A DNA stretch of 64,000 nucleotides, from contig JAHIQI010000066.1 in NCBI GenBank assembly GCA_018902755.1, positions 17,417 to 81,416 on the forward strand, read 5' to 3'. This DNA is from Pseudomonadota bacterium (lineage in GTDB: Bacteria; Desulfobacterota; Desulfarculia; Desulfarculales; Desulfarculaceae). The notes under the pieces were generated by a model that was given only the letters and a program-made list of their open reading frames with translations, was not told the origin of the DNA and did no database searches. The translations under genes and the position numbers were made by a program. Below, piece by piece: positions 1-64,000 of this stretch; the stretch's first letter is position 1; each line of letters opens with the position of its first letter.

Positions 1-1126
1 TGGCCACCGCTTGGGCTCCCTTGGCCGTGGCCTCGCGCACCGCGGCCAGGGTGTCCGCCGTCTCGCCGGACTGGCTTATGGCCACCACCAGGTCGCCAGG
101 CCCCACCAGGGGGTCGCGGTAGCGGAACTCGCTGCCCAGGTCCACCTCGGTGGGCACCTTGGCCAGCCCCTCCAGCCAGAACTTGCCCACCAAGGCGGAG
201 TGCCAGCTGGTGCCGCAGGCCAAGAGCACCAGGCGGCGCACCTTTTTGAGAGCCACGGAGTCCAGGCCCAAGTCGGGCAAAAACACCTCGGCATCCCCGG
301 CTTTGGCCCGCCCGGCCAGGGTGTCCACCAGGGCCCGGGGCTGCTCGAAGATCTCCTTTTGCATGAAATGCTTGTACCCGGCCTTTTCAGCCATGGCCGG
401 GGACCAGGAGATGGTGGTCTCCGGGCGCTGTTGGGCCCCGCCCTCCAGGTCGCTGATCTGGTAGGCCTCGCCCTTGATCACCACCAGGTCGCCGTCGTTT
501 AGAAACACCACCCGGTTGGTGTGGGCCAGGAAGGCGGGCACGTCCGAGGCCAGGAAAAACTCGCCCTGTTTGCCCAGGCCCAGCACCAGGGGGGAGTCCT
601 TGCGCGCCCCGATGATCAGGTCCGGCCGGCGGCGGTCCAAGATGACCAGGGCGTAGGAGCCCCGGATGCGCCGGAGGGAGCGGCGCACCGCCTGCTCCAG
701 GTCCACGGCCCCGTTCTTCAGCTGGTTGGCCACCAGATGGGCCACGATCTCGGTGTCGGTTTCGGAGCTGAACTCATGCCCCGCCTGGATCAGCTCGTTC
801 TTCAGCTCCAGGTAGTTCTCGATGATGCCGTTGTGCACCACCGCCACGTCCCCGGCCAGGTGGGGGTGGGCGTTGGTCTCGCTGGGGCGGCCGTGGGTGG
901 CCCAGCGGGTGTGGCCCATGCCCAGATGGCCGCTCACCGGGTCGGTGGCCAGCTTGGCCACCAGGCGGCTGAGCTTGCCCTGGGCCCGGCGCACCGCGAA
1001 ATCCCCCTGGTCGGTGACCACGGCCAGCCCGGCGCTGTCATAGCCCCGGTACTCCAGGCGGGCCAGGCCGTCCATGATGACCTGCACCGCGTCCCGTGGC
1101 CCCAAGTAGCCGATGATACCGCACAT
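1..1126 (-). CDS. glmS: glutamine--fructose-6-phosphate aminotransferase, N-terminal ~375 codons (3' end lies beyond window start)
   Basis: Minus-strand frame is open from the window edge to the ATG at 1126. Translation starts MCGIIGYLGPRDAVQVIMDGLARLEYRGYDSAG (Ntn amidotransferase Cys2) and runs into a SIS domain (LLACGTSWHSALVGKFW, ISQSGETADTL). Absent from the ORF track because there is no in-window stop. Confidence 0.9.
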   Translation of the reverse strand, partial: MCGIIGYLGPRDAVQVIMDGLARLEYRGYDSAGLAVVTDQGDFAVRRAQGKLSRLVAKLATDPVSGHLGMGHTRWATHGRPSETNAHPHLAGDVAVVHNGIIENYLELKNELIQAGHEFSSETDTEIVAHLVANQLKNGAVDLEQAVRRSLRRIRGSYALVILDRRRPDLIIGARKDSPLVLGLGKQGEFFLASDVPAFLAHTNRVVFLNDGDLVVIKGEAYQISDLEGGAQQRPETTISWSPAMAEKAGYKHFMQKEIFEQPRALVDTLAGRAKAGDAEVFLPDLGLDSVALKKVRRLVLLACGTSWHSALVGKFWLEGLAKVPTEVDLGSEFRYRDPLVGPGDLVVAISQSGETADTLAAVREATAKGAQAVA

Positions 1127-1147
1127 AGACTTATAGTCCTCTAGCCG

Positions 1148-1912
1148 TTAGTCTTCTTTGCCACCGGTGGCCGCCCACCGATCTTCCATCATGGCCAACT
1201 CCTCCCGGGAGTTGATGCCTTGCAGCTCCTTGGGGTCCGGGGCCACGGCGTAGCCCACCTGGTATCCCCGTTGGGCAAAGAAGGCGGCCAAATCGGTGAG
1301 GTAATACTCGTTCTGGTCGTTGTCGGTGCTCAGCAGGGGCAGGCACTCCCACAGGGGCGCGCCGCGGAACACGAAGATGCCCGAGCTGACCAGGGTGATC
1401 TTCTTTTCTTCCTCGCTGGCGTCGCGCTCTTCCACGATGCGGGTCAGGCGGCCCGCCGGGTCCAGGATGAGCCGCCCGTAGGCCGGGGGCGGGTCCACAT
1501 CGATGGCCAGCACGCTCTGGTCGTTGCCCTGGGCCAGTTGCCGGTCCACCAGACCCTTGGCCGTGGAGCGGCGCAGGCCGGGCACGTCGCCATAGAGGAT
1601 AAGCACCTGGCCCGCGAAACCCACCAGCTCCGGCGCGGCGGCCATGACCGCGTGGCCGGTGCCCCGTTGGGGCTGCTGCAGGGCGAAGGCCAGGCCGGTG
1701 CGACCCGCCAGATGCTCCTGGACCATCTCGGCCTTGTGGCCCACCACCACCACGGTCTTGACCGCGCCCATTTCCTGGGCCAGGTCCACCACCCAGTCGA
1801 TCATGGGGCGGCCCGCCAGGGGGTGCAAAACCTTGGGCAGGTCCGACTTCATCCTGGTGCCTTTGCCCGCGGCCAGCACCACCACTGCCAACTGATTCTT
1901 CGTATCGCTCAT
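1148..1912 (-). CDS. glmU: GlmU-like sugar-1-phosphate uridylyltransferase, 254 aa (nucleotidyltransferase domain only)
   Basis: ORF track. N-terminal VVLAAGKGTRMKSDLPKVLHP motif. Lies 21 nt upstream of glmS on the same strand. No left-handed beta-helix acetyltransferase half. Confidence 0.7.
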   Translation of the reverse strand: MSDTKNQLAVVVLAAGKGTRMKSDLPKVLHPLAGRPMIDWVVDLAQEMGAVKTVVVVGHKAEMVQEHLAGRTGLAFALQQPQRGTGHAVMAAAPELVGFAGQVLILYGDVPGLRRSTAKGLVDRQLAQGNDQSVLAIDVDPPPAYGRLILDPAGRLTRIVEERDASEEEKKITLVSSGIFVFRGAPLWECLPLLSTDNDQNEYYLTDLAAFFAQRGYQVGYAVAPDPKELQGINSREELAMMEDRWAATGGKED

Positions 1913-2008
1913 AGGTGCCTATGGTATTGGTTTAGCGCCCTAAAGGCAATATCGCCTTGGGGCTGGGCCTTAATAATACAACTATTTCCCAGCGACAACC
2001 CTTGCCGC

Positions 2009-2386
2009 CTAGCCGTCCGCCTCCCCGTGGCGCTCGGGGTGCCCCTGGGTGTCCAGATAGCGCTGCCCCCAATGGGCCATGGCCGCCAGCACCGGCTCCA
2101 GGCTGCGCCCGGTGGCGGTGAGGGAATACTCCACCCGGGGCGGCACCTCGGCGTAGACCCGGCGCAGCACCAGGCCGTCGGCCTCCATCTGGCGAAGCTG
2201 CTGGGTGAGCATTTTTTGGCTGATGCCGCTCACCCCCCGGTGCAGCTCCCCGAAGCGCATGAGGCCATGGGAAAGCTCCCGCAGGATGAGAACCTTCCAC
2301 TTGCTGCCGATAAGGGCCAGGGTTTTTTCCACCGGGCAACCCTGGCCGCATTTTTTATTATCGTATATCACCTGGATATTGCGCAA
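2009..2386 (-). CDS. HxlR-family winged-helix transcriptional regulator
   Basis: CPVEKTLALIGSKWKVLILREL...RFGEL...GISQKMLTQQLRQMEADGLV..RVY.EVPPRVEYSLT is the typical HxlR/MarR-like signature. Divergent from the PNPOx-like gene. Confidence 0.85.
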   Translation of the reverse strand: MRNIQVIYDNKKCGQGCPVEKTLALIGSKWKVLILRELSHGLMRFGELHRGVSGISQKMLTQQLRQMEADGLVLRRVYAEVPPRVEYSLTATGRSLEPVLAAMAHWGQRYLDTQGHPERHGEADG

Positions 2387-2500
2387 TTCTTACCCAAAGG
2401 TTGTTATGTTATTTTATGGTGCCTACTTGCCAAATCACAGCTTTACCCAACAATATACCCCAAAACAGCCTCCAACACCATTGACCATGGGAGAAGCGTG

Positions 2501-2947
2501 ATGAGCCAAAACGAGATCAAGCAGCAGATCGCCCAGTACCTGGGCAGCCATCCTTTCATCAACCTGGCCACCGTGACCGCCGAGGGCGCGCCCCTGGCCC
2601 ACACCGTGGCCTTTGTGGCCGATGGGGCCACGTTGTTTTTCACCACCCGCAAGGACACCCGCAAGGCGGCCAACATGCAAGCCAACCCCAAGGTGGCCTA
2701 CACGGTGGACCAGGACCAGTACGCCGGGTTCGCGGAGATCACCGGGGTGCAGATGGAGGGCACGGCCACGGTCATCTCCGACCCCCAGGAAATAGCCGCC
2801 GCCAACCAGCTCTACAGGGCCAAGTTCGGCGAGGCCGCCACTATCACCCCCAGCGACATGCACATCGTGGTCAAGATCGCGCCGGTGAGGGCCTACTTCC
2901 TCAACTACGCCAAAGGGTTCGACCACAAGGACCTGGTGGAGTACTAA
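2501..2947 (+). CDS. pyridoxamine 5'-phosphate oxidase family (FMN-binding split-barrel) protein
   Basis: Real start taken as the ATG at 2501 inside the over-long track ORF 1220..2947. Sequence MSQNEIKQQIAQYLGSHPFINLATVTAEGAPLAHTVAFV...FFTTRKDTRKAANMQANPKVAY fits the PNPOx-like fold. Confidence 0.75.
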   Translation: MSQNEIKQQIAQYLGSHPFINLATVTAEGAPLAHTVAFVADGATLFFTTRKDTRKAANMQANPKVAYTVDQDQYAGFAEITGVQMEGTATVISDPQEIAAANQLYRAKFGEAATITPSDMHIVVKIAPVRAYFLNYAKGFDHKDLVEY

Positions 2948-2970
2948 TTAGAAGGGGGTAGGGAAAAGCG

Positions 2971-3004
2971 GACGGGCGCCCCGATGGCGGGACGCCCGTT
3001 TTGC
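2971..3004 (+). terminator. putative intrinsic terminator after PNPOx-like gene
   Basis: Stem ACGGGCG/CGCCCGT followed by a TTTT run, 25 nt after the stop codon. Confidence 0.5.
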
Positions 3005-3050
3005 TTGGCAAAGGTGTTTTGTGTTTTTAGGTGTCCCGCGTCTCGGCCCC

Positions 3051-3725
3051 CTAGAACCCGAACCAATAGGTGATGCCCAGCAGCACCTGGAGGTTGTCCA
3101 TCTCAAAGGTGTCCTTGGAAATGGTGCCCAGGCTGCTGGTGGACATGTCGCTGTCCACCGAGAGCCACCAGTAGCGAGCCCCCAGGCTCAGTGTCCAGTT
3201 CTGGGAAAGCTGGTAGCCCACGCCGGTGCCCAGGAAAAAGGTGGCCGTGTCCGAAGTGGACAGATCCACCGATTCGCCCAAACCCTTTTGCATGTTGTTG
3301 ATGCCGGTTTCCTTGTCCGAGCTGGTGAGGGCATAGCCCACGCCGCCCTCGCCGAACCAGCTGAACTGCTTGGCGAAGTTCAGGCGGTAACGCCCCACCA
3401 GATAGACCGGCAGCGCGTTGATGGTGGCCCAGTCCGCCTCGGGGCCGCCGCTGCGGGAGGCCTTGGTCAAGAAGCTCATGTACTGGGCGCCGATGCCCAC
3501 CTCGATGCCGTTGGCAAAGGCGTAAAAGGCCTCGCCGCCCAGGGTCCAGGTGGAGTCCATGGAGCTGGAGCTAGGCGCGCTATAGCCGTCCCGCCCGTCG
3601 ATGGGGTTGCTCTCGATGCCCGTGGCCCAGCCGCCGAACAGGGACACCGCCGCCTTGCCTTGGGCCAGGGCGGGCGAGGCGGACAGCAGCACGGCCATCA
3701 GCAGCAAGCACAATTTTTTCAGCAC
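3051..3725 (-). CDS. outer-membrane beta-barrel protein (OmpW/porin-like), 224 aa
   Basis: Signal peptide MLKKLCLLLMAVLLSASPALAQG, alternating amphipathic strands, Gly/aromatic rich, C-terminal ...ITYWFGF with terminal Phe. Confidence 0.75.
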   Translation of the reverse strand: MLKKLCLLLMAVLLSASPALAQGKAAVSLFGGWATGIESNPIDGRDGYSAPSSSSMDSTWTLGGEAFYAFANGIEVGIGAQYMSFLTKASRSGGPEADWATINALPVYLVGRYRLNFAKQFSWFGEGGVGYALTSSDKETGINNMQKGLGESVDLSTSDTATFFLGTGVGYQLSQNWTLSLGARYWWLSVDSDMSTSSLGTISKDTFEMDNLQVLLGITYWFGF

Positions 3726-3889
3726 GGTTCACCTCCCGAGTAATGATGGCTGTTCCCGTTGGCAGGCGGTCGACCGACGGATGGGGCAGGACGGCGGTAG
3801 CGGCCATGACGGGTCCATCAAAGTTAAAAGGGCGTCAACGCGGCAGTCGCAGCGTTTGGTTAAGTTGCGGACCCTTTTTCCTTGCGAGC

Positions 3890-3918
3890 ATCATAGAACA
3901 TTTCATTTGGCCGTACAA
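3890..3918 (-). promoter_or_regulatory. putative sigma70-type promoter for the OMP gene
   Basis: Minus strand reads TTGTAC-17 nt-TATGAT, about 165 nt upstream of the start at 3725. Confidence 0.35.
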
Positions 3919-3970
3919 ATAAACATCCCCGGATAGTGGAGAATTCCCGCCCCGCCCACGGCGCGCACAC

Positions 3971-4000
3971 AAAAAACGGCCACCCCTAATGGGGTGGCCG
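3971..4000 (-). terminator. intrinsic terminator of the atp operon
   Basis: Perfect 10-bp stem CGGCCACCCC/GGGGTGGCCG, loop of 4 nt, then TTTTTT on the minus strand, 30 nt after the atpC stop. Confidence 0.85.
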
Positions 4001-4029
4001 TCACGGTTGGTATGGATGTGGGTCTGGGT

Positions 4030-4452
4030 CTAGGCGGCCATGCCGCCGCTGCGTCCAGCCACCTTCAGGCGCATCATGGCCCGTTGCATGGCTGCTTCGG
4101 CCCGCGCGTAATCGAGCTCCTCGGCCCGGGCTTTTTCCACCCGCTGCTGAGCCCGCTCACGGGCGCGCTGGGCCCGGTCGATGTCGATTTCCCGGGCCAG
4201 CTCGGCCGCCTCGGCCAGGATGGTCACCTTTTCTCCGGTCACCTCGGCGAAACCGCCGGCGATGGCCGCGTAGTCGGTGTCGTTGCCGTCCTTGAAGCGC
4301 ATCTCCCCGATGGCCAGGGAGGCCAGGAAAGGCACGTGTCCGTGCAGCACGCCGAACTCGCCGTCCACGCCGGTAGCCACCACCACGTCAACTTCCTTGG
4401 ACAACAGCAGCTTGTCCGGGGTGACCACTTCCAGCAGTATCTTGTTGGCCAT
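4030..4452 (-). CDS. atpC: F0F1 ATP synthase subunit epsilon
   Basis: ORF track. LLEVVTPDKLLLSKEVDVVVATGVDGEFGVLHGHVPFL. Last gene of the atp operon. Confidence 0.95.
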   Translation of the reverse strand: MANKILLEVVTPDKLLLSKEVDVVVATGVDGEFGVLHGHVPFLASLAIGEMRFKDGNDTDYAAIAGGFAEVTGEKVTILAEAAELAREIDIDRAQRARERAQQRVEKARAEELDYARAEAAMQRAMMRLKVAGRSGGMAA

Positions 4453-4471
4453 GGGTACTAAATCCCCTCGC

Positions 4472-5920
<1,449 letters not shown>

Positions 5921-5941
5921 TTAGTTAATTACTTATAAACC

Positions 5942-6817
5942 CTAACCGGCTTTGAGGGCCTCGGCCCCGCCGACGATATCCATGAGCTCGGTGGTGATCG
6001 CCGCCTGCCGGGCCTTGTTGAAGGCCAGGGTCAGGTTTTGGATCAAGTCCTTGCAGTTCTTGGTGGCGTTGTCCATGGCCGCCATGCGGGCCGCGTTTTC
6101 GCTGGTGGAGGTCTCCAAGAGCCCGCTGTAGACCCGCACATTCAGGTAGCGGGGCAGCAGGTCCACCAGGATCTCCTCGGCCGAAGGCTCGGTGAGGTAC
6201 TCCTGGGAGGACTCGTCCTCGTCGCCGGTAGCCTCGGGGCTGATGGGCAGGAGTTTTTCCACCGTGGGAATCTGGGAGACTATGGACCGGAAGCGCGAGT
6301 AGAGCAGATAGACCTCTTGAACCTCGCCGGAGAGGAAGGCGTTAAGCCCCAACCGGGCCACCTGGGTGGCCAAGTCGAAGTCAACCACGTTCATGACCCC
6401 GGGGAGCTTCTGAGCAAACTCCACCTTGCGCCGCGCAAAGAACTCCATGCCCTTGCGGCCCACCGCGTAGAACGCCACCTCGCGGCCTTCGCTCTTTTGC
6501 TGGGTCATAAATTTCTGGGCCTGGAGGATCAAGTTCATATTGAACGAGCCGCAGAGCCCGCGGTCGGCGGTGATGAGAATCAGGGCCACTCGGCTCACCT
6601 GCTCCGGCTGGGCCAGCAGGGGATGGGCCTCTTGGTCGATGCCCTCGCTCAGAGACCCCAGCACCTCGGAGAACTTGGCGGCGTAGGGCCGGAAGCGCTC
6701 GGTGCGTTCCTGCACCTGGCGCAACCTGGCCGCGGCCACCATGTTCATGGCTCGGGTGATCTGGCGAGTCTTTTTGACCGCCGCGATTTTATTTTGAATG
6801 TCGCGAAGTGCCGCCAT
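5942..6817 (-). CDS. atpG: F0F1 ATP synthase subunit gamma
   Basis: N-terminus MAALRDIQNKIAAVKKTRQITRAMNMVAAARL and C-terminus NKARQAAITTELMDIVGGAEAL are typical of gamma. Confidence 0.95.
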   Translation of the reverse strand: MAALRDIQNKIAAVKKTRQITRAMNMVAAARLRQVQERTERFRPYAAKFSEVLGSLSEGIDQEAHPLLAQPEQVSRVALILITADRGLCGSFNMNLILQAQKFMTQQKSEGREVAFYAVGRKGMEFFARRKVEFAQKLPGVMNVVDFDLATQVARLGLNAFLSGEVQEVYLLYSRFRSIVSQIPTVEKLLPISPEATGDEDESSQEYLTEPSAEEILVDLLPRYLNVRVYSGLLETSTSENAARMAAMDNATKNCKDLIQNLTLAFNKARQAAITTELMDIVGGAEALKAG

Positions 6818-6829
6818 GGCTGCCCTTCT

Positions 6830-8343
<1,514 letters not shown>

Positions 8344-8344
<1 letters not shown>

Positions 8345-8895
8345 TAGGCGTAATCACCCCTTCTCAAAGAATCCTTCAAAGTTTCCAGCTGCGTCTTGAC
8401 GGTGCCGTCCAGAACCAGGTCTCCAATCTGGGCCCTTACACCGCCGATCAGGCTGGAATCCTCCTTGACTTCCACCACAACATCACTTCCGGCCAGCTTG
8501 GTGAGAACCTCCTTGATGCGGCTCACCTCCGCGTCGCTCAGCGCCGCCGCGGTTACAACTTCGGCCCGGGTGATGCCCTTCTCCTCGTCAAGCAAGCGGG
8601 CGTAAACCCGGCTGATGTCGCAGGTGGCCGCGATGCGGTCCCGGTCCATGAGTAGACGGAAGAAGTTATTTGCGATGGGGCTGAGCCCCAGCTTTTCCAG
8701 GAAAGTGTTCAGGAGTTTGCTGCGGTCCTCGAAGTCGATGGCCGGACTGGCCAACACCTGCTCCAGCTCGGGAGAGGCGGCGAACAGGTCGGAGACCTCG
8801 GCCAACTCCTTTCCGTATTGATCCAGGTTCCCGTCTTCCTTGCCTATCTCAAGCAAGGCCCTGGCATAGCGTTTGGCTACGATGAGGCTGGTCAC
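8344..8895 (-). CDS. atpH: F0F1 ATP synthase subunit delta (OSCP)
   Basis: [15 protein letters not shown]... OSCP-like sequence; 1-nt overlap with the atpA start; operon position. Confidence 0.9.
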
Positions 8896-9479
8896 TGTAC
8901 CTCCTGCGAAACCTTGGCCAAGTACTCATCCACCAGGCGAGTCTGGTCTTCGGAGTTGATTTTTTCCTTGAGCAGGTCCTCGGCCAGGGCGGCGCTCATC
9001 TCGGCCACATCGCGGCGCAGCTCGGCCTTGGCCTGGGCGGTTTCCTGCTCAATGGTGAAACTGGCCTGTTCCTTGATGCGCTGGGCGGTGGACTCGGCGC
9101 CAGCGATGATGGCCGCCTTTTCCTTTTCGCCCATGACCCGGAACTCGGCCAAGATTTTATCGTGCTCCCCGGCGGCGTCGGCCAGGCGCTGCTCCATGAG
9201 CGCGTAGTCCCGGCGGGCCTGTTCGCGCTTGGCTTCCAGCTCCTCCAGCTCGGACTTGATCTGGTCGACCCGGGAGGAGAGGCCGCTCTTGAGGGGCTTT
9301 CTGAGCACCACCACCAACACGGCCACCAGGACCACGAAGTTCATGATGCGGTAGATGAAGTCCCACATCTGGTGGTCGCTGATTCCGCCGCCGCCGCTGG
9401 AGGCCAGGGCCGTACCGGCGCTCAGGGCGACAATGCCCAGGGCGGGCAGGAGGGGCAGCAACTTTCGAGCTGGTCTCAT
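8892..9479 (-). CDS. atpF: F0F1 ATP synthase subunit b
   Basis: One TM segment followed by a long charged coiled coil. Overlaps atpH by 4 nt. Unusually long N-terminal signal-like extension. Confidence 0.85.
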   Translation of the reverse strand: MRPARKLLPLLPALGIVALSAGTALASSGGGGISDHQMWDFIYRIMNFVVLVAVLVVVLRKPLKSGLSSRVDQIKSELEELEAKREQARRDYALMEQRLADAAGEHDKILAEFRVMGEKEKAAIIAGAESTAQRIKEQASFTIEQETAQAKAELRRDVAEMSAALAEDLLKEKINSEDQTRLVDEYLAKVSQEVQ

Positions 9480-9931
9480 TGCAGGCTCCTCCCCAAAATT
9501 TTCTGGGCCAGCTCCCGTCCGAAGGACTGAACCTGACCCTTTAGTTCTTCGCGCGCCTGGCCGATCTCGCCCACGATCTCCTCGCGAACCTTGGCCACGG
9601 TTTTCTCCATCTCCGCGGTGGCCGCGTCGATGATCTCGCGCTCGGTGCCGTGGGCCTGGGTTTTCATCTCCTCGCGGACCTCGGCTCCGTCCCGCCTGGC
9701 CTGGACCAGGTTGGCCTCCAACTCGGCGGCCTTGGCCTTGGCGCCTTCTTCCGAAGAGGTGATGTCGCCGGAAAGCTGGGCCACCTTTTCCGCCCGCTGC
9801 TTGATTATGCCCCGGATGGGCTTGTACAGCAGGAAGTTCAGGGCCACCAGCAGCAACAAAAAGTTGCCGATCTGCCAGAATAAAGAGGCGTCTATGTCAA
9901 TACTGACCATAAGACCTTTGTGCTCCCGCAA
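9476..9931 (-). CDS. F0F1 ATP synthase subunit b' (second b-type stalk subunit)
   Basis: TM segment (FWQIGNFLLLLVALNFLLYKPI) plus coiled coil. 4-nt overlap with atpF. The start may be an internal Met. Confidence 0.8.
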   Translation of the reverse strand: MREHKGLMVSIDIDASLFWQIGNFLLLLVALNFLLYKPIRGIIKQRAEKVAQLSGDITSSEEGAKAKAAELEANLVQARRDGAEVREEMKTQAHGTEREIIDAATAEMEKTVAKVREEIVGEIGQAREELKGQVQSFGRELAQKILGRSLQ

Positions 9932-10078
9932 CTAGGGGGAAAGGCGGCGGCACCTTTCCAGAATTGTGTTTCCAGCCCTGCTTGCGAAAAAAATTACTTG
10001 AAAATAGCCCGGTTATGGATACGAGCCCCACCCGGCACCTAGCCGGGGAAGTCTGTTACCAAAAACACAAGCTGCGAC

Positions 10079-10107
10079 CTTGTACAATATTTAACAGGAA
10101 GTGTCAA
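10079..10107 (-). promoter_or_regulatory. putative sigma70-type promoter of atp operon
   Basis: Minus strand reads TTGACA-17 nt-TACAAG in an AT-rich patch about 150 nt upstream of the atpF' start. Confidence 0.4.
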
Positions 10108-10153
10108 AACTTTTTTTGCCTTACCGGGCCCTTATGCCGCTTGTCCAGGCGCC

Positions 10154-10543
10154 CTACCGGGGGGCGGAAAGCAGCTTGAGGCGGCTGGCCTCCTCCTGTT
10201 TTTCATCCAGGGCCATGTGGCAGCGCCCCTCGAAGCGAACCCCCTCTTCCATAACCACCAGGGGAGCGCTGAGATCGCCGGTCAAACGGCCCGGTTTTTT
10301 AAGCTCGATGCGCTCGCCGGCCTTGACGTTGCCGGTGACTCGGCCGCTTATGATCACCTGAGTGGCCTCTATCTCGGCCTCGACCACGGCGCTGGGCCCT
10401 ATCAGCAAGGTTCCTTGGCCGCTTATGCGCCCCTGGAACTCGCCTTCCAGGTGGGCCTGGCCGCTGAAGTTGAGCTCGCCCTGTTGGCGCACACCCCTGC
10501 CCAGAAAAAAGCTCACCCCGGATTCATGATTGCGTTTTCCCAC
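10154..10543 (-). CDS. bactofilin (polymer-forming cytoskeletal protein), ~129 aa
   Basis: Beta-helical bactofilin-type repeats (FSGQAHLEGEFQGRISGQGTLLIGPSAVVEAEIEATQVIISGRVTGNVKAGERIELKKPGRLTGDL). I start it at GTG 10543, preceded by GGGAGA. The 214-aa track ORF extends into the TPR gene and is over-long. Confidence 0.8.
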   Translation of the reverse strand: MGKRNHESGVSFFLGRGVRQQGELNFSGQAHLEGEFQGRISGQGTLLIGPSAVVEAEIEATQVIISGRVTGNVKAGERIELKKPGRLTGDLSAPLVVMEEGVRFEGRCHMALDEKQEEASRLKLLSAPR

Positions 10544-10697
10544 TGGCCGTCTCCCTAACCTCAAAACCGGCCCATGACCGGCCTCGCGGAGTTTTGTTTG
10601 CTCAAAGCTGAGTGTCGGCGCCGGCCCCGAAAACCGGCTGTCGCGGGGAAACAATATCTCCCTAGCACGCGGGGCAGGCGGGGGGCAAGTCAAAAGG

Positions 10698-11495
10698 TTA
10701 TTTGCGCAGGGCCGCCCCCGGCGGAATGGGGGCGGTGTAGGGTTTTTTCTGTTTATAGAGCTGTAAACGGCGCAGCAGGGGCTCGGGGGCGGGCTCATCG
10801 CCCTGGGAGCCCCGGGCCAGGTCGGCCGCCTGTTCCTGCACCGCCGCCGCCTGGATATAGTCCCCGGTCCGGGCCATGGCCGCGGCCAGGGTGTCCAGGG
10901 TGCCCTGGTTGCGGTCTATGAACACCGCCTGGCGGGCCATGTCCATGGCCGCGCCGCCGTTCAAGAACTTGGCGTCCGGGCAGGTGGCAAGGAGCCAGGC
11001 CTTGGCCTGGTAGGCGGGGCCGTAGCCGGGCTCCACCTCGATGGAGCGGTTGAAGTCGTCCAGGGCCTTTTGATACTGCCCCAGGCGCTGCCAGGTGAGG
11101 CCCCGGTTGGTGAACAGCATGCCCCAGGTGCTGTTGACGTCGATGGCCATGGCGTAGTCCGCCATGGCCAGGTCGTAGTCCTTTTGGGCGCGCTTCTTGT
11201 CCCCCTGGGCCAGCAGGATGTCCCCCTCGTCGGCCCAGGCGGCGGCCCGGTTGTTGTAGGCCACGGACAGGCCGTAGGAATCCAGTTGCCCGGAGTCGAT
11301 GGCCAGGGTGTAGAGCCGAAGCGCATCGGCCAGCTCGCCCAGGCGGTGGGAGTCCAGACCACGGTTCACATCGGTCTCGGCCCAATGATAGGCCCCAGCC
11401 GCCCCGGCAAAGAGCACCAGGCACAGGCACAGGGCCAGGGCCGGCCACAGCCGCCCGCCCTTGAGCGCCTTATTTCGCTTGTCCGTGATGCTCAT
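10698..11495 (-). CDS. TPR-repeat protein with N-terminal membrane anchor/signal
   Basis: Hydrophobic N-terminus (LWPALALCLCLVLFAGAAGA), then several TPR-like units (YNNRAAAWADEGD..., FTNRGLTWQRLGQYQKALDDFNRSIEVEPGYGPAY). Confidence 0.8.
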   Translation of the reverse strand: MSITDKRNKALKGGRLWPALALCLCLVLFAGAAGAYHWAETDVNRGLDSHRLGELADALRLYTLAIDSGQLDSYGLSVAYNNRAAAWADEGDILLAQGDKKRAQKDYDLAMADYAMAIDVNSTWGMLFTNRGLTWQRLGQYQKALDDFNRSIEVEPGYGPAYQAKAWLLATCPDAKFLNGGAAMDMARQAVFIDRNQGTLDTLAAAMARTGDYIQAAAVQEQAADLARGSQGDEPAPEPLLRRLQLYKQKKPYTAPIPPGAALRK

Positions 11496-11588
11496 AGTTT
11501 AGGAATCTAGCACGGCGCATCGCGCGGGTAAAGGTGGACCGCTCGAGCCGGCGGGGCAGGGCGGGCGGTTTGGCCCTGTCCGGAAGGT

Positions 11589-11628
11589 TTGTTGGGTTTC
11601 GCTTCGCTCTACCCAACCTACGCTATTG
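11589..11628 (+). repeat. family-A intergenic hairpin repeat, copy A1
   Basis: TTGTTGGGTTTCGCTTCGCTCTACCCAACCTACGCTATTG; stem GTTGGGT/ACCCAAC. One of 10 copies in the window. Confidence 0.9.
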
Positions 11629-11651
11629 GTCGGAATGTCACGGAAGCCGTT

Positions 11652-11780
11652 CCCTGCGGGTTCGATCAGGTGGCGCTAGGCGAGGCGTCGGGCAAGCGAG
11701 ACCCGCAGGCGTATATGCCAATACGCCGAGGAGGCGAGCGCCGCCCGCAACGAAACATAGCGCCCCCTGGCGAAGCCGCC
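11652..11780 (+). repeat. family-B structured repeat module, copy B1 (adjacent to A1)
   Basis: Shares ...CAGG-GGCGAGGCG-GCAAGCGAG-CGCAGG-[hairpin GGCGTAT/ATACGCC]-CCGAGGAG-GAGCG-GCAACG-GGCGAAGCC with copies B2-B7. Confidence 0.75.
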
Positions 11781-11785
11781 CCCGC

Positions 11786-12892
11786 CTACGGCCTGTGGAA
11801 TACGAAGCGCCTCATGGCCACGCCTTGTATCAACCCCAGCGCGGCCATGGTGGTGACGAGTGAGGAGCCGCCATAGCTGACAAAGGGCAGGGGGATGCCC
11901 ACCACCGGGAACAGGCCCAGCACCATGCCCACGTTGATCACCGCGGGCCAGAAGATCATGGCCGTGCCGCCGATGACCATCAACAGGCTCTGGCGGTCCT
12001 TGGTCCGGTAGGCGGTGGCGATGCCCCGGTAGACGATGGCCCCCACCAACAGCAGGACCACCATGCCGCCGATGAAGCCCCACTCCTCGGCCAACACCGA
12101 AAAGGCGAAGTCGGTGTGCTGCTCGGGCAGGAAGTGGAGCTGGCTCTGAGTGCCGGCCAAAAAGCCCTTGCCGATAAACTGGCCCGAGCCCACCGCGATC
12201 TTGGACTGGATGAGGTGGTAGGCCGAGCCCAGGGGGTCGCTCTCCGGGTCCAGGAAGCTGAAGATGCGCTGCTTCTGATAGCCCTTCATGAAGCGCCAGA
12301 CCAGGGGCAGGGCCACTATCATGCCGCCCCCGGCGATGGCCAGGTCCCGTAGCTTGACCCCGTTCACCAGGATGACGCTCGCGGCCACCATGAGCACCAA
12401 AAGGCAGGTGCCCAGGTCCGGCTCCTTGAGGATCAACAGGGCGGGCACCAGGGCCAGGCCCACGGGCAAAAGCAACTGGTGCAGGCGGTAGGGCTCGGTC
12501 TGGTCGCGGCGCTGGAAAAAGGAGGCCAACACCAAGACCACGGCCAGGCGGGCCAGCTCCGAGGGCTGGATGACCATGGGGCCCAGGGCCAGCCAGCGCT
12601 GACTGCCGCCGATGACCTTGCCCCAGAACAGCACCGCGGTGAGCAGTATCACCACCAGGAAGTAGAAGGGGTAGGCGATGGTGGACAGGCGCTGGGGCCC
12701 GATCATGGCCACGGCCAGCATCACCACCAGGCCCAGGCCCAGCCAGTAGGTCTGCTTCACGTACACCGCCATGCCCGAACCGGTGAAGGAGCTGGCCGCG
12801 GAGTAGAGGTTGATCACCCCGCAGGCGCCCAGGGCCAGCACCAGAAACAGCAGCAGCCAGTCGAAGCTCGATACCAGACGGCGGTCGATCAT
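11786..12892 (-). CDS. rodA: rod shape-determining SEDS protein RodA (peptidoglycan glycosyltransferase)
   Basis: MIDRRLVSSFDWLLLFLVLALGACGVINLYSA... through ...GIPLPFVSYGGSSLV is the FtsW/RodA/SpoVE signature. ATGA start/stop overlap with mrdA at 12889-12892. The 609-aa track ORF is an over-extension. Confidence 0.93.
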   Translation of the reverse strand: MIDRRLVSSFDWLLLFLVLALGACGVINLYSAASSFTGSGMAVYVKQTYWLGLGLVVMLAVAMIGPQRLSTIAYPFYFLVVILLTAVLFWGKVIGGSQRWLALGPMVIQPSELARLAVVLVLASFFQRRDQTEPYRLHQLLLPVGLALVPALLILKEPDLGTCLLVLMVAASVILVNGVKLRDLAIAGGGMIVALPLVWRFMKGYQKQRIFSFLDPESDPLGSAYHLIQSKIAVGSGQFIGKGFLAGTQSQLHFLPEQHTDFAFSVLAEEWGFIGGMVVLLLVGAIVYRGIATAYRTKDRQSLLMVIGGTAMIFWPAVINVGMVLGLFPVVGIPLPFVSYGGSSLVTTMAALGLIQGVAMRRFVFHRP

Positions 12893-14844
12893 GCGCCCGC
12901 TCCCGGCCGCGCGGGCTTCTTCTTGGGCTTGGGCTGGGCCGCAGGGGCGGCCTTGGGCTTGGGCGGCTCTTTGGGCGGGGGCTCGGGTATGCCGAAGTAG
13001 GCCCGCATCACCGCCGCGGCCACCGGGGCGGCGTCGGAGCCGCCGTGGCCGCCATGCTCCACCACCACCCCCACCGCGATGGTGGGGTTCTCCACCGGGG
13101 CGTAGGCCACGAACAGGGCGTGGGAGCGGTATTTCCAGGGCACGTTCTCTTCGTCGCCGAAGGATTTTTCGAACTTGAGGCCCACCACCTGGGCGGTGCC
13201 GGTCTTGCCGCCCACGGTGATGCCGGGCAGGCGCGCCCGGCGGGCGGTGCCGTGGGGCTCGTTGACCACGGCGGCCAGGCCCTTGGCGACGGTGTCCAGG
13301 TGCTCGGGGGCGATGGGCACCCTGGTCTTGACCGGCTCGGGGGCGGGCACCGGCTCGCCGCCGGGCGGGGTCACCGTCTTGACCAGGGTGGGGGTTACCA
13401 GCATGCCGCCGTTGGCCACCACCGCGGTCATGCGGGCCATCTGCAGGGGAGTGACCAGGGTGAAGCTCTGCCCGATGGCCAACGACAGGGTCTCGCCGTC
13501 TTGCCAGCGCTCCTTGAAGCGCTTCTTCTTCCACTTGGAGTCGGGCACCAGGCCGGGTGACTCGTGGGGCAGGCTTATGCCCGTGGGCCGCCCCAGGCCG
13601 AAAGCCCGGGCCCACTTGGCCAGGCGGTCCACCCCCAGCTTGAGGCCGGTCTTGTAGAAGAATACGTCGCAGGACTCGCGGATGGCCTTGTGGATGTCGG
13701 TGTAGCCGTGGCCGCCCTTCTTGTAGGCCCAGCAGCGGTAGTAGCGGTTGCCGAAGGGCATCTGCCCGGCGCAGAAAAATCGGGTGGTCAGGTCGATGGC
13801 CTTTTCGGCCAGTCCGGCGGCAGAGGTGATGATCTTATAGGTGGAGCCCGGCGGGTACATGCCGCTGATGGCGCGGTCCTTGAGGGGGTGCCTGGGGTCC
13901 TCGGACAGCTCCTTCCACTGCTTGGTGCTCATGCCGGTGATGAAGTCGTTGGGATCGAAGGCGGGGCTGGAGTACAGGCACAGCACCTGGCCGGTGCGCG
14001 GGTCCAGGGCGGCCACCGCCCCCACCCGGCCCTCCAGGGCCTTGGCCGCCGCCTTTTGCAGATTCAGGTTGATGGACAGGGTGAGGTCCGCGCCCCGGCT
14101 GGCCGGGACCTCCTTGATCAGCTTGATCTCCCGGCCCATGGCGTCCACTTCCACCTGGCGGGCTCCCCGGCGGCCGTGCAACACCTGCTCCCGGCTCTTT
14201 TCCAGGCCGTAGCGCCCCACCCAGTCGCCCATGCGGTACACCGCCCGGTTGCTTTGCTCCAGCTCCCGCTTGTTTATCTCGCCCAAATAGCCGATGACGT
14301 GGGCGGCCAGGCGGGGGGCCAGGTAGGCCCGCTGGTAGCGCACCAACACTTTGACCCCGGGCAGCTCGTAGCGGAAGGTCTCCAGCAGGGCCAGCTGATG
14401 GCGGTCCAGGTGGTTGCGCAGCACCACCGGCTTGAAGGGCGGCGCGCCCTGGGCGGCCCGGCGGGCCTTGTCGATCTCCTCGGGGCTCAGGCCCACCAGG
14501 TTGTGCAGGCGGCGGGTGAGCACGGCCCAGTCGCCCACGTCCTCGGGGATCACCGCCAGGGTGAAGGCCGGGCGGTTGTCGGCCAACAGGCGGCCCTCGG
14601 CGTCGAAGATCAGACCCCGGCTGGGGGCCAGGTCCACCAGGCGGATGCGGTTGTTCTCGCTCAACAGGCGGAAGTGCTCGCCCTTGAGCAGCTGGAGATA
14701 CCAAAGGCGGCCCAAGAGCACCACCAGGGCCAGGCCCACCACCACCGCGGCGGTGAGCAGGGCCATGCGGATGTTGGGGTTCTCCCCCGGCTCCAGGCCG
14801 CGCCCCCCCACGGAGGCGGGTTTGGGTACCTGACTCAGGTTCAC
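12889..14844 (-). CDS. mrdA: penicillin-binding protein 2 (elongasome transpeptidase)
   Basis: PBP dimerisation and transpeptidase motifs (PPGSTYK, SCD/ SxN region, KTGTAQ). Start taken as GTG 14844, which overlaps the mreD stop (GTGA). An internal ATG near 14767 is an alternative. Confidence 0.9.
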   Translation of the reverse strand: MNLSQVPKPASVGGRGLEPGENPNIRMALLTAAVVVGLALVVLLGRLWYLQLLKGEHFRLLSENNRIRLVDLAPSRGLIFDAEGRLLADNRPAFTLAVIPEDVGDWAVLTRRLHNLVGLSPEEIDKARRAAQGAPPFKPVVLRNHLDRHQLALLETFRYELPGVKVLVRYQRAYLAPRLAAHVIGYLGEINKRELEQSNRAVYRMGDWVGRYGLEKSREQVLHGRRGARQVEVDAMGREIKLIKEVPASRGADLTLSINLNLQKAAAKALEGRVGAVAALDPRTGQVLCLYSSPAFDPNDFITGMSTKQWKELSEDPRHPLKDRAISGMYPPGSTYKIITSAAGLAEKAIDLTTRFFCAGQMPFGNRYYRCWAYKKGGHGYTDIHKAIRESCDVFFYKTGLKLGVDRLAKWARAFGLGRPTGISLPHESPGLVPDSKWKKKRFKERWQDGETLSLAIGQSFTLVTPLQMARMTAVVANGGMLVTPTLVKTVTPPGGEPVPAPEPVKTRVPIAPEHLDTVAKGLAAVVNEPHGTARRARLPGITVGGKTGTAQVVGLKFEKSFGDEENVPWKYRSHALFVAYAPVENPTIAVGVVVEHGGHGGSDAAPVAAAVMRAYFGIPEPPPKEPPKPKAAPAAQPKPKKKPARPGAGA

Positions 14845-15434
14845 GGGGTCACCTTGCGCTCGGCGGGCCAGAAGCGGGCCAACATCCCCACCAGGGCCTC
14901 GTTGAGCCCGAAGAACAGGGGCGCGGTGAAGGCGTTGATCAGCCCCTGGGCCAACAGCAGCAGGGGCAGGTTCACCGGGGGCACGTAGGAGGGCACGGTG
15001 AGGGTCACCGCCCCGGCGGTGAGCAGGTGATCCAGGATGGTGAGCACCCCCACCGAGAGCATCTGAAAGGGCCAGGAGGTGATGTCCAGCTTGCGCCGGG
15101 CCAGCTGGCAGATCACATATACCACGGTGAAGATCACCACGTTCAGGCCCATGACCCCGCCGGAGATGAGGTCGGCCACGTAGCCCAGGAACATGACCAC
15201 GATAAAGCCCAGCACCAGGGGCAGGCGGTAGCCCGCCGAGACCACCAGGACGATGAGGGGCTCCAGGCGCAGCGGCCCCAGGGCCCACCAGGAAAAGGCG
15301 GTGGTGCCCAAAACGGCCAACAGCAGGCCCATCACGGCGGTGCCCAGGGCCCGGGGCCAGCGGCTGGGTTCGCGCCTCAAGCGGGCCTCGCCGGGTTGGC
15401 CGGAGCCGCCCCGCGCTTCGCTTGGGGGCTCCAT
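14841..15434 (-). CDS. mreD: rod shape-determining protein MreD
   Basis: Small polytopic membrane protein between mreC and mrdA. Start uncertain (15434 or an internal Met). Confidence 0.75.
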   Translation of the reverse strand: MEPPSEARGGSGQPGEARLRREPSRWPRALGTAVMGLLLAVLGTTAFSWWALGPLRLEPLIVLVVSAGYRLPLVLGFIVVMFLGYVADLISGGVMGLNVVIFTVVYVICQLARRKLDITSWPFQMLSVGVLTILDHLLTAGAVTLTVPSYVPPVNLPLLLLAQGLINAFTAPLFFGLNEALVGMLARFWPAERKVTP

Positions 15435-15465
15435 ATAGTATGGTAGCGGGTCATGGCCACAACCT

Positions 15466-16293
15466 CTATTGGTCCAGCTGGCGGCGGCGCAAGAGCACCA
15501 GCACTTCCTCCAGCCGTCCGAAATCCACCGCCGGGGTTATCTGCACCCGCTGGAAGGCCCCGTCCTGTCCCTGGCGAACCGCCGACACCGTGCCCACCAA
15601 GACCCCCTTGGGGTAGACCCCGGCGGCCCCGCTGGTGATCACCTTGTCCCCCAGGCGCACGTCCTCGGTGTGGATGAGATACTTCAGGCGCAACTCCCCG
15701 CCGGGCGCGCCCTCGGCCACCCCGCGGGCCCGGGAGCGCTGCACGATAACATCCACCCCGGAGTTGGGGTCGATCAAAAGCAAGAGCTTGGCGTAGTGGG
15801 GGCTGGACCAGATGACCCGGCCCACCGCCCCCTGGGCGCAGACCACCGGCATCAGGGGCAGCACCCCGTGGGAAGCGCCCTTGTTGATGATCACCGTCTT
15901 GAACTGGGCGCTGGGGTCGGTGCCCACCACCTCGGCGGCCACGATGGGGTAGTCCAGGTTCTGCTTGAACTCCAAGAGTTTTTTGAGCCGCCGGTTGGCC
16001 AGTTCCAACTCGTCGCGGTCCACGGTGCGCTGCTTGAGGGCGGCCAGCTCATTTTTGAGCCGGTCGTTTTCCTCGGAGGCCTGCACCAGGGCGAAGTAGT
16101 GGCGCCAGACGGAGTTGAACCAGTCACCCACCCCGGTGATTCCCCGTTGCACCGGGCCGGTCAGCTCCAACAGATAGCGCCCGGCGGGGATTCGCTCCAC
16201 GCCCTTGCCCGCGCTGAAGGAAAAGTAGGCCAAGGCCCCCAATACAAAGAGGCCCACGATGATGGGAAAGCGGTACTTGCGGAAAAAGTTCAC
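15466..16293 (-). CDS. mreC: rod shape-determining protein MreC
   Basis: N-terminal TM segment, coiled coil (NDRLKNELAALKQR), and a C-terminal beta-barrel domain (GDKVITSGAAGVYPKGVLVGTV). Confidence 0.92.
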   Translation of the reverse strand: MNFFRKYRFPIIVGLFVLGALAYFSFSAGKGVERIPAGRYLLELTGPVQRGITGVGDWFNSVWRHYFALVQASEENDRLKNELAALKQRTVDRDELELANRRLKKLLEFKQNLDYPIVAAEVVGTDPSAQFKTVIINKGASHGVLPLMPVVCAQGAVGRVIWSSPHYAKLLLLIDPNSGVDVIVQRSRARGVAEGAPGGELRLKYLIHTEDVRLGDKVITSGAAGVYPKGVLVGTVSAVRQGQDGAFQRVQITPAVDFGRLEEVLVLLRRRQLDQ

Positions 16294-16354
16294 TGTGTCA
16301 TGACCAAAGTGTTGCGGCCGTACCCAGGGCGCCGCCTATGGGCTCCGGCGGCGG

Positions 16355-17587
<1,233 letters not shown>

Positions 17588-17776
17588 TCACCCTGGGGAT
17601 TTGACAAGCACCGGCTCGTGTGATTAACTTTGCACCTTGCATGGCCGCCCGCCTGCGGGCGCGGGCCCCCAACTTTGGCCCCGCCGACATTCAGGGCGCG
17701 CTCCAACCCCAGGCCCCCGGCCGGACCACAGGTTCGGGCAGGGACCTATACCTGTTTTTGCAAAGGGTGGTAACCG

Positions 17777-17911
17777 ATGAAACAGACCTATCAACCCAGC
17801 AACACCAAGCGCAAGCGCACCCACGGCTTTCTTGTCCGCAGCCGCACCCGCGGAGGCCGTGCCGTGTTGGCGCGCCGCCGCTCCAGAGGCCGTAAGCGGC
17901 TGGCCGTGTGA
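17777..17911 (+). CDS. rpmH: 50S ribosomal protein L34
   Basis: [44 protein letters not shown]. Too short for the ORF track; found by reading upstream of rnpA. Confidence 0.95.
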
Positions 17912-17926
17912 GGCTAGCGGGGGCCG

Positions 17927-18292
17927 ATGACCGGAAGGGACTTCTCTCTGCCCAAATCGGCGCGCCTTCGCACCCGGCCCCAGTATCTGGCCGTGCAGGG
18001 CGATGCCAAGCGCCGCCGCAGCCGCCATTTCACCTTGCTGTGGCGGCCCAACGGCCAGGCCCAAAGCCGTTTGGGAATCACCGTGACCCGGCGAGTGTCC
18101 GGCGCGGTGGGGCGCAACCGGGTGAAACGCCTGGTGCGCGAAGCCTTCCGGCATTTCCGGACCCAGCTGCCGCCCGGCCTGGACCTGGTGGTGGTGGCCG
18201 CTCCCGGAGCCCCCGATCTCGGCCTTTCGCAAGTCCGTCAAGAACTGTGGGAGCTTTGCCAATCCCTGAAAACTCCGGACCCGCCCGCTTGA
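17927..18292 (+). CDS. rnpA: ribonuclease P protein component
   Basis: Basic 121-aa protein directly after rpmH; RLGITVTRRVSGAVGRNRVKRLVREAFR is the RNR motif region. Confidence 0.9.
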   Translation: MTGRDFSLPKSARLRTRPQYLAVQGDAKRRRSRHFTLLWRPNGQAQSRLGITVTRRVSGAVGRNRVKRLVREAFRHFRTQLPPGLDLVVVAAPGAPDLGLSQVRQELWELCQSLKTPDPPA

Positions 18293-18504
18293 GCCTCGGC
18301 GTCACGGCGGTGAGGGCGTTGGTGCGCCTTTACCAACTCACCCTGAGCCCCTATCTGGGCGGCCAGTGCCGCTTTTATCCCACATGTTCCAATTACGCCC
18401 TGGACGCCCTGGCCAAGTACGGCCTGTGGCGCGGGCTGGGCAAGAGCCTTTGGCGAATCGCCCGCTGCCATCCATTCTCCGCCGGCGGTCACGACCCGGC
18501 CTAG
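18289..18504 (+). CDS. yidD: membrane protein insertion efficiency factor YidD
   Basis: YQLTLSPYLGGQCRFYPTCSNYALDALAKYGLWRGLGKSLWRIARCHPFSAGGHDP. TTG start overlaps the rnpA stop. Same frame as track ORF 17908..18504. Confidence 0.9.
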   Translation: MSLGVTAVRALVRLYQLTLSPYLGGQCRFYPTCSNYALDALAKYGLWRGLGKSLWRIARCHPFSAGGHDPA

Positions 18505-18537
18505 GCCGGTGCGCGCCCCGCCCTGGGAAACGCGATC

Positions 18538-20199
18538 ATGGATCAAAAACGTATGCTGCTGGCCCTGGCCCTTAGTGTGGGCCTTATGTGGGCCTGGATA
18601 ATGCTTTTCGGGGACAACAAGCCCAAACCGGCTCCCACCCCCCCGCCCCAGGCCGCTCAAAGCCAGACCCAGACTTCCAAGGGCCAGGCCCCGACCAGCA
18701 CCACTCCGGCCCAGCAGGCTCCCGCTCCGGCGGCCCCGGCCCCGGGGGCGGTGCTCAGCGGCCCCGAGACCCTGGTTGAGGTCAAGACTCCTCTATATAC
18801 CGCCATCTTCACCAGCCGAGGCGGCGGGGTGAGGACCGTGTCCCTGCAGGATTATTACAACCACCCGGAAAAACAGGGCGGCCACTTCGCGGTGCTGGAC
18901 CTGGCCGAGGGCCAGCCCGCCTCCCTGGCATTCAACCTGACCAAGCTGGCCCCCAAGCTGGACACCCAGAACTTCACTCCCTCCACTGACAAGCTCCGCG
19001 TGACCCAGGGGACCAAGACCCTCACCTTCACCACCACCGTGGCCGGAGTGACCGTGGAGAAGACCTACGTCTTCCGGGCCGACTCCTACGCCTGGGACCT
19101 GAAGGTGCGCCTGATCAACAACAGCGGCAAGCCGCTGGGCCTGCAACCCTCCCTGGGTTTGGTGGAGGCCAAAAAGCGTGCCGAATCGGCGGCCTACGCC
19201 TTCACCGGCATCCAGTACTCCAAGGACGGCCACTACAATGAGATGAGCGCCGGCGACCTGGACGACAACCCCAAGGACACCGGCGACATCAAATACCTGG
19301 CCCTGTCCATCCCCTACTTCATGGGCGCGGTGGCCCCCCTGGACGCCCAGGGCGCGGCCCCGGCCAAGCGCTTCGTGGCCGGCTCCGAGGCCGGCCCGCT
19401 CATGGTGGCCACGGTGATCGAGCCCCTGGTGGAGCTGGCTCCCGGCACCAGCCGCGAGTTGGGCTATCTGGTCTACTACGGCCCCAAGGACCTCAAGATC
19501 CTCAACCCCCTGGGCCACGACCTGTCCGACGCGGTGGACTTCGGCTGGTTCGACGTGATCGCCAAGCCATTCCTCATCGTCATGAACTTCATCTACGACT
19601 TCATCGGCAACTACGGCATCGCCATCATCTTCGTGACCCTGCTGACCAAGCTCATCTTCTGGCCGCTCACCCGCAAGAGCTACCAGTCCATGAAGTCCAT
19701 GCAGTCGCTTCAGCCCCATGTGAAGCGCATCCGCGAAAAGTACGCCGACGACAAGCAGCGCATGAACCAAGAGATCATGCAGCTATATAAGACATATAAG
19801 GTGAACCCGGCAGGGGGCTGCCTGCCCATGGTGGTGCAGATCCCGGTGTTCATCGCCTTCTACAAGGTGCTGGGCAACGCCATCGAGCTTAGGCACGCCC
19901 CGTTCATGCTGTGGATGAACGACCTGTCCGCCCCGGACCGCCTGCCCATCGGCTTCGACATCCCCTACGTGGGAGCCGGGCTGCCGGTCTTGACCCTGCT
20001 CATGGGCGCGTCCATGTTCCTGCAGCAGAAGATGACCCCCACCACCGGCGACCCCACCCAGGCCAAGATGATGCTCATGATGCCGGTGGTGTTCACGGTG
20101 ATGTTCATCAACTTCCCGGCGGGTCTGGTGCTCTACTGGCTGGTCAACAACCTCTTCAGCATCGGCCAGCAGTACCTCACCAACAAGAGCAAGACGTGA
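18538..20199 (+). CDS. yidC: membrane protein insertase YidC
   Basis: 553 aa; large periplasmic domain and a conserved C-terminal core (GGCLPMVVQIPVFIAFY, LYWLVNNLFSIGQQ). Confidence 0.97.
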   Translation: MDQKRMLLALALSVGLMWAWIMLFGDNKPKPAPTPPPQAAQSQTQTSKGQAPTSTTPAQQAPAPAAPAPGAVLSGPETLVEVKTPLYTAIFTSRGGGVRTVSLQDYYNHPEKQGGHFAVLDLAEGQPASLAFNLTKLAPKLDTQNFTPSTDKLRVTQGTKTLTFTTTVAGVTVEKTYVFRADSYAWDLKVRLINNSGKPLGLQPSLGLVEAKKRAESAAYAFTGIQYSKDGHYNEMSAGDLDDNPKDTGDIKYLALSIPYFMGAVAPLDAQGAAPAKRFVAGSEAGPLMVATVIEPLVELAPGTSRELGYLVYYGPKDLKILNPLGHDLSDAVDFGWFDVIAKPFLIVMNFIYDFIGNYGIAIIFVTLLTKLIFWPLTRKSYQSMKSMQSLQPHVKRIREKYADDKQRMNQEIMQLYKTYKVNPAGGCLPMVVQIPVFIAFYKVLGNAIELRHAPFMLWMNDLSAPDRLPIGFDIPYVGAGLPVLTLLMGASMFLQQKMTPTTGDPTQAKMMLMMPVVFTVMFINFPAGLVLYWLVNNLFSIGQQYLTNKSKT

Positions 20200-20205
20200 T
20201 CTTCC

Positions 20206-21162
20206 ATGGAACACGTTGAATTTACGGGAAAAACAACGGAGGATGCCCTTAGGGCCGCCGAAGAGCACTTTGGCCTGAGCCTGGGTCAGCTGGAAGTGGA
20301 AGTGGTCAGCGCCGGCTCCAGCGGCTTCTTCGGACTCCTGGGGGCCAAGAAGGCGATGATCAAGGCCCGGCCCCAGGGCAAGAGTTCTGCCGACGAAGTG
20401 GCCCAGATGATGGCCGACTTCACCGACAGCGTGCCTGGAGCAAAAAAGGCCGCGCCCGCGCCGTCCCCCAAGCCACAGGCCAGGCCCGCCCCCAGGCCGC
20501 AACCACGGCCCCCGGCCGCTCCCAAGGCGGAGCCGCCCAAGGCCAGGCCCAAGCCGACGCCGCAGCCCCAGGCCGCGCCGGAGCCCAAGAGCGAACCGCG
20601 CCCGGCTCCCCCCCGGCCCACGGCCCCTCCGGCCCAGGACGCCGCGCCCGCCCCGGCAAAGGAGGCCCCCGCCCCCGCGCCCAGCGAGGGACCGGCCGAG
20701 CCCGGGCCGGACCAGGCGGAGATGGTGGCTTTCGGCAAAGAGGTGCTGGAGCGCCTGACCCAGGCCCTGGACCCCAATGCCACGGTGGAAGCGGCCAAGA
20801 ACGAGCAGGGACCGGGCCTGTCCATCAACGGGGCCGACTCCGGGGTGGTCATCGGCCGCCGGGGCCAGACCCTGGACGCCCTGCAATACCTGGTGACCCG
20901 CATCGTGAGCCACAAGTACGGCAGGGCGGTGCATCTGAGCGTGGACGCGGGCGGCTACCGCCAGCGGCGGCGCTCCTCCCTGGAAGATACCGCCCGGCGC
21001 TTGGCCGACAAGGCCCGCTCCAGCCGCAAGGCCCAGAGCATGGGCCCCTTGAACTCCCAGGAGCGCCGCCTGGTGCATTTGGTGCTGCGCAGCCAGCGGG
21101 GCATCAGCACGGTGAGCCGGGGCAAGGGCGAAATGAAAAAGGTGGTCATCACCCCGCGTTAG
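20206..21162 (+). CDS. jag: Jag/KhpB RNA-binding protein (Jag_N, long Pro/Ala linker, KH, R3H)
   Basis: N-terminus MEHVEFTGKTTEDALRAAEEHFGL and C-terminal R3H-like region (MGPLNSQERRLVHLVL). Conserved position after yidC. Confidence 0.88.
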   Translation: MEHVEFTGKTTEDALRAAEEHFGLSLGQLEVEVVSAGSSGFFGLLGAKKAMIKARPQGKSSADEVAQMMADFTDSVPGAKKAAPAPSPKPQARPAPRPQPRPPAAPKAEPPKARPKPTPQPQAAPEPKSEPRPAPPRPTAPPAQDAAPAPAKEAPAPAPSEGPAEPGPDQAEMVAFGKEVLERLTQALDPNATVEAAKNEQGPGLSINGADSGVVIGRRGQTLDALQYLVTRIVSHKYGRAVHLSVDAGGYRQRRRSSLEDTARRLADKARSSRKAQSMGPLNSQERRLVHLVLRSQRGISTVSRGKGEMKKVVITPR

Positions 21163-21187
21163 GGCCGCCGAACCAACCGACCAGCCA

Positions 21188-21216
21188 GGGGCCTCCACGC
21201 GGAGGCCCCTTTTTTT
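21188..21216 (+). terminator. intrinsic terminator after jag
   Basis: Perfect 9-bp stem GGGGCCTCC/GGAGGCCCC, 4-nt loop, then TTTTTTT. Confidence 0.85.
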
Positions 21217-21291
21217 GGCCCGGTGGACACCGACCGACGGGAAATATAAACTGTTCTGGCCGATAAAGGCGCCATCAAGGCGAAGCGAAGC

Positions 21292-22668
21292 ATGGACCAA
21301 GACACCATCGCGGCCATAGCCACCCCGGCGGGGGCGGGCGGCATAGGCATCCTGCGCATCTCCGGGCCCCAGGCCGGGGAGGTGGCGGCCCGCCTGTTTT
21401 GCCCCGGCGACCCCCGCCTGGACGCCCGCGCCCTGCCGCCCCGGCGGCTGGTGCTGGGCCAGGCCCTGGGCCGGCAGGGCAGGGCGGTGGACCAGGTGTT
21501 GGCGGTGCGCTTCCCGGCCCCCCACTCCTATACCACCCAGGAGGTGGTGGAGTTGCAGAGCCACGGCGGCCCGGCGGTGCTGCAAGCCCTGCTGGCCGCC
21601 GCCCTGGAGGCGGGGTGCCGCCTGGCCCGGCCCGGCGAGTTCACCCTGCGGGCCTATCTGGGGGGGCGTCTGGACCTCTGCCAGGCCGAGGCGGTGGCCC
21701 AGCTCATCGCCGCCCAGAGCGAGAGCGAGGCGGGCCTGGCCATGGCCGGGCTGACCGGCGGCCTGTCCCAGGTTTTGGGGCCGGTGCGCGCGGCGCTGAC
21801 CCTGGCCGCGGCCACGGTGGAGGCGGCCATCGATTTTCCCGAGGAAACCAGCGAGATAGCCGGTCCCGCCCTGGCCGAAGACCTGCGCCGCCTGGCCCTG
21901 GAACCGCTGCAAAAAGTGGTGGCCCGGCGGCAATCGGGCCGAATTTGGCGGGAAGGAGCCCTGGTGGTGCTCTGCGGCAGGCCCAACGTGGGCAAAAGCT
22001 CGCTGTTCAACGCCCTGTTGGGGCAGGACCGGGCCATAGTGACCCCCACGGCGGGCACCACCCGCGACGCCATCGAGGAAAGCGCCCTGCTGGGCGGGGT
22101 GGTCTGCCGCCTCACCGACACCGCGGGCCTGGGTCTGGAACCCGGCGAGCTGGAGGCCCTGGGCCGGGCGGCGGCCCGGGAGCGGTTGGGCCGGGCCGAC
22201 CTGGCCCTGGTGGTGCTGGACGGCGGCGCGCCGCTGAACGATGAGGACCGCGAGGTTTTGGCCGCCACCAAGGGAACCAAGCGGGTGATCGCGGTGAACA
22301 AGGCCGACCTGGACCATGCCTGGGATTTGGAAGCGGCAGGGGAGGGCGCACCGGCCCTCAGGGTCAGCGCCAAGCGGGGATCGGGCCTGGATGAGCTGGC
22401 CACGTCGGTGGGGGCGGCGCTCACCGGCGGCCAGGCCGAGCCCGCGCCCGGCGAGGCGGTGGCCGGCAAGCGCCAGGCCGAGGCCCTGGCCGCCTGCGCC
22501 TCGGCGGTGCAGCGGGCGCTGGAAGGGCTGGCGGCCCAGAGCGTGGCCGCCGAGCTGGTGTCGGTGGATCTGGCCGAGGCCCTGGCCCGCCTGGGCGAGG
22601 TGGACGGGGTGGACGCCCCGGATTCGGTGATCGACGCGATTTTTGACGAATTTTGCGTGGGAAAGTAG
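21292..22668 (+). CDS. mnmE: tRNA uridine-5-carboxymethylaminomethyl modification GTPase MnmE
   Basis: DTIAAIATPAGAGGIGILRISG, G1 motif GRPNVGKSSLFNAL, C-terminal ...FCVGK tetrapeptide. Confidence 0.96.
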   Translation: MDQDTIAAIATPAGAGGIGILRISGPQAGEVAARLFCPGDPRLDARALPPRRLVLGQALGRQGRAVDQVLAVRFPAPHSYTTQEVVELQSHGGPAVLQALLAAALEAGCRLARPGEFTLRAYLGGRLDLCQAEAVAQLIAAQSESEAGLAMAGLTGGLSQVLGPVRAALTLAAATVEAAIDFPEETSEIAGPALAEDLRRLALEPLQKVVARRQSGRIWREGALVVLCGRPNVGKSSLFNALLGQDRAIVTPTAGTTRDAIEESALLGGVVCRLTDTAGLGLEPGELEALGRAAARERLGRADLALVVLDGGAPLNDEDREVLAATKGTKRVIAVNKADLDHAWDLEAAGEGAPALRVSAKRGSGLDELATSVGAALTGGQAEPAPGEAVAGKRQAEALAACASAVQRALEGLAAQSVAAELVSVDLAEALARLGEVDGVDAPDSVIDAIFDEFCVGK

Positions 22669-23267
22669 CCGTGCAGCGCGATCTGGCCTTGGAAATCGCC
22701 CAAAGAGAGCTGCCCGAGGGCATTTTTGCTGCCTGGGAGCGCCTCTCAGCCGATCTTCTGCGCTGGAACCGGGCCCACAACCTCACCGGGCACCACGACC
22801 CCGCAGCCGCCTACCTGGATCTTTTTCTGGATTCCCTGGCCCTGGTTCCCCACGTGCAAGGCCCGGCCCTGCTGGACATCGGCTCGGGCGCAGGTTTTCC
22901 CGGCCTGGTGCTGGCCCTGGCCCTGCCGGAGCTGCGGGTGACGCTTTTGGAGCCACGCGCCAAGCGGGTGAGCTTCCACAAGCAGGCCATCCGGTCGCTG
23001 GAGCTGGGGGACAGGGTGCAAACCGTCATGGGCCGGGCGGGCGAGGCCCTGGAGGGGGAGCAATTCAGCACCGTCACCCTGCGGGCGGTCACTGACATTC
23101 CCGGCTCCCTGGAACTGGCCCAGCCCTACCTGGCCCCCGGCGGGGCGGTCCTGCTGCCCCGAGGGGCCAAAGACGCCGACCAGGCACGGAGCCTGAGCCT
23201 CAGCGTGGAGCCTTATTCCTTGGGCCCCGGCACAACCCCCCGGATTATTGCGATTTATCGCGGGTAA
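22653..23267 (+). CDS. rsmG: 16S rRNA (guanine527-N7)-methyltransferase RsmG
   Basis: LLDIGSGAGFPGLVLAL SAM motif; position after mnmE. Start ambiguous: TTG 22653 overlaps mnmE, and GTG 22671 is an alternative. Confidence 0.88.
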   Translation: MRGKVAVQRDLALEIAQRELPEGIFAAWERLSADLLRWNRAHNLTGHHDPAAAYLDLFLDSLALVPHVQGPALLDIGSGAGFPGLVLALALPELRVTLLEPRAKRVSFHKQAIRSLELGDRVQTVMGRAGEALEGEQFSTVTLRAVTDIPGSLELAQPYLAPGGAVLLPRGAKDADQARSLSLSVEPYSLGPGTTPRIIAIYRG

Positions 23268-23283
23268 TTTTCCGCCGCCCCCT

Positions 23284-23299
23284 TGTTTCACGTGAAACA
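23284..23299. promoter_or_regulatory. parS centromere site (perfect palindrome)
   Basis: TGTTTCACGTGAAACA matches the canonical ParB-binding parS consensus tGTTNCACGTGAAACa. Located just after rsmG, where parAB normally sit. Confidence 0.8.
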
Positions 23300-23341
23300 A
23301 AAGACCGCCTCCGGTGCACGGAGCGGCCCTTTGTCACGAAT

Positions 23342-23357
23342 TGTTTCACGTGCAACA
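23342..23357. promoter_or_regulatory. parS-like site (1 mismatch)
   Basis: TGTTTCACGTGCAACA, 43 nt downstream of the perfect site. Confidence 0.6.
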
Positions 23358-23389
23358 TTTCGCCCCCACAGCACCCCCCGGAGAATGAA

Positions 23390-23429
23390 TTGTTGGGTTT
23401 CGCTTCGCTCTACCCAACCTACGCTATTG
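23390..23429 (+). repeat. family-A repeat, copy A2
   Basis: Identical 40-mer to A1. Confidence 0.9.
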
Positions 23430-23496
23430 CTAAAGAGCACGGGCAAACAGCCGGTCCCTCCGTTCCCCTCTTTATTCCACAACGGTTTCTTAGAAT

Positions 23497-23602
23497 GCGG
23501 CACAGTCCAGGCAAGCGAGGGCAAGGCGTCCGGCGAGCGCGGGCCGGAGGCGTAGCCTGAGCTACGTCGAGGCCTAAGCGATGCCGGCAACGCAGCCATC
23601 GG
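23497..23602 (+). repeat. family-B module, copy B2
   Basis: GCGGCACAG-CCAGGCAAG...GGCAAGGCGTCCGGCGAGCG...GGAGGCGTAGC-CTGA-GCTACGTCGAGG...GAGCGATGCCGGCAACGCAGCCATCGG. Confidence 0.75.
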
Positions 23603-23646
23603 TTGTCTGGCTGCGCCGTCGCCTCGTTCGTTAGGAGAGAATTACT

Positions 23647-26022
23647 CTACGAATCGCCCATCGGGAAGATGATGCGGAAGGTACACCCCATCCCCGGCCT
23701 AGTGTTCAGCTCCACCCGGCCGCCGTGCTGCTGGATGATGCCGTGGCTGATGGCCAAGCCCAAGCCGGTGCCCCGGCCCCGGGGCTTGGTGGTGAAGAAA
23801 GGCTCGAACACCTTGCGGGCCACCTCTTCGTCCATGCCCGGCCCGCTGTCGGTGAAGGAGATGGCCACCTCGCGGGTCTGGGGGTTGTGGCGGGTGGTCA
23901 GCTCCAGGCGGCCCTGGCCCTCCATGGCCTCGGCGGCGTTGATGATCAGGTTGAGGAACACCTGCTCCACCTTGGCCCGCTGGCCCCAGAGCATGGGCAA
24001 CTCGGGGGCCAGATCCTTGACTAGCTCCACCCGGCGCAGGATCATGTGCCCTTCCATTAGCGAAAGCACCTCTGTGAGCACCCGATTGAGGTCCATGGGT
24101 TCTTTTTCCGGGGTGTCCTGGCGGGCGAAGTCCAACAAACCGCGCACGATGATCTTGCAGCGGTTGGTCAGCTTGATGATCTTGTCCACGGTGGTGGTCA
24201 GCTCGTTGCCCACCCCAAGGTCCTCTTGCAGCAGATGGGCGTAGGTTAGGATGCCGCCCAGGGGGTTGTTGACCTCGTGGGCGATGTCAAAGGCCAGCTT
24301 GCCGGTGGCGGCCAGGCGCTCGGAGCGGATCAGCTGCTCCTCCATGGCCTTGCGCATGGTCACGTCGCGGGTGCTGAACAGCAGGGCGGTGCTTCCCCGG
24401 TAGGGGCAGGGGGTGGCGGTCACCTCCAGGTCGAACACACCATCAGTGCGGACGCCCTGGCCCTCGAACACCGGAGCCCCGCCGCCCCGCTCCACTTGGC
24501 GCATCCATTCCAGATAGCTGCGGCGGCAGGAATCGGCCAAAAGCTCCAAAAAGTCGCTGCCCGCCTGGGTGATGTCGTGCAGGCCAAACATCTGTAAAAA
24601 GGCCTGGTTGCCGAAAATGAAGTGGTTGTAGTCGTGCAGCACGATGCCCTCGCGGTTGGCCTCCACCAGGGTTCGGTAAAGGGCCTCGCTCTGGGCCAGC
24701 TGGCGTTGCAGCTCCTTGAGGTCGGTGGTCTCGATGATGGCTTCCACCGCCCCGGTGATCTTGCCGCTCGAGTCGCGCAGGGGCGCGGCGGTGAAAAACA
24801 ACTCCTTGGGGCGGCCGCCCAGGCTTTCGAAGTAGTGCTCCGCCTCCCAGGCGTCGGGCGACATGGCCGAGCGGCGTAGGTTTTCCCTGCCGTAGATGGT
24901 TTTCAGCTTGGCCTGGTCATCGTCAACCACCACGTCGGCCAGGGACACCCCCTTGGGCCGGTTGAACACCTGCCAGGTCTTGTCGGTGCCCAAAACGTCC
25001 GCCCGGCTCCAGCCGGTCAGCTCCTCGCAGGCCTTGTTCCAGTGGCGAACCTTGTGGGCCTTGTCCACCACGAAGATGGCCACGGGCACCAACTCCAGGA
25101 TGGAGGCCACCAGGCGCCGCTCCTGCTCGATCTGCTCCTGGGCATGCTTGGCGGCGGTGATGTCCTTGATGATGCCCTCGTAGCCCAGCACAACCGAGTT
25201 TTGCTCGCGCACCGAGGCGGTGATGGCCACCTCGATGGGGGTGCCGTTCTTTTTCTTGAAGGAGACCTCGTAGTCCTTGACGAAGCCGTCCTTTTCGATG
25301 GCCGCCTGGAAGCGCTTGCGGTCGTTGGGGTTCAGATAGGCCTTTTGGGCGCTGTCCGGGGTGGCCAACACCTCCTCCTTGGAGGAGTAGCCCAGCATCT
25401 CCACCCCGGCGGGGTTCACGTCCACCCAACGGCCGTCGCGGGAAGACAGGTAGATCATGTCGCGGGAGTTGGCGAAGATGCGGCTGTAGTCGTCCTGGCG
25501 GGCATGGACCTGGTCGCTCAGCAGCACGTTGTCCACGGTCATGGCCAGGACCCCGGCGGCGGCCTGGGCGAAGCCGGCCCCCCAAGGCGGACGCTCCCGG
25601 AAGCGCAGCAGGGCCAAACCGCTGCCCAAGACCCTGGTCAGGGGCCACAGGGCCAGCCATTGCTCCTCGGCCAGATCCATAACCAGGCGGTCGAACTGGG
25701 GCCAACCGCTCTCCAACGGGTCGCCGGGACCCACGGATACCCAGCCCACCCGGCCCAGGGGCTCGCCGGGACAGCCCGGCGGGGATTGAGCCATGGTCCG
25801 CAAACGGCGGGCTTCGGCCGGGGGAAGCCCCCAAGTGGCGTTCATTATCAGGTTTCCACCGCGCTCCCAGGCGGTGATCGCCCCTCCGGTGGCACCCAGA
25901 AGGCTGCCCGCCGTGGAGATGAGGGCGCGGCCCTGGCGGTTGGGTGGGGAGCTCCGGGCAAGGATCGGCCGGAATTCCTCGAAAAACCTGTTAAGCTCTA
26001 CCAAATTGCGGACCAAATCCAT
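23647..26022 (-). CDS. cytoplasmic multi-PAS sensor histidine kinase (GAF-like N-terminus, ~3 PAS, HisKA, HATPase_c)
   Basis: H-box FDIAHEVNNPLGG; N, G1 and G2 boxes (NLIINAAEAM, DSGPGM, GTGLGLAIS); repeated PAS-like segments. No TM segments seen. Confidence 0.9.
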   Translation of the reverse strand: MDLVRNLVELNRFFEEFRPILARSSPPNRQGRALISTAGSLLGATGGAITAWERGGNLIMNATWGLPPAEARRLRTMAQSPPGCPGEPLGRVGWVSVGPGDPLESGWPQFDRLVMDLAEEQWLALWPLTRVLGSGLALLRFRERPPWGAGFAQAAAGVLAMTVDNVLLSDQVHARQDDYSRIFANSRDMIYLSSRDGRWVDVNPAGVEMLGYSSKEEVLATPDSAQKAYLNPNDRKRFQAAIEKDGFVKDYEVSFKKKNGTPIEVAITASVREQNSVVLGYEGIIKDITAAKHAQEQIEQERRLVASILELVPVAIFVVDKAHKVRHWNKACEELTGWSRADVLGTDKTWQVFNRPKGVSLADVVVDDDQAKLKTIYGRENLRRSAMSPDAWEAEHYFESLGGRPKELFFTAAPLRDSSGKITGAVEAIIETTDLKELQRQLAQSEALYRTLVEANREGIVLHDYNHFIFGNQAFLQMFGLHDITQAGSDFLELLADSCRRSYLEWMRQVERGGGAPVFEGQGVRTDGVFDLEVTATPCPYRGSTALLFSTRDVTMRKAMEEQLIRSERLAATGKLAFDIAHEVNNPLGGILTYAHLLQEDLGVGNELTTTVDKIIKLTNRCKIIVRGLLDFARQDTPEKEPMDLNRVLTEVLSLMEGHMILRRVELVKDLAPELPMLWGQRAKVEQVFLNLIINAAEAMEGQGRLELTTRHNPQTREVAISFTDSGPGMDEEVARKVFEPFFTTKPRGRGTGLGLAISHGIIQQHGGRVELNTRPGMGCTFRIIFPMGDS

Positions 26023-26109
26023 CTCCCAGACTGCGTAAGCCCTGGTTGAATTGTATAATTACTAGTAAAGTGCTGTAAAGCGATAAGAACAAGCTAACAA
26101 GCTCCGGAA

Positions 26110-26125
26110 TGTGTCACGTGAAACA
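26110..26125. promoter_or_regulatory. parS-like site (1 mismatch)
   Basis: TGTGTCACGTGAAACA in the 450-nt intergenic region between the kinase gene and trmFO. Confidence 0.6.
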
Positions 26126-26474
26126 AAGTGCCCTCCGAAAAGGGCTTCACGGCGCTGACGGAAGCGCGCAAGGGGCGCCCTGGTATAACTTCCGGCCGGT
26201 TTGAGTCCCGGCGCAGCCAAAAAGCCCGTGGATGTTGGGTCCGGGCGCAAAAGGGGGCGCAGTTTAACCCCCACAAGGCCCATAGGGCAACAGCCGGATT
26301 TACCGTGCTAAAAAGGCGACAAATATTGCAGTGACCCACCGGCAGGCAAACTTGGACCATAAATTAAGGGGTGTTTGTCCCCTCTGAGGGCTGAAACTGC
26401 CAGAGTTTATACCCCAGGCAGGCGCTGGGAGCAGATTCCCAGGCCACCGGGCTTCTGAAAGGCGGGAAAAAGCG

Positions 26475-27827
26475 GTGCCCCAAGAACTTTTGGTGATCGG
26501 AGGCGGCCTGGCGGGCTGCGAGGCGGCCCTGGCCGCGGCCCGGGCGGGAGTGGCGGTGCGCCTGGTGGACATGAAGCCCCAGGAGTTTTCCCCGGCCCAT
26601 CACTCGCCCCACCTGGGGGAGCTGGTGTGCTCCAACTCCCTGCGCTCGGACGTGATCACCAGCGCGGTGGGCCTGCTCAAGGCCGAAATGACCCTGTTGG
26701 GCTCGGCGGTCATGACCGCCGCCCGAGCCACGGCGGTGGGCGCGGGCAAGGCCCTGGCCGTGGACCGCGAGGCCTTTGCCAAGCATCTGGAGGGCCAGAT
26801 TGCGGCCCAGCCCCTGATCAGCCGCGAGAGCGCACGGGTGGATGCGCTGCCGGACCATGTGGCGGTTTTGGCCACCGGCCCGCTCACCGCCGGGGCCCTC
26901 GCCGAGGAACTTGCCAAGCTAACCAGCAGCATTCACTTGCATTTTTATGATGCCATCGCCCCCATCGTGTCCCTGGAGTCGGTGGACATGGAGCGCGCCT
27001 ATTGGGGAGACCGCTACGGCGAGCCGGGGCAGGGGGATTACCTCAACTGCCCCCTGAGCCGGGAAGAGTGGGGCGAGTTCTACGCCGCCCTGATCTCCGG
27101 CGACCAGGTGCCGCTCAAGGACTTCGAATCGCCCCAGTTCTTCGAGGGCTGCCTGCCCATAGAGGTCATGGCCGCACGCGGCGAAAAGACCCTGCTTTTC
27201 GGCCCCATGAAACCGGTGGGCCTGGAAGACCCGGCCACGGGCAAGCGTCCTCACGCGGTGGTGCAACTGCGCAAGGAAAACTTGGAGGGTAGCCTCCTGA
27301 ATCTGGTGGGCTTCCAGACCAAGCTCACCTACCAGGCCCAAGACCTGGTTTTCCGCAAGATTCCCGCCCTGGCCGGGGCCGAGTTCGTGCGCTGGGGCTC
27401 CATCCACCGCAACACCTTTCTGGACGCGCCCCGGGTTTTGGACCCCCACCAGCGGTTGAAGGCCGCGCCACACCTGTTTGTAGCCGGACAACTCTCCGGG
27501 GTGGAAGGCTATGTCGAGTCGTCGGCCATGGGGATACTCTGTGGTGTCAACGCTGCCAACCTGTTGTGTCAACGCACCCTGATCAGCCCACCGCCCACCA
27601 GCGCCCTGGGTGGGCTGGTAACGCATCTGCAAAACACGGCCACCAAAAGCTTTCAGCCCAGCAACATCAACTTCGGCCTGCTGCCTCCCCTGGAAGGCCG
27701 GGTGTTCAAGCGCCAGCGCGGGGCGGCCCAGGCCCGCCGGGGCCTGGCCGATTTCCTGGCCTGGATGGAGGCCTCCGGCCTGGAGCCCGCCGGCGATATC
27801 CCCCAGCTGCCCGAGGAAGCCGGCTAA
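26475..27827 (+). CDS. trmFO: methylenetetrahydrofolate--tRNA-(uracil54-C5)-methyltransferase TrmFO
   Basis: VIGGGLAGCEAALAAARAG FAD motif; HSPHLGELVCSNSLRSD; 450 aa. Confidence 0.92.
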   Translation: MPQELLVIGGGLAGCEAALAAARAGVAVRLVDMKPQEFSPAHHSPHLGELVCSNSLRSDVITSAVGLLKAEMTLLGSAVMTAARATAVGAGKALAVDREAFAKHLEGQIAAQPLISRESARVDALPDHVAVLATGPLTAGALAEELAKLTSSIHLHFYDAIAPIVSLESVDMERAYWGDRYGEPGQGDYLNCPLSREEWGEFYAALISGDQVPLKDFESPQFFEGCLPIEVMAARGEKTLLFGPMKPVGLEDPATGKRPHAVVQLRKENLEGSLLNLVGFQTKLTYQAQDLVFRKIPALAGAEFVRWGSIHRNTFLDAPRVLDPHQRLKAAPHLFVAGQLSGVEGYVESSAMGILCGVNAANLLCQRTLISPPPTSALGGLVTHLQNTATKSFQPSNINFGLLPPLEGRVFKRQRGAAQARRGLADFLAWMEASGLEPAGDIPQLPEEAG

Positions 27828-27879
27828 ATTTCTAGCAAAACCCTTGTCACCCCCTCCGGGGCGCTGCTAAAAGGAAGGC

Positions 27880-28845
27880 ATGGCTTTCTGTAGCCGCAAA
27901 ACCTGGCACTTATGGTTGGGGGCGGGATTTTTCGCCCTGGCCGTGGGCGGGTCCCTGGCCGGAGTGGGCTGGATACGGGTCTGGTTCTACCAGTTTGCCT
28001 GGTGGGGCTACATTTGTATGGCTGATGCATGTATCCAGCGTATCCAGGGCAACAGCCTGTTGGTGGACCGGCGTAGGGTGTTTTGGACCATGTGTCTGGT
28101 GAGCGCCGCCTTCTGGTTCGGCTGGGAGATGGTGAACCTTCGCCTGCAAAACTGGTTCTACCTCGGGGTGCCCCCCCAGATTGAGCAACGCTGGCCGGGA
28201 TCCTTCATCGCCTTCGCCACGGTCCTGCCGGGAATCTTCCTCACCTACGAGCTTATCGGCCTCACGGGGCTGTCCTGGGGGCGCGGGGTGCGGCCCATCC
28301 CCGTCACCCGGGCCTGGTATCCTTGGTTTTTGGGTGTTGGCGTAATAATGGCAATTCTTCCTATTACTTACCCGAAGGTGTTTTTCCCTATGGTTTGGGG
28401 TTCCGTGGTGTTTCTGCTGGAGCCCATCAACCACCGCCTGGGCGCCAGGAGCCTTATGCGCTCCTGGGAGCGGGGCGATCTGTCGCCTTTCGTGCGCCTG
28501 CTGCTGGCCGGGCTGCTGTGCGGGATTTTCTGGGAATCCTGGAACTGGTTGGCCGACGCCCGCTGGACCTATAATATTCCCTATCTGAACGAGCCCAAGA
28601 TTTTCGCCATGCCCCTGGCCGGGTACCTGGGGTTTCCGCCCTTCGCGGTGGAGTGCTACGTGTTCTACGCCACGGTCAGCCTCATTTGGGGCGGGCGGGG
28701 CTGGGAAGCGGATGACTACCGGGCTTCGGTGCGCCCCATGGCCCCGGCCTGGCTGCGTTGGCTCCTGGGCCTTGGCGCGGTGGCCTACGGCCTGTGGATG
28801 TGCCACATGATCGACCTCTATTTAGTAAAAGGATGGCTCTCCTGA
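27880..28845 (+). CDS. polytopic integral membrane protein, function unknown
   Basis: About 8 hydrophobic segments, Trp-rich; good RBS (AAGGAAGG). I recognise no family. Confidence 0.6.
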   Translation: MAFCSRKTWHLWLGAGFFALAVGGSLAGVGWIRVWFYQFAWWGYICMADACIQRIQGNSLLVDRRRVFWTMCLVSAAFWFGWEMVNLRLQNWFYLGVPPQIEQRWPGSFIAFATVLPGIFLTYELIGLTGLSWGRGVRPIPVTRAWYPWFLGVGVIMAILPITYPKVFFPMVWGSVVFLLEPINHRLGARSLMRSWERGDLSPFVRLLLAGLLCGIFWESWNWLADARWTYNIPYLNEPKIFAMPLAGYLGFPPFAVECYVFYATVSLIWGGRGWEADDYRASVRPMAPAWLRWLLGLGAVAYGLWMCHMIDLYLVKGWLS

Positions 28846-30152
28846 GCAAAACCTACTATCTGCTCAACCTGGGCTGCGCCAAGAACCTGGTGGAGGGCGA
28901 ACACCTGGCCGGGCTGCTGTTGTCCGACGGCTGGTCGGCGGTGGAGCGACCCGAGGAGGCCGAGCTGCTCCTTTTGAACACCTGCGGCTTCATCCAGCCC
29001 GCGGTGGAGGAGGCCATCGAGGCCGCCCTGGAGCTGGCCGACGGCAAGACCGAGGCCCAGCGCCTGGTGGTGGCCGGATGCCTGGTGGGGCGCTACGGCA
29101 AAAAGCTGGCGACCGACCTGCCCGAGGCCGATCTCCTGCTGGCCCCCGGCGAGGCCTCCAATCTGCTCAAGCACCTGGCCGCGCCGCCAACCGGACGCTT
29201 GGCCATCAGCCCGCCGCGCTCGTTGTTCGGCGGGTCCGACCCCCGCGCGCTCAGCACCGGGCCTGGCTGGGCCTATTTACGCGTCTCCGACGGCTGCGCC
29301 CAGTCCTGCGCCTTTTGCACCATCCCCCATATCCGGGGCCCCCTGCGCTCACGCCCCCTGGACGATGTCCTGGCCGAGGCCGCCAACCTGGCCGAGTTGG
29401 GGGTGCGCGAGCTGAACCTGGTGGCCCAGGACCTGACCTCCTACGGCCGCGACCTGGGCGGGCCGGGCCTGGCCGAACTGCTCAGCGCCCTATCTACTAT
29501 AGAAGGCGTTCAGTGGCTTCGGCCTCTGTACCTGCACCCGGACCTCATCGACGACAAGCTCATCGCCGCCATCCTGGCCAACCCCAAGGCGGCCCCGTAC
29601 TTCGACCTGCCCTTGCAGCACGTGGCCGACCCGGTGCTGAAGGCCATGGGCCGCAAGCGCAGCGGCTCCGAGCTGAAGGCCCTGGTCCGGGGCATCCGCC
29701 GGGCCGCGCCCCAGGCGGTGTTGCGCACCACCCTGTTGGTGGGCCACCCCGGCGAGGGCCAGGCCGAGTTCGCCGCCCTCAAGGAGTTCGTGGCCGAGAT
29801 GGAGTTCGACCGCCTGGGGGTGTTCCCCTACAGCCCCGAGGCGGGCACCCGCAGCGCCCGCCTGCCCGCGCCGCCGCCCCAGGTGGCCGCCAAGAGGGCC
29901 GCCCAGATCATGGAGCTGCAACGGCGCATCAGCCGCCGCCGCCTGGCCCCCCTGGAGGGGAAAACCCTGCCGGTGCTGGTCTTGGGCCCCCACCCGGACA
30001 GCGATCTGGTGTGGGCCGGGCGCACCCAGGCCCAGGCCCCGGAGGTGGACGGCCTGGTGATCATCACCGAGGGCTCGGCCGCGCCGGGCAGCATCGCCCC
30101 CTGCCGCATCACCGCCACCCACGACTACGACCTGGAAGGGGTCCTGGTCTAG
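28833..30152 (+). CDS. rimO: radical-SAM methylthiotransferase, RimO-like (ribosomal protein S12 Asp88)
   Basis: UPF0004 N-domain (LGCAKNLVEGEHLAG...NTCGF), radical SAM CAQSCAFCTIP, C-terminal TRAM. Start set at ATG 28833 (MALLSKTYYLL); the track ORF is over-extended. RimO versus MiaB cannot be fully separated by eye. Confidence 0.75.
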   Translation: MALLSKTYYLLNLGCAKNLVEGEHLAGLLLSDGWSAVERPEEAELLLLNTCGFIQPAVEEAIEAALELADGKTEAQRLVVAGCLVGRYGKKLATDLPEADLLLAPGEASNLLKHLAAPPTGRLAISPPRSLFGGSDPRALSTGPGWAYLRVSDGCAQSCAFCTIPHIRGPLRSRPLDDVLAEAANLAELGVRELNLVAQDLTSYGRDLGGPGLAELLSALSTIEGVQWLRPLYLHPDLIDDKLIAAILANPKAAPYFDLPLQHVADPVLKAMGRKRSGSELKALVRGIRRAAPQAVLRTTLLVGHPGEGQAEFAALKEFVAEMEFDRLGVFPYSPEAGTRSARLPAPPPQVAAKRAAQIMELQRRISRRRLAPLEGKTLPVLVLGPHPDSDLVWAGRTQAQAPEVDGLVIITEGSAAPGSIAPCRITATHDYDLEGVLV

Positions 30153-30212
30153 GCCCCGTAATTTGCAGCCCCGCCGGTAGGGGTATTATGGAGTTAACGC
30201 GGGAAGGGGACT

Positions 30213-30497
30213 ATGGATCGCAACCCACTGCCATATGAAAACCTCGGCGGACCAGCCCTGGACAGCTTCGGCGAGCTGTTGGCCTACGTGTTCCTGGGCG
30301 GCATCGGCCTGGTGTTGCTGCTGGTGGTGGTGTGGTTGTTCATGCGCGTTATGAGCCGGCTGGGTTGGTACACCCCCACCGGGCCGGTGGAGCAGCGCAT
30401 GGGCCAGCTGCTCATCCTGGCCCTGCTCACGGTGATCATGGTGGGCGGCGTGGCGGTCATTTTCTTTTGGTTTGCGCTGGATCCATCTCCCGAATAG
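30213..30497 (+). CDS. small two-TM membrane protein, hypothetical
   Basis: 94 aa, two clear hydrophobic helices, RBS GGGAAGGGGA. Confidence 0.5.
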   Translation: MDRNPLPYENLGGPALDSFGELLAYVFLGGIGLVLLLVVVWLFMRVMSRLGWYTPTGPVEQRMGQLLILALLTVIMVGGVAVIFFWFALDPSPE

Positions 30498-30526
30498 CCT
30501 CCTAGACCATAGTGCCGTTTACAAGC

Positions 30527-30668
30527 AGGCTTCGCCAGGAAGCGCCATGCCGCGTTGCCGGCGGCGCTCAAGCCTTGATGTGGCTAAGGCCACACCTACG
30601 GCTCTCGCTTGCCGGACGCCTTGCCTGGCCCTCCCTGGCCGTGCCGGGGGGCGGCGAGTGCCGAGGCG
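30527..30668 (-). repeat. family-B module, copy B3 (inverted)
   Basis: The reverse complement carries CGGCACGGCCAGGGAGGGCCAGGCAAGGCGTCCGGCAAGCGAG...[GTGTGGC/GCCACAT hairpin]...GAGCGCCGCCGGCAACGCGGCATGGCGCTTCCTGGCGAAGCC. Confidence 0.75.
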
Positions 30669-30697
30669 GTCTAGAAAGAAAGACCCTCGCATTCAAG

Positions 30698-30737
30698 CAA
30701 TAGCGTAGGTTGGGTAGAGCGAAGCGAAACCCAACAA
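30698..30737 (-). repeat. family-A repeat, copy A3 (inverted)
   Basis: CAATAGCGTAGGTTGGGTAGAGCGAAGCGAAACCCAACAA is the exact reverse complement of A1/A2. Confidence 0.9.
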
Positions 30738-30833
30738 CACCCTGCAATCATCGCCTCTCCAGGCGACGACACCGCTTTTACCGCACAGTTAAAGGGATAA
30801 ATGCAAGGCGTGTCCGGCTGGCTTCGCGGGCCT

Positions 30834-31343
30834 CTATTGATCGGGCTTGCCCAGGGACTGGATGCGCCTGCCCAGCAGGGCCAGGCGCTGGGCCAACAGC
30901 GGCTCCGGGTCCAGCACGTTCAGATGTCCCCATCGGGCCATGGCCAAGACCAGGCCCTCGGGCTCGCCCACCAGGAAGGGGAACACCCCGCGCCCGCTGG
31001 GCTCGGCCGGGGCCTGGGCCATCATCTCCCGTCGGCGGCTGGGGCTGCTCAGCCAGGGGCGCACCTCGTCCTCGCCGTCCAAGGGAGCCAGGGCCAACAG
31101 CTCGATCACCTGCTCCTGATCCAGGCCGTCCAGGATGGCCAGGGCCACCGGCTGCTCGGGGCGGGTGACCAGGTACAGGCGCAGGCGTTTAGCCCGCTCT
31201 AGTTTCTCCAGCTCGGCAGTGAAGTGGGCCGGGGTGTAGGCCACCTCCGCCGGGCGGAACAGGCTGCGCCAGCGCCGCGCGAAATCGGCGATGGCCCCCA
31301 GCTCGGCCTGGGGGTCGAAGCTAACCTTGCTCTTTAAGCGCAT
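30834..31343 (-). CDS. hypothetical protein (~169 aa)
   Basis: Coding-like composition. Start taken at the internal Met (MRLKSKVSFD), which overlaps the upstream PP-loop gene by 23 nt. No family recognised. Confidence 0.45.
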   Translation of the reverse strand: MRLKSKVSFDPQAELGAIADFARRWRSLFRPAEVAYTPAHFTAELEKLERAKRLRLYLVTRPEQPVALAILDGLDQEQVIELLALAPLDGEDEVRPWLSSPSRRREMMAQAPAEPSGRGVFPFLVGEPEGLVLAMARWGHLNVLDPEPLLAQRLALLGRRIQSLGKPDQ

Positions 31344-32286
31344 CTCGCTTGGTGCTTTCGCGCTGGCGGGTGTTTTCCAAAAACCGGCAGATGGTGCACA
31401 CCTCGGCAAAGCTGGGCATGCCGCACACCGAGCAGCGCTCCTCCATCTCCGGCTTGGCGGGGGGAGCGCCCTTGTCCTCCAGGTAGCCCTGGTAGAAGTT
31501 TATGGTGGTGCCTGGCATGCGCTCTTCCAGCAGGCGCACCGCCTCGGTGTAATAGGGCAGGGTGGCTCCCTTGGAGCGGGGGCAGGTGCCCTTGGCCACG
31601 GACCAGCCCTGGGACTTGGCGTAGGACTTCAGCTCCGCCCCGCGCAGGCGGCACAGCGGCTTTATCTTTTTGGCGAAGGCCCCCGGCGCGCCGGGCAGGG
31701 TGGGCCACTGGCTGTCCAGGTAGCGCTGGTGGCGGCGCACCAGGTTGCCCAGCAGGCGGGCGGCCTCGTCGTCCAGGTGGTGGCCGGTGGCCAAAACCTC
31801 GAAGCCCAGGTCCAGGCAGGCCTTGTTCAGGTAGTAGCGCTTGAGGGTGCCGCACACCGAGCAGAAGGAGCGCTTGTTGGCCCAGGCTATCTGCTGCACC
31901 CCGAACCCGGCCAGCTCGGCCATGTTCATTAGATGCAGCGGGGCCCCCAGGCGCTGGGCCATGGCCTGGCTGGCCGCCAGGGAGGCCTCGCCGAACTTGC
32001 CGTCGCCCAGCTCCAGGGCCAGGTGCAGCCCCTCGACCTGGTAGCCCAGATCCAAAAGCACCTGCCACAGGGCCAGGGAGTCCTTGCCGCCGCTCACCGC
32101 CACCAGGACCTTTTGCCCGGGTTCGAGCATGTCGTACTGCTTGATGGCCTTCTCGGTCTGGCGGCGCACGAAGATGCCCAGGCACTTGTCGCAGAAGCGG
32201 GCGTTGTGGCTGGGCAGGCGGTGCTGGGCCGGCTGGCGGCAGCGGGAGCATTTCATGCCGTCGATGTTCATGCAGCGGGTCTCCAA
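31321..32286 (-). CDS. PP-loop ATP-pyrophosphatase, TtuA/TtcA-like tRNA 2-thiolation enzyme with flanking Cys clusters
   Basis: SGGKDS PP-loop. N-terminal CxxC...CxxC (KCSRCRQPA...FCDKC). Central CSVCG. C-terminal CSVCGMPSFAEVCTIC. Confidence 0.75.
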   Translation of the reverse strand: METRCMNIDGMKCSRCRQPAQHRLPSHNARFCDKCLGIFVRRQTEKAIKQYDMLEPGQKVLVAVSGGKDSLALWQVLLDLGYQVEGLHLALELGDGKFGEASLAASQAMAQRLGAPLHLMNMAELAGFGVQQIAWANKRSFCSVCGTLKRYYLNKACLDLGFEVLATGHHLDDEAARLLGNLVRRHQRYLDSQWPTLPGAPGAFAKKIKPLCRLRGAELKSYAKSQGWSVAKGTCPRSKGATLPYYTEAVRLLEERMPGTTINFYQGYLEDKGAPPAKPEMEERCSVCGMPSFAEVCTICRFLENTRQRESTKRDALKEQG

Positions 32287-32389
32287 TCATTACCGATACT
32301 TTACATTAAGTATTATAGTAGGTTAAAAATATTCAGCCACTCTGCCAGTAAGGGTGTAGTAACTTTTGCACATGCCTTCGGGGGGAGTA

Positions 32390-33598
32390 ATGAATAAAAA
32401 AATTTTGGCGTCACTTTTTATAGTTTTGTTGGTCTGGTGCTGGGTTCCGGTCGCGATAGCAGAAAAAACTAATGAAAACTGGGTGGTAAAGCTTGCGGAC
32501 GGAACACGACTAACGAAAAATGGTTTTCGTCTTAAGATTTTGAAGCATCGCCTATGGTTAGAAACAAGGGCAGCGGACGGGGAGAGGCTAAATTTAGAAG
32601 GAGCGATTATTAAAGATGTTGACTTAAAAAACGTAAATCTATCAAAAGCAAAAATGAACAAAACAACTTTTGAATCCGTTTCACTTGAGGGAGTTCTTTT
32701 TAGCGGATCAGAATTAGGTTCTGCAGTATTTAGAAATTGTACCCTAATTGGAGCACGATTTTTAAATGCATCCCTACCAAATGTTACTATTTATAACTCT
32801 CAACTCAATAACACAAAATTTGATTATGTAGTCGCAACAAAAGTTTTTTTGCCTCTCTGCAATTTTTCCAACTCTCGCCTGTACCACACTAATTTGACTG
32901 GTGTTAACTGCGAAAATTCTAATTTTAAAGGCGCCATTTTAGATGATTGCAAACTAACAGCAGGCTATTTTAAAAATATAAACTTCTCCCGTGCTGTTTT
33001 TAGAGATATAGATTGTATGGATGCCAACTTTATTAACTGCGACTTCTTTGGTACCTACATAGGCATGTTACCAGGTAAAATACCTACCATTAAAATGCTT
33101 GCGACAGGGAAAAACATTGATTCCCTTTCTTATTCGTTAACCCCTCTTTCTTTAATCGAACTGCGCGATGCCGCCAAACGTGCTGGCACAAGGCCGCAGG
33201 AACGTAAACTTACGTACGCCATCAGACGTAATGAGAGAATCAGGTCATACGGGCCGCTTCGGAATGCAATCTCTTTCGTTATGTTTGAATCTCCCTGCGG
33301 CTGGGGCATGAATCCGTATCGCCCCTTGCTTATCATGTTTATTTCAATCCCGGCCTTTTTCTTTCCTTATCTGCTTGCCTTACTGGTAAGTAAAAAAGAC
33401 GGCATCTGGCAAACGTGGCCCGAAGATCGCGCCCGTAGCGACTTAGGCTCAAACGACCCCCAACGCTTAAAATTCACGCCGCGCAACTGGCGCGCCTACC
33501 TCTACGCCCTCTACTTCTCCGTCCTCTCGGCCTTCCACATCGGTTGGCGCGACCTCAACGTGGGCACTTGGATAACCCGCATGCAGCCCCGCGAGTAA
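32390..33598 (+). CDS. pentapeptide-repeat protein with signal peptide and C-terminal membrane domain (ends at in-frame TAA)
   Basis: Signal peptide MNKKILASLFIVLLVWCWVPVAIA. Long A(D/N)LxX-type pentapeptide tract (ANFINCDFFG, AILDDCKLTAGYFKNINFSRAVFRDIDCMDANF). TM helices near the C-terminus. ATG 32390 follows GGGGGGAG. The N-terminal ~740 nt are strikingly AT-rich. Confidence 0.8.
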   Translation: MNKKILASLFIVLLVWCWVPVAIAEKTNENWVVKLADGTRLTKNGFRLKILKHRLWLETRAADGERLNLEGAIIKDVDLKNVNLSKAKMNKTTFESVSLEGVLFSGSELGSAVFRNCTLIGARFLNASLPNVTIYNSQLNNTKFDYVVATKVFLPLCNFSNSRLYHTNLTGVNCENSNFKGAILDDCKLTAGYFKNINFSRAVFRDIDCMDANFINCDFFGTYIGMLPGKIPTIKMLATGKNIDSLSYSLTPLSLIELRDAAKRAGTRPQERKLTYAIRRNERIRSYGPLRNAISFVMFESPCGWGMNPYRPLLIMFISIPAFFFPYLLALLVSKKDGIWQTWPEDRARSDLGSNDPQRLKFTPRNWRAYLYALYFSVLSAFHIGWRDLNVGTWITRMQPRE

Positions 33599-33945
33599 AC
33601 CCTGCGAGCCACCGGCTGGGTGCGCACCGTCTCGGGCATCCAATCTCTTATAAGCGTCTACCTGCTGGCCCTGGCCATCCTCACCTACTTCGGCAGGCCG
33701 TTTGGATAGGCGGCGAACCTTCTCGTCACCCCCCAGTGGCACGATGCCCGCCTCTATAGTATAGTTGCTTTGCTTGACAAGAGGCCGCCCGGCGTCACCC
33801 GGCGGCGGCCAATTTTTTCTCAAAAATTCTCTTGACAAGCGCCCCTCCTCTACTTCACACTCTCAGTTTACGTGAAGGTAGCCCTTCCCCCCTGCGGGGA
33901 GGGGTGTGCTTTTATTGTTTTCATACTGTTTTGCTTGGTGAAACG

Positions 33946-35022
33946 ATGTCCAGTTCCGCTAAAAACGCCCACGAGGCACTGGCCCAACACCTGGATCGCT
34001 CCCCCTTGGGCGCGCCCCAGGGGCCCGAGCTCATGGCGATTTTGCGCGAACTGTTCACCGGCGAGGAAGCGGCGGTGGCCTCGGTCCTGCCCTTCAAGCC
34101 GGTTCGGGCCAAGGCCCTGGCCGAGACCCTGGAGCGCCCGGCCGATGAGATCGCCCCGGTGCTGGAGTCCCTGGCCGCCAAGGGCCTGGCCTATCGCCGC
34201 AGCACCAAGGCGGGCGACTACTACAGCCTGCTGCAGATGGTGCCGGGCATGGCAGAGGCCCAGTTCTGGGCCATGGCCCCGGGCGAGGCCAAGCTCAGGA
34301 TGGCCCAGCTGTTCGAGGACTACTACGAGCCCGGCGTGGGCAAGGCCTTTGCCGAAGCCCCCACGCCCTACTCCCGGGTCATCCCGGTGGGCCGGTCCAT
34401 TGAAAACAGCCAGGAGATTCTGCCCTACGACAAGGCGGAGGAGCTTATCCACCAGCACGAGCACCTGGCCCTGATCAATTGCTACTGCCGCGAGCAGGCC
34501 CACCTGCTGGGCAAGGGCTGCGACGCCCCCCTGGACGTGTGCATGATCTTCGGCTCCTTTGCCGAGTTCGCGGTGGACCAGGGCTGGGCCAAGCCCATGG
34601 ACGAGGCGGGCATGCTCCTGGCCCTAAGGCGCGCCGAGGATGCCGGTCTGGTGCACGTGGTGGACAACGTAGCGGAAAACGTGAACTTTTTGTGCAACTG
34701 CTGCGGGTGCTGTTGCATGTTCCTACAGACCATCACCCGCATGAACCACCTCGGGGCGGTGAGCCAGGCGGCTTACTTCGCCTCGGTGGACCCGGAGCTG
34801 TGCACCGCCTGCGGCGAGTGCGCCGACACCTGCCAGGTGGCGGCGGTCCGGGTGGATGACGACTGCGCCGTTTTTGACCAGGAGCTTTGTTTAGGCTGCG
34901 GCCAATGCGCCACGGTCTGCCCCAGCGAGGCGATAAGGATGATCCGCCGAGAGGCCCGGCCGGTGCCGGCCCACCAAGGCGAACTTCAGGCCAGATTGGC
35001 CGACGCCCGCGGGGTGAAATAG
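33946..35022 (+). CDS. 4Fe-4S dicluster domain protein (ferredoxin-type, Cys-rich)
   Basis: CTACGECADTC and CLGCGQCATVCP ferredoxin motifs, plus NCYCREQAH and CNCCGCCC clusters. Start set at ATG 33946. Confidence 0.75.
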   Translation: MSSSAKNAHEALAQHLDRSPLGAPQGPELMAILRELFTGEEAAVASVLPFKPVRAKALAETLERPADEIAPVLESLAAKGLAYRRSTKAGDYYSLLQMVPGMAEAQFWAMAPGEAKLRMAQLFEDYYEPGVGKAFAEAPTPYSRVIPVGRSIENSQEILPYDKAEELIHQHEHLALINCYCREQAHLLGKGCDAPLDVCMIFGSFAEFAVDQGWAKPMDEAGMLLALRRAEDAGLVHVVDNVAENVNFLCNCCGCCCMFLQTITRMNHLGAVSQAAYFASVDPELCTACGECADTCQVAAVRVDDDCAVFDQELCLGCGQCATVCPSEAIRMIRREARPVPAHQGELQARLADARGVK

Positions 35023-35195
35023 TTTGTCGGGAGCTGGAGTTGACTTCCACTCCCCAGTGCTTAATTTAACCTTTAGATGCCTGCGTCCCGAGCAAGAGTC
35101 TCGTTCGCGGCAAGCCTGAGCAGACTTTAAACCCGCAGCGCCGGTAGCCAGGAGCGCTGGACCGTGCGGGTACCTGTAAGGAAGAGGTAATTACC

Positions 35196-36278
35196 ATGGC
35201 CGACAGCCGTAATTTCAAGGGTTCGGACTTCAGCCTGGACACGCCCGTCACCTACTTCAAAGAGGTGGAGGGGCGCGATCTGCTGACTCCCGAGCGGGAG
35301 CTGGCGCTGGGCAAGACCATCCAAGACGGCCGCGACGAAATTTTGATGAAAGCCTTGTCGATCATCAAGAGCGACAAGGACGCCTGCGACAACTGCGTGC
35401 GCATCGAGGCCTGGCTGGAAGACAGCCACAAGTCTCCCCTTTCGGTGGAAGACGTGATGGCCGAGACCTTCGAACTGCTCAAGCGCGCCGCAGCCAAGCG
35501 CAAGCCCTCCAAGAAGCTTAGCAAGACCTTGGAGGAGATCGACAGCGCCCGCTTGCAGGTCGAGGTCGCGGTGCAGGAGATGGTGGAAGCCAACCTGCGC
35601 CTGGCCGTGTCCATAGCCAAGAAGTACACCTTCCGGGGCCTGAGCTTCGCCGACCTGATCCAGGAAGGCAACATCGGCCTGATGAAGGCGGTGAACCGCT
35701 ACGACTACAAGACCGGTTACCGCTTCAGCACCTTTGCCTCTTGGTGGATTCGCCAGACCATCAGCCGGGCCATCTACGACCAGGCCCGCACCATCCGCAT
35801 CCCCATCCACCTCCTGGAGCTCCGCTCCAAGTACTTTAGGGTGTACTACGGTCTGCTCAAAGAGCTGGGACGCGAGCCCCTGCCCAAGGAAGTGGCCGAA
35901 AAGGTGGGCATCGACGAGAGCAAGGTCAAGGAGATCGTCAACCTGACCCTGGACTCCACCAGCCTGGAGACCCCGGTGGGCGAGGACGGCGACGAGCTGG
36001 GCGACTTCATCGAGAACAAGGAGGCCGAGTGCCCCTTTGAGAAGGTGGGCGAAGGCGAGATGATGGTCCACCTGGGCGAGGCCCTGGAGTCCCTGGACGC
36101 CCGCGAAAAGCGCATCCTGCAGATGCGTTTCGGCCTGGGCGACGAGGACGAGCACACCCTGGAGCAGGTGGGTCAGGTCTTCGGCCTTTCCCGCGAGCGG
36201 GTGCGCCAGATCGAGAAGAAGGCCCTGCAGCGCCTCAGGCATCCCCAATGGCGGGCGGTGCTGGAGGACCACGTCTAG
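35196..36278 (+). CDS. RNA polymerase sigma factor, sigma-70 family (group 1/2-like, no region 1.1), 360 aa
   Basis: Region 2 (IQEGNIGLMKAVNRYDYKTGYRFSTFASWWIRQTISRAI), region 3 and region 4.2 (TLEQVGQVFGLSRERVRQIEKKALQRLR). Confidence 0.9.
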   Translation: MADSRNFKGSDFSLDTPVTYFKEVEGRDLLTPERELALGKTIQDGRDEILMKALSIIKSDKDACDNCVRIEAWLEDSHKSPLSVEDVMAETFELLKRAAAKRKPSKKLSKTLEEIDSARLQVEVAVQEMVEANLRLAVSIAKKYTFRGLSFADLIQEGNIGLMKAVNRYDYKTGYRFSTFASWWIRQTISRAIYDQARTIRIPIHLLELRSKYFRVYYGLLKELGREPLPKEVAEKVGIDESKVKEIVNLTLDSTSLETPVGEDGDELGDFIENKEAECPFEKVGEGEMMVHLGEALESLDAREKRILQMRFGLGDEDEHTLEQVGQVFGLSRERVRQIEKKALQRLRHPQWRAVLEDHV

Positions 36279-36323
36279 CAAGCGCTTCGTCAGCCGCCGG
36301 GATGGCGGAACCGTAAAATAAAC

Positions 36324-36360
36324 CAGGGCGTCCGGAGCAATCCGGACGCCCTGTTCTTTT
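36324..36360 (+). terminator. intrinsic terminator after sigma factor gene
   Basis: Perfect 13-bp stem CAGGGCGTCCGGA/TCCGGACGCCCTG, GCAA loop, then TTCTTTT. Confidence 0.85.
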
Positions 36361-36371
36361 GCTCTGGGGAA

Positions 36372-36416
36372 CTGTTGGGTTTCGGGCTTCGCCCTCTACG
36401 CCAACCTACGCTGTTG
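36372..36416 (+). repeat. family-A repeat, variant copy A4
   Basis: CTGTTGGGTTTCGGGCTTCGCCCTCTACGCCAACCTACGCTGTTG; long-loop subtype. Confidence 0.8.
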
Positions 36417-36444
36417 TTGAAACCCAGCAGCAACCGCCCCCTCT

Positions 36445-36686
36445 CAGCGGCACAGCCAGGTGGTGCTAGGCAAGGCGGCAGGCGAACGAGGGACGCATCT
36501 TTGCGGCGCAGCCAGGTGGTGCTAAGACAGCGGCCCTATGTCGCTGCAACGATCCCCCTCCCAGCGGGTTCGCCAGATGTCTGTGGGCAAGGCGTCCGGT
36601 GAGGGAAAGGCGCAGCTGTAGCCAAGCCTACAGCGAGCCTTGAGCGATGCCGGCAACACAGCCCACGGGCAGCTGGCGAGGCCGCG
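36445..36686 (+). repeat. family-B modules, copy B4 (about two partial units)
   Basis: CAGCGGCACAGCCAGGTGGTGCTAGGCAAGGCGGCAGGCGAACGAGGGACGCA..., then a second unit ending GGCAAGGCGTCCGGTGAGGG...[GCTGTAG/CTACAGC hairpin]...GAGCGATGCCGGCAACACAGCC. Abuts the stop of the next gene. Confidence 0.7.
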
Positions 36687-37178
36687 TCAATAACTACAGG
36701 TCAGCTCCACCTGCGCCTTCTCCGGGAAGGGAGCATCCTGGGCCCGCATGAACAGGCTGAAGGTGGTGTCGCCGAAGAAGGAGGTGGGCAGGGTCATCTC
36801 CAGGGGTTCTCCGCTTTTCTTGCCCGAAAAAACCACCTGGCCGCCCTCGCTAGTGCTCACCTTGCCGCTGTAGGTGTTGTAGGGGTCCTTCACCCTGGCC
36901 ACGCAGTTGAGGGTGTAGCCCATGCAGTACTCGTTCACCGAGTCGCTGCCCTGGCCCGCCTTCATGGGCAGGACGAAGCGCACCGTCTTGGTGGAGCCCA
37001 GGGGCTGGCTGGGCGGTTTGGTCGCGTCGCGCCCGGCCGCCTGGTGCTTGGCCTTTATGTCCGCGGCCATCTCTTTCATGGCCTGGTGCAGGTCCTTGCC
37101 TTGGGCCGGGGCCGCGGCGGCCAGGCCCAGCGCCAAAATCGCGAGGATTAGGATTTTGCCGGTGCGCGCGCTTATCAT
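36687..37178 (-). CDS. secreted hypothetical protein, 163 aa
   Basis: Signal peptide (KILILAILALGLAAAAPAQG); beta-rich mature part; no family recognised. Confidence 0.55.
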   Translation of the reverse strand: MISARTGKILILAILALGLAAAAPAQGKDLHQAMKEMAADIKAKHQAAGRDATKPPSQPLGSTKTVRFVLPMKAGQGSDSVNEYCMGYTLNCVARVKDPYNTYSGKVSTSEGGQVVFSGKKSGEPLEMTLPTSFFGDTTFSLFMRAQDAPFPEKAQVELTCSY

Positions 37179-37353
37179 GACCGCTGTCTTCCCTTTGGGT
37201 TGTGTTTAGGGCCGCCCCCTCTGGATATGCTGACAAATCCCGCGCCTTTTGACAACGCCCAAGCGCGAGGCGGAGCATAGGCCTGAACGCTTTACTATGC
37301 CCCCATGGTTCAGTATGCTTGAGCCCACTTACTTCGTATGCAGGAAATGCGGC

Positions 37354-39681
37354 ATGACTCTTCGCACGGTGAACAACATCCTGGAGCTGGTGGGCGGCAC
37401 CCCCCTGGTGCGCATAAACCGGCTCAACCAAAACCCCGGCGTGACAGTGTACGCCAAGCTGGAGTTCATGAACCCCGGCGGCTCGGTGAAGGACCGCCCG
37501 GCGCTGAACATGATCGAGCAGGCCGAGAAGCGCGGCGAGCTGACCAAGGGCAAGATCCTGTTGGAGGCCACCAGCGGCAACACCGGCATCGGACTGGCCA
37601 TGGCCTGCGCGGTCAAGGGCTACAAGATGCTCTTCACCATGTCCGAGTCCGCCTCCCAGGAGCGCCGCAAGATCCTTCGGGCCTACGGGGCCGACATCCT
37701 GCTCACCCCGGCCCACATGTCCACCGACGGGGCCATCGAGGAGGCCTACCGCCTGGCCCGCGAGGAGCCGGAGCGCTATTTCCTGGTGGACCAGTTCAAC
37801 AACGAGGACAACTGGATGGCCCACGCCCTGGAGGGCTCCACGGCCGACGAGATATATGAGGCCACCGAGGGCAAGGTGAACCTGGTGGTGGCCACCCTGG
37901 GCACCTCGGGCACGGTCATGGGCCTCACGCGGCGCCTGCACCAACTGGACCCCAAGGTCAAGGTGGTGGCGGTGGAGCCCTATCAGGGGCACAAGATCCA
38001 GGGGCTCAAGAACATGAAGGAATCCTACGCGCCGGGCATCTTCAGCCCCGGCGAGGTGGACATCCTGGCCAACGTGGACGATGACAGCGCCTACGAGATC
38101 GCCCGCCGCCTGGCCCGCGAGGAGGGCATCTTCGTGGGCATGAGCGCCGGGGCGGCCATGAAGGTGGCCCTGGACCAGGCGGCCACCCTGCCCGAGGGCT
38201 CGGTGGTGGTGGCGCTCATGGCCGACGGCGGCGAGCGCTACCTGTCCACCTCCCTGTTCAGCAGCGAAAAGGTGCCGGTGCCGCTGAGGTTCTACAACAC
38301 CCTCAGCCGCGAGGTTGAGGACCTCACCCCGGTGCGCCCCGGCCAGGTGGGCATCTACGCCTGCGGCCCCTCGCTGGACGGAGCGCCGGACCTGGGCCTG
38401 TGCCGCCGCATGGTCTTCGCCGACCTGGTGCGCCGCTACCTGGAGTTCCGGGGCTTCGAGGTCAAGCTGATCATCAACATCGCCGACGTGGACGACCGCA
38501 CGGTGAACCAGTGCCTGGCCGAGGGGGCCGACTGGAAGCAGTTCACCGCCCGCTGGGAAAAGGTGTTCTTCGAGGACATGGCCACGCTCAACGTGCTGCC
38601 CGCCCTGGACTACCCCAAGGCCAGCGAGCACATCAACCAGATGGTGGACTCGGCCCGGGAGCTGTTGGCCAAGGACATGGCCTACGTCAAGCTCAGGAGC
38701 GTGTACTTCAACATCAGCCACTTCCCGGACTACGGCAAGCTCTCGGGCGTGGACCTGAACGCCACCCAGAGCGACAAGCACACCGACTACGACTATTACG
38801 AGAAGGAGAACCCCAGGGACTTCACCATCTTCAAGCGGGCCACCCTGGCCGACCTGAAGGCGGGCATCTACTGGTCCACCCCCTGGGGCAACGTGCGCCC
38901 CGGCTGGCACGTGGAATGCGCCACCATGTCCACCGAGCACCTGGGCCAGCCCTTTGACCTGCACCTGGCCTCCACCGACCTCGTCTTCCCCCACGGAGAG
39001 AACGAGATCGCCGTGGCCCAATGCCTCAGCGGCAAGCCCCTGGCCAACATGTGGCTGCACTCGGACGTGGTTATGGTGGACGGCAAGAAGGCCAGCCGGG
39101 TGGCGGGCAACGACGTGACCCTTCGGGAGATCCTGGGCCAGGGCTACTCCCCGGCCACGGTGCGCTACTGGCTCCTCGGCCAGCACTACCGGCGGCCCAT
39201 CACCTTCGAGCGCGAGCAGCTGGACCAGGCGGCCAAGACCGTGGAGCGCCTGAACGACTTCGTGGAGCGCCTGCGCTTTATGAGCCCCGGCGAGCCCTCA
39301 CCGGACCTGGACCAAATCCTCTACGAGGCCAAAAGCGGCATCCAGGAGGCCATGGACAACGACCTGGGCGTGCCCAAGGCCATGGGCCAGCTCTTCGCCA
39401 TGGTGCGCCGCATCAACCGCCTGATGAACCAGGGGCAGATGGACGCCGCCCAGGTGGAGCAGGTGCTGGCTTTCGTGGAGCGCACCAACCGGGTGCTGGG
39501 GGTGATCGACCTGGAGCCCGGCGAGAGCGACGCGAATATCGAGGCCCTGGTCAAAAAGCGCGACGCCGCCCGCGCCGGGGGCGACTTCGCCTTGGCCGAC
39601 CGGCTGCGCGAGGAGCTGGCCGCCAAGGGCGTGCAGCTCATCGACACCCCTTCCGGCACCCGCTGGAACAAGGTTTCTTAA
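37354..39681 (+). CDS. fusion protein: PLP-dependent cysteine synthase (CysK/CysM-type) :: cysteinyl-tRNA synthetase homologue with degenerate HIGH/KMSKS
   Basis: One open frame. N-terminal half has EFMNPGGSVKDR, ATSGNTGIGLA and GMSAGAA. From about 38281 onward it reads LRFYNTLSREVEDL...GIYACGP...WHVECA...DLVFPHGENEIAVAQ...VRYWLLGQHYRRP...GDFALADRLREELAAKGVQLIDTPSGTRW. Start set at ATG 37354 (RBS AGGAAA); the track ORF begins at 37249. Confidence 0.85.
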   Translation: MTLRTVNNILELVGGTPLVRINRLNQNPGVTVYAKLEFMNPGGSVKDRPALNMIEQAEKRGELTKGKILLEATSGNTGIGLAMACAVKGYKMLFTMSESASQERRKILRAYGADILLTPAHMSTDGAIEEAYRLAREEPERYFLVDQFNNEDNWMAHALEGSTADEIYEATEGKVNLVVATLGTSGTVMGLTRRLHQLDPKVKVVAVEPYQGHKIQGLKNMKESYAPGIFSPGEVDILANVDDDSAYEIARRLAREEGIFVGMSAGAAMKVALDQAATLPEGSVVVALMADGGERYLSTSLFSSEKVPVPLRFYNTLSREVEDLTPVRPGQVGIYACGPSLDGAPDLGLCRRMVFADLVRRYLEFRGFEVKLIINIADVDDRTVNQCLAEGADWKQFTARWEKVFFEDMATLNVLPALDYPKASEHINQMVDSARELLAKDMAYVKLRSVYFNISHFPDYGKLSGVDLNATQSDKHTDYDYYEKENPRDFTIFKRATLADLKAGIYWSTPWGNVRPGWHVECATMSTEHLGQPFDLHLASTDLVFPHGENEIAVAQCLSGKPLANMWLHSDVVMVDGKKASRVAGNDVTLREILGQGYSPATVRYWLLGQHYRRPITFEREQLDQAAKTVERLNDFVERLRFMSPGEPSPDLDQILYEAKSGIQEAMDNDLGVPKAMGQLFAMVRRINRLMNQGQMDAAQVEQVLAFVERTNRVLGVIDLEPGESDANIEALVKKRDAARAGGDFALADRLREELAAKGVQLIDTPSGTRWNKVS

Positions 39682-39865
39682 GCGGCCTACTGACGCGGCC
39701 TGCAAGGCTCGCTTCAGCCAGTTTCGGCCTCTACGTATTGCTTAATACGCCTCGGCCACCCCAGGGCTCCAGCTTCGTTTTTCGGCGACGCAGCAGAAAC
39801 CCCAACGTTCGTGGTTGGGCGTAATTCGCCGACGCGAGGCCACTTCGTTCCTGGCTAATATCAGC
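39682..39865 (-). repeat. family-B-related module, copy B5 (inverted, degenerate)
   Basis: Reverse complement shows GCCAGGAACGAAGTGGCCTCGCGTCGGCGAA... and the hairpin GGCGTATT-AAGC-AATACGT. Weaker match than the other copies. Confidence 0.45.
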
Positions 39866-39904
39866 CATCGCGTAGGTTGGGTAGAGCGAAGCGAAACCCA
39901 ACAA
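39866..39904 (-). repeat. family-A repeat, copy A5 (inverted)
   Basis: CATCGCGTAGGTTGGGTAGAGCGAAGCGAAACCCAACAA. Confidence 0.9.
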
Positions 39905-40022
39905 ATCCTTTCTCTCCCGCCCGCCGCCTAAAATCGTGCGCCCGAAACCCTTGCCCGTGCCGCCCGGCGGGTGCACTATATATATCCGTAACCCTGCCCC
40001 CCCAAGCCGACCAGGAGAAGTC

Positions 40023-40415
40023 ATGGCCATAAAGCGCGACAAGCATGCCTGGCTGCGGGCCGTGGAAAGCCTGCCCGCCTATCCCGTGGTGCTCATGCCG
40101 CTCAGCGAGGGCGGCTGGGAGGCGGTGTTCCCCAACCTGGCCCGGGTTCGCGCCTGGGGCCCGGACAAGGACACCTGCCGGGCCAACGCCGCCGAGGCGC
40201 TGACCTTCGAGCTGGGCCAGCTCATCGTGGCGGGCGACGCCGCGCCGAGCCCCTCGGACCCGGCGCGGCTCATCCCCGACGACGAGGAGCCTCGCGGCAC
40301 CGAGCTGGTCATGCTGGACCCTCTGCGCTCGGTGCTCAAGAAGCGCCTGGGCCTGGAGAAGCGCGAAAAGGGCGGGGCCATGGCCGCCACCCTGGGCAGG
40401 CTGGGACGCAACTGA
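40023..40415 (+). CDS. HicB-like (UPF0150/antitoxin-fold) protein, no adjacent HicA
   Basis: YPVVLMPLSEGGWEAVFPNLARVRAWGPDKDTCRANAAEALTFELGQLIVAGDAAPSPS follows the HicB N-domain pattern. Strong RBS AGGAGAAG before ATG 40023. Confidence 0.5.
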   Translation: MAIKRDKHAWLRAVESLPAYPVVLMPLSEGGWEAVFPNLARVRAWGPDKDTCRANAAEALTFELGQLIVAGDAAPSPSDPARLIPDDEEPRGTELVMLDPLRSVLKKRLGLEKREKGGAMAATLGRLGRN

Positions 40416-40474
40416 CGACTGGTCCGCGCCATATTCAACCGAGATTTATTAGCTGCCGCATCCAGGAGGAAAAC

Positions 40475-40846
40475 ATGAAATTCATCAAGCTGATGGCCTT
40501 GGCGCTTCTGACGGGTTCGGTCCTGTTGGTCACCGCCCCGGCCCACGCCTTTGCCATCTACAACGAGTCGGACCAAGAGGTCTGCATCAGCAAGTGGTAC
40601 AGCGTGGTCAACTGCTACGCCAAGATCGCCCCCCACAGCAAGTTCAGCGGCGAAAAGGGCGCGGGCCTAAAAAACGTGTGGGCCGGCAGAAGCGGCAAGG
40701 ACACGTGCTATTGCAGCAGCAAATTCAGCATCCCCGAGGCCGGCTCGGCCAAGGTCCACGGCCGGGTGATCAAGATTTACGACCGCCACGAAAAGCAGGT
40801 GGGCGAGGTTTCCATCGACCAGGTGGGTTGCGCGGATCTCAAGTAG
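40475..40846 (+). CDS. small secreted Cys-containing protein, hypothetical
   Basis: Signal peptide MKFIKLMALALLTGSVLLVTAPAHA; 6 Cys in the mature part; RBS GGAGGA. Confidence 0.6.
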   Translation: MKFIKLMALALLTGSVLLVTAPAHAFAIYNESDQEVCISKWYSVVNCYAKIAPHSKFSGEKGAGLKNVWAGRSGKDTCYCSSKFSIPEAGSAKVHGRVIKIYDRHEKQVGEVSIDQVGCADLK

Positions 40847-40887
40847 GGCGGGGCCAAACAGCCCGGCCCACCCACGCGGTGTTTACG

Positions 40888-40912
40888 GCCCCGGCGGCAT
40901 TGCCGCCGGGGC
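40888..40912 (+). terminator. possible terminator hairpin
   Basis: GCCCCGGCGGCA/TGCCGCCGGGGC palindrome after the stop, but the T-tract is poor. Confidence 0.35.
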
Positions 40913-40944
40913 TTACCTGTCATGAGCCTCGCGGCATAGCGGAG

Positions 40945-40984
40945 TTGTTGGGTTTCGCTTCGCTCTACCCAACCTACGCCAATC
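40945..40984 (+). repeat. family-A repeat, copy A6
   Basis: TTGTTGGGTTTCGCTTCGCTCTACCCAACCTACGCCAATC. Forms a perfect 35-bp inverted repeat with A5. Confidence 0.9.
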
Positions 40985-41019
40985 TATATTTTTGCTGAAA
41001 ACAGACGCCTGAATTTAAT

Positions 41020-41195
41020 CGCGGCACAGCCAGACGCCGCAGGGCAAGGCGTTCGCCTACCAGGCTCTTTCCCTGCGGCACAGCCAGGGGGGGGCAGGCA
41101 AGGCGGAAACGAGCGAGGGACGCAGGCGTAGTCTACCTACGCCGAGGACCGAGCGATGTTGACAACGCCGCATGGCACTTCCTGGCGAAGCCGCC
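41020..41195 (+). repeat. family-B modules, copy B6 (about 1.5 units)
   Basis: CGCGGCACAGCCAGACGCCGCAGGGCAAGGCG...CTGCGGCACAGCCAGGGGGGGCAGGCAAGGCGGAAACGAGCGAGGGACGCAGGCGTAG-TCTAC-CTACGCCGAGGACCGAGCGATGTTGACAACGCCGCATGGCACTTCCTGGCGAAGCC. Ends 5 nt before the smr stop codon. Confidence 0.8.
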
Positions 41196-41199
41196 TAAT

Positions 41200-41931
41200 T
41201 TACCACTTGCGTCCTTTTGGCCCCGACCATTTGCGCAACAACAAATACATGGCGCCCGCTCCGCCGTCGATAGCCCGCGCGGTGCAAAAAGCCAGCACCT
41301 TGCGGGCGAAACGCTTGTGCTCCAGCCAGGCGGCCAGGCCCTGTTTGAGTACCGGCACCCCGCCGGGCGAGCCCTTGCCCCGGCCGTGCACCAGAAGGAC
41401 ATGCCTGAGGCCCCGCGCCGCCGCGCTGTCCACGAAGTCGGCCACCTCGCCCTGGGCGTCGCTGAGGCCCAGGCCGTGCAGGTCCAGGTGGTCCTGGATG
41501 GGAAAGGCCCCCTGGGCCAGGCGCTCCATCAGCTCCGGCCCCACCCCCACCGCCTGGCCGCTGAGGTACTCGTCGCTCATGCGCAGGTCGAAATCAGCCG
41601 TGCCGCTGATCAGCTCGGCCAGGTGGGCCATCACCTCCAGCTCCTCGTCCACCGCCTGGCCTATGTTGGCCGGGTTGGGGGGTGGGGCCTTGGGAACGGG
41701 GCGCTGGTCGCCGGGAAGCTGGTCCACCCCGGACATGGCCATGGCGAACAGGGCATCTTCGTCCTCGGCGGGAGCCTCCTTCTTTTGGGGCGGGGGAGGC
41801 GCGGGGGGCGCGGCCTGAGGCTTGGCGGTCTTCTTCAGCTCCTTGCCCAGGGCGGCGAAGGGCGAATTGAAGGCCTGCTCCTTGGGGGCAGGGGCAGGGG
41901 AGGCGGCTTTTTTCTTTTTCTTCTTGGCCAT
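41200..41931 (-). CDS. Smr (small MutS-related) domain protein
   Basis: C-terminal DLHGLGLSDAQGEVADFVDSAAARGLRHVLLVHGRGKGSPGGVPVLKQGLAAWL Smr motif; Lys-rich, low-complexity N-terminus. Confidence 0.85.
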   Translation of the reverse strand: MAKKKKKKAASPAPAPKEQAFNSPFAALGKELKKTAKPQAAPPAPPPPQKKEAPAEDEDALFAMAMSGVDQLPGDQRPVPKAPPPNPANIGQAVDEELEVMAHLAELISGTADFDLRMSDEYLSGQAVGVGPELMERLAQGAFPIQDHLDLHGLGLSDAQGEVADFVDSAAARGLRHVLLVHGRGKGSPGGVPVLKQGLAAWLEHKRFARKVLAFCTARAIDGGAGAMYLLLRKWSGPKGRKW

Positions 41932-42036
41932 GGTTCAACTATAGCCCTTGGCCGGGGAGCGCGCCAAATCCTCGACATACCCCCGCTCCTCGGCTACATT
42001 GAGAACCAGCCAAAAACCACCAGCGAGGAGCGAGAC

Positions 42037-42663
42037 ATGGCCCGGGTGGACGATTATCAAAAAAGCTTTGACCTGGCCGCCGAGGAGCTGGACCAGCGCG
42101 ACTGGGCCGAGGTTGCCCGGCGGGCCGGAGCCACGGCGGCGGACGACGCAAGCTATCTGGAGATGAACTACCTGGGCCGCCCGGTGCGGGTAAGCGCCCC
42201 GCCCATCACGGTGAGCGCCCTGGACGACGGCCCGGAGATCCCCCTGGCCGAGCAGGCCTTGATCCTGCACTACCTGGTGAAGGCCGACGGCACCGTGCCC
42301 AGCGGCGAGTGGATCACCTACCGCGAGGTGGAGGCGGGCGAGTTCTACTGGTCGGCTTTCGTGAAAAGGGCCAAGGCCCCCCTGGTGGGCTTTTTCGGCG
42401 AGCGGCCCGAGCTCTTGACTGAGCTGGCCCCCCTGGTGGGCGGCGAGGGGCCGGGCGAGACCGGCGACGCCTCGGTGATCGTGCGCGCCTTCCCCATGGT
42501 GCCCATCCAGCTGGTGCTGTGGGCCGGGGACGAAGAGTTCCCGCCGGACGGCAATCTGCTCTTTGACCGCACCATCGGCCGCTACCTCTCCACCGAGGAC
42601 ATCGCCCTCACCGCGGGCATGCCCATCTATAAGATGATGGCCCTGTCGCACCAAAGGGGCTGA
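42037..42663 (+). CDS. DUF3786-like protein
   Basis: Start set at ATG 42037 (MARVDDYQKSFDLAAEEL) inside an over-long track ORF. General resemblance to DUF3786 proteins that accompany CODH/corrinoid genes. The family assignment is from memory only. Confidence 0.5.
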   Translation: MARVDDYQKSFDLAAEELDQRDWAEVARRAGATAADDASYLEMNYLGRPVRVSAPPITVSALDDGPEIPLAEQALILHYLVKADGTVPSGEWITYREVEAGEFYWSAFVKRAKAPLVGFFGERPELLTELAPLVGGEGPGETGDASVIVRAFPMVPIQLVLWAGDEEFPPDGNLLFDRTIGRYLSTEDIALTAGMPIYKMMALSHQRG

Positions 42664-42679
42664 CCTCGCTCCGGCGCGC

Positions 42680-42960
42680 AGCCGACAACGCCGCCATGCG
42701 GGGTCTGGCGAAGCCACTCGGCACAGCCAGACGCCGCAGGGCAAGGCGGCAGGCGAACGAGGGACGCAGGGGTAGTAGACCTACCCCGAGGACCGAGTGA
42801 CGCCGACAACGCCGCCATGCGGGGCCTGGCGAAGCCGGTCGGCACAGCCAGGGAGTGCCAGGCAAGGCGGAAACGAGCGAGGGACGCAGGGGTAGTAGAC
42901 CTACCCCGAGGACCGAGCGATGTTGACAACGCAGCATGGCGCTTCCCGGCGAAGCCGAAA
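42680..42960 (+). repeat. family-B tandem array, copy B7 (about 2.3 units of 120-121 nt)
   Basis: GACAACGCCGCCATGCGGGG.CTGGCGAAGCC..TCGGCACAGCCAG......GGCAAGGCGG...CGA.CGAGGGACGCAGGGGTAGTAGACCTACCCCGAGGACCGAG.GA.G.. recurs with starts at 42684, 42805 and 42925. Confidence 0.9.
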
Positions 42961-43280
42961 GGTCGGCCCCCCGGTGTTAACCAGGGGGCCGATGCCAGGG
43001 AGGGGGGGAGAGAAGAAAAGTGAGCGGCTCGGTTGCAGGCCCGGAGGTCTTGGCTGGGTCAAAGCCGGAGAGTCGGGGCTTGGCAGGCGTTCATCGCCTT
43101 GAGGTTGCAGCGGCCTTCCCGCTCATGTCTTTAGCTTATTGCAGAGACCGTGCCTAGCGGGCCGTCGGTAAGCAACCGTTGTTATTACAGTCACTTGTGA
43201 TAATGGCCCGGAGTGGGGTGCCCGGCGCGATGCATAAATAAGTGGCGGCTGGGGGGGCAAACGCACAACCTTTACCCACC

Positions 43281-43297
43281 AGGCCCTCCGTTTGCAT
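43281..43297 (+). promoter_or_regulatory. possible sigma54 (-24/-12) promoter upstream of the BFD-like/cooC genes
   Basis: AGGCCCTCCGTTTGCAT has GG and GC at the spacing of TGGCAC-N5-TTGCA, 72 nt upstream of ATG 43369. Confidence 0.3.
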
Positions 43298-43368
43298 TCC
43301 CCGGATAAGGACCTACAGTATTAGATAGCGGCGTTGAGCCGCATATTTTTGCCGACCGGGAGAAGAGC

Positions 43369-43677
43369 ATGAGCGGCGAACACGAACACCACGAAAGCTG
43401 TGGTTGCGGCTGCGGCTGCGGCGACAACACACCCCTGGACACCGAGTTGGCCCGGCGCTGGCGCGAGGCCCCGGACGATGAGGCGGTGTGCCCCTGCTCC
43501 GGGGTGGACAAGGGCGCGGTAAAGGCGGCCATCGCCGCCGGGGCTTACACCGCGCCCCTGGTCAAGGCCATGACCGGCGTGGGCCGGGAGGCGGGCTGCC
43601 GCCAGAGGCGGGAGTGCTCGGCCGACCTGGAGGTGCTGGTGGCCCTGTACGCGGGCGAACGAGTGAGTTTTTGTTGA
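43369..43677 (+). CDS. BFD-like [2Fe-2S]-binding domain protein with His/Cys-rich N-terminus
   Basis: MSGEHEHHESCGCGCGCGD... followed by CPCSGV...(about 35 aa)...GCRQRRECS, which resembles the BFD-like CxC...C..C arrangement. The second Cys pair has non-canonical spacing. Confidence 0.5.
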   Translation: MSGEHEHHESCGCGCGCGDNTPLDTELARRWREAPDDEAVCPCSGVDKGAVKAAIAAGAYTAPLVKAMTGVGREAGCRQRRECSADLEVLVALYAGERVSFC

Positions 43678-43723
43678 AATCACCGGCAGCAAGCCGGACC
43701 CTTTTAGCCATTCGAGGTGAGCG

Positions 43724-44500
43724 ATGAAGATTGCGGTAAGCGGTAAAGGCGGCGTGGGCAAGACCACCTTCTCGGCCATGCTGGCCCGGTCCCTGGCCGA
43801 AAAGGGCCTCAAGGTGCTGGCGGTGGACGCCGACCCCGACGCCAACCTGGGCCAGGCCCTGGGCTTCCCGGACTACCAGAAGCTGGTGCCGGTGAGCGAA
43901 ATGAAGTCGCTCATCGCCGAGCGCACCAACAGCGACGGGGAGAACTGGGGCACCTACTTCAAGCTCAACCCCACGGTGAACGACCTGCCCGAAAAGCTCA
44001 GCGTGGAGCACCAGGGGGTGCGCCTGATGGTCATGGGCACGGTGAAAAAGGGCGGCGGCGGCTGCATCTGCCCGGCCTCCACCATGCTCAAGGCACTCAT
44101 GGCCCACCTGGTGCTTCTCAGCAAGGAGGTCTTGATCCTGGACATGGAGGCGGGCCTGGAGCACCTGGGCCGGGGCACCAGCCAGGGGGTGGACTTCCTC
44201 ATCGTGGTGGTGGAGCCCGGGCGGCGCTCGGTGGACACCGCCGAGCACATCAAGCAGCTGGCCGGGGACATCGGCCTGACCAAGGTCTTGATCGTGGGCA
44301 ACAAGATCCGCTCCGACAAGGACGAGGAGTACCTGAAGGACACCCTCAAGGGCTTCGACTTCCTGGGCTTCATGCGCTACGATGAACAGATCATCGAGGC
44401 GGACATGGAGGCCAAGTGCCCCACCGACGTGGCCATGAACTCCAAGGCCGCGGTGACGGCCATGGCCGACAGCCTCATCGCCAGGTCCGAGGCCAAATAA
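43724..44500 (+). CDS. cooC: CooC/AcsF-type Ni-insertion ATPase (CO dehydrogenase maturation factor)
   Basis: Deviant Walker A GKGGVGKTT and the conserved CICP (CxC) metal-binding motif in GGGGCICPAST. MinD/ParA fold. Confidence 0.85.
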   Translation: MKIAVSGKGGVGKTTFSAMLARSLAEKGLKVLAVDADPDANLGQALGFPDYQKLVPVSEMKSLIAERTNSDGENWGTYFKLNPTVNDLPEKLSVEHQGVRLMVMGTVKKGGGGCICPASTMLKALMAHLVLLSKEVLILDMEAGLEHLGRGTSQGVDFLIVVVEPGRRSVDTAEHIKQLAGDIGLTKVLIVGNKIRSDKDEEYLKDTLKGFDFLGFMRYDEQIIEADMEAKCPTDVAMNSKAAVTAMADSLIARSEAK

Positions 44501-44510
44501 GCTCTTTCCC

Positions 44511-44549
44511 GTGCCCGCCGCCCCTCTCCGGGCGGCGGGCACGCTTTTC
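44511..44549 (+). terminator. intrinsic terminator after cooC
   Basis: Perfect 13-bp stem GTGCCCGCCGCCC/GGGCGGCGGGCAC followed by GCTTTTCC. Confidence 0.65.
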
Positions 44550-44629
44550 CCGCCCCTTGCCCCACCGTCCGGCGTGGGCTATATTTATCCCAGATTACGC
44601 AGAGTTAACTTACATTTTTGTAGGAAGCC

Positions 44630-45061
44630 GTGCCCGAAGCCGAGCTGATATTCTTCTACGGCACCCTGATGCTGCCCTATCCCACCCTGGAGCGCCTGGG
44701 GGTGGAGCGCATGCTGGCCTACCAGGGCTGGGACGCCGTGGCCGGGCGGCTCTATAGCCTGGGCCGCTACCCCGCCCTCACCCTGGGGCCGGGCTCGGTG
44801 CGCGGCCAGGTGTTTCAGATGCTGGACCCGGCGGCCCTGGCGGTGCTGGACCGCTTCGAGGACTACCGCCCCGACGACCCGAACGGCTCGGAATATATGC
44901 GCAAGCTCCTGCCCCTCACCGGGCGCGAGGCCTCGGCCTGGGTCTACGTGTTCAACCGCCCCACCGATGGCCTGCCCCCGCTGGCGGGCGGTGACTGGGC
45001 CGCCCTTCAGGGGCAACCCCAGGCTTGGGATGACTTTTTCGCCTCCCGCACAGTAGAATAG
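44630..45061 (+). CDS. gamma-glutamylcyclotransferase (GGCT/AIG2-like) family protein
   Basis: IFFYGTLMLPYP...GRLYSLGRYPALT...VRGQVF is the typical GGCT-like core. GTG start. Confidence 0.75.
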   Translation: MPEAELIFFYGTLMLPYPTLERLGVERMLAYQGWDAVAGRLYSLGRYPALTLGPGSVRGQVFQMLDPAALAVLDRFEDYRPDDPNGSEYMRKLLPLTGREASAWVYVFNRPTDGLPPLAGGDWAALQGQPQAWDDFFASRTVE

Positions 45062-45092
45062 AGCCCGCACTTCTCAAACTCGGCGGGTGGTG

Positions 45093-46605
45093 TTGTTCAA
45101 ACGCATTTTGAAGTATCTGTCGCTGCTGGTGGCCGCCCTGGTCCTGGCCTGGCTGGTGGTGTACCTGGCGGGCTGGAGCATCCCCGCCGGGTTTCCTGCG
45201 GGCGGGCCTCAGCGATGAGCTCAACCAGGACCTGGCCCCCCTGCGCCTGACCCTGGAAGGCCCCATCCGCCTGACTCCCACCTTGACCCCCACCGTGAGC
45301 ATGTCCGGGATCAAGGTGGTGCGCCCCAACCCCAAGCTGCCGGTAATCACCCTGGGCTGCCTGAGCATCAAGGTGTCCCTGGTCTCGCTGCTGCACGGCG
45401 ATGTGAACCTGGAAAACGTGACCGTACGCGACCTGCGCGTGCCCCTGGCCCCGGAGCCGGGGCGCAAACAGGAAGCGGCCCTGCATTTTTCCCAGATCTC
45501 GGGCCGCCTGCTCATCTCCGGAGAACAGGCCAGCCTGGAGAACCTGGTGCTGCGCCAGGAGCACAGCATCCTCACCGGCCGGATGACCCTGGACACCAAG
45601 CCCGATCCGGTCAAGCTGGTCATCCACCTGCAATCGCCCCAGGTCGACCTGGACAGCCTGTCCCACATGGTGGCCCTGGAGGACGCCGGTTCAAGCTCCG
45701 GGCCACAGCGGCGGCGCGCCATGCTGTCCACCATGGACACCGTGGTGGAGCGGGCCATGAAAATGGTGCAGGGCGAGCTGGTCTTGAAGACCGACCGGGT
45801 GCGCTGGAGGGGCGAAACCACGGGAAAGGGCGAGCTGCGCATAACCGCCAAGAACCGCCGCCTGACCATCGAGCGCCTGGAGCTGGAGCCGCCGGGAGGC
45901 AAAATTCATTTGCGCAACGCCATCTGGCCGGTGGGCAAGGAGCTGGGCTCCAACCTGGAGATGGAGGTGCGCAACTTCTCCTACGGCTTCCTCACCCGGG
46001 AGACGCCCAGCTCACCCATGCGCTCCCAAGGGGTGTTGTCCCTGCACCTGTCCCTGGCCTCCCAGGCCCCCAGGGTGAGCGATCTTCTGGGCAAGGCCGA
46101 CGGGATGTTCCAGGTGGGGGTGTGGCCCAAGGATCTAAAAACCGCCTCCTTCGACCTTTGGGTGGCCAACCTGCTGTTCGCCTTCCTGGATATCCTGGCC
46201 AAGAAAACCGCCTCCCAGGTGAACTGCGCGGTGGGAAATTTTGTCATGCAAAAGGGCCTGATGACCAGCAAGGAGTTGATCATCGACACCAGCAAGGTCA
46301 GGGTAAAGGGCGAGGCCAAGCTCAACTTCGCCAATCGCACCATCTCGGTGCACCTGGAGCCCCGGGCCAAGCAGCCCCAGTTTTTCAACCTGGAGACGCC
46401 CATCCGCATCAGCGGCACCTTTGACCAGGCCTCGGCCGGGGTGAGCCCCGGCGGGCTGTTGGGCTCGGTGATCAACTTCGCCACCAGCCCGGTGTTCGCC
46501 CCCCTGCGCCGCCTGTTCGGCGACACCCTGCCCGAAGCTGGCAAGGACGTCTGCCGCAGCCCCCAAACCTGGCCCCCGGCCGCCGACACCGCCGAAGACA
46601 AATAG
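45093..46605 (+). pseudogene. AsmA-family outer-membrane assembly protein, apparent +1 frameshift near codon 30-40
   Basis: Frame 0 (45093-45218) encodes the signal-anchor (M/L)FKRILKYLSLLVAALVLAWLVVYLAGWSIP..., then hits TGA. Frame +1 is open from 45112 and continues ...PPGFLRAGLSDELNQDLAPLRLTLEGPIRL into the 440-aa track ORF, which has an AsmA-like C-terminus (NCAVGNFVMQKGLMTSKELIIDTSKVRVKGEAKLNF...PIRISGTF). Confidence 0.65.
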
Positions 46606-46726
46606 CCGTCCCGTTTTTGCCTCCTCATTGCGGGCAGTTGAGCCTATAATGAAAGATGCAAAAGCATCTCGCCGCGATGGCAAAGGTTGTTCTCGCCTAA
46701 TCTGCCCCTAGCGCGAGAGGAGCGCC

Positions 46727-48073
46727 GTGGATCTGAGCCTAGACATCCGCACCCTCTTGAGCGCCCTAACCGTGGCGTCTTCCTGCCTGGCCGTGGCCAT
46801 GGTCTTTTTCTCCTTTACCCAAAAGACCTATGACGGCTTCCGCGACTGGACCAAAGGAACCGTTCTCCTGGCGCTAGGCTACATGCTCTTCATGTTGCGC
46901 GGGGTGATCCCTGATTTGCTTTCGGTGTTGGGGGCCAACCTGACCTTCACCGCCGGAGCAACCTATCTGGTCGTGGGCACCCGCCGTTTCCTGGGCCTGA
47001 CTCCCCAAAGGCACCTTCTTTGGTTCGTCCCCACACTTTCTCTGATCTGGCTGGGATTTTTCTATTGGGTGCATCCCAGCCCTTCTTGGCGCGGTTTGGT
47101 GGTAGCGCTGGCCTGCTTGCTCATGGGCGCTTATGCGGCCGGCCTTCTACTGCTCCACTCTCCGGAACGCCGCCGCCTCCTCTACATGGGCACCGGCCTG
47201 ATGCTGGCTTTGCTGGGCCTCAGCGGCCTGGCCAGGGCGGTGATTTTGATGGTCATAGCGCCGGAGCACAAATTACTGGCCAGCAACTGGGCCCTCGCCG
47301 GCTATTTTATGGCGGCCCTTATCGCCCAGCTTTTCTGGACCGTGGGCTTTTTGCTCATGAACAGTGAGCGCCTGAGAAACGATCTCAACCAATCCCGCTC
47401 CCAACTGGCGGCGTTGGTGGAAAACCAGCGCAAGATTTTGGACTTTCTGCCTGACCCCACCTGGGTGGTGGACAGCCAGGGCCGCGTGTCGCACTGGAAC
47501 CAGGCCATGGAGCGCCTCACCGGGGTCCCCGCCGCCCGGGTCTTGGGCAAGGGCGATTATGAGCACGCCTTGCCCCTGTACGGTGAGCGGCGGCCCTGCC
47601 TCATCGACCTGATGCTCAAGCACGATCCCGAGTGGGAAGGGCGCTACCAGAATCTGGAGCACCGGGGGAACACGCTGGCGACCTCGGAGTTCTTCATGTC
47701 CGAACTGGGTGAGGCCGGGCTTTACGTGGCCGCCTCGGCCACCTGCCTGTTGGATGATCAGGGCCAGGTGTCCGGGGCCATCGAGACCCTGCGCGACGTT
47801 TCCGAGGCCAAGCGCAACCAGCAGGAGCGCGAGAAGCTGATCGACGAGCTCACCGCCGCCCTGGCCAAGGTGCAGACCCTCAAGGGGCTCATCCCCATCT
47901 GCTCCCACTGCAAGAGCATCCGCCGCGACGAGGGCTATTGGGAGCAGCTGGAAACCTTCTTCTCCGAGCACGCCGAGGTGGAGTTCAGCCACGGCATCTG
48001 CCCCGACTGCCTGGAAAAATATTACCGGGAATTCAAGAACAGCCCCTCGAAGTTGGACCACCCCGAGGGGTAG
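46727..48073 (+). CDS. membrane sensor: ~6-7 TM N-domain, PAS domain, C-terminal Cys/His-rich module; no recognisable enzymatic output
   Basis: Hydrophobic N-terminal 220 aa. PAS (FLPDPTWVVDSQGRVSHWNQAMERLTGVPAARVLGKG...). C-terminus LIPICSHCKSIRRDEGYWEQLETFFSEHAEVEFSHGICPDCLEKYY. Confidence 0.8.
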   Translation: MDLSLDIRTLLSALTVASSCLAVAMVFFSFTQKTYDGFRDWTKGTVLLALGYMLFMLRGVIPDLLSVLGANLTFTAGATYLVVGTRRFLGLTPQRHLLWFVPTLSLIWLGFFYWVHPSPSWRGLVVALACLLMGAYAAGLLLLHSPERRRLLYMGTGLMLALLGLSGLARAVILMVIAPEHKLLASNWALAGYFMAALIAQLFWTVGFLLMNSERLRNDLNQSRSQLAALVENQRKILDFLPDPTWVVDSQGRVSHWNQAMERLTGVPAARVLGKGDYEHALPLYGERRPCLIDLMLKHDPEWEGRYQNLEHRGNTLATSEFFMSELGEAGLYVAASATCLLDDQGQVSGAIETLRDVSEAKRNQQEREKLIDELTAALAKVQTLKGLIPICSHCKSIRRDEGYWEQLETFFSEHAEVEFSHGICPDCLEKYYREFKNSPSKLDHPEG

Positions 48074-48931
48074 CTAGGGAAGCGGGACCACCCCGATGAC
48101 GTTGGGGAGAGCCCACTGACCGGTGTTGGCCTCGGTCTGCTCGGCCTTGGAGCCGAAGCTGCCCACCACGCTGATCTCCCTGTCCCCGTCCTTGGCGTAG
48201 AGAGTGGCCTCGGGGCCGCCCTCCACGTACATGGCCGCGTGCAGCCCCAGGGGCAGGGCCAGCAGGCGCTTAACCATCTTGGGCATGGGGTAGACCTCCC
48301 GGCAGATCATCAACAGCACCCGGCCTTCACGGTCCTGGCCCACCATGGCGCTGGACCATTTCTGGTCCTCGCGCTTCCACAGGTTCTTTTTGTCCGGCGT
48401 GAACAATCTATAGTTCTGGATCAGGGTGCCGTAGCGGGCGCGGATATTGGCCAGGGGGGTCCGGGTGAGGTCGAACAGGCGCACCGGGGCCAGGCCTGGG
48501 GCCAGGGGGTCCAGGGCCAGCAGGGCGTTGTGCCCCTTGGCCGGGCGGGGGTTGTTCACGTAGCCTTTGATGAGCATCAGCCCCACGCTGGTGAGGTTGT
48601 CCTTCATGTACATGGAGGCGTTGATCACCGCAGTCAGCCCGAACTCGCGGCTCCACTCACGGGCGGTGCGGGCCTTGCCGCCGTGCTCTCCCGCGCAGAG
48701 CAGGCGCAGGGCGAAGCGGGCCGGGTCGATCCTGAGCACCACCAGTTCCGGTCGCGGCGCGGGGCCGGATGCCTCCAGGGCGAAGCGGGCCCCCTCCAGG
48801 CCTGGCCGCCAGCTCCGCCAGGGGCCGCCCGCCCATGAGGGCAGGGCCCAGGCCAATAGCAGGAACAGGGCGCAAGGCAGCACCAGCGGCTGGAATTTGA
48901 TTCCGCCGCCTACGGTGCGCCTAAGCTTCAT
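48074..48931 (-). CDS. secreted phosphodiester glycosidase family (DUF2233-like) protein
   Basis: Signal peptide; AVINASMYMKDNLTSVGLMLIKGYVNNP and the LLMIC/MYVEGGPEA regions resemble this family. Assignment is from memory. Confidence 0.5.
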   Translation of the reverse strand: MKLRRTVGGGIKFQPLVLPCALFLLLAWALPSWAGGPWRSWRPGLEGARFALEASGPAPRPELVVLRIDPARFALRLLCAGEHGGKARTAREWSREFGLTAVINASMYMKDNLTSVGLMLIKGYVNNPRPAKGHNALLALDPLAPGLAPVRLFDLTRTPLANIRARYGTLIQNYRLFTPDKKNLWKREDQKWSSAMVGQDREGRVLLMICREVYPMPKMVKRLLALPLGLHAAMYVEGGPEATLYAKDGDREISVVGSFGSKAEQTEANTGQWALPNVIGVVPLP

Positions 48932-48945
48932 GGTCTGATCTTGGT

Positions 48946-49956
48946 TTAGTAGTGTTCCGGCTTGGGCTCGCGGGTCATCAGCTCGTGCAGGGCGTCCTCC
49001 GGATGGGTGCCCCGATAGATGACCCCTTCCACCGCCTCGATGATGGGCATCTCCACGCCCTTGCGCTGGGCCAGGGACAGGATGGTCCTGGTGTTTTTCA
49101 CCCCCTCGGCCACTTGGCGCATGGAGGAGGTGATCTCCTCTATGGTCTCGCCCTTGGCCAGGCGGGTGCCCACGGTGCGGTTGCGGCTCAGCGAGCCGGT
49201 GCAGGTGAGCACCAGGTCACCCAGACCGGCCAGACCGGCCAGGGTGGCCAGGTCCGCCCCCAGGCTGAGCCCCAGACGGGTCATCTCGGCCAGGCCCCGG
49301 GTGATCATGGCGCTCATGGCGTTGTGGCCCAGCTCCAGGCCCGCCACCATGCCCGCGGCGATGGCCAGGGGGTTCTTGACCGCCCCGCCCAACTCCACGC
49401 CGATGATGTCGCTGCTGGTATAGACCCTGAAGCGCGGCCCGGCAAAGGCGGCCTGCACCGCCTGGGCCACCTCGGGGCGCCCGCTGGCCACGGTCACCGC
49501 GGTGGGGGCGCCGCCCGCCACCTCCTTGGCGAAGCTGGGACCGGACAGGGCGGCCAGATGGGCCTGGTGCTCCGGGGCCAGCACGTCGGCGGCCACCTGG
49601 CACATGGTGAAGCCGGTCTCGCCCTCGATGCCCTTGGAGCAGGCCACGATGTCGGCCTGGGCGGGCAGGTGGGGAGCGGCCTGGCCCAGCACGGCCCGGA
49701 AGACGTGGGTGGGCATCACCAGCACCACCAGCCCGGCCCCGGTGAGGGCCTGGGCCATGTCGCTGGCGCCCTTCAGCTCCGGGTGCAGCTTGAAGCCCGG
49801 CAGAAACACCGGGTTGGCGTGCTCCTCGTTTATGGCTTGGGCCACCTCGGGCTCGTAGGCCCACAGGCGCACCTCGTGGCCCGCGCGGGCCAGGTGATCG
49901 GCCAAGGCCGTGCCCCAGGCGCCCGCCCCCACCACCGTCACCTTCAGCTTAGGCAT
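48946..49956 (-). CDS. gpsA: NAD(P)H-dependent glycerol-3-phosphate dehydrogenase
   Basis: [22 protein letters not shown] Rossmann motif; [12 protein letters not shown]; SRNRTVG. Confidence 0.95.
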
Positions 49957-52459
49957 CTTCCTCTCCGTTTAGGGGCGCGGCGGCCGGGGCCTCGTCGTCC
50001 TCGCCTTGGTCCAGGCCGCTGTCAGGATCGTCGTCGGCCTCGGCCAGGCGGGCCAGGGCCACCAGGCGCTCGCTGGGCTCCAGGCCGATGAGCTTGACTC
50101 CCTGGGTGTTGCGGCCCAACACGTTGATGCCGCCCACCTTCATGCGGATGATCTTGCCCTGGTCGGAGATGAGCATCATCTCGTGTTCGTCGTCCACCAC
50201 CACCGCGCCCACCACCGGGCCGTTGCGCTCGGAGGTCTTGATGGTGATGACCCCCTTGCCGCCCCGGTTTTGCAGCGGGTACTCGTCCAGACGGGTGCGC
50301 TTGCCGAAGCCGTGGCTGGTCACGGTGAGCACCGTGGGGGTGCCGGCCACCGCCTCCATGGCCACCACCATGTCGTCGTCGATCAGCTCGATGCCCTTGA
50401 CCCCGGCGGCGACGCGGCCCATGGAGCGCACGTTCTCCTCGTCGAAGCGGATGGCCTTGCCCTGGCGGGTGGCCAAGAAGACCTCCATGTCGCCGTCGGT
50501 GAGCCGGGCGGAGACCAGGCGGTCGCCCTCGGCCAGGTTGATGGCGATGATGCCTCCGGCGCGGGGGCGGCTGAAGGCCATGAGGTCGGTCTTCTTCACG
50601 GTGCCCCCGGAAGTGGCCATGAGCACGTGGCGGCCTTCGCTGAACTCCTTGACCGCCAGCACCGTGGTCACCTTCTCGCCGCCCTCGGTGTTCACCAGGT
50701 TGACGATGGCCTTGCCCTTGGAGGCCCGGCCCGCCTGGGGCAGCTCGTGCACCTTGAGCCAGAATAGGCGGCCGGTGTCGGTGAAGATGAGCAGGTAGTG
50801 GTGGGTGGAGGCCACGAAGAGCTTCTCCACGAAGTCCTCGTCCTTGGTGCCCATGCCCTTCTTGCCCTTGCCGCCCCGGTGCTGGGACCGGTAGAGACTG
50901 GCCGGGGTGCGCTTTATGTAGCCGGTGTGGCTAAGCGTCACCACCATGTCCTCTTCGGCGATCATGTCCTCCAGGTCGATCTCGCTGCTCTTGGCCACGA
51001 TCTCGGTGCGCCTGGCGTCGCCGAAGTCGCGGTTGAGCTCCAGGGTCTCCTCCCGGATGATCTGGCGCACCAACTGCTCGGAAGCCAGGATGGCCTTGAG
51101 GCGGGCGATCTCCTTGATGACCTCGCGGTACTCGGCCAGGATCTTGTCGCGCTCCAGGCCGGTGAGCCGCTGCAGGCGCATGTCCAAGATGGCCTGGGCC
51201 TGGATGTCGCTCAGCGACAGGCGCGACATCAAAAGCTCCTTGGCCTCGGCCGGGTTGGCCGAACCGCGGATCATCTTGATGACCTGGTCCAGGTTGTCCA
51301 GGGCGATCTTGAGGCCTTCCAGGATGTGGGCCCTGGCCTCGGCCTTGGCCAGCTCGAACTTGGTGCGCCGGATGATGATCTCCCGGCGGTGCTCGATGAA
51401 GTGGCCCAGGACCTGCTTGAGGTTGAGCACCTCGGGGCGGTTGTTGACGATGGCCAACATGTTGATGCCGAAGGTGCTCTGCATGGCGGTGAACTTGAAA
51501 AGCTGGTTCATCACCACCTGGGGGATGGCGTCGCGCTTGAGCTCCAGGACCATGCGCATTCCGTCGCGGTCGGACTCGTCGCGGATGTCGCTGATGCCCT
51601 CGAGCTTCTTGTCCTTCACCAGGTCGGCGATGCGCTCCAGCAGGCGGGCCTTGTTCACCTGGTAGGGCAGCTCGCTGACCACGATGGTGTTCTTCTTGGT
51701 GCGGGCGTTGGTCTCCACGCTGGCCCGGGCCCGCATGTAGATGACCCCCCGGCCGGTCTCGTAGGCCTCCTTGATGCCCGCGCGGCCGTAGATGAAGCCC
51801 CGGGTGGGGAAGTCCGGGCCGGGAACGTGCTTCATCAACTCCTTGATGGTGATGTCGGGATCGTCGATGAGGGCCACCACCGCGCCCACCACCTCGCTGA
51901 GGTTGTGGGGGGGTATGTTGGTGGCCATGCCCACGGCGATGCCGCTGGAGCCGTTGACCAGCAGGTTGGGCACCCGGGTGGGCAGCACGGCGGGCTCGAG
52001 CATGGAGCCGTCGTAGTTGTCCACGAACTCGACGGTGTCCTTGTCGATGTCACCCAGGAACTCGCCGGTCAGCTTGGCCATGCGAACCTCGGTGTAACGC
52101 ATGGCCGCCGCGGAGTCGCCGTCCACCGAGCCGAAGTTGCCCTGGCCGTCCACCAGGGTGTAGCGCATGGCGAAATCCTGGGCCATGCGCACCAGGGCGT
52201 CGTAGACCGCGCTGTCGCCGTGGGGGTGGTACTTACCGATGACGTCGCCCACCACGCGGGCCGACTTCTTGTAGGCGCGGTTGTGATAATTCTTGAGATC
52301 GTGCATGGCGAAGAGGATGCGCCGGTGCACCGGCTTCAGGCCGTCGCGCACCTCGGGCAGGGCCCGTCCGATGATCACGCTCATGGCGTAATCCAGATAG
52401 GAGCGTCTGATCTCCTCCTCGATGAGCACTTCTTGCTTACGGGCGTCAGTTGGGAGCAT
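49949..52459 (-). CDS. gyrA: DNA gyrase subunit A
   Basis: AAAMRYTE active-site Tyr region, QRRILFAM-like [10 protein letters not shown], GyrA-box and beta-pinwheel CTD, acidic tail. 8-nt overlap with gpsA. Confidence 0.98.
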
Positions 52460-52610
52460 TTACTTTAACCTTTAGCGCTTGCCGCCCTGGGGTGGGCCGA
52501 AACTGGCCCTCCGTGGCGGCTGAAGCAAATTCACTGGCGATGCGGCCGGGGGGCGCGGCCGGAAAAACCCCAGCGCCCCGTCCCTTCGGCAACCTTTCGC
52601 CGACTGGGCA

Positions 52611-52639
52611 ATTATAGCAACAACTGCGCGGATTAGCAA
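52611..52639 (-). promoter_or_regulatory. putative sigma70 promoter of gyrA
   Basis: Minus strand reads TTGCTA-17 nt-TATAAT (perfect -10), about 150 nt upstream of the gyrA ATG. Confidence 0.5.
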
Positions 52640-52798
52640 ACAAAATCCCCCCAGAGACCCCCTCGCAGGGGCCTGTTTTAGCAGGCCTTTTCCCAGGCCG
52701 CCGACCCCGGCCTCCCCAGGGGCCGCGCGGCTTGTGCGGCGCGGGCCGGCGTGCTAGCCTGAGACAGTTGTTTTTGGCGATAACCAGGAGGGCCGGCC

Positions 52799-53587
52799 AT
52801 GACTGGGCGGTTGAGGGCGGGTCGTTGGGTTGCGTTGTTGGGGGCCGTCTGGGCCGCGGCGGCGCTCATGGCCTTCGGCTGCACTTCCGAGGCCGACCAA
52901 GGCCCCACCAAGAGCCAAACCACCACCACCCTGGCCGCGCCACCCGCCCCCAAAGCCGACATGCCCGACAAGCCCAATCCGGCGGACCCAGCCCAGCCCC
53001 CGGCCGGGCCCCAGCCCGCCACGGACAGCGGCCCCGGCTCCCTGCTGGAGCAGGCCCGCCAATCTTTGGCCCAGGGCCGGGAGCGCCAAGCCCTGGGGCA
53101 GATCGACCAGGCCGCCCGGGCCCTGTGGCGGCGGCTGCCCCTGGAGCTCTCCCAGGCCATCCTGGTGGCCGAACCGGCCAAGGGCTACGGCATCTACCAG
53201 CCGCGCCAGGACAATGTCTATCTGATCGCCAGCCCGGAGCGCCCGGTTTTCCCCGGCAAGGGCCAGCCCATGTACATCTACCTGGAGCCGCGCAACTACG
53301 GGATCAAGTCCCTGGCCGAGGGTCGCTGGGAGATATCCTTCGCCATGGACGTGGAGCTGTTCGACAATCAGGGAAAACGCCTGTTCAGCAAAAAGGACTT
53401 CATGCGGGTGCAGAGCGTGTCGCGCCATTTCAACCGCGAGTTTTTCCTGAACGTCACCGTGAACCTGAAAGGAGCCCCCACCGGGGCCTACGAGCTGCGC
53501 CTCACCCTCAAGGACCTGGTGAAGGGCCAGCAGGCCGTGGCCACCCTGCCGGTGAAGCTGGCCATGGCCCCCCTGGAGAAGAAATAG
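52799..53587 (+). CDS. lipoprotein, hypothetical (262 aa)
   Basis: Lipobox-like LMAFGC after a hydrophobic leader; Pro/Ala-rich linker, then a globular domain. No family recognised. Confidence 0.6.
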   Translation: MTGRLRAGRWVALLGAVWAAAALMAFGCTSEADQGPTKSQTTTTLAAPPAPKADMPDKPNPADPAQPPAGPQPATDSGPGSLLEQARQSLAQGRERQALGQIDQAARALWRRLPLELSQAILVAEPAKGYGIYQPRQDNVYLIASPERPVFPGKGQPMYIYLEPRNYGIKSLAEGRWEISFAMDVELFDNQGKRLFSKKDFMRVQSVSRHFNREFFLNVTVNLKGAPTGAYELRLTLKDLVKGQQAVATLPVKLAMAPLEKK

Positions 53588-53673
53588 CCGCGCCAAGGGG
53601 GGTTCACCCAGGCGGCGGTCTTTTATTCAAGTAATTACATTAGATGACTACGGGCTAGGGGGAAGGAGCCGCC

Positions 53674-54618
53674 ATGTCAGGAAAATTTTCAGGATACCTC
53701 CGCTGGAAGCACGATCACATTGACGCCCTGAACGCCGGGTCCCAGGTGATCGACACGGCCAAGGGGCCGGTGGAATACGCCTTGGTGGGGGACCAGGGGC
53801 CGGTGCTGGCGGTGAACCACGGCGGGCCGGGGGGCTACGATCAAGGGCTGGTGATAACCCGTCGCCTGCAAAACCAAGGATACAAGATACTTACCTGGTC
53901 CCGCCCCGGATACCTGCGCACCCCCATCACCACCGGCCAAACCCTGGAGCAGCAGGCCGACGTGCTGGCCGCGCTCATGGACGCCTTGGGCATAGAAAAG
54001 GCCGCGGTGATGGGCGCTTCCGCCGGCGGGCCGGTGACCCTGGCCATGGGCTACACCCATCCCGAGAAGGTGGCCTGCCTCATCAGCGAGTGCGGGGTGA
54101 GCCTTACTTACGGTAAACAGTTTAAGACCAGCCAGAAGCTGTTCGAACACCTGATGTTCAACGACCCGGTCATGTGGCTCTACGAGCAGTACGAGCACCT
54201 GGCCCCGGAAAGCACCCTGCGCAGCTTCATAAAGCTGGAGAGCACCCTGGACAAGGAGCACGTGGAGGCCCTGGTCAAAAGCATCGAGGCCGACCCCGAG
54301 CGCGTGGGCCTGATGCTGGACATGATCGGCACCATGTGCCCCATCAGCCTCCGGCGCGAGGGCATGGACAACGACCTGGCCCAGCTGGCGGCCATCGACA
54401 CCCTGCCGGTGGAGAAGATCAGCGCACCGCTGCTTCTGGTGCACGGCGACCACGACGCCGACGTGCCCATCGCCCACGCCCGCTACGTGGCCGAACATGC
54501 GCCCCACGCCGAGCTGATGGTCATAGAAAACGGCTACCACTTGCTGGGCATGAGCGACCAGGCCCCGCAGATCGCCGAACGGGAGCTGAGCTTCCTGCAT
54601 ACTCACTTGAAAGCATAA
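53674..54618 (+). CDS. alpha/beta hydrolase fold protein
   Basis: Nucleophile elbow GASAGG; HGDHD and a late His, typical of the fold. Confidence 0.8.
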   Translation: MSGKFSGYLRWKHDHIDALNAGSQVIDTAKGPVEYALVGDQGPVLAVNHGGPGGYDQGLVITRRLQNQGYKILTWSRPGYLRTPITTGQTLEQQADVLAALMDALGIEKAAVMGASAGGPVTLAMGYTHPEKVACLISECGVSLTYGKQFKTSQKLFEHLMFNDPVMWLYEQYEHLAPESTLRSFIKLESTLDKEHVEALVKSIEADPERVGLMLDMIGTMCPISLRREGMDNDLAQLAAIDTLPVEKISAPLLLVHGDHDADVPIAHARYVAEHAPHAELMVIENGYHLLGMSDQAPQIAERELSFLHTHLKA

Positions 54619-54632
54619 CGATCGGAAACCAC

Positions 54633-55436
54633 ATGCCCTTTTTGAAGTTGGACGGCTACCGCCTGTATTACGAGACCCACGGCCAGGGCTTTCCCCTGGT
54701 GCTGATCCGGGGCCTGGGCTCCAACATGGAGCACTGGTACGAGCAGATCCCGGCCTTCAGCCGCCAGTACCGGGTCATCACCTTCAACAACCGGGGCATC
54801 GGCACCTCCAGCGCCCCGCCCTTGCCCTGGAGCATCAAGGAGATGGCCGGGGACGTGGCCGCCCTCATCCAGGCCGTGGCCGGGGGCCGTGCCCACGTGC
54901 TGGGCATCTCCATGGGCGGCATGATCGCCCAGGAACTGGCCCTGGGCTGGCCGGAGCGGGTGGCCTCCCTGGTGCTCACCGCCACCCACTGCGGCGGGGC
55001 CCACAAGGTGATGCCCACCACCGAGACCCTGGAGCTGTTCGACAAGTTGGTGAACGGCACCACCTTCGCCGAGCAGATGGAAGGGCGCAAGGCCCTGTTC
55101 TCCCAGGAGACTTTGGACAACCGCCCCGACGTGCTGGAGCGCTACGCCCAGGTGGCCGCGGCCTACGCCTGCCCGCCGGAGGTTATGCATGGCCAGTGGC
55201 AGGCCATCCAGGAGTTCGGCACCTTCGAGCGCCTGCCGGGGATCAAAGCCCCCACCCTGGTGCTGGCCGGAGCCGACGACCGTCTGGTGCCCCAGGGCAA
55301 CGCCGAGCTTTTGGCCGAGCGCATCCCCGGCGCCAAGCTTGCCTTGATCCCCCAGGCGGGCCACCAGCTGGTGATCGAAGCGCCCCAGGCCACCAACGCC
55401 GCGGTGCTGGAATTCTTGGCCTCCCAGCCCGTCTGA
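54633..55436 (+). CDS. alpha/beta hydrolase fold protein (second, 267 aa)
   Basis: MPFLKLDGYRLYYETHGQGFPLVLIRGLG; GISMGG nucleophile elbow; AGHQLVIE. Start set at ATG 54633 inside an over-long track ORF. Confidence 0.85.
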   Translation: MPFLKLDGYRLYYETHGQGFPLVLIRGLGSNMEHWYEQIPAFSRQYRVITFNNRGIGTSSAPPLPWSIKEMAGDVAALIQAVAGGRAHVLGISMGGMIAQELALGWPERVASLVLTATHCGGAHKVMPTTETLELFDKLVNGTTFAEQMEGRKALFSQETLDNRPDVLERYAQVAAAYACPPEVMHGQWQAIQEFGTFERLPGIKAPTLVLAGADDRLVPQGNAELLAERIPGAKLALIPQAGHQLVIEAPQATNAAVLEFLASQPV

Positions 55437-55504
55437 GCGCCCGCCACCGCGTGGCCTTTGGCGGCCCCAAAGGTGCACTGACCCCACATGAAGCGCTTGC
55501 TTTA

Positions 55505-55543
55505 AGCCGCCCCGGCCCCACCCTCGGTGCCGGGGCGGCTTTG
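55505..55543 (+). terminator. possible terminator after hydrolase genes
   Basis: 11-bp stem AGCCGCCCCGG/CCGGGGCGGCT followed by TTTG; weak T-tract. Confidence 0.4.
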
Positions 55544-55601
55544 CCTCATGATTACCAGGGGTTGCGAAGAGGTTTTTTCGGGGCGAAATATCAAAAAAAT
55601 G

Positions 55602-55629
55602 TTGCAAATTTCGTAGTTTAGGTCATAAT
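55602..55629 (+). promoter_or_regulatory. putative sigma70 promoter of gyrB
   Basis: TTGCAA-16 nt-CATAAT in an AT-rich patch, 36 nt upstream of the gyrB ATG. Confidence 0.45.
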
Positions 55630-55631
55630 AG

Positions 55632-58079
<2,448 letters not shown>

Positions 58080-58108
58080 CCGCCACCCGCTAAAGCAAGC
58101 ATAAGAAG

Positions 58109-58143
58109 ACCCCGCGCCATTGCCGGCGCGGGGTTTTTATTTG
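58109..58143 (+). terminator. intrinsic terminator after gyrB
   Basis: 10-bp stem ACCCCGCGCC/GGCGCGGGGT followed by TTTTTATTT. Confidence 0.85.
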
Positions 58144-58198
58144 GGGGAGAGTAAGGCGCTGGACCGCGTGGCTTGGCCGTTGCGCCGCCGCAGCCTGG

Positions 58199-58241
58199 CA
58201 TCGTGTAGGTTGGGTAGAGGGCGCAGCCCGAAACCCAACAA
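58199..58241 (-). repeat. family-A repeat, variant copy A7 (inverted)
   Basis: Reverse complement is TTGTTGGGTTTCGGGCTGCGCCCTCTACCCAACCTACACGATG; long-loop subtype. Confidence 0.85.
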
Positions 58242-58275
58242 TTCCCTAGCTGGTCGCGCCCCCGTGAAAAGATGA

Positions 58276-58315
58276 TTGTTGGGTTTCGCTTCGCTCTACC
58301 CAACCTACGCTATCG
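58276..58315 (+). repeat. family-A repeat, copy A8
   Basis: TTGTTGGGTTTCGCTTCGCTCTACCCAACCTACGCTATCG, 34 nt from A7 in inverted orientation. Confidence 0.9.
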
Positions 58316-58345
58316 CTGTAAGCCGGGTGGCCCCGAAACCGTGCT

Positions 58346-58470
58346 CCAACAATAGCTCCCGTCATTGCGAGGACGGGCAGAGGCTGGGGTACGGCGGAAC
58401 AGGGCCGCCCCTCCTGCCCGGCCGTGGCAATCTTCCGCTTCCCTGGTCATGCCTGGGTTCACCAGACACG
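58346..58470 (+). repeat. family-C long-hairpin repeat, copy C1
   Basis: TCCAACAATAGCT...GTCATTGCGAGGACGGGCAG-[loop]-CTGCCCGGCCGTGGCAATCTTC...TCATGCCTGGGTTCACCAGACA, shared with copy C2. Confidence 0.8.
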
Positions 58471-58494
58471 GCCCAGCCACCCGCCGCGCCCGCG

Positions 58495-59238
58495 CTAGAA
58501 ATACCTAAAGCTGCTGATCGCGCCGCCGTCTATCACCAAGGTGGTGCCGTTGATAAAGCTGGCCTCTTCCGTGGCCAGGTACACCGCCGCCGCGGCGACG
58601 TCGCCCGGCTCGCCCAAGCGGCCCTGGGGAGTTTTGGAAACGTATTCCTTTTCCAGCTCCGGCCGGATCATGGGGGTCTTGATCACCCCGGGGCAGATGG
58701 CGTTTATGTTGATGTTGTGCGGGGCCAACTCCATGCTCAACTCGCGGGTGAGGTTGACCACCCCGGCCTTGGAAGCGCTGTAGGAGGGGTAGGCGTAGCC
58801 GACCATCCCGGCGATGGACCCCATGTTTATGATCTTGCCGTATTTTTGTTCGATCATGGTGGGCGCGACCGCCTTGATGCAATAAAACACGCCCGACAGG
58901 TTGATGTCGATCACCCGCTTCCAGTCATCCACGCTGTGCTCCAGCAAGGATTTCCTGACCAACACACCCGCGATATTGGCCTGGATGTCTATGCGGCCAA
59001 ACGCCTCCAAGGCGGCCGCGATCATTTGGGCGACCTGATCCGGATCTGACGTGTCGACTTTCAAGGCCTTTGCCCTGCCGCCGTCCCGCCCGATGGCGCC
59101 GAGGGTCCCTTGCAAACCTTCCTCGTTTATATCGGCCAGGAAAACCTTGGCCCCCTCATGGGCGTAGGCCATCGCCACCGCTTTCCCCAACCCCGACGCG
59201 GCTCCGCTGACCACCGCCACCTTGTCCTGCAAACGCAT
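58495..59238 (-). CDS. SDR-family oxidoreductase (FabG-like)
   Basis: VSGAASGLGKAVA (TGxxxGxG) and the YSASKAG catalytic motif. Confidence 0.9.
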   Translation of the reverse strand: MRLQDKVAVVSGAASGLGKAVAMAYAHEGAKVFLADINEEGLQGTLGAIGRDGGRAKALKVDTSDPDQVAQMIAAALEAFGRIDIQANIAGVLVRKSLLEHSVDDWKRVIDINLSGVFYCIKAVAPTMIEQKYGKIINMGSIAGMVGYAYPSYSASKAGVVNLTRELSMELAPHNININAICPGVIKTPMIRPELEKEYVSKTPQGRLGEPGDVAAAAVYLATEEASFINGTTLVIDGGAISSFRYF

Positions 59239-59479
59239 TTTTTGTTCTCCTAACTTTCGATCTTTATTGAATTAATCACCTCTTCCAAACTCGAGCATGG
59301 TAAACCATCGTAATCTACCCGGTCAACGCCGGGCCTCTCTCTTGCCCTGGTTATGCCTGATCAATCAAAACCGCGCCCATCTCCCTCGCCTCGCCGCCGC
59401 GCCTTTCTTTATCATTCCCGCATGGCTATGCTACATTAACCCAGACCTCGCAAGACCAACCCCCCAGGGAGGCCGTACC

Positions 59480-60916
59480 ATGCCCCGTAAAGCCATCGCC
59501 ATCGCCGCGCTGCTTCTGGCCGCCATGTTCATCTGCGCCCCGGCCTCCCAGGCCGCCGCGCCCAACTACCCCGAGGTGGTGTTCATCCTGGACGCCTCGG
59601 GCAGCATGTGGGGCCAGGCGGGCGGCAAGGCCAAGATCGCCATCGCCAAGGAGGTCATGGCCCAGGCGGTGCCGGGCCTGCCCGCCGAGGTGCGTTTGGG
59701 CCTGGTGGCTTACGGCCACCGCAAAAAGGGCGACTGCGCCGATGTCGAGGTCCTGGTGGCCCCCGGCTCCAGCGACCGGGCGGGCCTGCTAAAGAAGGTC
59801 CAGGCCCTGAGCCCCAAGGGCAAGACGCCTATCGCCGGGTCGCTCAAGCAGACCGCCGAGATGCTCAAGTCCAAGGAGAACGAGACCACCATCGTGCTGG
59901 TCAGCGACGGCATGGAGACCTGCGACGCCGATCCCTGCGGGGTGGTCAAGGCCCTCAAGGCCAGCGGAATAAAGTTCGTCTTGCACGTGGTGGGCTTCGA
60001 CGTGGACGCCAAGGGCAAGGAGCAACTCACATGCCTGGCCCAGGCAGGCGGGGGCAAGTACTTCAGCGCCGGGGACGCGGCCGGGCTGTTGGCCGCCCTG
60101 GATGCGGTGAAAAAGGAAGTGGCGGTCAAGGTGGAAGCGGCCAAGACCACTACCACCAAGGCCAAGAGCCGCCTGGGCAAGCTGAAGATGAGCCTACCCG
60201 CCGACTCTCTCAAAAGCCTGGGCGGGTTCCGCATCATCCGCCTGAAGGACAACAAGGTGCTCAAGGAGGCCAAGACGGTGGAGGGCGAGCATCCCCTGTT
60301 GGCCGGCAAATATAAGGTGGTGCTTCTGTTCGCCCAGCCCAACTACCGCAAGCCCGACGAGGCGGTGCTGGGCGAGTACGAGATCACCGGCGGCGAGGTC
60401 ACCGAGGTGGCCCTGGGCGCGGTGGCCATCAACATAGCCAAGGAGCTGACCCAGGCGGTGGGGGGCGTGAGCCTGGTGAACCAGGAAAGCGGCAAGCCCT
60501 TCGTCACCCACGTGAGCCCGGACAACGACTACTATCTCTTCAAGACCCGCCCGGTGCCGCCGGGCACCTACGCCCTGCGCCTGCACTACAGCCTCAGCCC
60601 CGAGCCCACGGTGGTGGCCAAGGACCTCAAGGTGAGCGCCGGGCAGACCGCCACGGCCACGGTGGACAGCGGCATAGCCCTCAAGAAGGCCCCCGGGGTG
60701 ACCGCCTGGAATCTCCATCCCAACGGCCAGGACAAGCCCGTCCTCCAGGTGCGGCGCCGCTTTGACAACGACTTCCCCCTGTGGAAGGCCTTCGCCGTGC
60801 CGCCGGGAAGCTACGACCTATACGTGCTGCAAAAGGGCATGACCGAGCCCCTGCCGGTGGGCGAGGGCATCAAGGTGGAAAAAGGCAAGACCGTGGTCTT
60901 CGACGCCGGGTTGTAG
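59480..60916 (+). CDS. secreted von Willebrand factor A (VWA) domain protein with C-terminal beta-rich domains
   Basis: Signal peptide, MIDAS DASGSM, ...VLVSDGMETC. Start set at ATG 59480 (MPRKAIAIAALLLAAMF). Confidence 0.85.
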   Translation: MPRKAIAIAALLLAAMFICAPASQAAAPNYPEVVFILDASGSMWGQAGGKAKIAIAKEVMAQAVPGLPAEVRLGLVAYGHRKKGDCADVEVLVAPGSSDRAGLLKKVQALSPKGKTPIAGSLKQTAEMLKSKENETTIVLVSDGMETCDADPCGVVKALKASGIKFVLHVVGFDVDAKGKEQLTCLAQAGGGKYFSAGDAAGLLAALDAVKKEVAVKVEAAKTTTTKAKSRLGKLKMSLPADSLKSLGGFRIIRLKDNKVLKEAKTVEGEHPLLAGKYKVVLLFAQPNYRKPDEAVLGEYEITGGEVTEVALGAVAINIAKELTQAVGGVSLVNQESGKPFVTHVSPDNDYYLFKTRPVPPGTYALRLHYSLSPEPTVVAKDLKVSAGQTATATVDSGIALKKAPGVTAWNLHPNGQDKPVLQVRRRFDNDFPLWKAFAVPPGSYDLYVLQKGMTEPLPVGEGIKVEKGKTVVFDAGL

Positions 60917-60928
60917 GGGAGGGTGGTC

Positions 60929-61582
60929 ATGAAAAAGCTTGCCCTGATCCTGTTGGCCTTGGCCCTGTGCCTGGCTGTGGCCGCCCCGTCCCTGGCCGAG
61001 TCGCGTTGCCTTCGGGTGCAGCTGGACGGCACCATCAAGCTGCGGCCCAAAAACCCGGCCGCCACCCAGGGCCAGCCGGGCAACGCCATGACCTCTTGCC
61101 GCACCAACGCCAAGTTTCACATCGAGTTGATCTTCCCGGAAAAGGGCGGCCCGGCGGTCAGCCAGAAAAACTGGGTGGTGATCTCCGGCTTCGACTGCCC
61201 CCCCGATCAACCGGGGTCGCGCTGCCGCCAGGAGGCCCACGCCGACGCCTTTTATCCCCGGCCCTTTGTGTTGCAGGCCACCGCCACGCCTGACGGGGCC
61301 TTCAACTACACGGTGGAGTTCCGCCTGGCCCAGCTGCCGCCCATCAGCCCCTTGACCATCACCATCCAGTGCGAGGGCGCGCCCGCCGACGTCAGCGACT
61401 ACGGCTCCAACTACCGCCAGCTCATGCTGCCCTGGCACCTCAACAAAATGGTGCTGAACGCGGCGCTGAACAAGTCACGCCACCACCACCCGCCGGTGAT
61501 GGAACTGCCGCCGTTTCTCTTGGCCGACGTGGAGTGGGACGAGTTGGTCACTCTGGTGCCCTGCGAGAACTTCAAGTACTAG
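60929..61582 (+). CDS. secreted hypothetical protein (~217 aa), probably co-transcribed with the VWA gene
   Basis: Signal peptide MKKLALILLALALCLAVAAPSLA. Starts 13 nt after the VWA stop. No family recognised. Confidence 0.6.
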   Translation: MKKLALILLALALCLAVAAPSLAESRCLRVQLDGTIKLRPKNPAATQGQPGNAMTSCRTNAKFHIELIFPEKGGPAVSQKNWVVISGFDCPPDQPGSRCRQEAHADAFYPRPFVLQATATPDGAFNYTVEFRLAQLPPISPLTITIQCEGAPADVSDYGSNYRQLMLPWHLNKMVLNAALNKSRHHHPPVMELPPFLLADVEWDELVTLVPCENFKY

Positions 61583-61590
61583 GCAAATGG

Positions 61591-61629
61591 ATGTTGGGTT
61601 TCTGGCTTAGCCCTCTACCCAACCTACAC
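61591..61629 (+). repeat. family-A repeat, variant copy A9
   Basis: ATGTTGGGTTTCTGGCTTAGCCCTCTACCCAACCTACAC. Confidence 0.8.
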
Positions 61630-61669
61630 TTTTTTTCAATGGCCACGAAACCGGCTGTCATACAGAGAT

Positions 61670-61705
61670 GGCGTAGGTTGGGTAGAGCGAAGCGAAACCC
61701 AACAA
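61670..61705 (-). repeat. family-A repeat, copy A10 (inverted)
   Basis: GGCGTAGGTTGGGTAGAGCGAAGCGAAACCCAACAA. Confidence 0.9.
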
Positions 61706-61714
61706 TCCTTTATT

Positions 61715-61842
61715 TCCAACAATAGCTTTTTGTCATTGCGAGGCCGGGCAGTGGCCTGCGTAAGTCGGGACATGGGCGTCCCTTCTGCCCGGCCGTGGCA
61801 ATATTCTTTTTACCCCGTCATGCCTGGGTTCATGAGACATTG
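61715..61842 (+). repeat. family-C long-hairpin repeat, copy C2
   Basis: TCCAACAATAGCT...GTCATTGCGAGGCCGGGCAG-[loop]-CTGCCCGGCCGTGGCAATATTC...TCATGCCTGGGTTCATGAGACA. Confidence 0.8.
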
Positions 61843-62283
61843 CCAAACCATCCTCCAATCCACAACCCGCCCCGCTCGGGGGAAGCCGAAGTTCGCCACG
61901 TCGCATCTCTTCCGAGATGCTCCTCGCGATGACGTCTATTGCTGGATTCGCCGATTTACAGCATCGCGTGGGTTTAATTAAGGCCTCGGCCATCGGCCCA
62001 ACAGCTCCTTGATCATGTCTGGTCGTGTGAGACAATCACATCCCCGCCGCCAAATCGTAACCACCTACCCCCTTGACCGAGCCGGTCGCCCGCCCGGATA
62101 ATTTAGGTATGGAGCTCTAATCCGGTGGGGAAGCACCTGGAGTCAAACCCAGGCTGAATTCGATCTCCCGCTCGCGCGCTCCTTCTAGCCTCTCTCGCGC
62201 CGCCCACGCTTGACCGCTTTCAGCTCATCACGGCGATACACCCTCCGCTCCAGCCGCGTCCTCGCCCCGCAAGGAGAAATGCC

Positions 62284-62877
62284 ATGCAAAAAAAGGTGCG
62301 TTACTCACATCCGGCCCACTTCAACTACGCTACCCTGGCCGAGATATGCGACATCCTCAGCACGGCGGGCAAATTCACCCAGGCGGCCCGGGCGGTGGTC
62401 ACTTACCTCACCCACCACCTGAAGCTCAAGGGCGCGGCGCTCATGCTGCTCAACCGGCGCAGCAAAAAGCTGGAAGTGGCGGCCTCCCAAGGGCTAAGCG
62501 ACTTCTACCTCAACAAGGGTCCCATCAGCGCGGCCCGCTCCATCGCCGCCTCCATCAGCGACGGCCCGGTGGCCATCTTCAACGTGCGCGACGATCCGCG
62601 CCTGCAATACCCCGAGGAGGCCGAGCGCGAGGGCATAGAGTCCATCCTCAGCGTGCCCTTGGTGCTGAGGGGAAAGCCCTTGGGGGTGCTGCGGCTCTAC
62701 ACCGCCGAGCCCTGGGAATTCACCATGGAGGACATCACCTTCGTGCAGGCCGTGTCCCTGATGCTGGCCTTGGTGCTGGACAACATCAGGGTTTCCGGCG
62801 CCTACAAGACCTCCATCGAGGTGCTCAAGGACCTGCGCCCTCCAATACGCCGGGCCAAGCGCACCCTGCACGAGTAG
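62284..62877 (+). CDS. stand-alone GAF domain protein
   Basis: 197 aa. LKGAALMLLNRRSKKLEVAASQGLS...SILSVPLVLRGKPLGVLRLYTAEPWEFTMEDITFVQAVS is the typical GAF core. Confidence 0.8.
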   Translation: MQKKVRYSHPAHFNYATLAEICDILSTAGKFTQAARAVVTYLTHHLKLKGAALMLLNRRSKKLEVAASQGLSDFYLNKGPISAARSIAASISDGPVAIFNVRDDPRLQYPEEAEREGIESILSVPLVLRGKPLGVLRLYTAEPWEFTMEDITFVQAVSLMLALVLDNIRVSGAYKTSIEVLKDLRPPIRRAKRTLHE

Positions 62878-62976
62878 GTGGAACCTGGACGCCTCGGGCG
62901 TCTGGACGGCCGGGCCGCAGAACTCATGAGAGGGGCGGTCCGGCCTAATTTTTTAGGGAACCCTTGAGGGGTGGAC

Positions 62977-63210
62977 TCAATTACCCGCGCCGCCGAGACG
63001 GCGGTATTTGCTCTCGCCGTCATATTCGGTGTAGGGCAGCCAATCGGCGCAACTGCTTTGGTCGCTGATCCATCCCCTGGTTTTCTCGCACCAGGACATG
63101 ACCGGGTTGATCATGAAGTTGTCCCGGTACTCTTTTTGGCTTATCACCCCGGCCCGCAAGGCAGTGTCCGGATTGATCCTATAGCCGCACATATTGCATT
63201 TTATTTCCAA
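62977..63210 (-). CDS. small Cys-containing hypothetical protein (77 aa)
   Basis: MEIKCNMCGYRI... CxxC near the N-terminus plus 2 further Cys. Lies 24 nt downstream of the methyltransferase gene. Coding status uncertain. Confidence 0.4.
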   Translation of the reverse strand: MEIKCNMCGYRINPDTALRAGVISQKEYRDNFMINPVMSWCEKTRGWISDQSSCADWLPYTEYDGESKYRRLGGAGN

Positions 63211-63234
63211 CGGGAACCCCCCTATTCAGACTAA

Positions 63235-63792
63235 CTACGCGGCCAGCACCGCCCCCCGCGACAGGCGCACCTCGGGCCGCTCGCTCAGCCGCATGCCCAG
63301 CCCCCCGGCAAGGCGCAAGGACTCTTCAAACTCCTTGGCCTTCACGTGCATGCGCGGCTCGGCCAGATAAAACAGGCCGCCCGGCTTGAGCAGATCCTTC
63401 GCTTGCCTTAAAAACGCCTCCTGGTCCGGCACCTCGTGCAGCATCCAAAAGGCCAGCACCAGGTCCAGGCTGCCGGTCAGGTCCTTCGCCCCGAGATTGT
63501 CGGCCCCAACCCGGCGGGTCTCGATGCGCTCTGCCAACCCCGCCCTTTGAGCCCGGCGCTCCACCCCGGCCAGCATCTTCTCCTGCAAGTCCATGGCGTA
63601 GACCCGGCCCGAGTCGCCCGCAAGGCGGGCCAAGCCCAAGGTGAAAAATCCTATGCCGCAGCCTATGTCCGCGGCCCGGCCGCCTTGGCGCAGGTAGGGC
63701 CCCAGCATCTTTTCCGGGTCGTGAAAAAGGCGGCGCACCGGGTTGTCAAAGGTGTGGATCATCCACCAAGGGCATACGTGTTCACGGGCCAT
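63235..63792 (-). CDS. class I SAM-dependent methyltransferase
   Basis: ADIGCGIGFF motif I and an N-terminal HVCPWW segment. Start set at ATG 63792 (RBS AAAGGA); the track ORF starts at GTG 63837. Confidence 0.8.
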   Translation of the reverse strand: MAREHVCPWWMIHTFDNPVRRLFHDPEKMLGPYLRQGGRAADIGCGIGFFTLGLARLAGDSGRVYAMDLQEKMLAGVERRAQRAGLAERIETRRVGADNLGAKDLTGSLDLVLAFWMLHEVPDQEAFLRQAKDLLKPGGLFYLAEPRMHVKAKEFEESLRLAGGLGMRLSERPEVRLSRGAVLAA

Positions 63793-64000
63793 GGCTCTAT
63801 CCTTTGAAGGCTTTGGGCAGGCATCTAGGTGGTTCACCGTCCCCGCTGCCGGTGCGGCTGCACCCGTGGTTTTCCACCTCTATTAAAAATCTATTCTTAT
63901 TTTAGTTGGCTCAGGAGCTGATAGGGGATCAGGTCGTGGTCAGCTATCCACTTTTTCAGGCGGAGCCAAGCGCAGGGCCATGCCGCAAACCACGCCCATG

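Follow-up and report, generated by a model that had tools for sequence, protein, structure and literature searches.

A cysteine synthase fused in frame to a putative CysRS-derived pseudo-synthetase in Desulfarculales and other anaerobic bacteria

In the stretch of 64,000 nucleotides analysed here (the window; positions 17,417 to 81,416 of contig JAHIQI010000066.1 from the Desulfarculaceae assembly GCA_018902755.1), a coding sequence for a cysteine synthase runs directly into that of a cysteinyl-tRNA synthetase (CysRS) homologue with altered ATP motifs. This raises the question of what role a synthetase-like protein that may no longer charge tRNA would play when attached to the enzyme that makes cysteine. 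The gene is located at 37354..39681 on the forward strand, as are all features described below. The single frame of about 775 codons described in the earlier note was found to be correct: it translates without a stop into 775 aa (plus stop codon), with the synthase at residues 1-303, a short linker and a full-length CysRS homologue at residues 311-775. The farthest-upstream start of the frame is a TTG at 37249, with the ATG at 37354 being favoured on the agreement of the N-termini of more than 100 homologues and an AGGA 9-12 nt upstream.

The predicted protein is 100% identical to P0001 ('MAG Desulfarculus sp.'). The earlier note had raised the concern that a stop or frameshift near 38270-38290 might split the gene in two, and two-gene forms of the unit are indeed known in other organisms. 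However, the chance that neighbouring cysK/cysM and cysS genes were merged by an error of sequencing or assembly is negligible, this being ruled out by more than 200 independent assemblies that carry the intact fusion with the same in-frame junction and a conserved linker. These include the isolates Desulfarculus baarsii DSM 2075 (complete genome, CP002085), Desulfocarbo indianensis and Dethiosulfatarculus sandiegensis. The linker (SEKVPVP, residues 304-310, 38263..38283; about 8-10 residues long) has nearly invariant S304, E305, P308 and P310 in the family alignment, and in the split two-gene versions the break falls exactly at this point. In an AF2 model both domains are confidently predicted, with pLDDT below 50 for residues 294-308 and a pTM of 0.60; the model gives no defined inter-domain contact, nor can a channelling distance be derived from it. 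Foldseek searches with the fusion returned single-domain matches only and no solved fusion structure.

The N-terminal half possesses a PALP domain typical of CysM-type O-acetylserine sulfhydrylases (residues 10-289, 37381..38220; Pfam PF00291, 5e-69, 233 bits against a cut-off of 35), which extends to about residue 303. The PLP Schiff-base lysine (K46 in SVKDR, codon at 37489..37491), the Asn loop (TSGNTG), the phosphate loop (GTxGT) and the Ser of GMSxGA are all present and are invariant in 201/201 fusions examined. This bears out the claim of a complete PLP-dependent cysteine synthase at the N-terminus, and with all PLP and substrate motifs kept this half is predicted to be catalytically intact. 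It aligns end to end with CysM of Salmonella (2jc3) and matches that of E. coli (2bhs) with a Foldseek TM of 0.91, sharing with these proteins the PLP lysine, both loops, the Ser and a short loop. Unlike them, it passes only the cysKM subfamily model, and marginally (TIGR01136, 344.9 bits against 344.15), while missing the equivalog cut-offs of cysM (332 against 394) and cysK (307 against 351), and it carries a CysRS-like C-terminal extension of 470 residues.

The extension begins with a CysRS-like catalytic (Rossmann plus CP) domain (residues 325-627, 38326..39234; PF01406 tRNA-synt_1e, 5e-85, 286 bits against a cut-off of 27). This is followed by a DALR_2 helical domain (residues 664-717, 39343..39504; PF09190, 2e-10) and a C-terminal CysRS anticodon-binding domain (residues 726-775, 39529..39678; ...GDFALADRLREEL...DTPSGTRW...), whose CysS_C match over residues 726-765 scores 22.7 bits, just below the 23-bit cut-off. 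The PALP, tRNA-synt_1e and DALR_2 profiles thus all matched, with domain boundaries as previously claimed. The CysRS half exceeds the NCBIfam cysS equivalog cut-off (TIGR00435, 370.3 bits against 340), with matches to 8qhp (E 8e-98; Foldseek TM 0.91) and 1li5 (E 6e-84). Motifs were placed in register by aligning the protein residue by residue with E. coli CysRS 1li5 and 8qhp, and by a 35-sequence family alignment. The Zn/cysteine ligands reported in the earlier note were confirmed: C337 (E. coli C28; 38362..38364), C522 in WHVEC (C209; 38917..38919) and, in the segment H547-G-E-N-E551 (38992..39006), the equivalents of H234 and E238 are kept in 35/35 family sequences, as are W205 and H206 (E. 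coli numbering). The anticodon-binding region and tail are likewise retained, supported by DALR_2, CysS_C and the canonical invariants R423, D436, R439, G446, D451 and G455, all kept in the family.

The changes lie in the ATP/adenylate site, where HIGH becomes DLGL, GGG becomes xAS, HH becomes HG, T68 becomes A/G and the second Lys of KMSKS becomes Arg. The HIGH-equivalent segment D346-L-G-L-C-R-R352 (38389..38409) reads DLGL at residues 346-349 (38389-38400), in agreement with the loss described before of HIGH, a signature that serves ATP binding and transition-state stabilisation. H37 is replaced by D in 34/35 sequences (frequency 0.99 among 119 members), H40 by L/V in 35/35, and R42/R43 are found in 35/35; H235 is G in 35/35. 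KMSKS had also been called lost, read as KKASR. This was one residue out of register, with coordinates otherwise correct: the true alignment sets K579-A-S-R-V583 (39088..39102) against KMSKS 266-270, with K266 kept and K269 replaced by R in 35/35. The motif is therefore altered, not lost: its first Lys and its Ser remain, and only the change of the catalytic second Lys to an invariant Arg stands from that claim.

The extent of these replacements was examined in 119 members of the family, drawn from Desulfarculales, Pirellulales and other anaerobes, using the 78 positions that are at least 90% conserved in 84 canonical CysRS. The family keeps 58 of the 78, among them every Zn ligand, W205/H206 and the invariants of the anticodon domain, and replaces 17. 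The replaced positions are concentrated in the HIGH loop, the adenylate pocket and KMSKS, and most of the replacements are fixed. Every part of the fusion is under purifying selection: against orthologues 95% and 89% identical, dN/dS is 0.12-0.22 for the whole gene, with values of 0.06-0.12 in the CysK part, 0.15-0.27 in the catalytic part of the CysRS-like half and 0.16-0.39 in the helical/anticodon part. Fixation of the changes across 119 members, together with this selection, marks them as remodelling and not decay. All cultured Desulfarculales have the gene as part of their core set, and it is also common in anaerobic Pirellulales and Desulfobacterales. Desulfarculales and Pirellulales copies share 61-65% identity and some MAGs carry two to three copies, which is more in line with an accessory gene that spreads than with a housekeeping synthetase inherited vertically.

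The window gene belongs to a far more extensive bacterial clade in which CysM/CysRS-like units occur as fusions or as two adjacent genes. This clade was surveyed in 80 GTDB loci plus a further 119 homologues; counts for the wider family reach up to 470 loci among species-representative genomes, and hundreds of metagenomic clusters. The HIGH position of the bacterial fusions reads DLGL, GLGL, QVAT, HIGE, DIAN, NIAQ, HLGV and others, and the second Lys of KMSKS is never Lys, with the loop being deleted in several. Some have C209 replaced by Ser or E238 by Val, and in some the GTRW tail is missing. Which element is lost (HIGH, KMSKS, a Zn ligand or the tRNA tail) differs by lineage, the synthase motifs being intact in 201/201. 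Such eroded members cannot be the CysRS of their cell, so the partnership has a role other than aminoacylation. Relatives that appear to be 'stand-alone' CysRS-like proteins are each preceded by a PALP gene whose product is 56-58% identical to the window synthase half, with 2-4 nt between stop and ATG (adjacent split genes at L088, L089 and L090); the coupling is thus conserved both as a fusion (more than 200 proteins) and as adjacent genes. Fully canonical motifs (HIGN plus KMSKS) were found only in the fusions of DPANN archaea (P0139 and about 18 relatives in Nanoarchaeota and Woesearchaeota). These have the domain order and length (760-780 aa) of the window protein and about 35% identity to it in the CysRS half. 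They keep H[IV]GN and KMSKS, whereas the window protein falls in the bacterial 'RR' clade with altered motifs, and they look like genuine bifunctional enzymes.

The surroundings of the gene point to a self-contained unit, as all-against-all clustering of neighbour ORFs identified no neighbour conserved across phyla. A sigma-70 factor, a small 130-aa gene, Smr and TtuA-like and MiaB-like genes show synteny at the level of the order only. The fusion gene sits among housekeeping genes with very high GC3, and no tRNA gene, Rfam family or convincing promoter or terminator consensus was identified, the first two in the window and the last around the gene. Pfam analysis of the 30 largest of about 52 called ORFs revealed no second cysS, no cysE and no gene for SepRS (sepS) or SepCysS in the window; tblastn searches of the window using E. 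coli CysRS and a SAT domain as queries likewise gave nothing. Nor was a second CysRS-like gene, a sepS or a cysE present in the flanking DNA of about 90 related loci (about 1 Mb).

The probable role of the family is to sense or handle cysteine, not to charge tRNA. Tentatively, we favour the reading that the C-terminal half is a CysRS-derived, non-aminoacylating pseudo-synthetase partner of an intact CysM-type synthase, by a logic like that of HisZ and GCN2. The prior proposal that this half would not activate cysteine in the canonical way gains support from the 17 clustered replacements and from the losses of KMSKS and Zn ligands in sister lineages; of its suggestion of channelling or sensing, both remain viable, with sensing or regulation being preferred. 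The CysRS-like half would no longer make Cys-AMP or Cys-tRNA. It would instead act as a ligand-binding partner that reads free cysteine, and probably uncharged tRNA(Cys) as well, and so tunes or gates cysteine synthesis by the fused synthase, while a separate canonical CysRS would supply housekeeping Cys-tRNA. As a plausible detail, the new Arg352 and Asp346 may take the place of ATP and contact the carboxylate and amino group of the bound cysteine. A more specific form, which we regard as possible but rather unlikely, makes the protein a bacterial counterpart of GCN2/HisZ built from CysRS: cysteine bound without ATP (thiolate to Zn, carboxylate to Arg352, amine to Asp346) and uncharged tRNA(Cys) on the anticodon domain would together switch the synthase on or off, wiring cysteine supply directly to the charging status of tRNA(Cys). 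A more radical variant of this would have Cys-tRNA(Cys) as the substrate of an ATP-independent reaction. Several observations count against a sensor. K579, R582, R351/R352, H224, D229 and a V-V-M stretch before the KMSKS loop are invariant, so a phosphate/adenosine-binding site may persist; a pure cysteine sensor would have no need of an anticodon-binding domain; the modelled domains lack a defined contact (pTM as above); and annotation pipelines name the fusion cysteine--tRNA ligase, in keeping with the TIGR00435 pass.

Alternatively, the protein may be a true bifunctional enzyme, its CysRS half charging tRNA(Cys) through a non-canonical ATP site (Asp346 via Mg2+, Arg351/Arg352 and Lys579/Arg582) with cysteine taken directly from the fused synthase; it may then even be the sole CysRS of Desulfarculales. 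We hold this to be unlikely, though several points speak for it: besides the TIGR00435 score, the Zn site, the tRNA-binding domain, K266 and the adenine/ribose contacts H224 and D229 are invariant, the change of the second Lys to Arg is conservative, and the gene is core in the cultured members of its order and lies among housekeeping genes with very high GC3. The DPANN fusions indicate that the architecture can be a working CysK-CysRS, and TrpRS (TIGN) and GluRS (HVGG/KLSKR) exemplify some tolerance in the HIGH and KMSKS motifs. Here, however, both HIGH histidines are gone, an acidic residue occupies the ATP phosphate position, and T68, the GGG stretch and H235 are changed; near relatives in the same clade plainly lack catalytic elements, and the cross-phylum identity and multiple copies per MAG noted above are atypical of a sole housekeeping synthetase. 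A cysteine pocket and anticodon domain kept without HIGH are also what an aminoacyl-tRNA-using enzyme needs, and cyclodipeptide synthases (CDPSs) are class-I-derived, lack ATP motifs and use aminoacyl-tRNA (PMC2922099). The CysRS-like half could be a new ATP-independent, tRNA-dependent catalyst, either with pre-formed Cys-tRNA(Cys) as donor of activated cysteine or by offering the PLP domain a precursor carried on tRNA(Cys), in a manner like SepCysS, and the fixed D346 and R352 suggest new chemistry or a new ligand over neutral loss. Even so this reading is distinctly doubtful: several sister lineages lack the tRNA tail or a Zn ligand and still keep the partnership, and no biosynthetic-cluster or acceptor-generating genes, nor any recurring SepRS or SepCysS genes, were found beside the fusion in about 90 loci. 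The SepRS/SepCysS-type route raised in the earlier note is likewise unsupported in that the published bacterial SepRS hosts belong to other phyla (PMC5424206, PMC8762117), and a SepCysS-like enzyme was set aside as the window PLP domain is a fold-type II CysM, SepCysS being of fold-type I; SepRS is a class II enzyme, and the genes of the two usually share an operon.

Erosion of different elements lineage by lineage, with the synthase motifs as the only universal feature, resembles release from functional constraint, and could mean that the synthase depends on a structural relic for folding, oligomerisation or stability, with no ligand-dependent role. This is improbable for the DLGL family, in which the replacements are invariant, the Zn ligands and anticodon invariants are kept in 119 members and selection is purifying; a mere scaffold would need neither of these sets of residues. 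There is, finally, a very slim chance of a sulfur-trafficking or persulfide enzyme, producing or handling cysteine persulfide as the 'CPERS' activity claimed for CARS, for which the KIIK and KMSKS lysines have been proposed to bind PLP, or taking sulfur from a thiocarboxylated carrier as does CysM of M. tuberculosis. CysM-type synthases accept larger sulfur nucleophiles, a ThiF-like E1 lies directly downstream of the split-gene locus L088, and the TtuA-like and MiaB-like genes near the fusion in Desulfarculales are for sulfur insertion. Yet ThiF occurs at only one of about 90 loci, and the TtuA/MiaB proximity is order-level synteny that is absent as a conserved feature in Planctomycetes. The CPERS-like form was set aside, KIIK being RTVN in the window protein and the second Lys of KMSKS being Arg.

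Only a few pseudo-synthetases are known to have been turned into sensors or regulators (HisZ, the GCN2 HisRS-like domain, SLIMP), and we know of none for cysteine, nor of one that keeps both amino-acid pocket and anticodon domain while attached to the enzyme making that amino acid. The automatic annotation 'cysteine--tRNA ligase' is probably wrong for many members, which bears on genome-completeness markers and metabolic models. Ranging from the canonical DPANN fusions to bacterial forms in which HIGH, KMSKS, a Zn ligand or the tRNA tail is missing, these proteins make up a graded natural series, a ready-made experiment on the loss of catalysis by a class I synthetase and its gain of another role. 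If tRNA charging is retained, this would be the first class I synthetase to work without either HIGH histidine, which would be equally notable.

Among known systems, canonical CysRS (E. coli 1li5/1u0b; 8qhp) shares with the window protein full-length homology, the four Zn ligands, W205/H206 and the CP, helical and anticodon domains. The window protein differs in having DLGL for HIGH, replacements of T68, G226, G227 and H235, Arg for the second Lys of KMSKS, a second Arg after R42 and fusion to a PLP enzyme, and aminoacylation by it is unlikely. Two CysRS paralogues have non-standard roles. MshC, the mycothiol cysteine ligase, retains HIGH together with ATP chemistry, has no anticodon domain and is not fused to a synthase; the idea of a MshC-like ligase was dropped, as the window protein scores 203.5 bits against the TIGR03447 cut-off of 485.1, lacks HIGH and possesses an anticodon domain. 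CysRS* of Desulfobacterales (selC*-specific) also lacks the anticodon domain, is linked to selB*/selC* and is not synthase-fused. These are the only CysRS entries in a 2022 review of aaRS paralogues (PMC9437257), and full-text literature searches returned no description of a CysK/CysM-CysRS fusion family. HisZ is a HisRS paralogue that serves as the regulatory subunit of the ATP phosphoribosyltransferase HisG and makes it histidine-sensitive (PMC9437257). By analogy and not homology, it resembles the window protein in having lost its aminoacylation motifs, kept its amino-acid site and become physically tied to a biosynthetic enzyme of the same amino acid, and a regulatory role on this model would be suggested for the window protein. 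It differs in belonging to another aaRS class and fold, in lacking an anticodon-binding domain and in being a separate subunit. The HisRS-like domain of GCN2 is catalytically dead and binds uncharged tRNA as a starvation signal. As in the window protein, whose predicted tRNA binding is drawn from conserved residues only, a synthetase-like domain is there fused to an enzyme, in the context of a eukaryotic kinase.

The fusion gene (37354-39681, + strand) is one open frame of 775 codons. The longest mechanical ORF begins at TTG 37249, but the ATG at 37354 occupies the position of the start in more than 100 homologues (M-[TS]-x-R-K-V-x-N-I-L-E-L) and has an AGGA 9-12 nt upstream. Profile searches recovered within this single frame the domains that the earlier note had proposed, namely PALP (residues 10-289, 5e-69), tRNA-synt_1e (residues 325-627, 5e-85) and DALR_2 (residues 664-717), with CysS_C (residues 726-765) scoring just below its cut-off (22.7 bits versus 23). 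The protein passed both the NCBIfam cysS profile TIGR00435 (370 bits, cut-off 340) and the cysKM profile TIGR01136 (344.9 bits, cut-off 344.15).

That the fusion is an artefact was ruled out by a 100% identical protein in a Desulfarculus MAG and by full-length fusions in many genomes, isolates included. The best 120 matches in a collection of 5.8 billion proteins are all near-full-length (723-814 aa, 61-100% identity), and in a scan limited to one genome per GTDB species 470 loci proved to encode relatives. Full-length fusions are present in the best 80 of these loci except for five matches, which meet a contig end or, at locus L065, break after about residue 544. Among these 80 are the isolates D. 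baarsii DSM 2075, Desulfocarbo indianensis, Dethiosulfatarculus sandiegensis and strain Dcd-1, together with MAGs of many Pirellulales/Thermoguttaceae, Desulfobacterales and other Thermodesulfobacteriota; the family is widespread. Some Desulfarculaceae MAGs carry two to three distinct copies (loci L017/L021/L023 of JAZDIQ01, L026/L029 of JAMOVV01 and L014/L065 of JANQFN01, the L065 copy looking truncated), which could be paralogues or strain mixtures. Fusions were also seen in oddly labelled bins: Methanococcoides sp. (L081), Rickettsiales (L031, L039, L056) and Myxococcales (L034, L057, L058). The motif states of L081, on which the likeness was judged rather than on whole-protein identity, match those of L080, a Deltaproteobacteria MAG of DIGL type. 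Bin contamination or mislabelling is a more likely source of these labels than true host range.

The synthase half aligns end to end with CysM of Salmonella (2jc3) and E. coli (2bhs), and shares with CysM a short loop where CysK has a longer insertion. The PLP lysine (SVKDR), Asn loop (TSGNTG/SSGNTA), phosphate loop (GTxGT) and GMSxGA motif are intact in all 201 fusions examined. These features show the half to be a predicted intact enzyme of the CysM type.

For the CysRS-like half, the register was fixed by pairwise HMMER alignment to the solved CysRS structures 8qhp (E 8e-98) and E. coli 1li5 (E 6e-84). The Zn/cysteine ligands C28, C209, H234 and E238 of E. coli correspond to C337, C522, H547 and E551, while H37-I-G-H40 (HIGH) corresponds to D346-L-G-L349 and K266-M-S-K-S270 (KMSKS) to K579-A-S-R-V583. 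The earlier note's description of retained ligands and a lost HIGH signature is borne out by these structure alignments; its KMSKS register was off by one residue, and the motif is altered rather than abolished. In an alignment of 35 sequences, the Zn ligands, W205, H206 and K266 are invariant and K269 is Arg throughout; the HIGH position reads D in 34, L in 35, G in 32 and L in 33, and is followed directly by C-R-R, each Arg being present in all 35.

A column comparison of 84 canonical CysRS representatives with 119 family members gave 78 columns conserved at 90% or more in the canonical set. Fifty-eight of these are retained in the family, including the anticodon-domain invariants R423, D436, R439, G446, D451 and G455, while 3 are intermediate and 17 replaced (T31S, V32L, Y33D, H37D, T68G/A, K73R, T115S, W184F, G201A, G226A, G227S, H235G, Q241I, M267V, K269R, S270A and F342W). 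The replaced positions map to the loops of HIGH and KMSKS and to the adenylate pocket, and most of the substituting residues are themselves fixed among the 119 members. The synthase half had a Nei-Gojobori dN/dS of 0.06-0.12 against the orthologues L006 and L007 (95% and 89% identical); values were 0.15-0.27 in the catalytic part of the CysRS-like half and 0.16-0.39 in the helical/anticodon part. The fixed replacements and low dN/dS therefore indicate that the CysRS-like half is under selection and that its nucleotide site has been specifically rebuilt; by these sequence measures it is not a product of decay. On this comparison the partner of the synthase derives from CysRS; its predicted Zn/cysteine pocket and its anticodon domain have been kept, and its ATP site has been remodelled.

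An AlphaFold2 model built on the 35-sequence alignment (mean pLDDT 81, pTM 0.60) is confident for both halves, including the DLGL loop (pLDDT about 92). Linker residues 294-308 have pLDDT below 50, and the inter-domain geometry is therefore undefined in the model. By Foldseek, the model matches CysRS 8qhp and CysM 2bhs with a TM score of 0.91 each and the E. coli CysRS-tRNA complex 1u0b with 0.80; no solved fusion structure was returned.

To survey the wider clade, 1.84 billion cluster representatives were searched exhaustively by HMMER, the CysRS-like half serving as query; together with the GTDB loci and a second search started from one archaeal fusion, the results form a graded motif series. 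At one end, DPANN CysK-CysRS fusions (proteins P0139 and P0295-P0311; Nanoarchaeota, Nanobdellota, Woesearchaeota), of the same length as the bacterial fusion, keep a canonical H[IV]GN-F-R-S and KMSKS; these are probably true bifunctional proteins, and offer a natural control against which to set the bacterial forms. All bacterial fusions fall in one 'RR' group (x-L/I-G-x-C-R-R), whose HIGH states include HLGN, HLGV, HLGP, HIGQ, HIGL, HIGE, TLGL, DLGL, GLGL, DLAL, QVAT, DIAN and NIAQ, among others. The second lysine of KMSKS is never retained in this group: R, Y, W or D stands in its place, or the loop has been deleted, as it has in L063 on a 1.68-Mb complete MAG chromosome (CP070660). The HIGE group has Ser for C209 and the QVAT group Val for E238, and the terminal GTRW hairpin is absent from the HIGE and NIAQ groups. 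To judge from these states, many 'RR' proteins cannot work as CysRS, yet the synthase is kept in all; across the clade the aminoacylation motifs are shown, at the level of sequence, to be dispensable. The DLGL family of the window is among the better-preserved branches, keeping the Zn site, the K...R and the tRNA tail.

Two 'RR' CysRS-like proteins, P0277 (with 58 members in its cluster) and P0129, look stand-alone, but on their contigs a PALP gene comes directly before each. These PALP genes are 58% and 56% identical, respectively, to window residues 4-304 and stop 4 and 2 nt before the CysRS-like ATG, and the break lies exactly at the domain junction. Such adjacency of split genes is evidence, of the Rosetta-stone kind, for joint action of the two proteins, and the pairing of synthase and CysRS-like partner is shown to be obligate, as fusion or operon. 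Split units, with the PALP gene first and gaps of 2-4 nt, lie at L088 (4209-7293), L089 (7108-9455) and L090 (3842-6189), and their CysRS-like genes carry HIGL or HIGT with KMSRS or KMARS. Directly after the unit in L088 comes a ThiF/MoeB-type E1 gene, a hint, for that lineage alone, of a connection to a sulfur carrier. Separately, P0155 (711 aa, on a 167-kb ENA contig) is a fusion of another kind: ahead of a canonical CysRS that retains both HIGH and KMSKS, it has at its N-terminus a hexapeptide domain which, judged by eye from the sequence, resembles serine acetyltransferase. It would be a second way of tying cysteine biosynthesis to CysRS.

The window is a housekeeping region (ATP synthase, mreB, PBP2, yidC, jag, mnmE, a GidA-family gene, gyrA, gyrB) in which searches found no tRNA genes or Rfam families. 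The fusion gene looks monocistronic, and its upstream neighbour is on the opposite strand. Neither a further CysRS-like gene nor a serine acetyltransferase was found in the window or in about 1 Mb of flanking sequence from about 90 related loci. Upstream lie genes for a MiaB/RimO-like radical-SAM methylthiotransferase (28758-30152, +), a conserved 184-aa protein (30855-31343, -), a TtuA-like PP-loop tRNA thiolase (31321-32286, -), a 4Fe-4S protein (33832-35022, +) and an RpoD-like sigma factor (35196-36278, +). Immediately downstream, a small gene (40032-40409, +; about 126-130 aa, no Pfam match) is conserved in position in 15 Desulfarculales loci, the D. baarsii copy being 52% identical. Conservation of the neighbourhood (sigma-70 factor, small 130-aa gene, TtuA-like and MiaB-like genes) is confined to Desulfarculales, and no neighbour is conserved between phyla. 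In D. baarsii the MiaB-like, 184-aa, TtuA-like and sigma-factor genes, without the 4Fe-4S gene, surround the fusion in a different order. The MiaB/TtuA/sigma neighbourhood may be synteny at the level of the order, or may be loosely connected with tRNA sulfur chemistry. A YbaK-type tRNA_edit gene (PF04073) lies about 1.1 kb downstream of the fusion in Ca. Anammoximicrobium (L003/L004, 13474-13953); seen in no other lineage, it may be there by chance. A 28-nt intergenic repeat, GGTTGGGTAGAGCGAAGCGAAACCCAAC, an imperfect palindrome of REP-like look, occurs in seven window copies with zero mismatches (0 expected by chance): 11591-11618(-), 23392-23419(-), 30708-30735(+), 39875-39902(+), 40947-40974(-), 58278-58305(-) and 61676-61703(+). 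One of the seven is found 194 nt beyond the stop codon of the fusion gene.

Indirect arguments, none of them proof, favour the DLGL fusion as an accessory xenologue, because identity between phyla is 61-65%, some MAGs hold two to three copies and sister lineages are degenerate. The reading we tentatively prefer is that the CysRS-like partner would carry out no aminoacylation, and would instead bind cysteine, and probably tRNA(Cys) too, to regulate or serve the synthase. Its main rival, in which the DLGL form would go on charging tRNA by way of a non-canonical ATP site, is kept alive by the invariant K579, R582, R351, R352, H224 and D229 and by the TIGR00435 pass, though we consider it unlikely. 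A new tRNA-dependent or aminoacyl-tRNA-dependent reaction is distinctly unlikely, and a purely structural relic very unlikely; a persulfide or sulfur-carrier role for the pair seems highly improbable. Of the roles entertained in the earlier note, the MshC-like ligase was not recovered by membership in the NCBIfam profile, and the membership test for a SepRS/SepCysS-like system, covering the 30 largest ORFs of the window and about 90 fusion loci, likewise gave a negative result.

Full-text literature searches turned up neither a CysK/CysM-CysRS fusion nor a CysRS paralogue lacking HIGH, and MshC and CysRS* are the only CysRS entries in a 2022 review of aaRS duplications (PMC9437257). Many members of the fusion family are probably mis-annotated. 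On our reading, the family would be a case of a pseudo-enzyme of aaRS origin paired with a biosynthetic enzyme. The logic proposed for the CysRS-like partner of the synthase would be that of HisZ (PMC9437257) and of the HisRS-like domain of GCN2.
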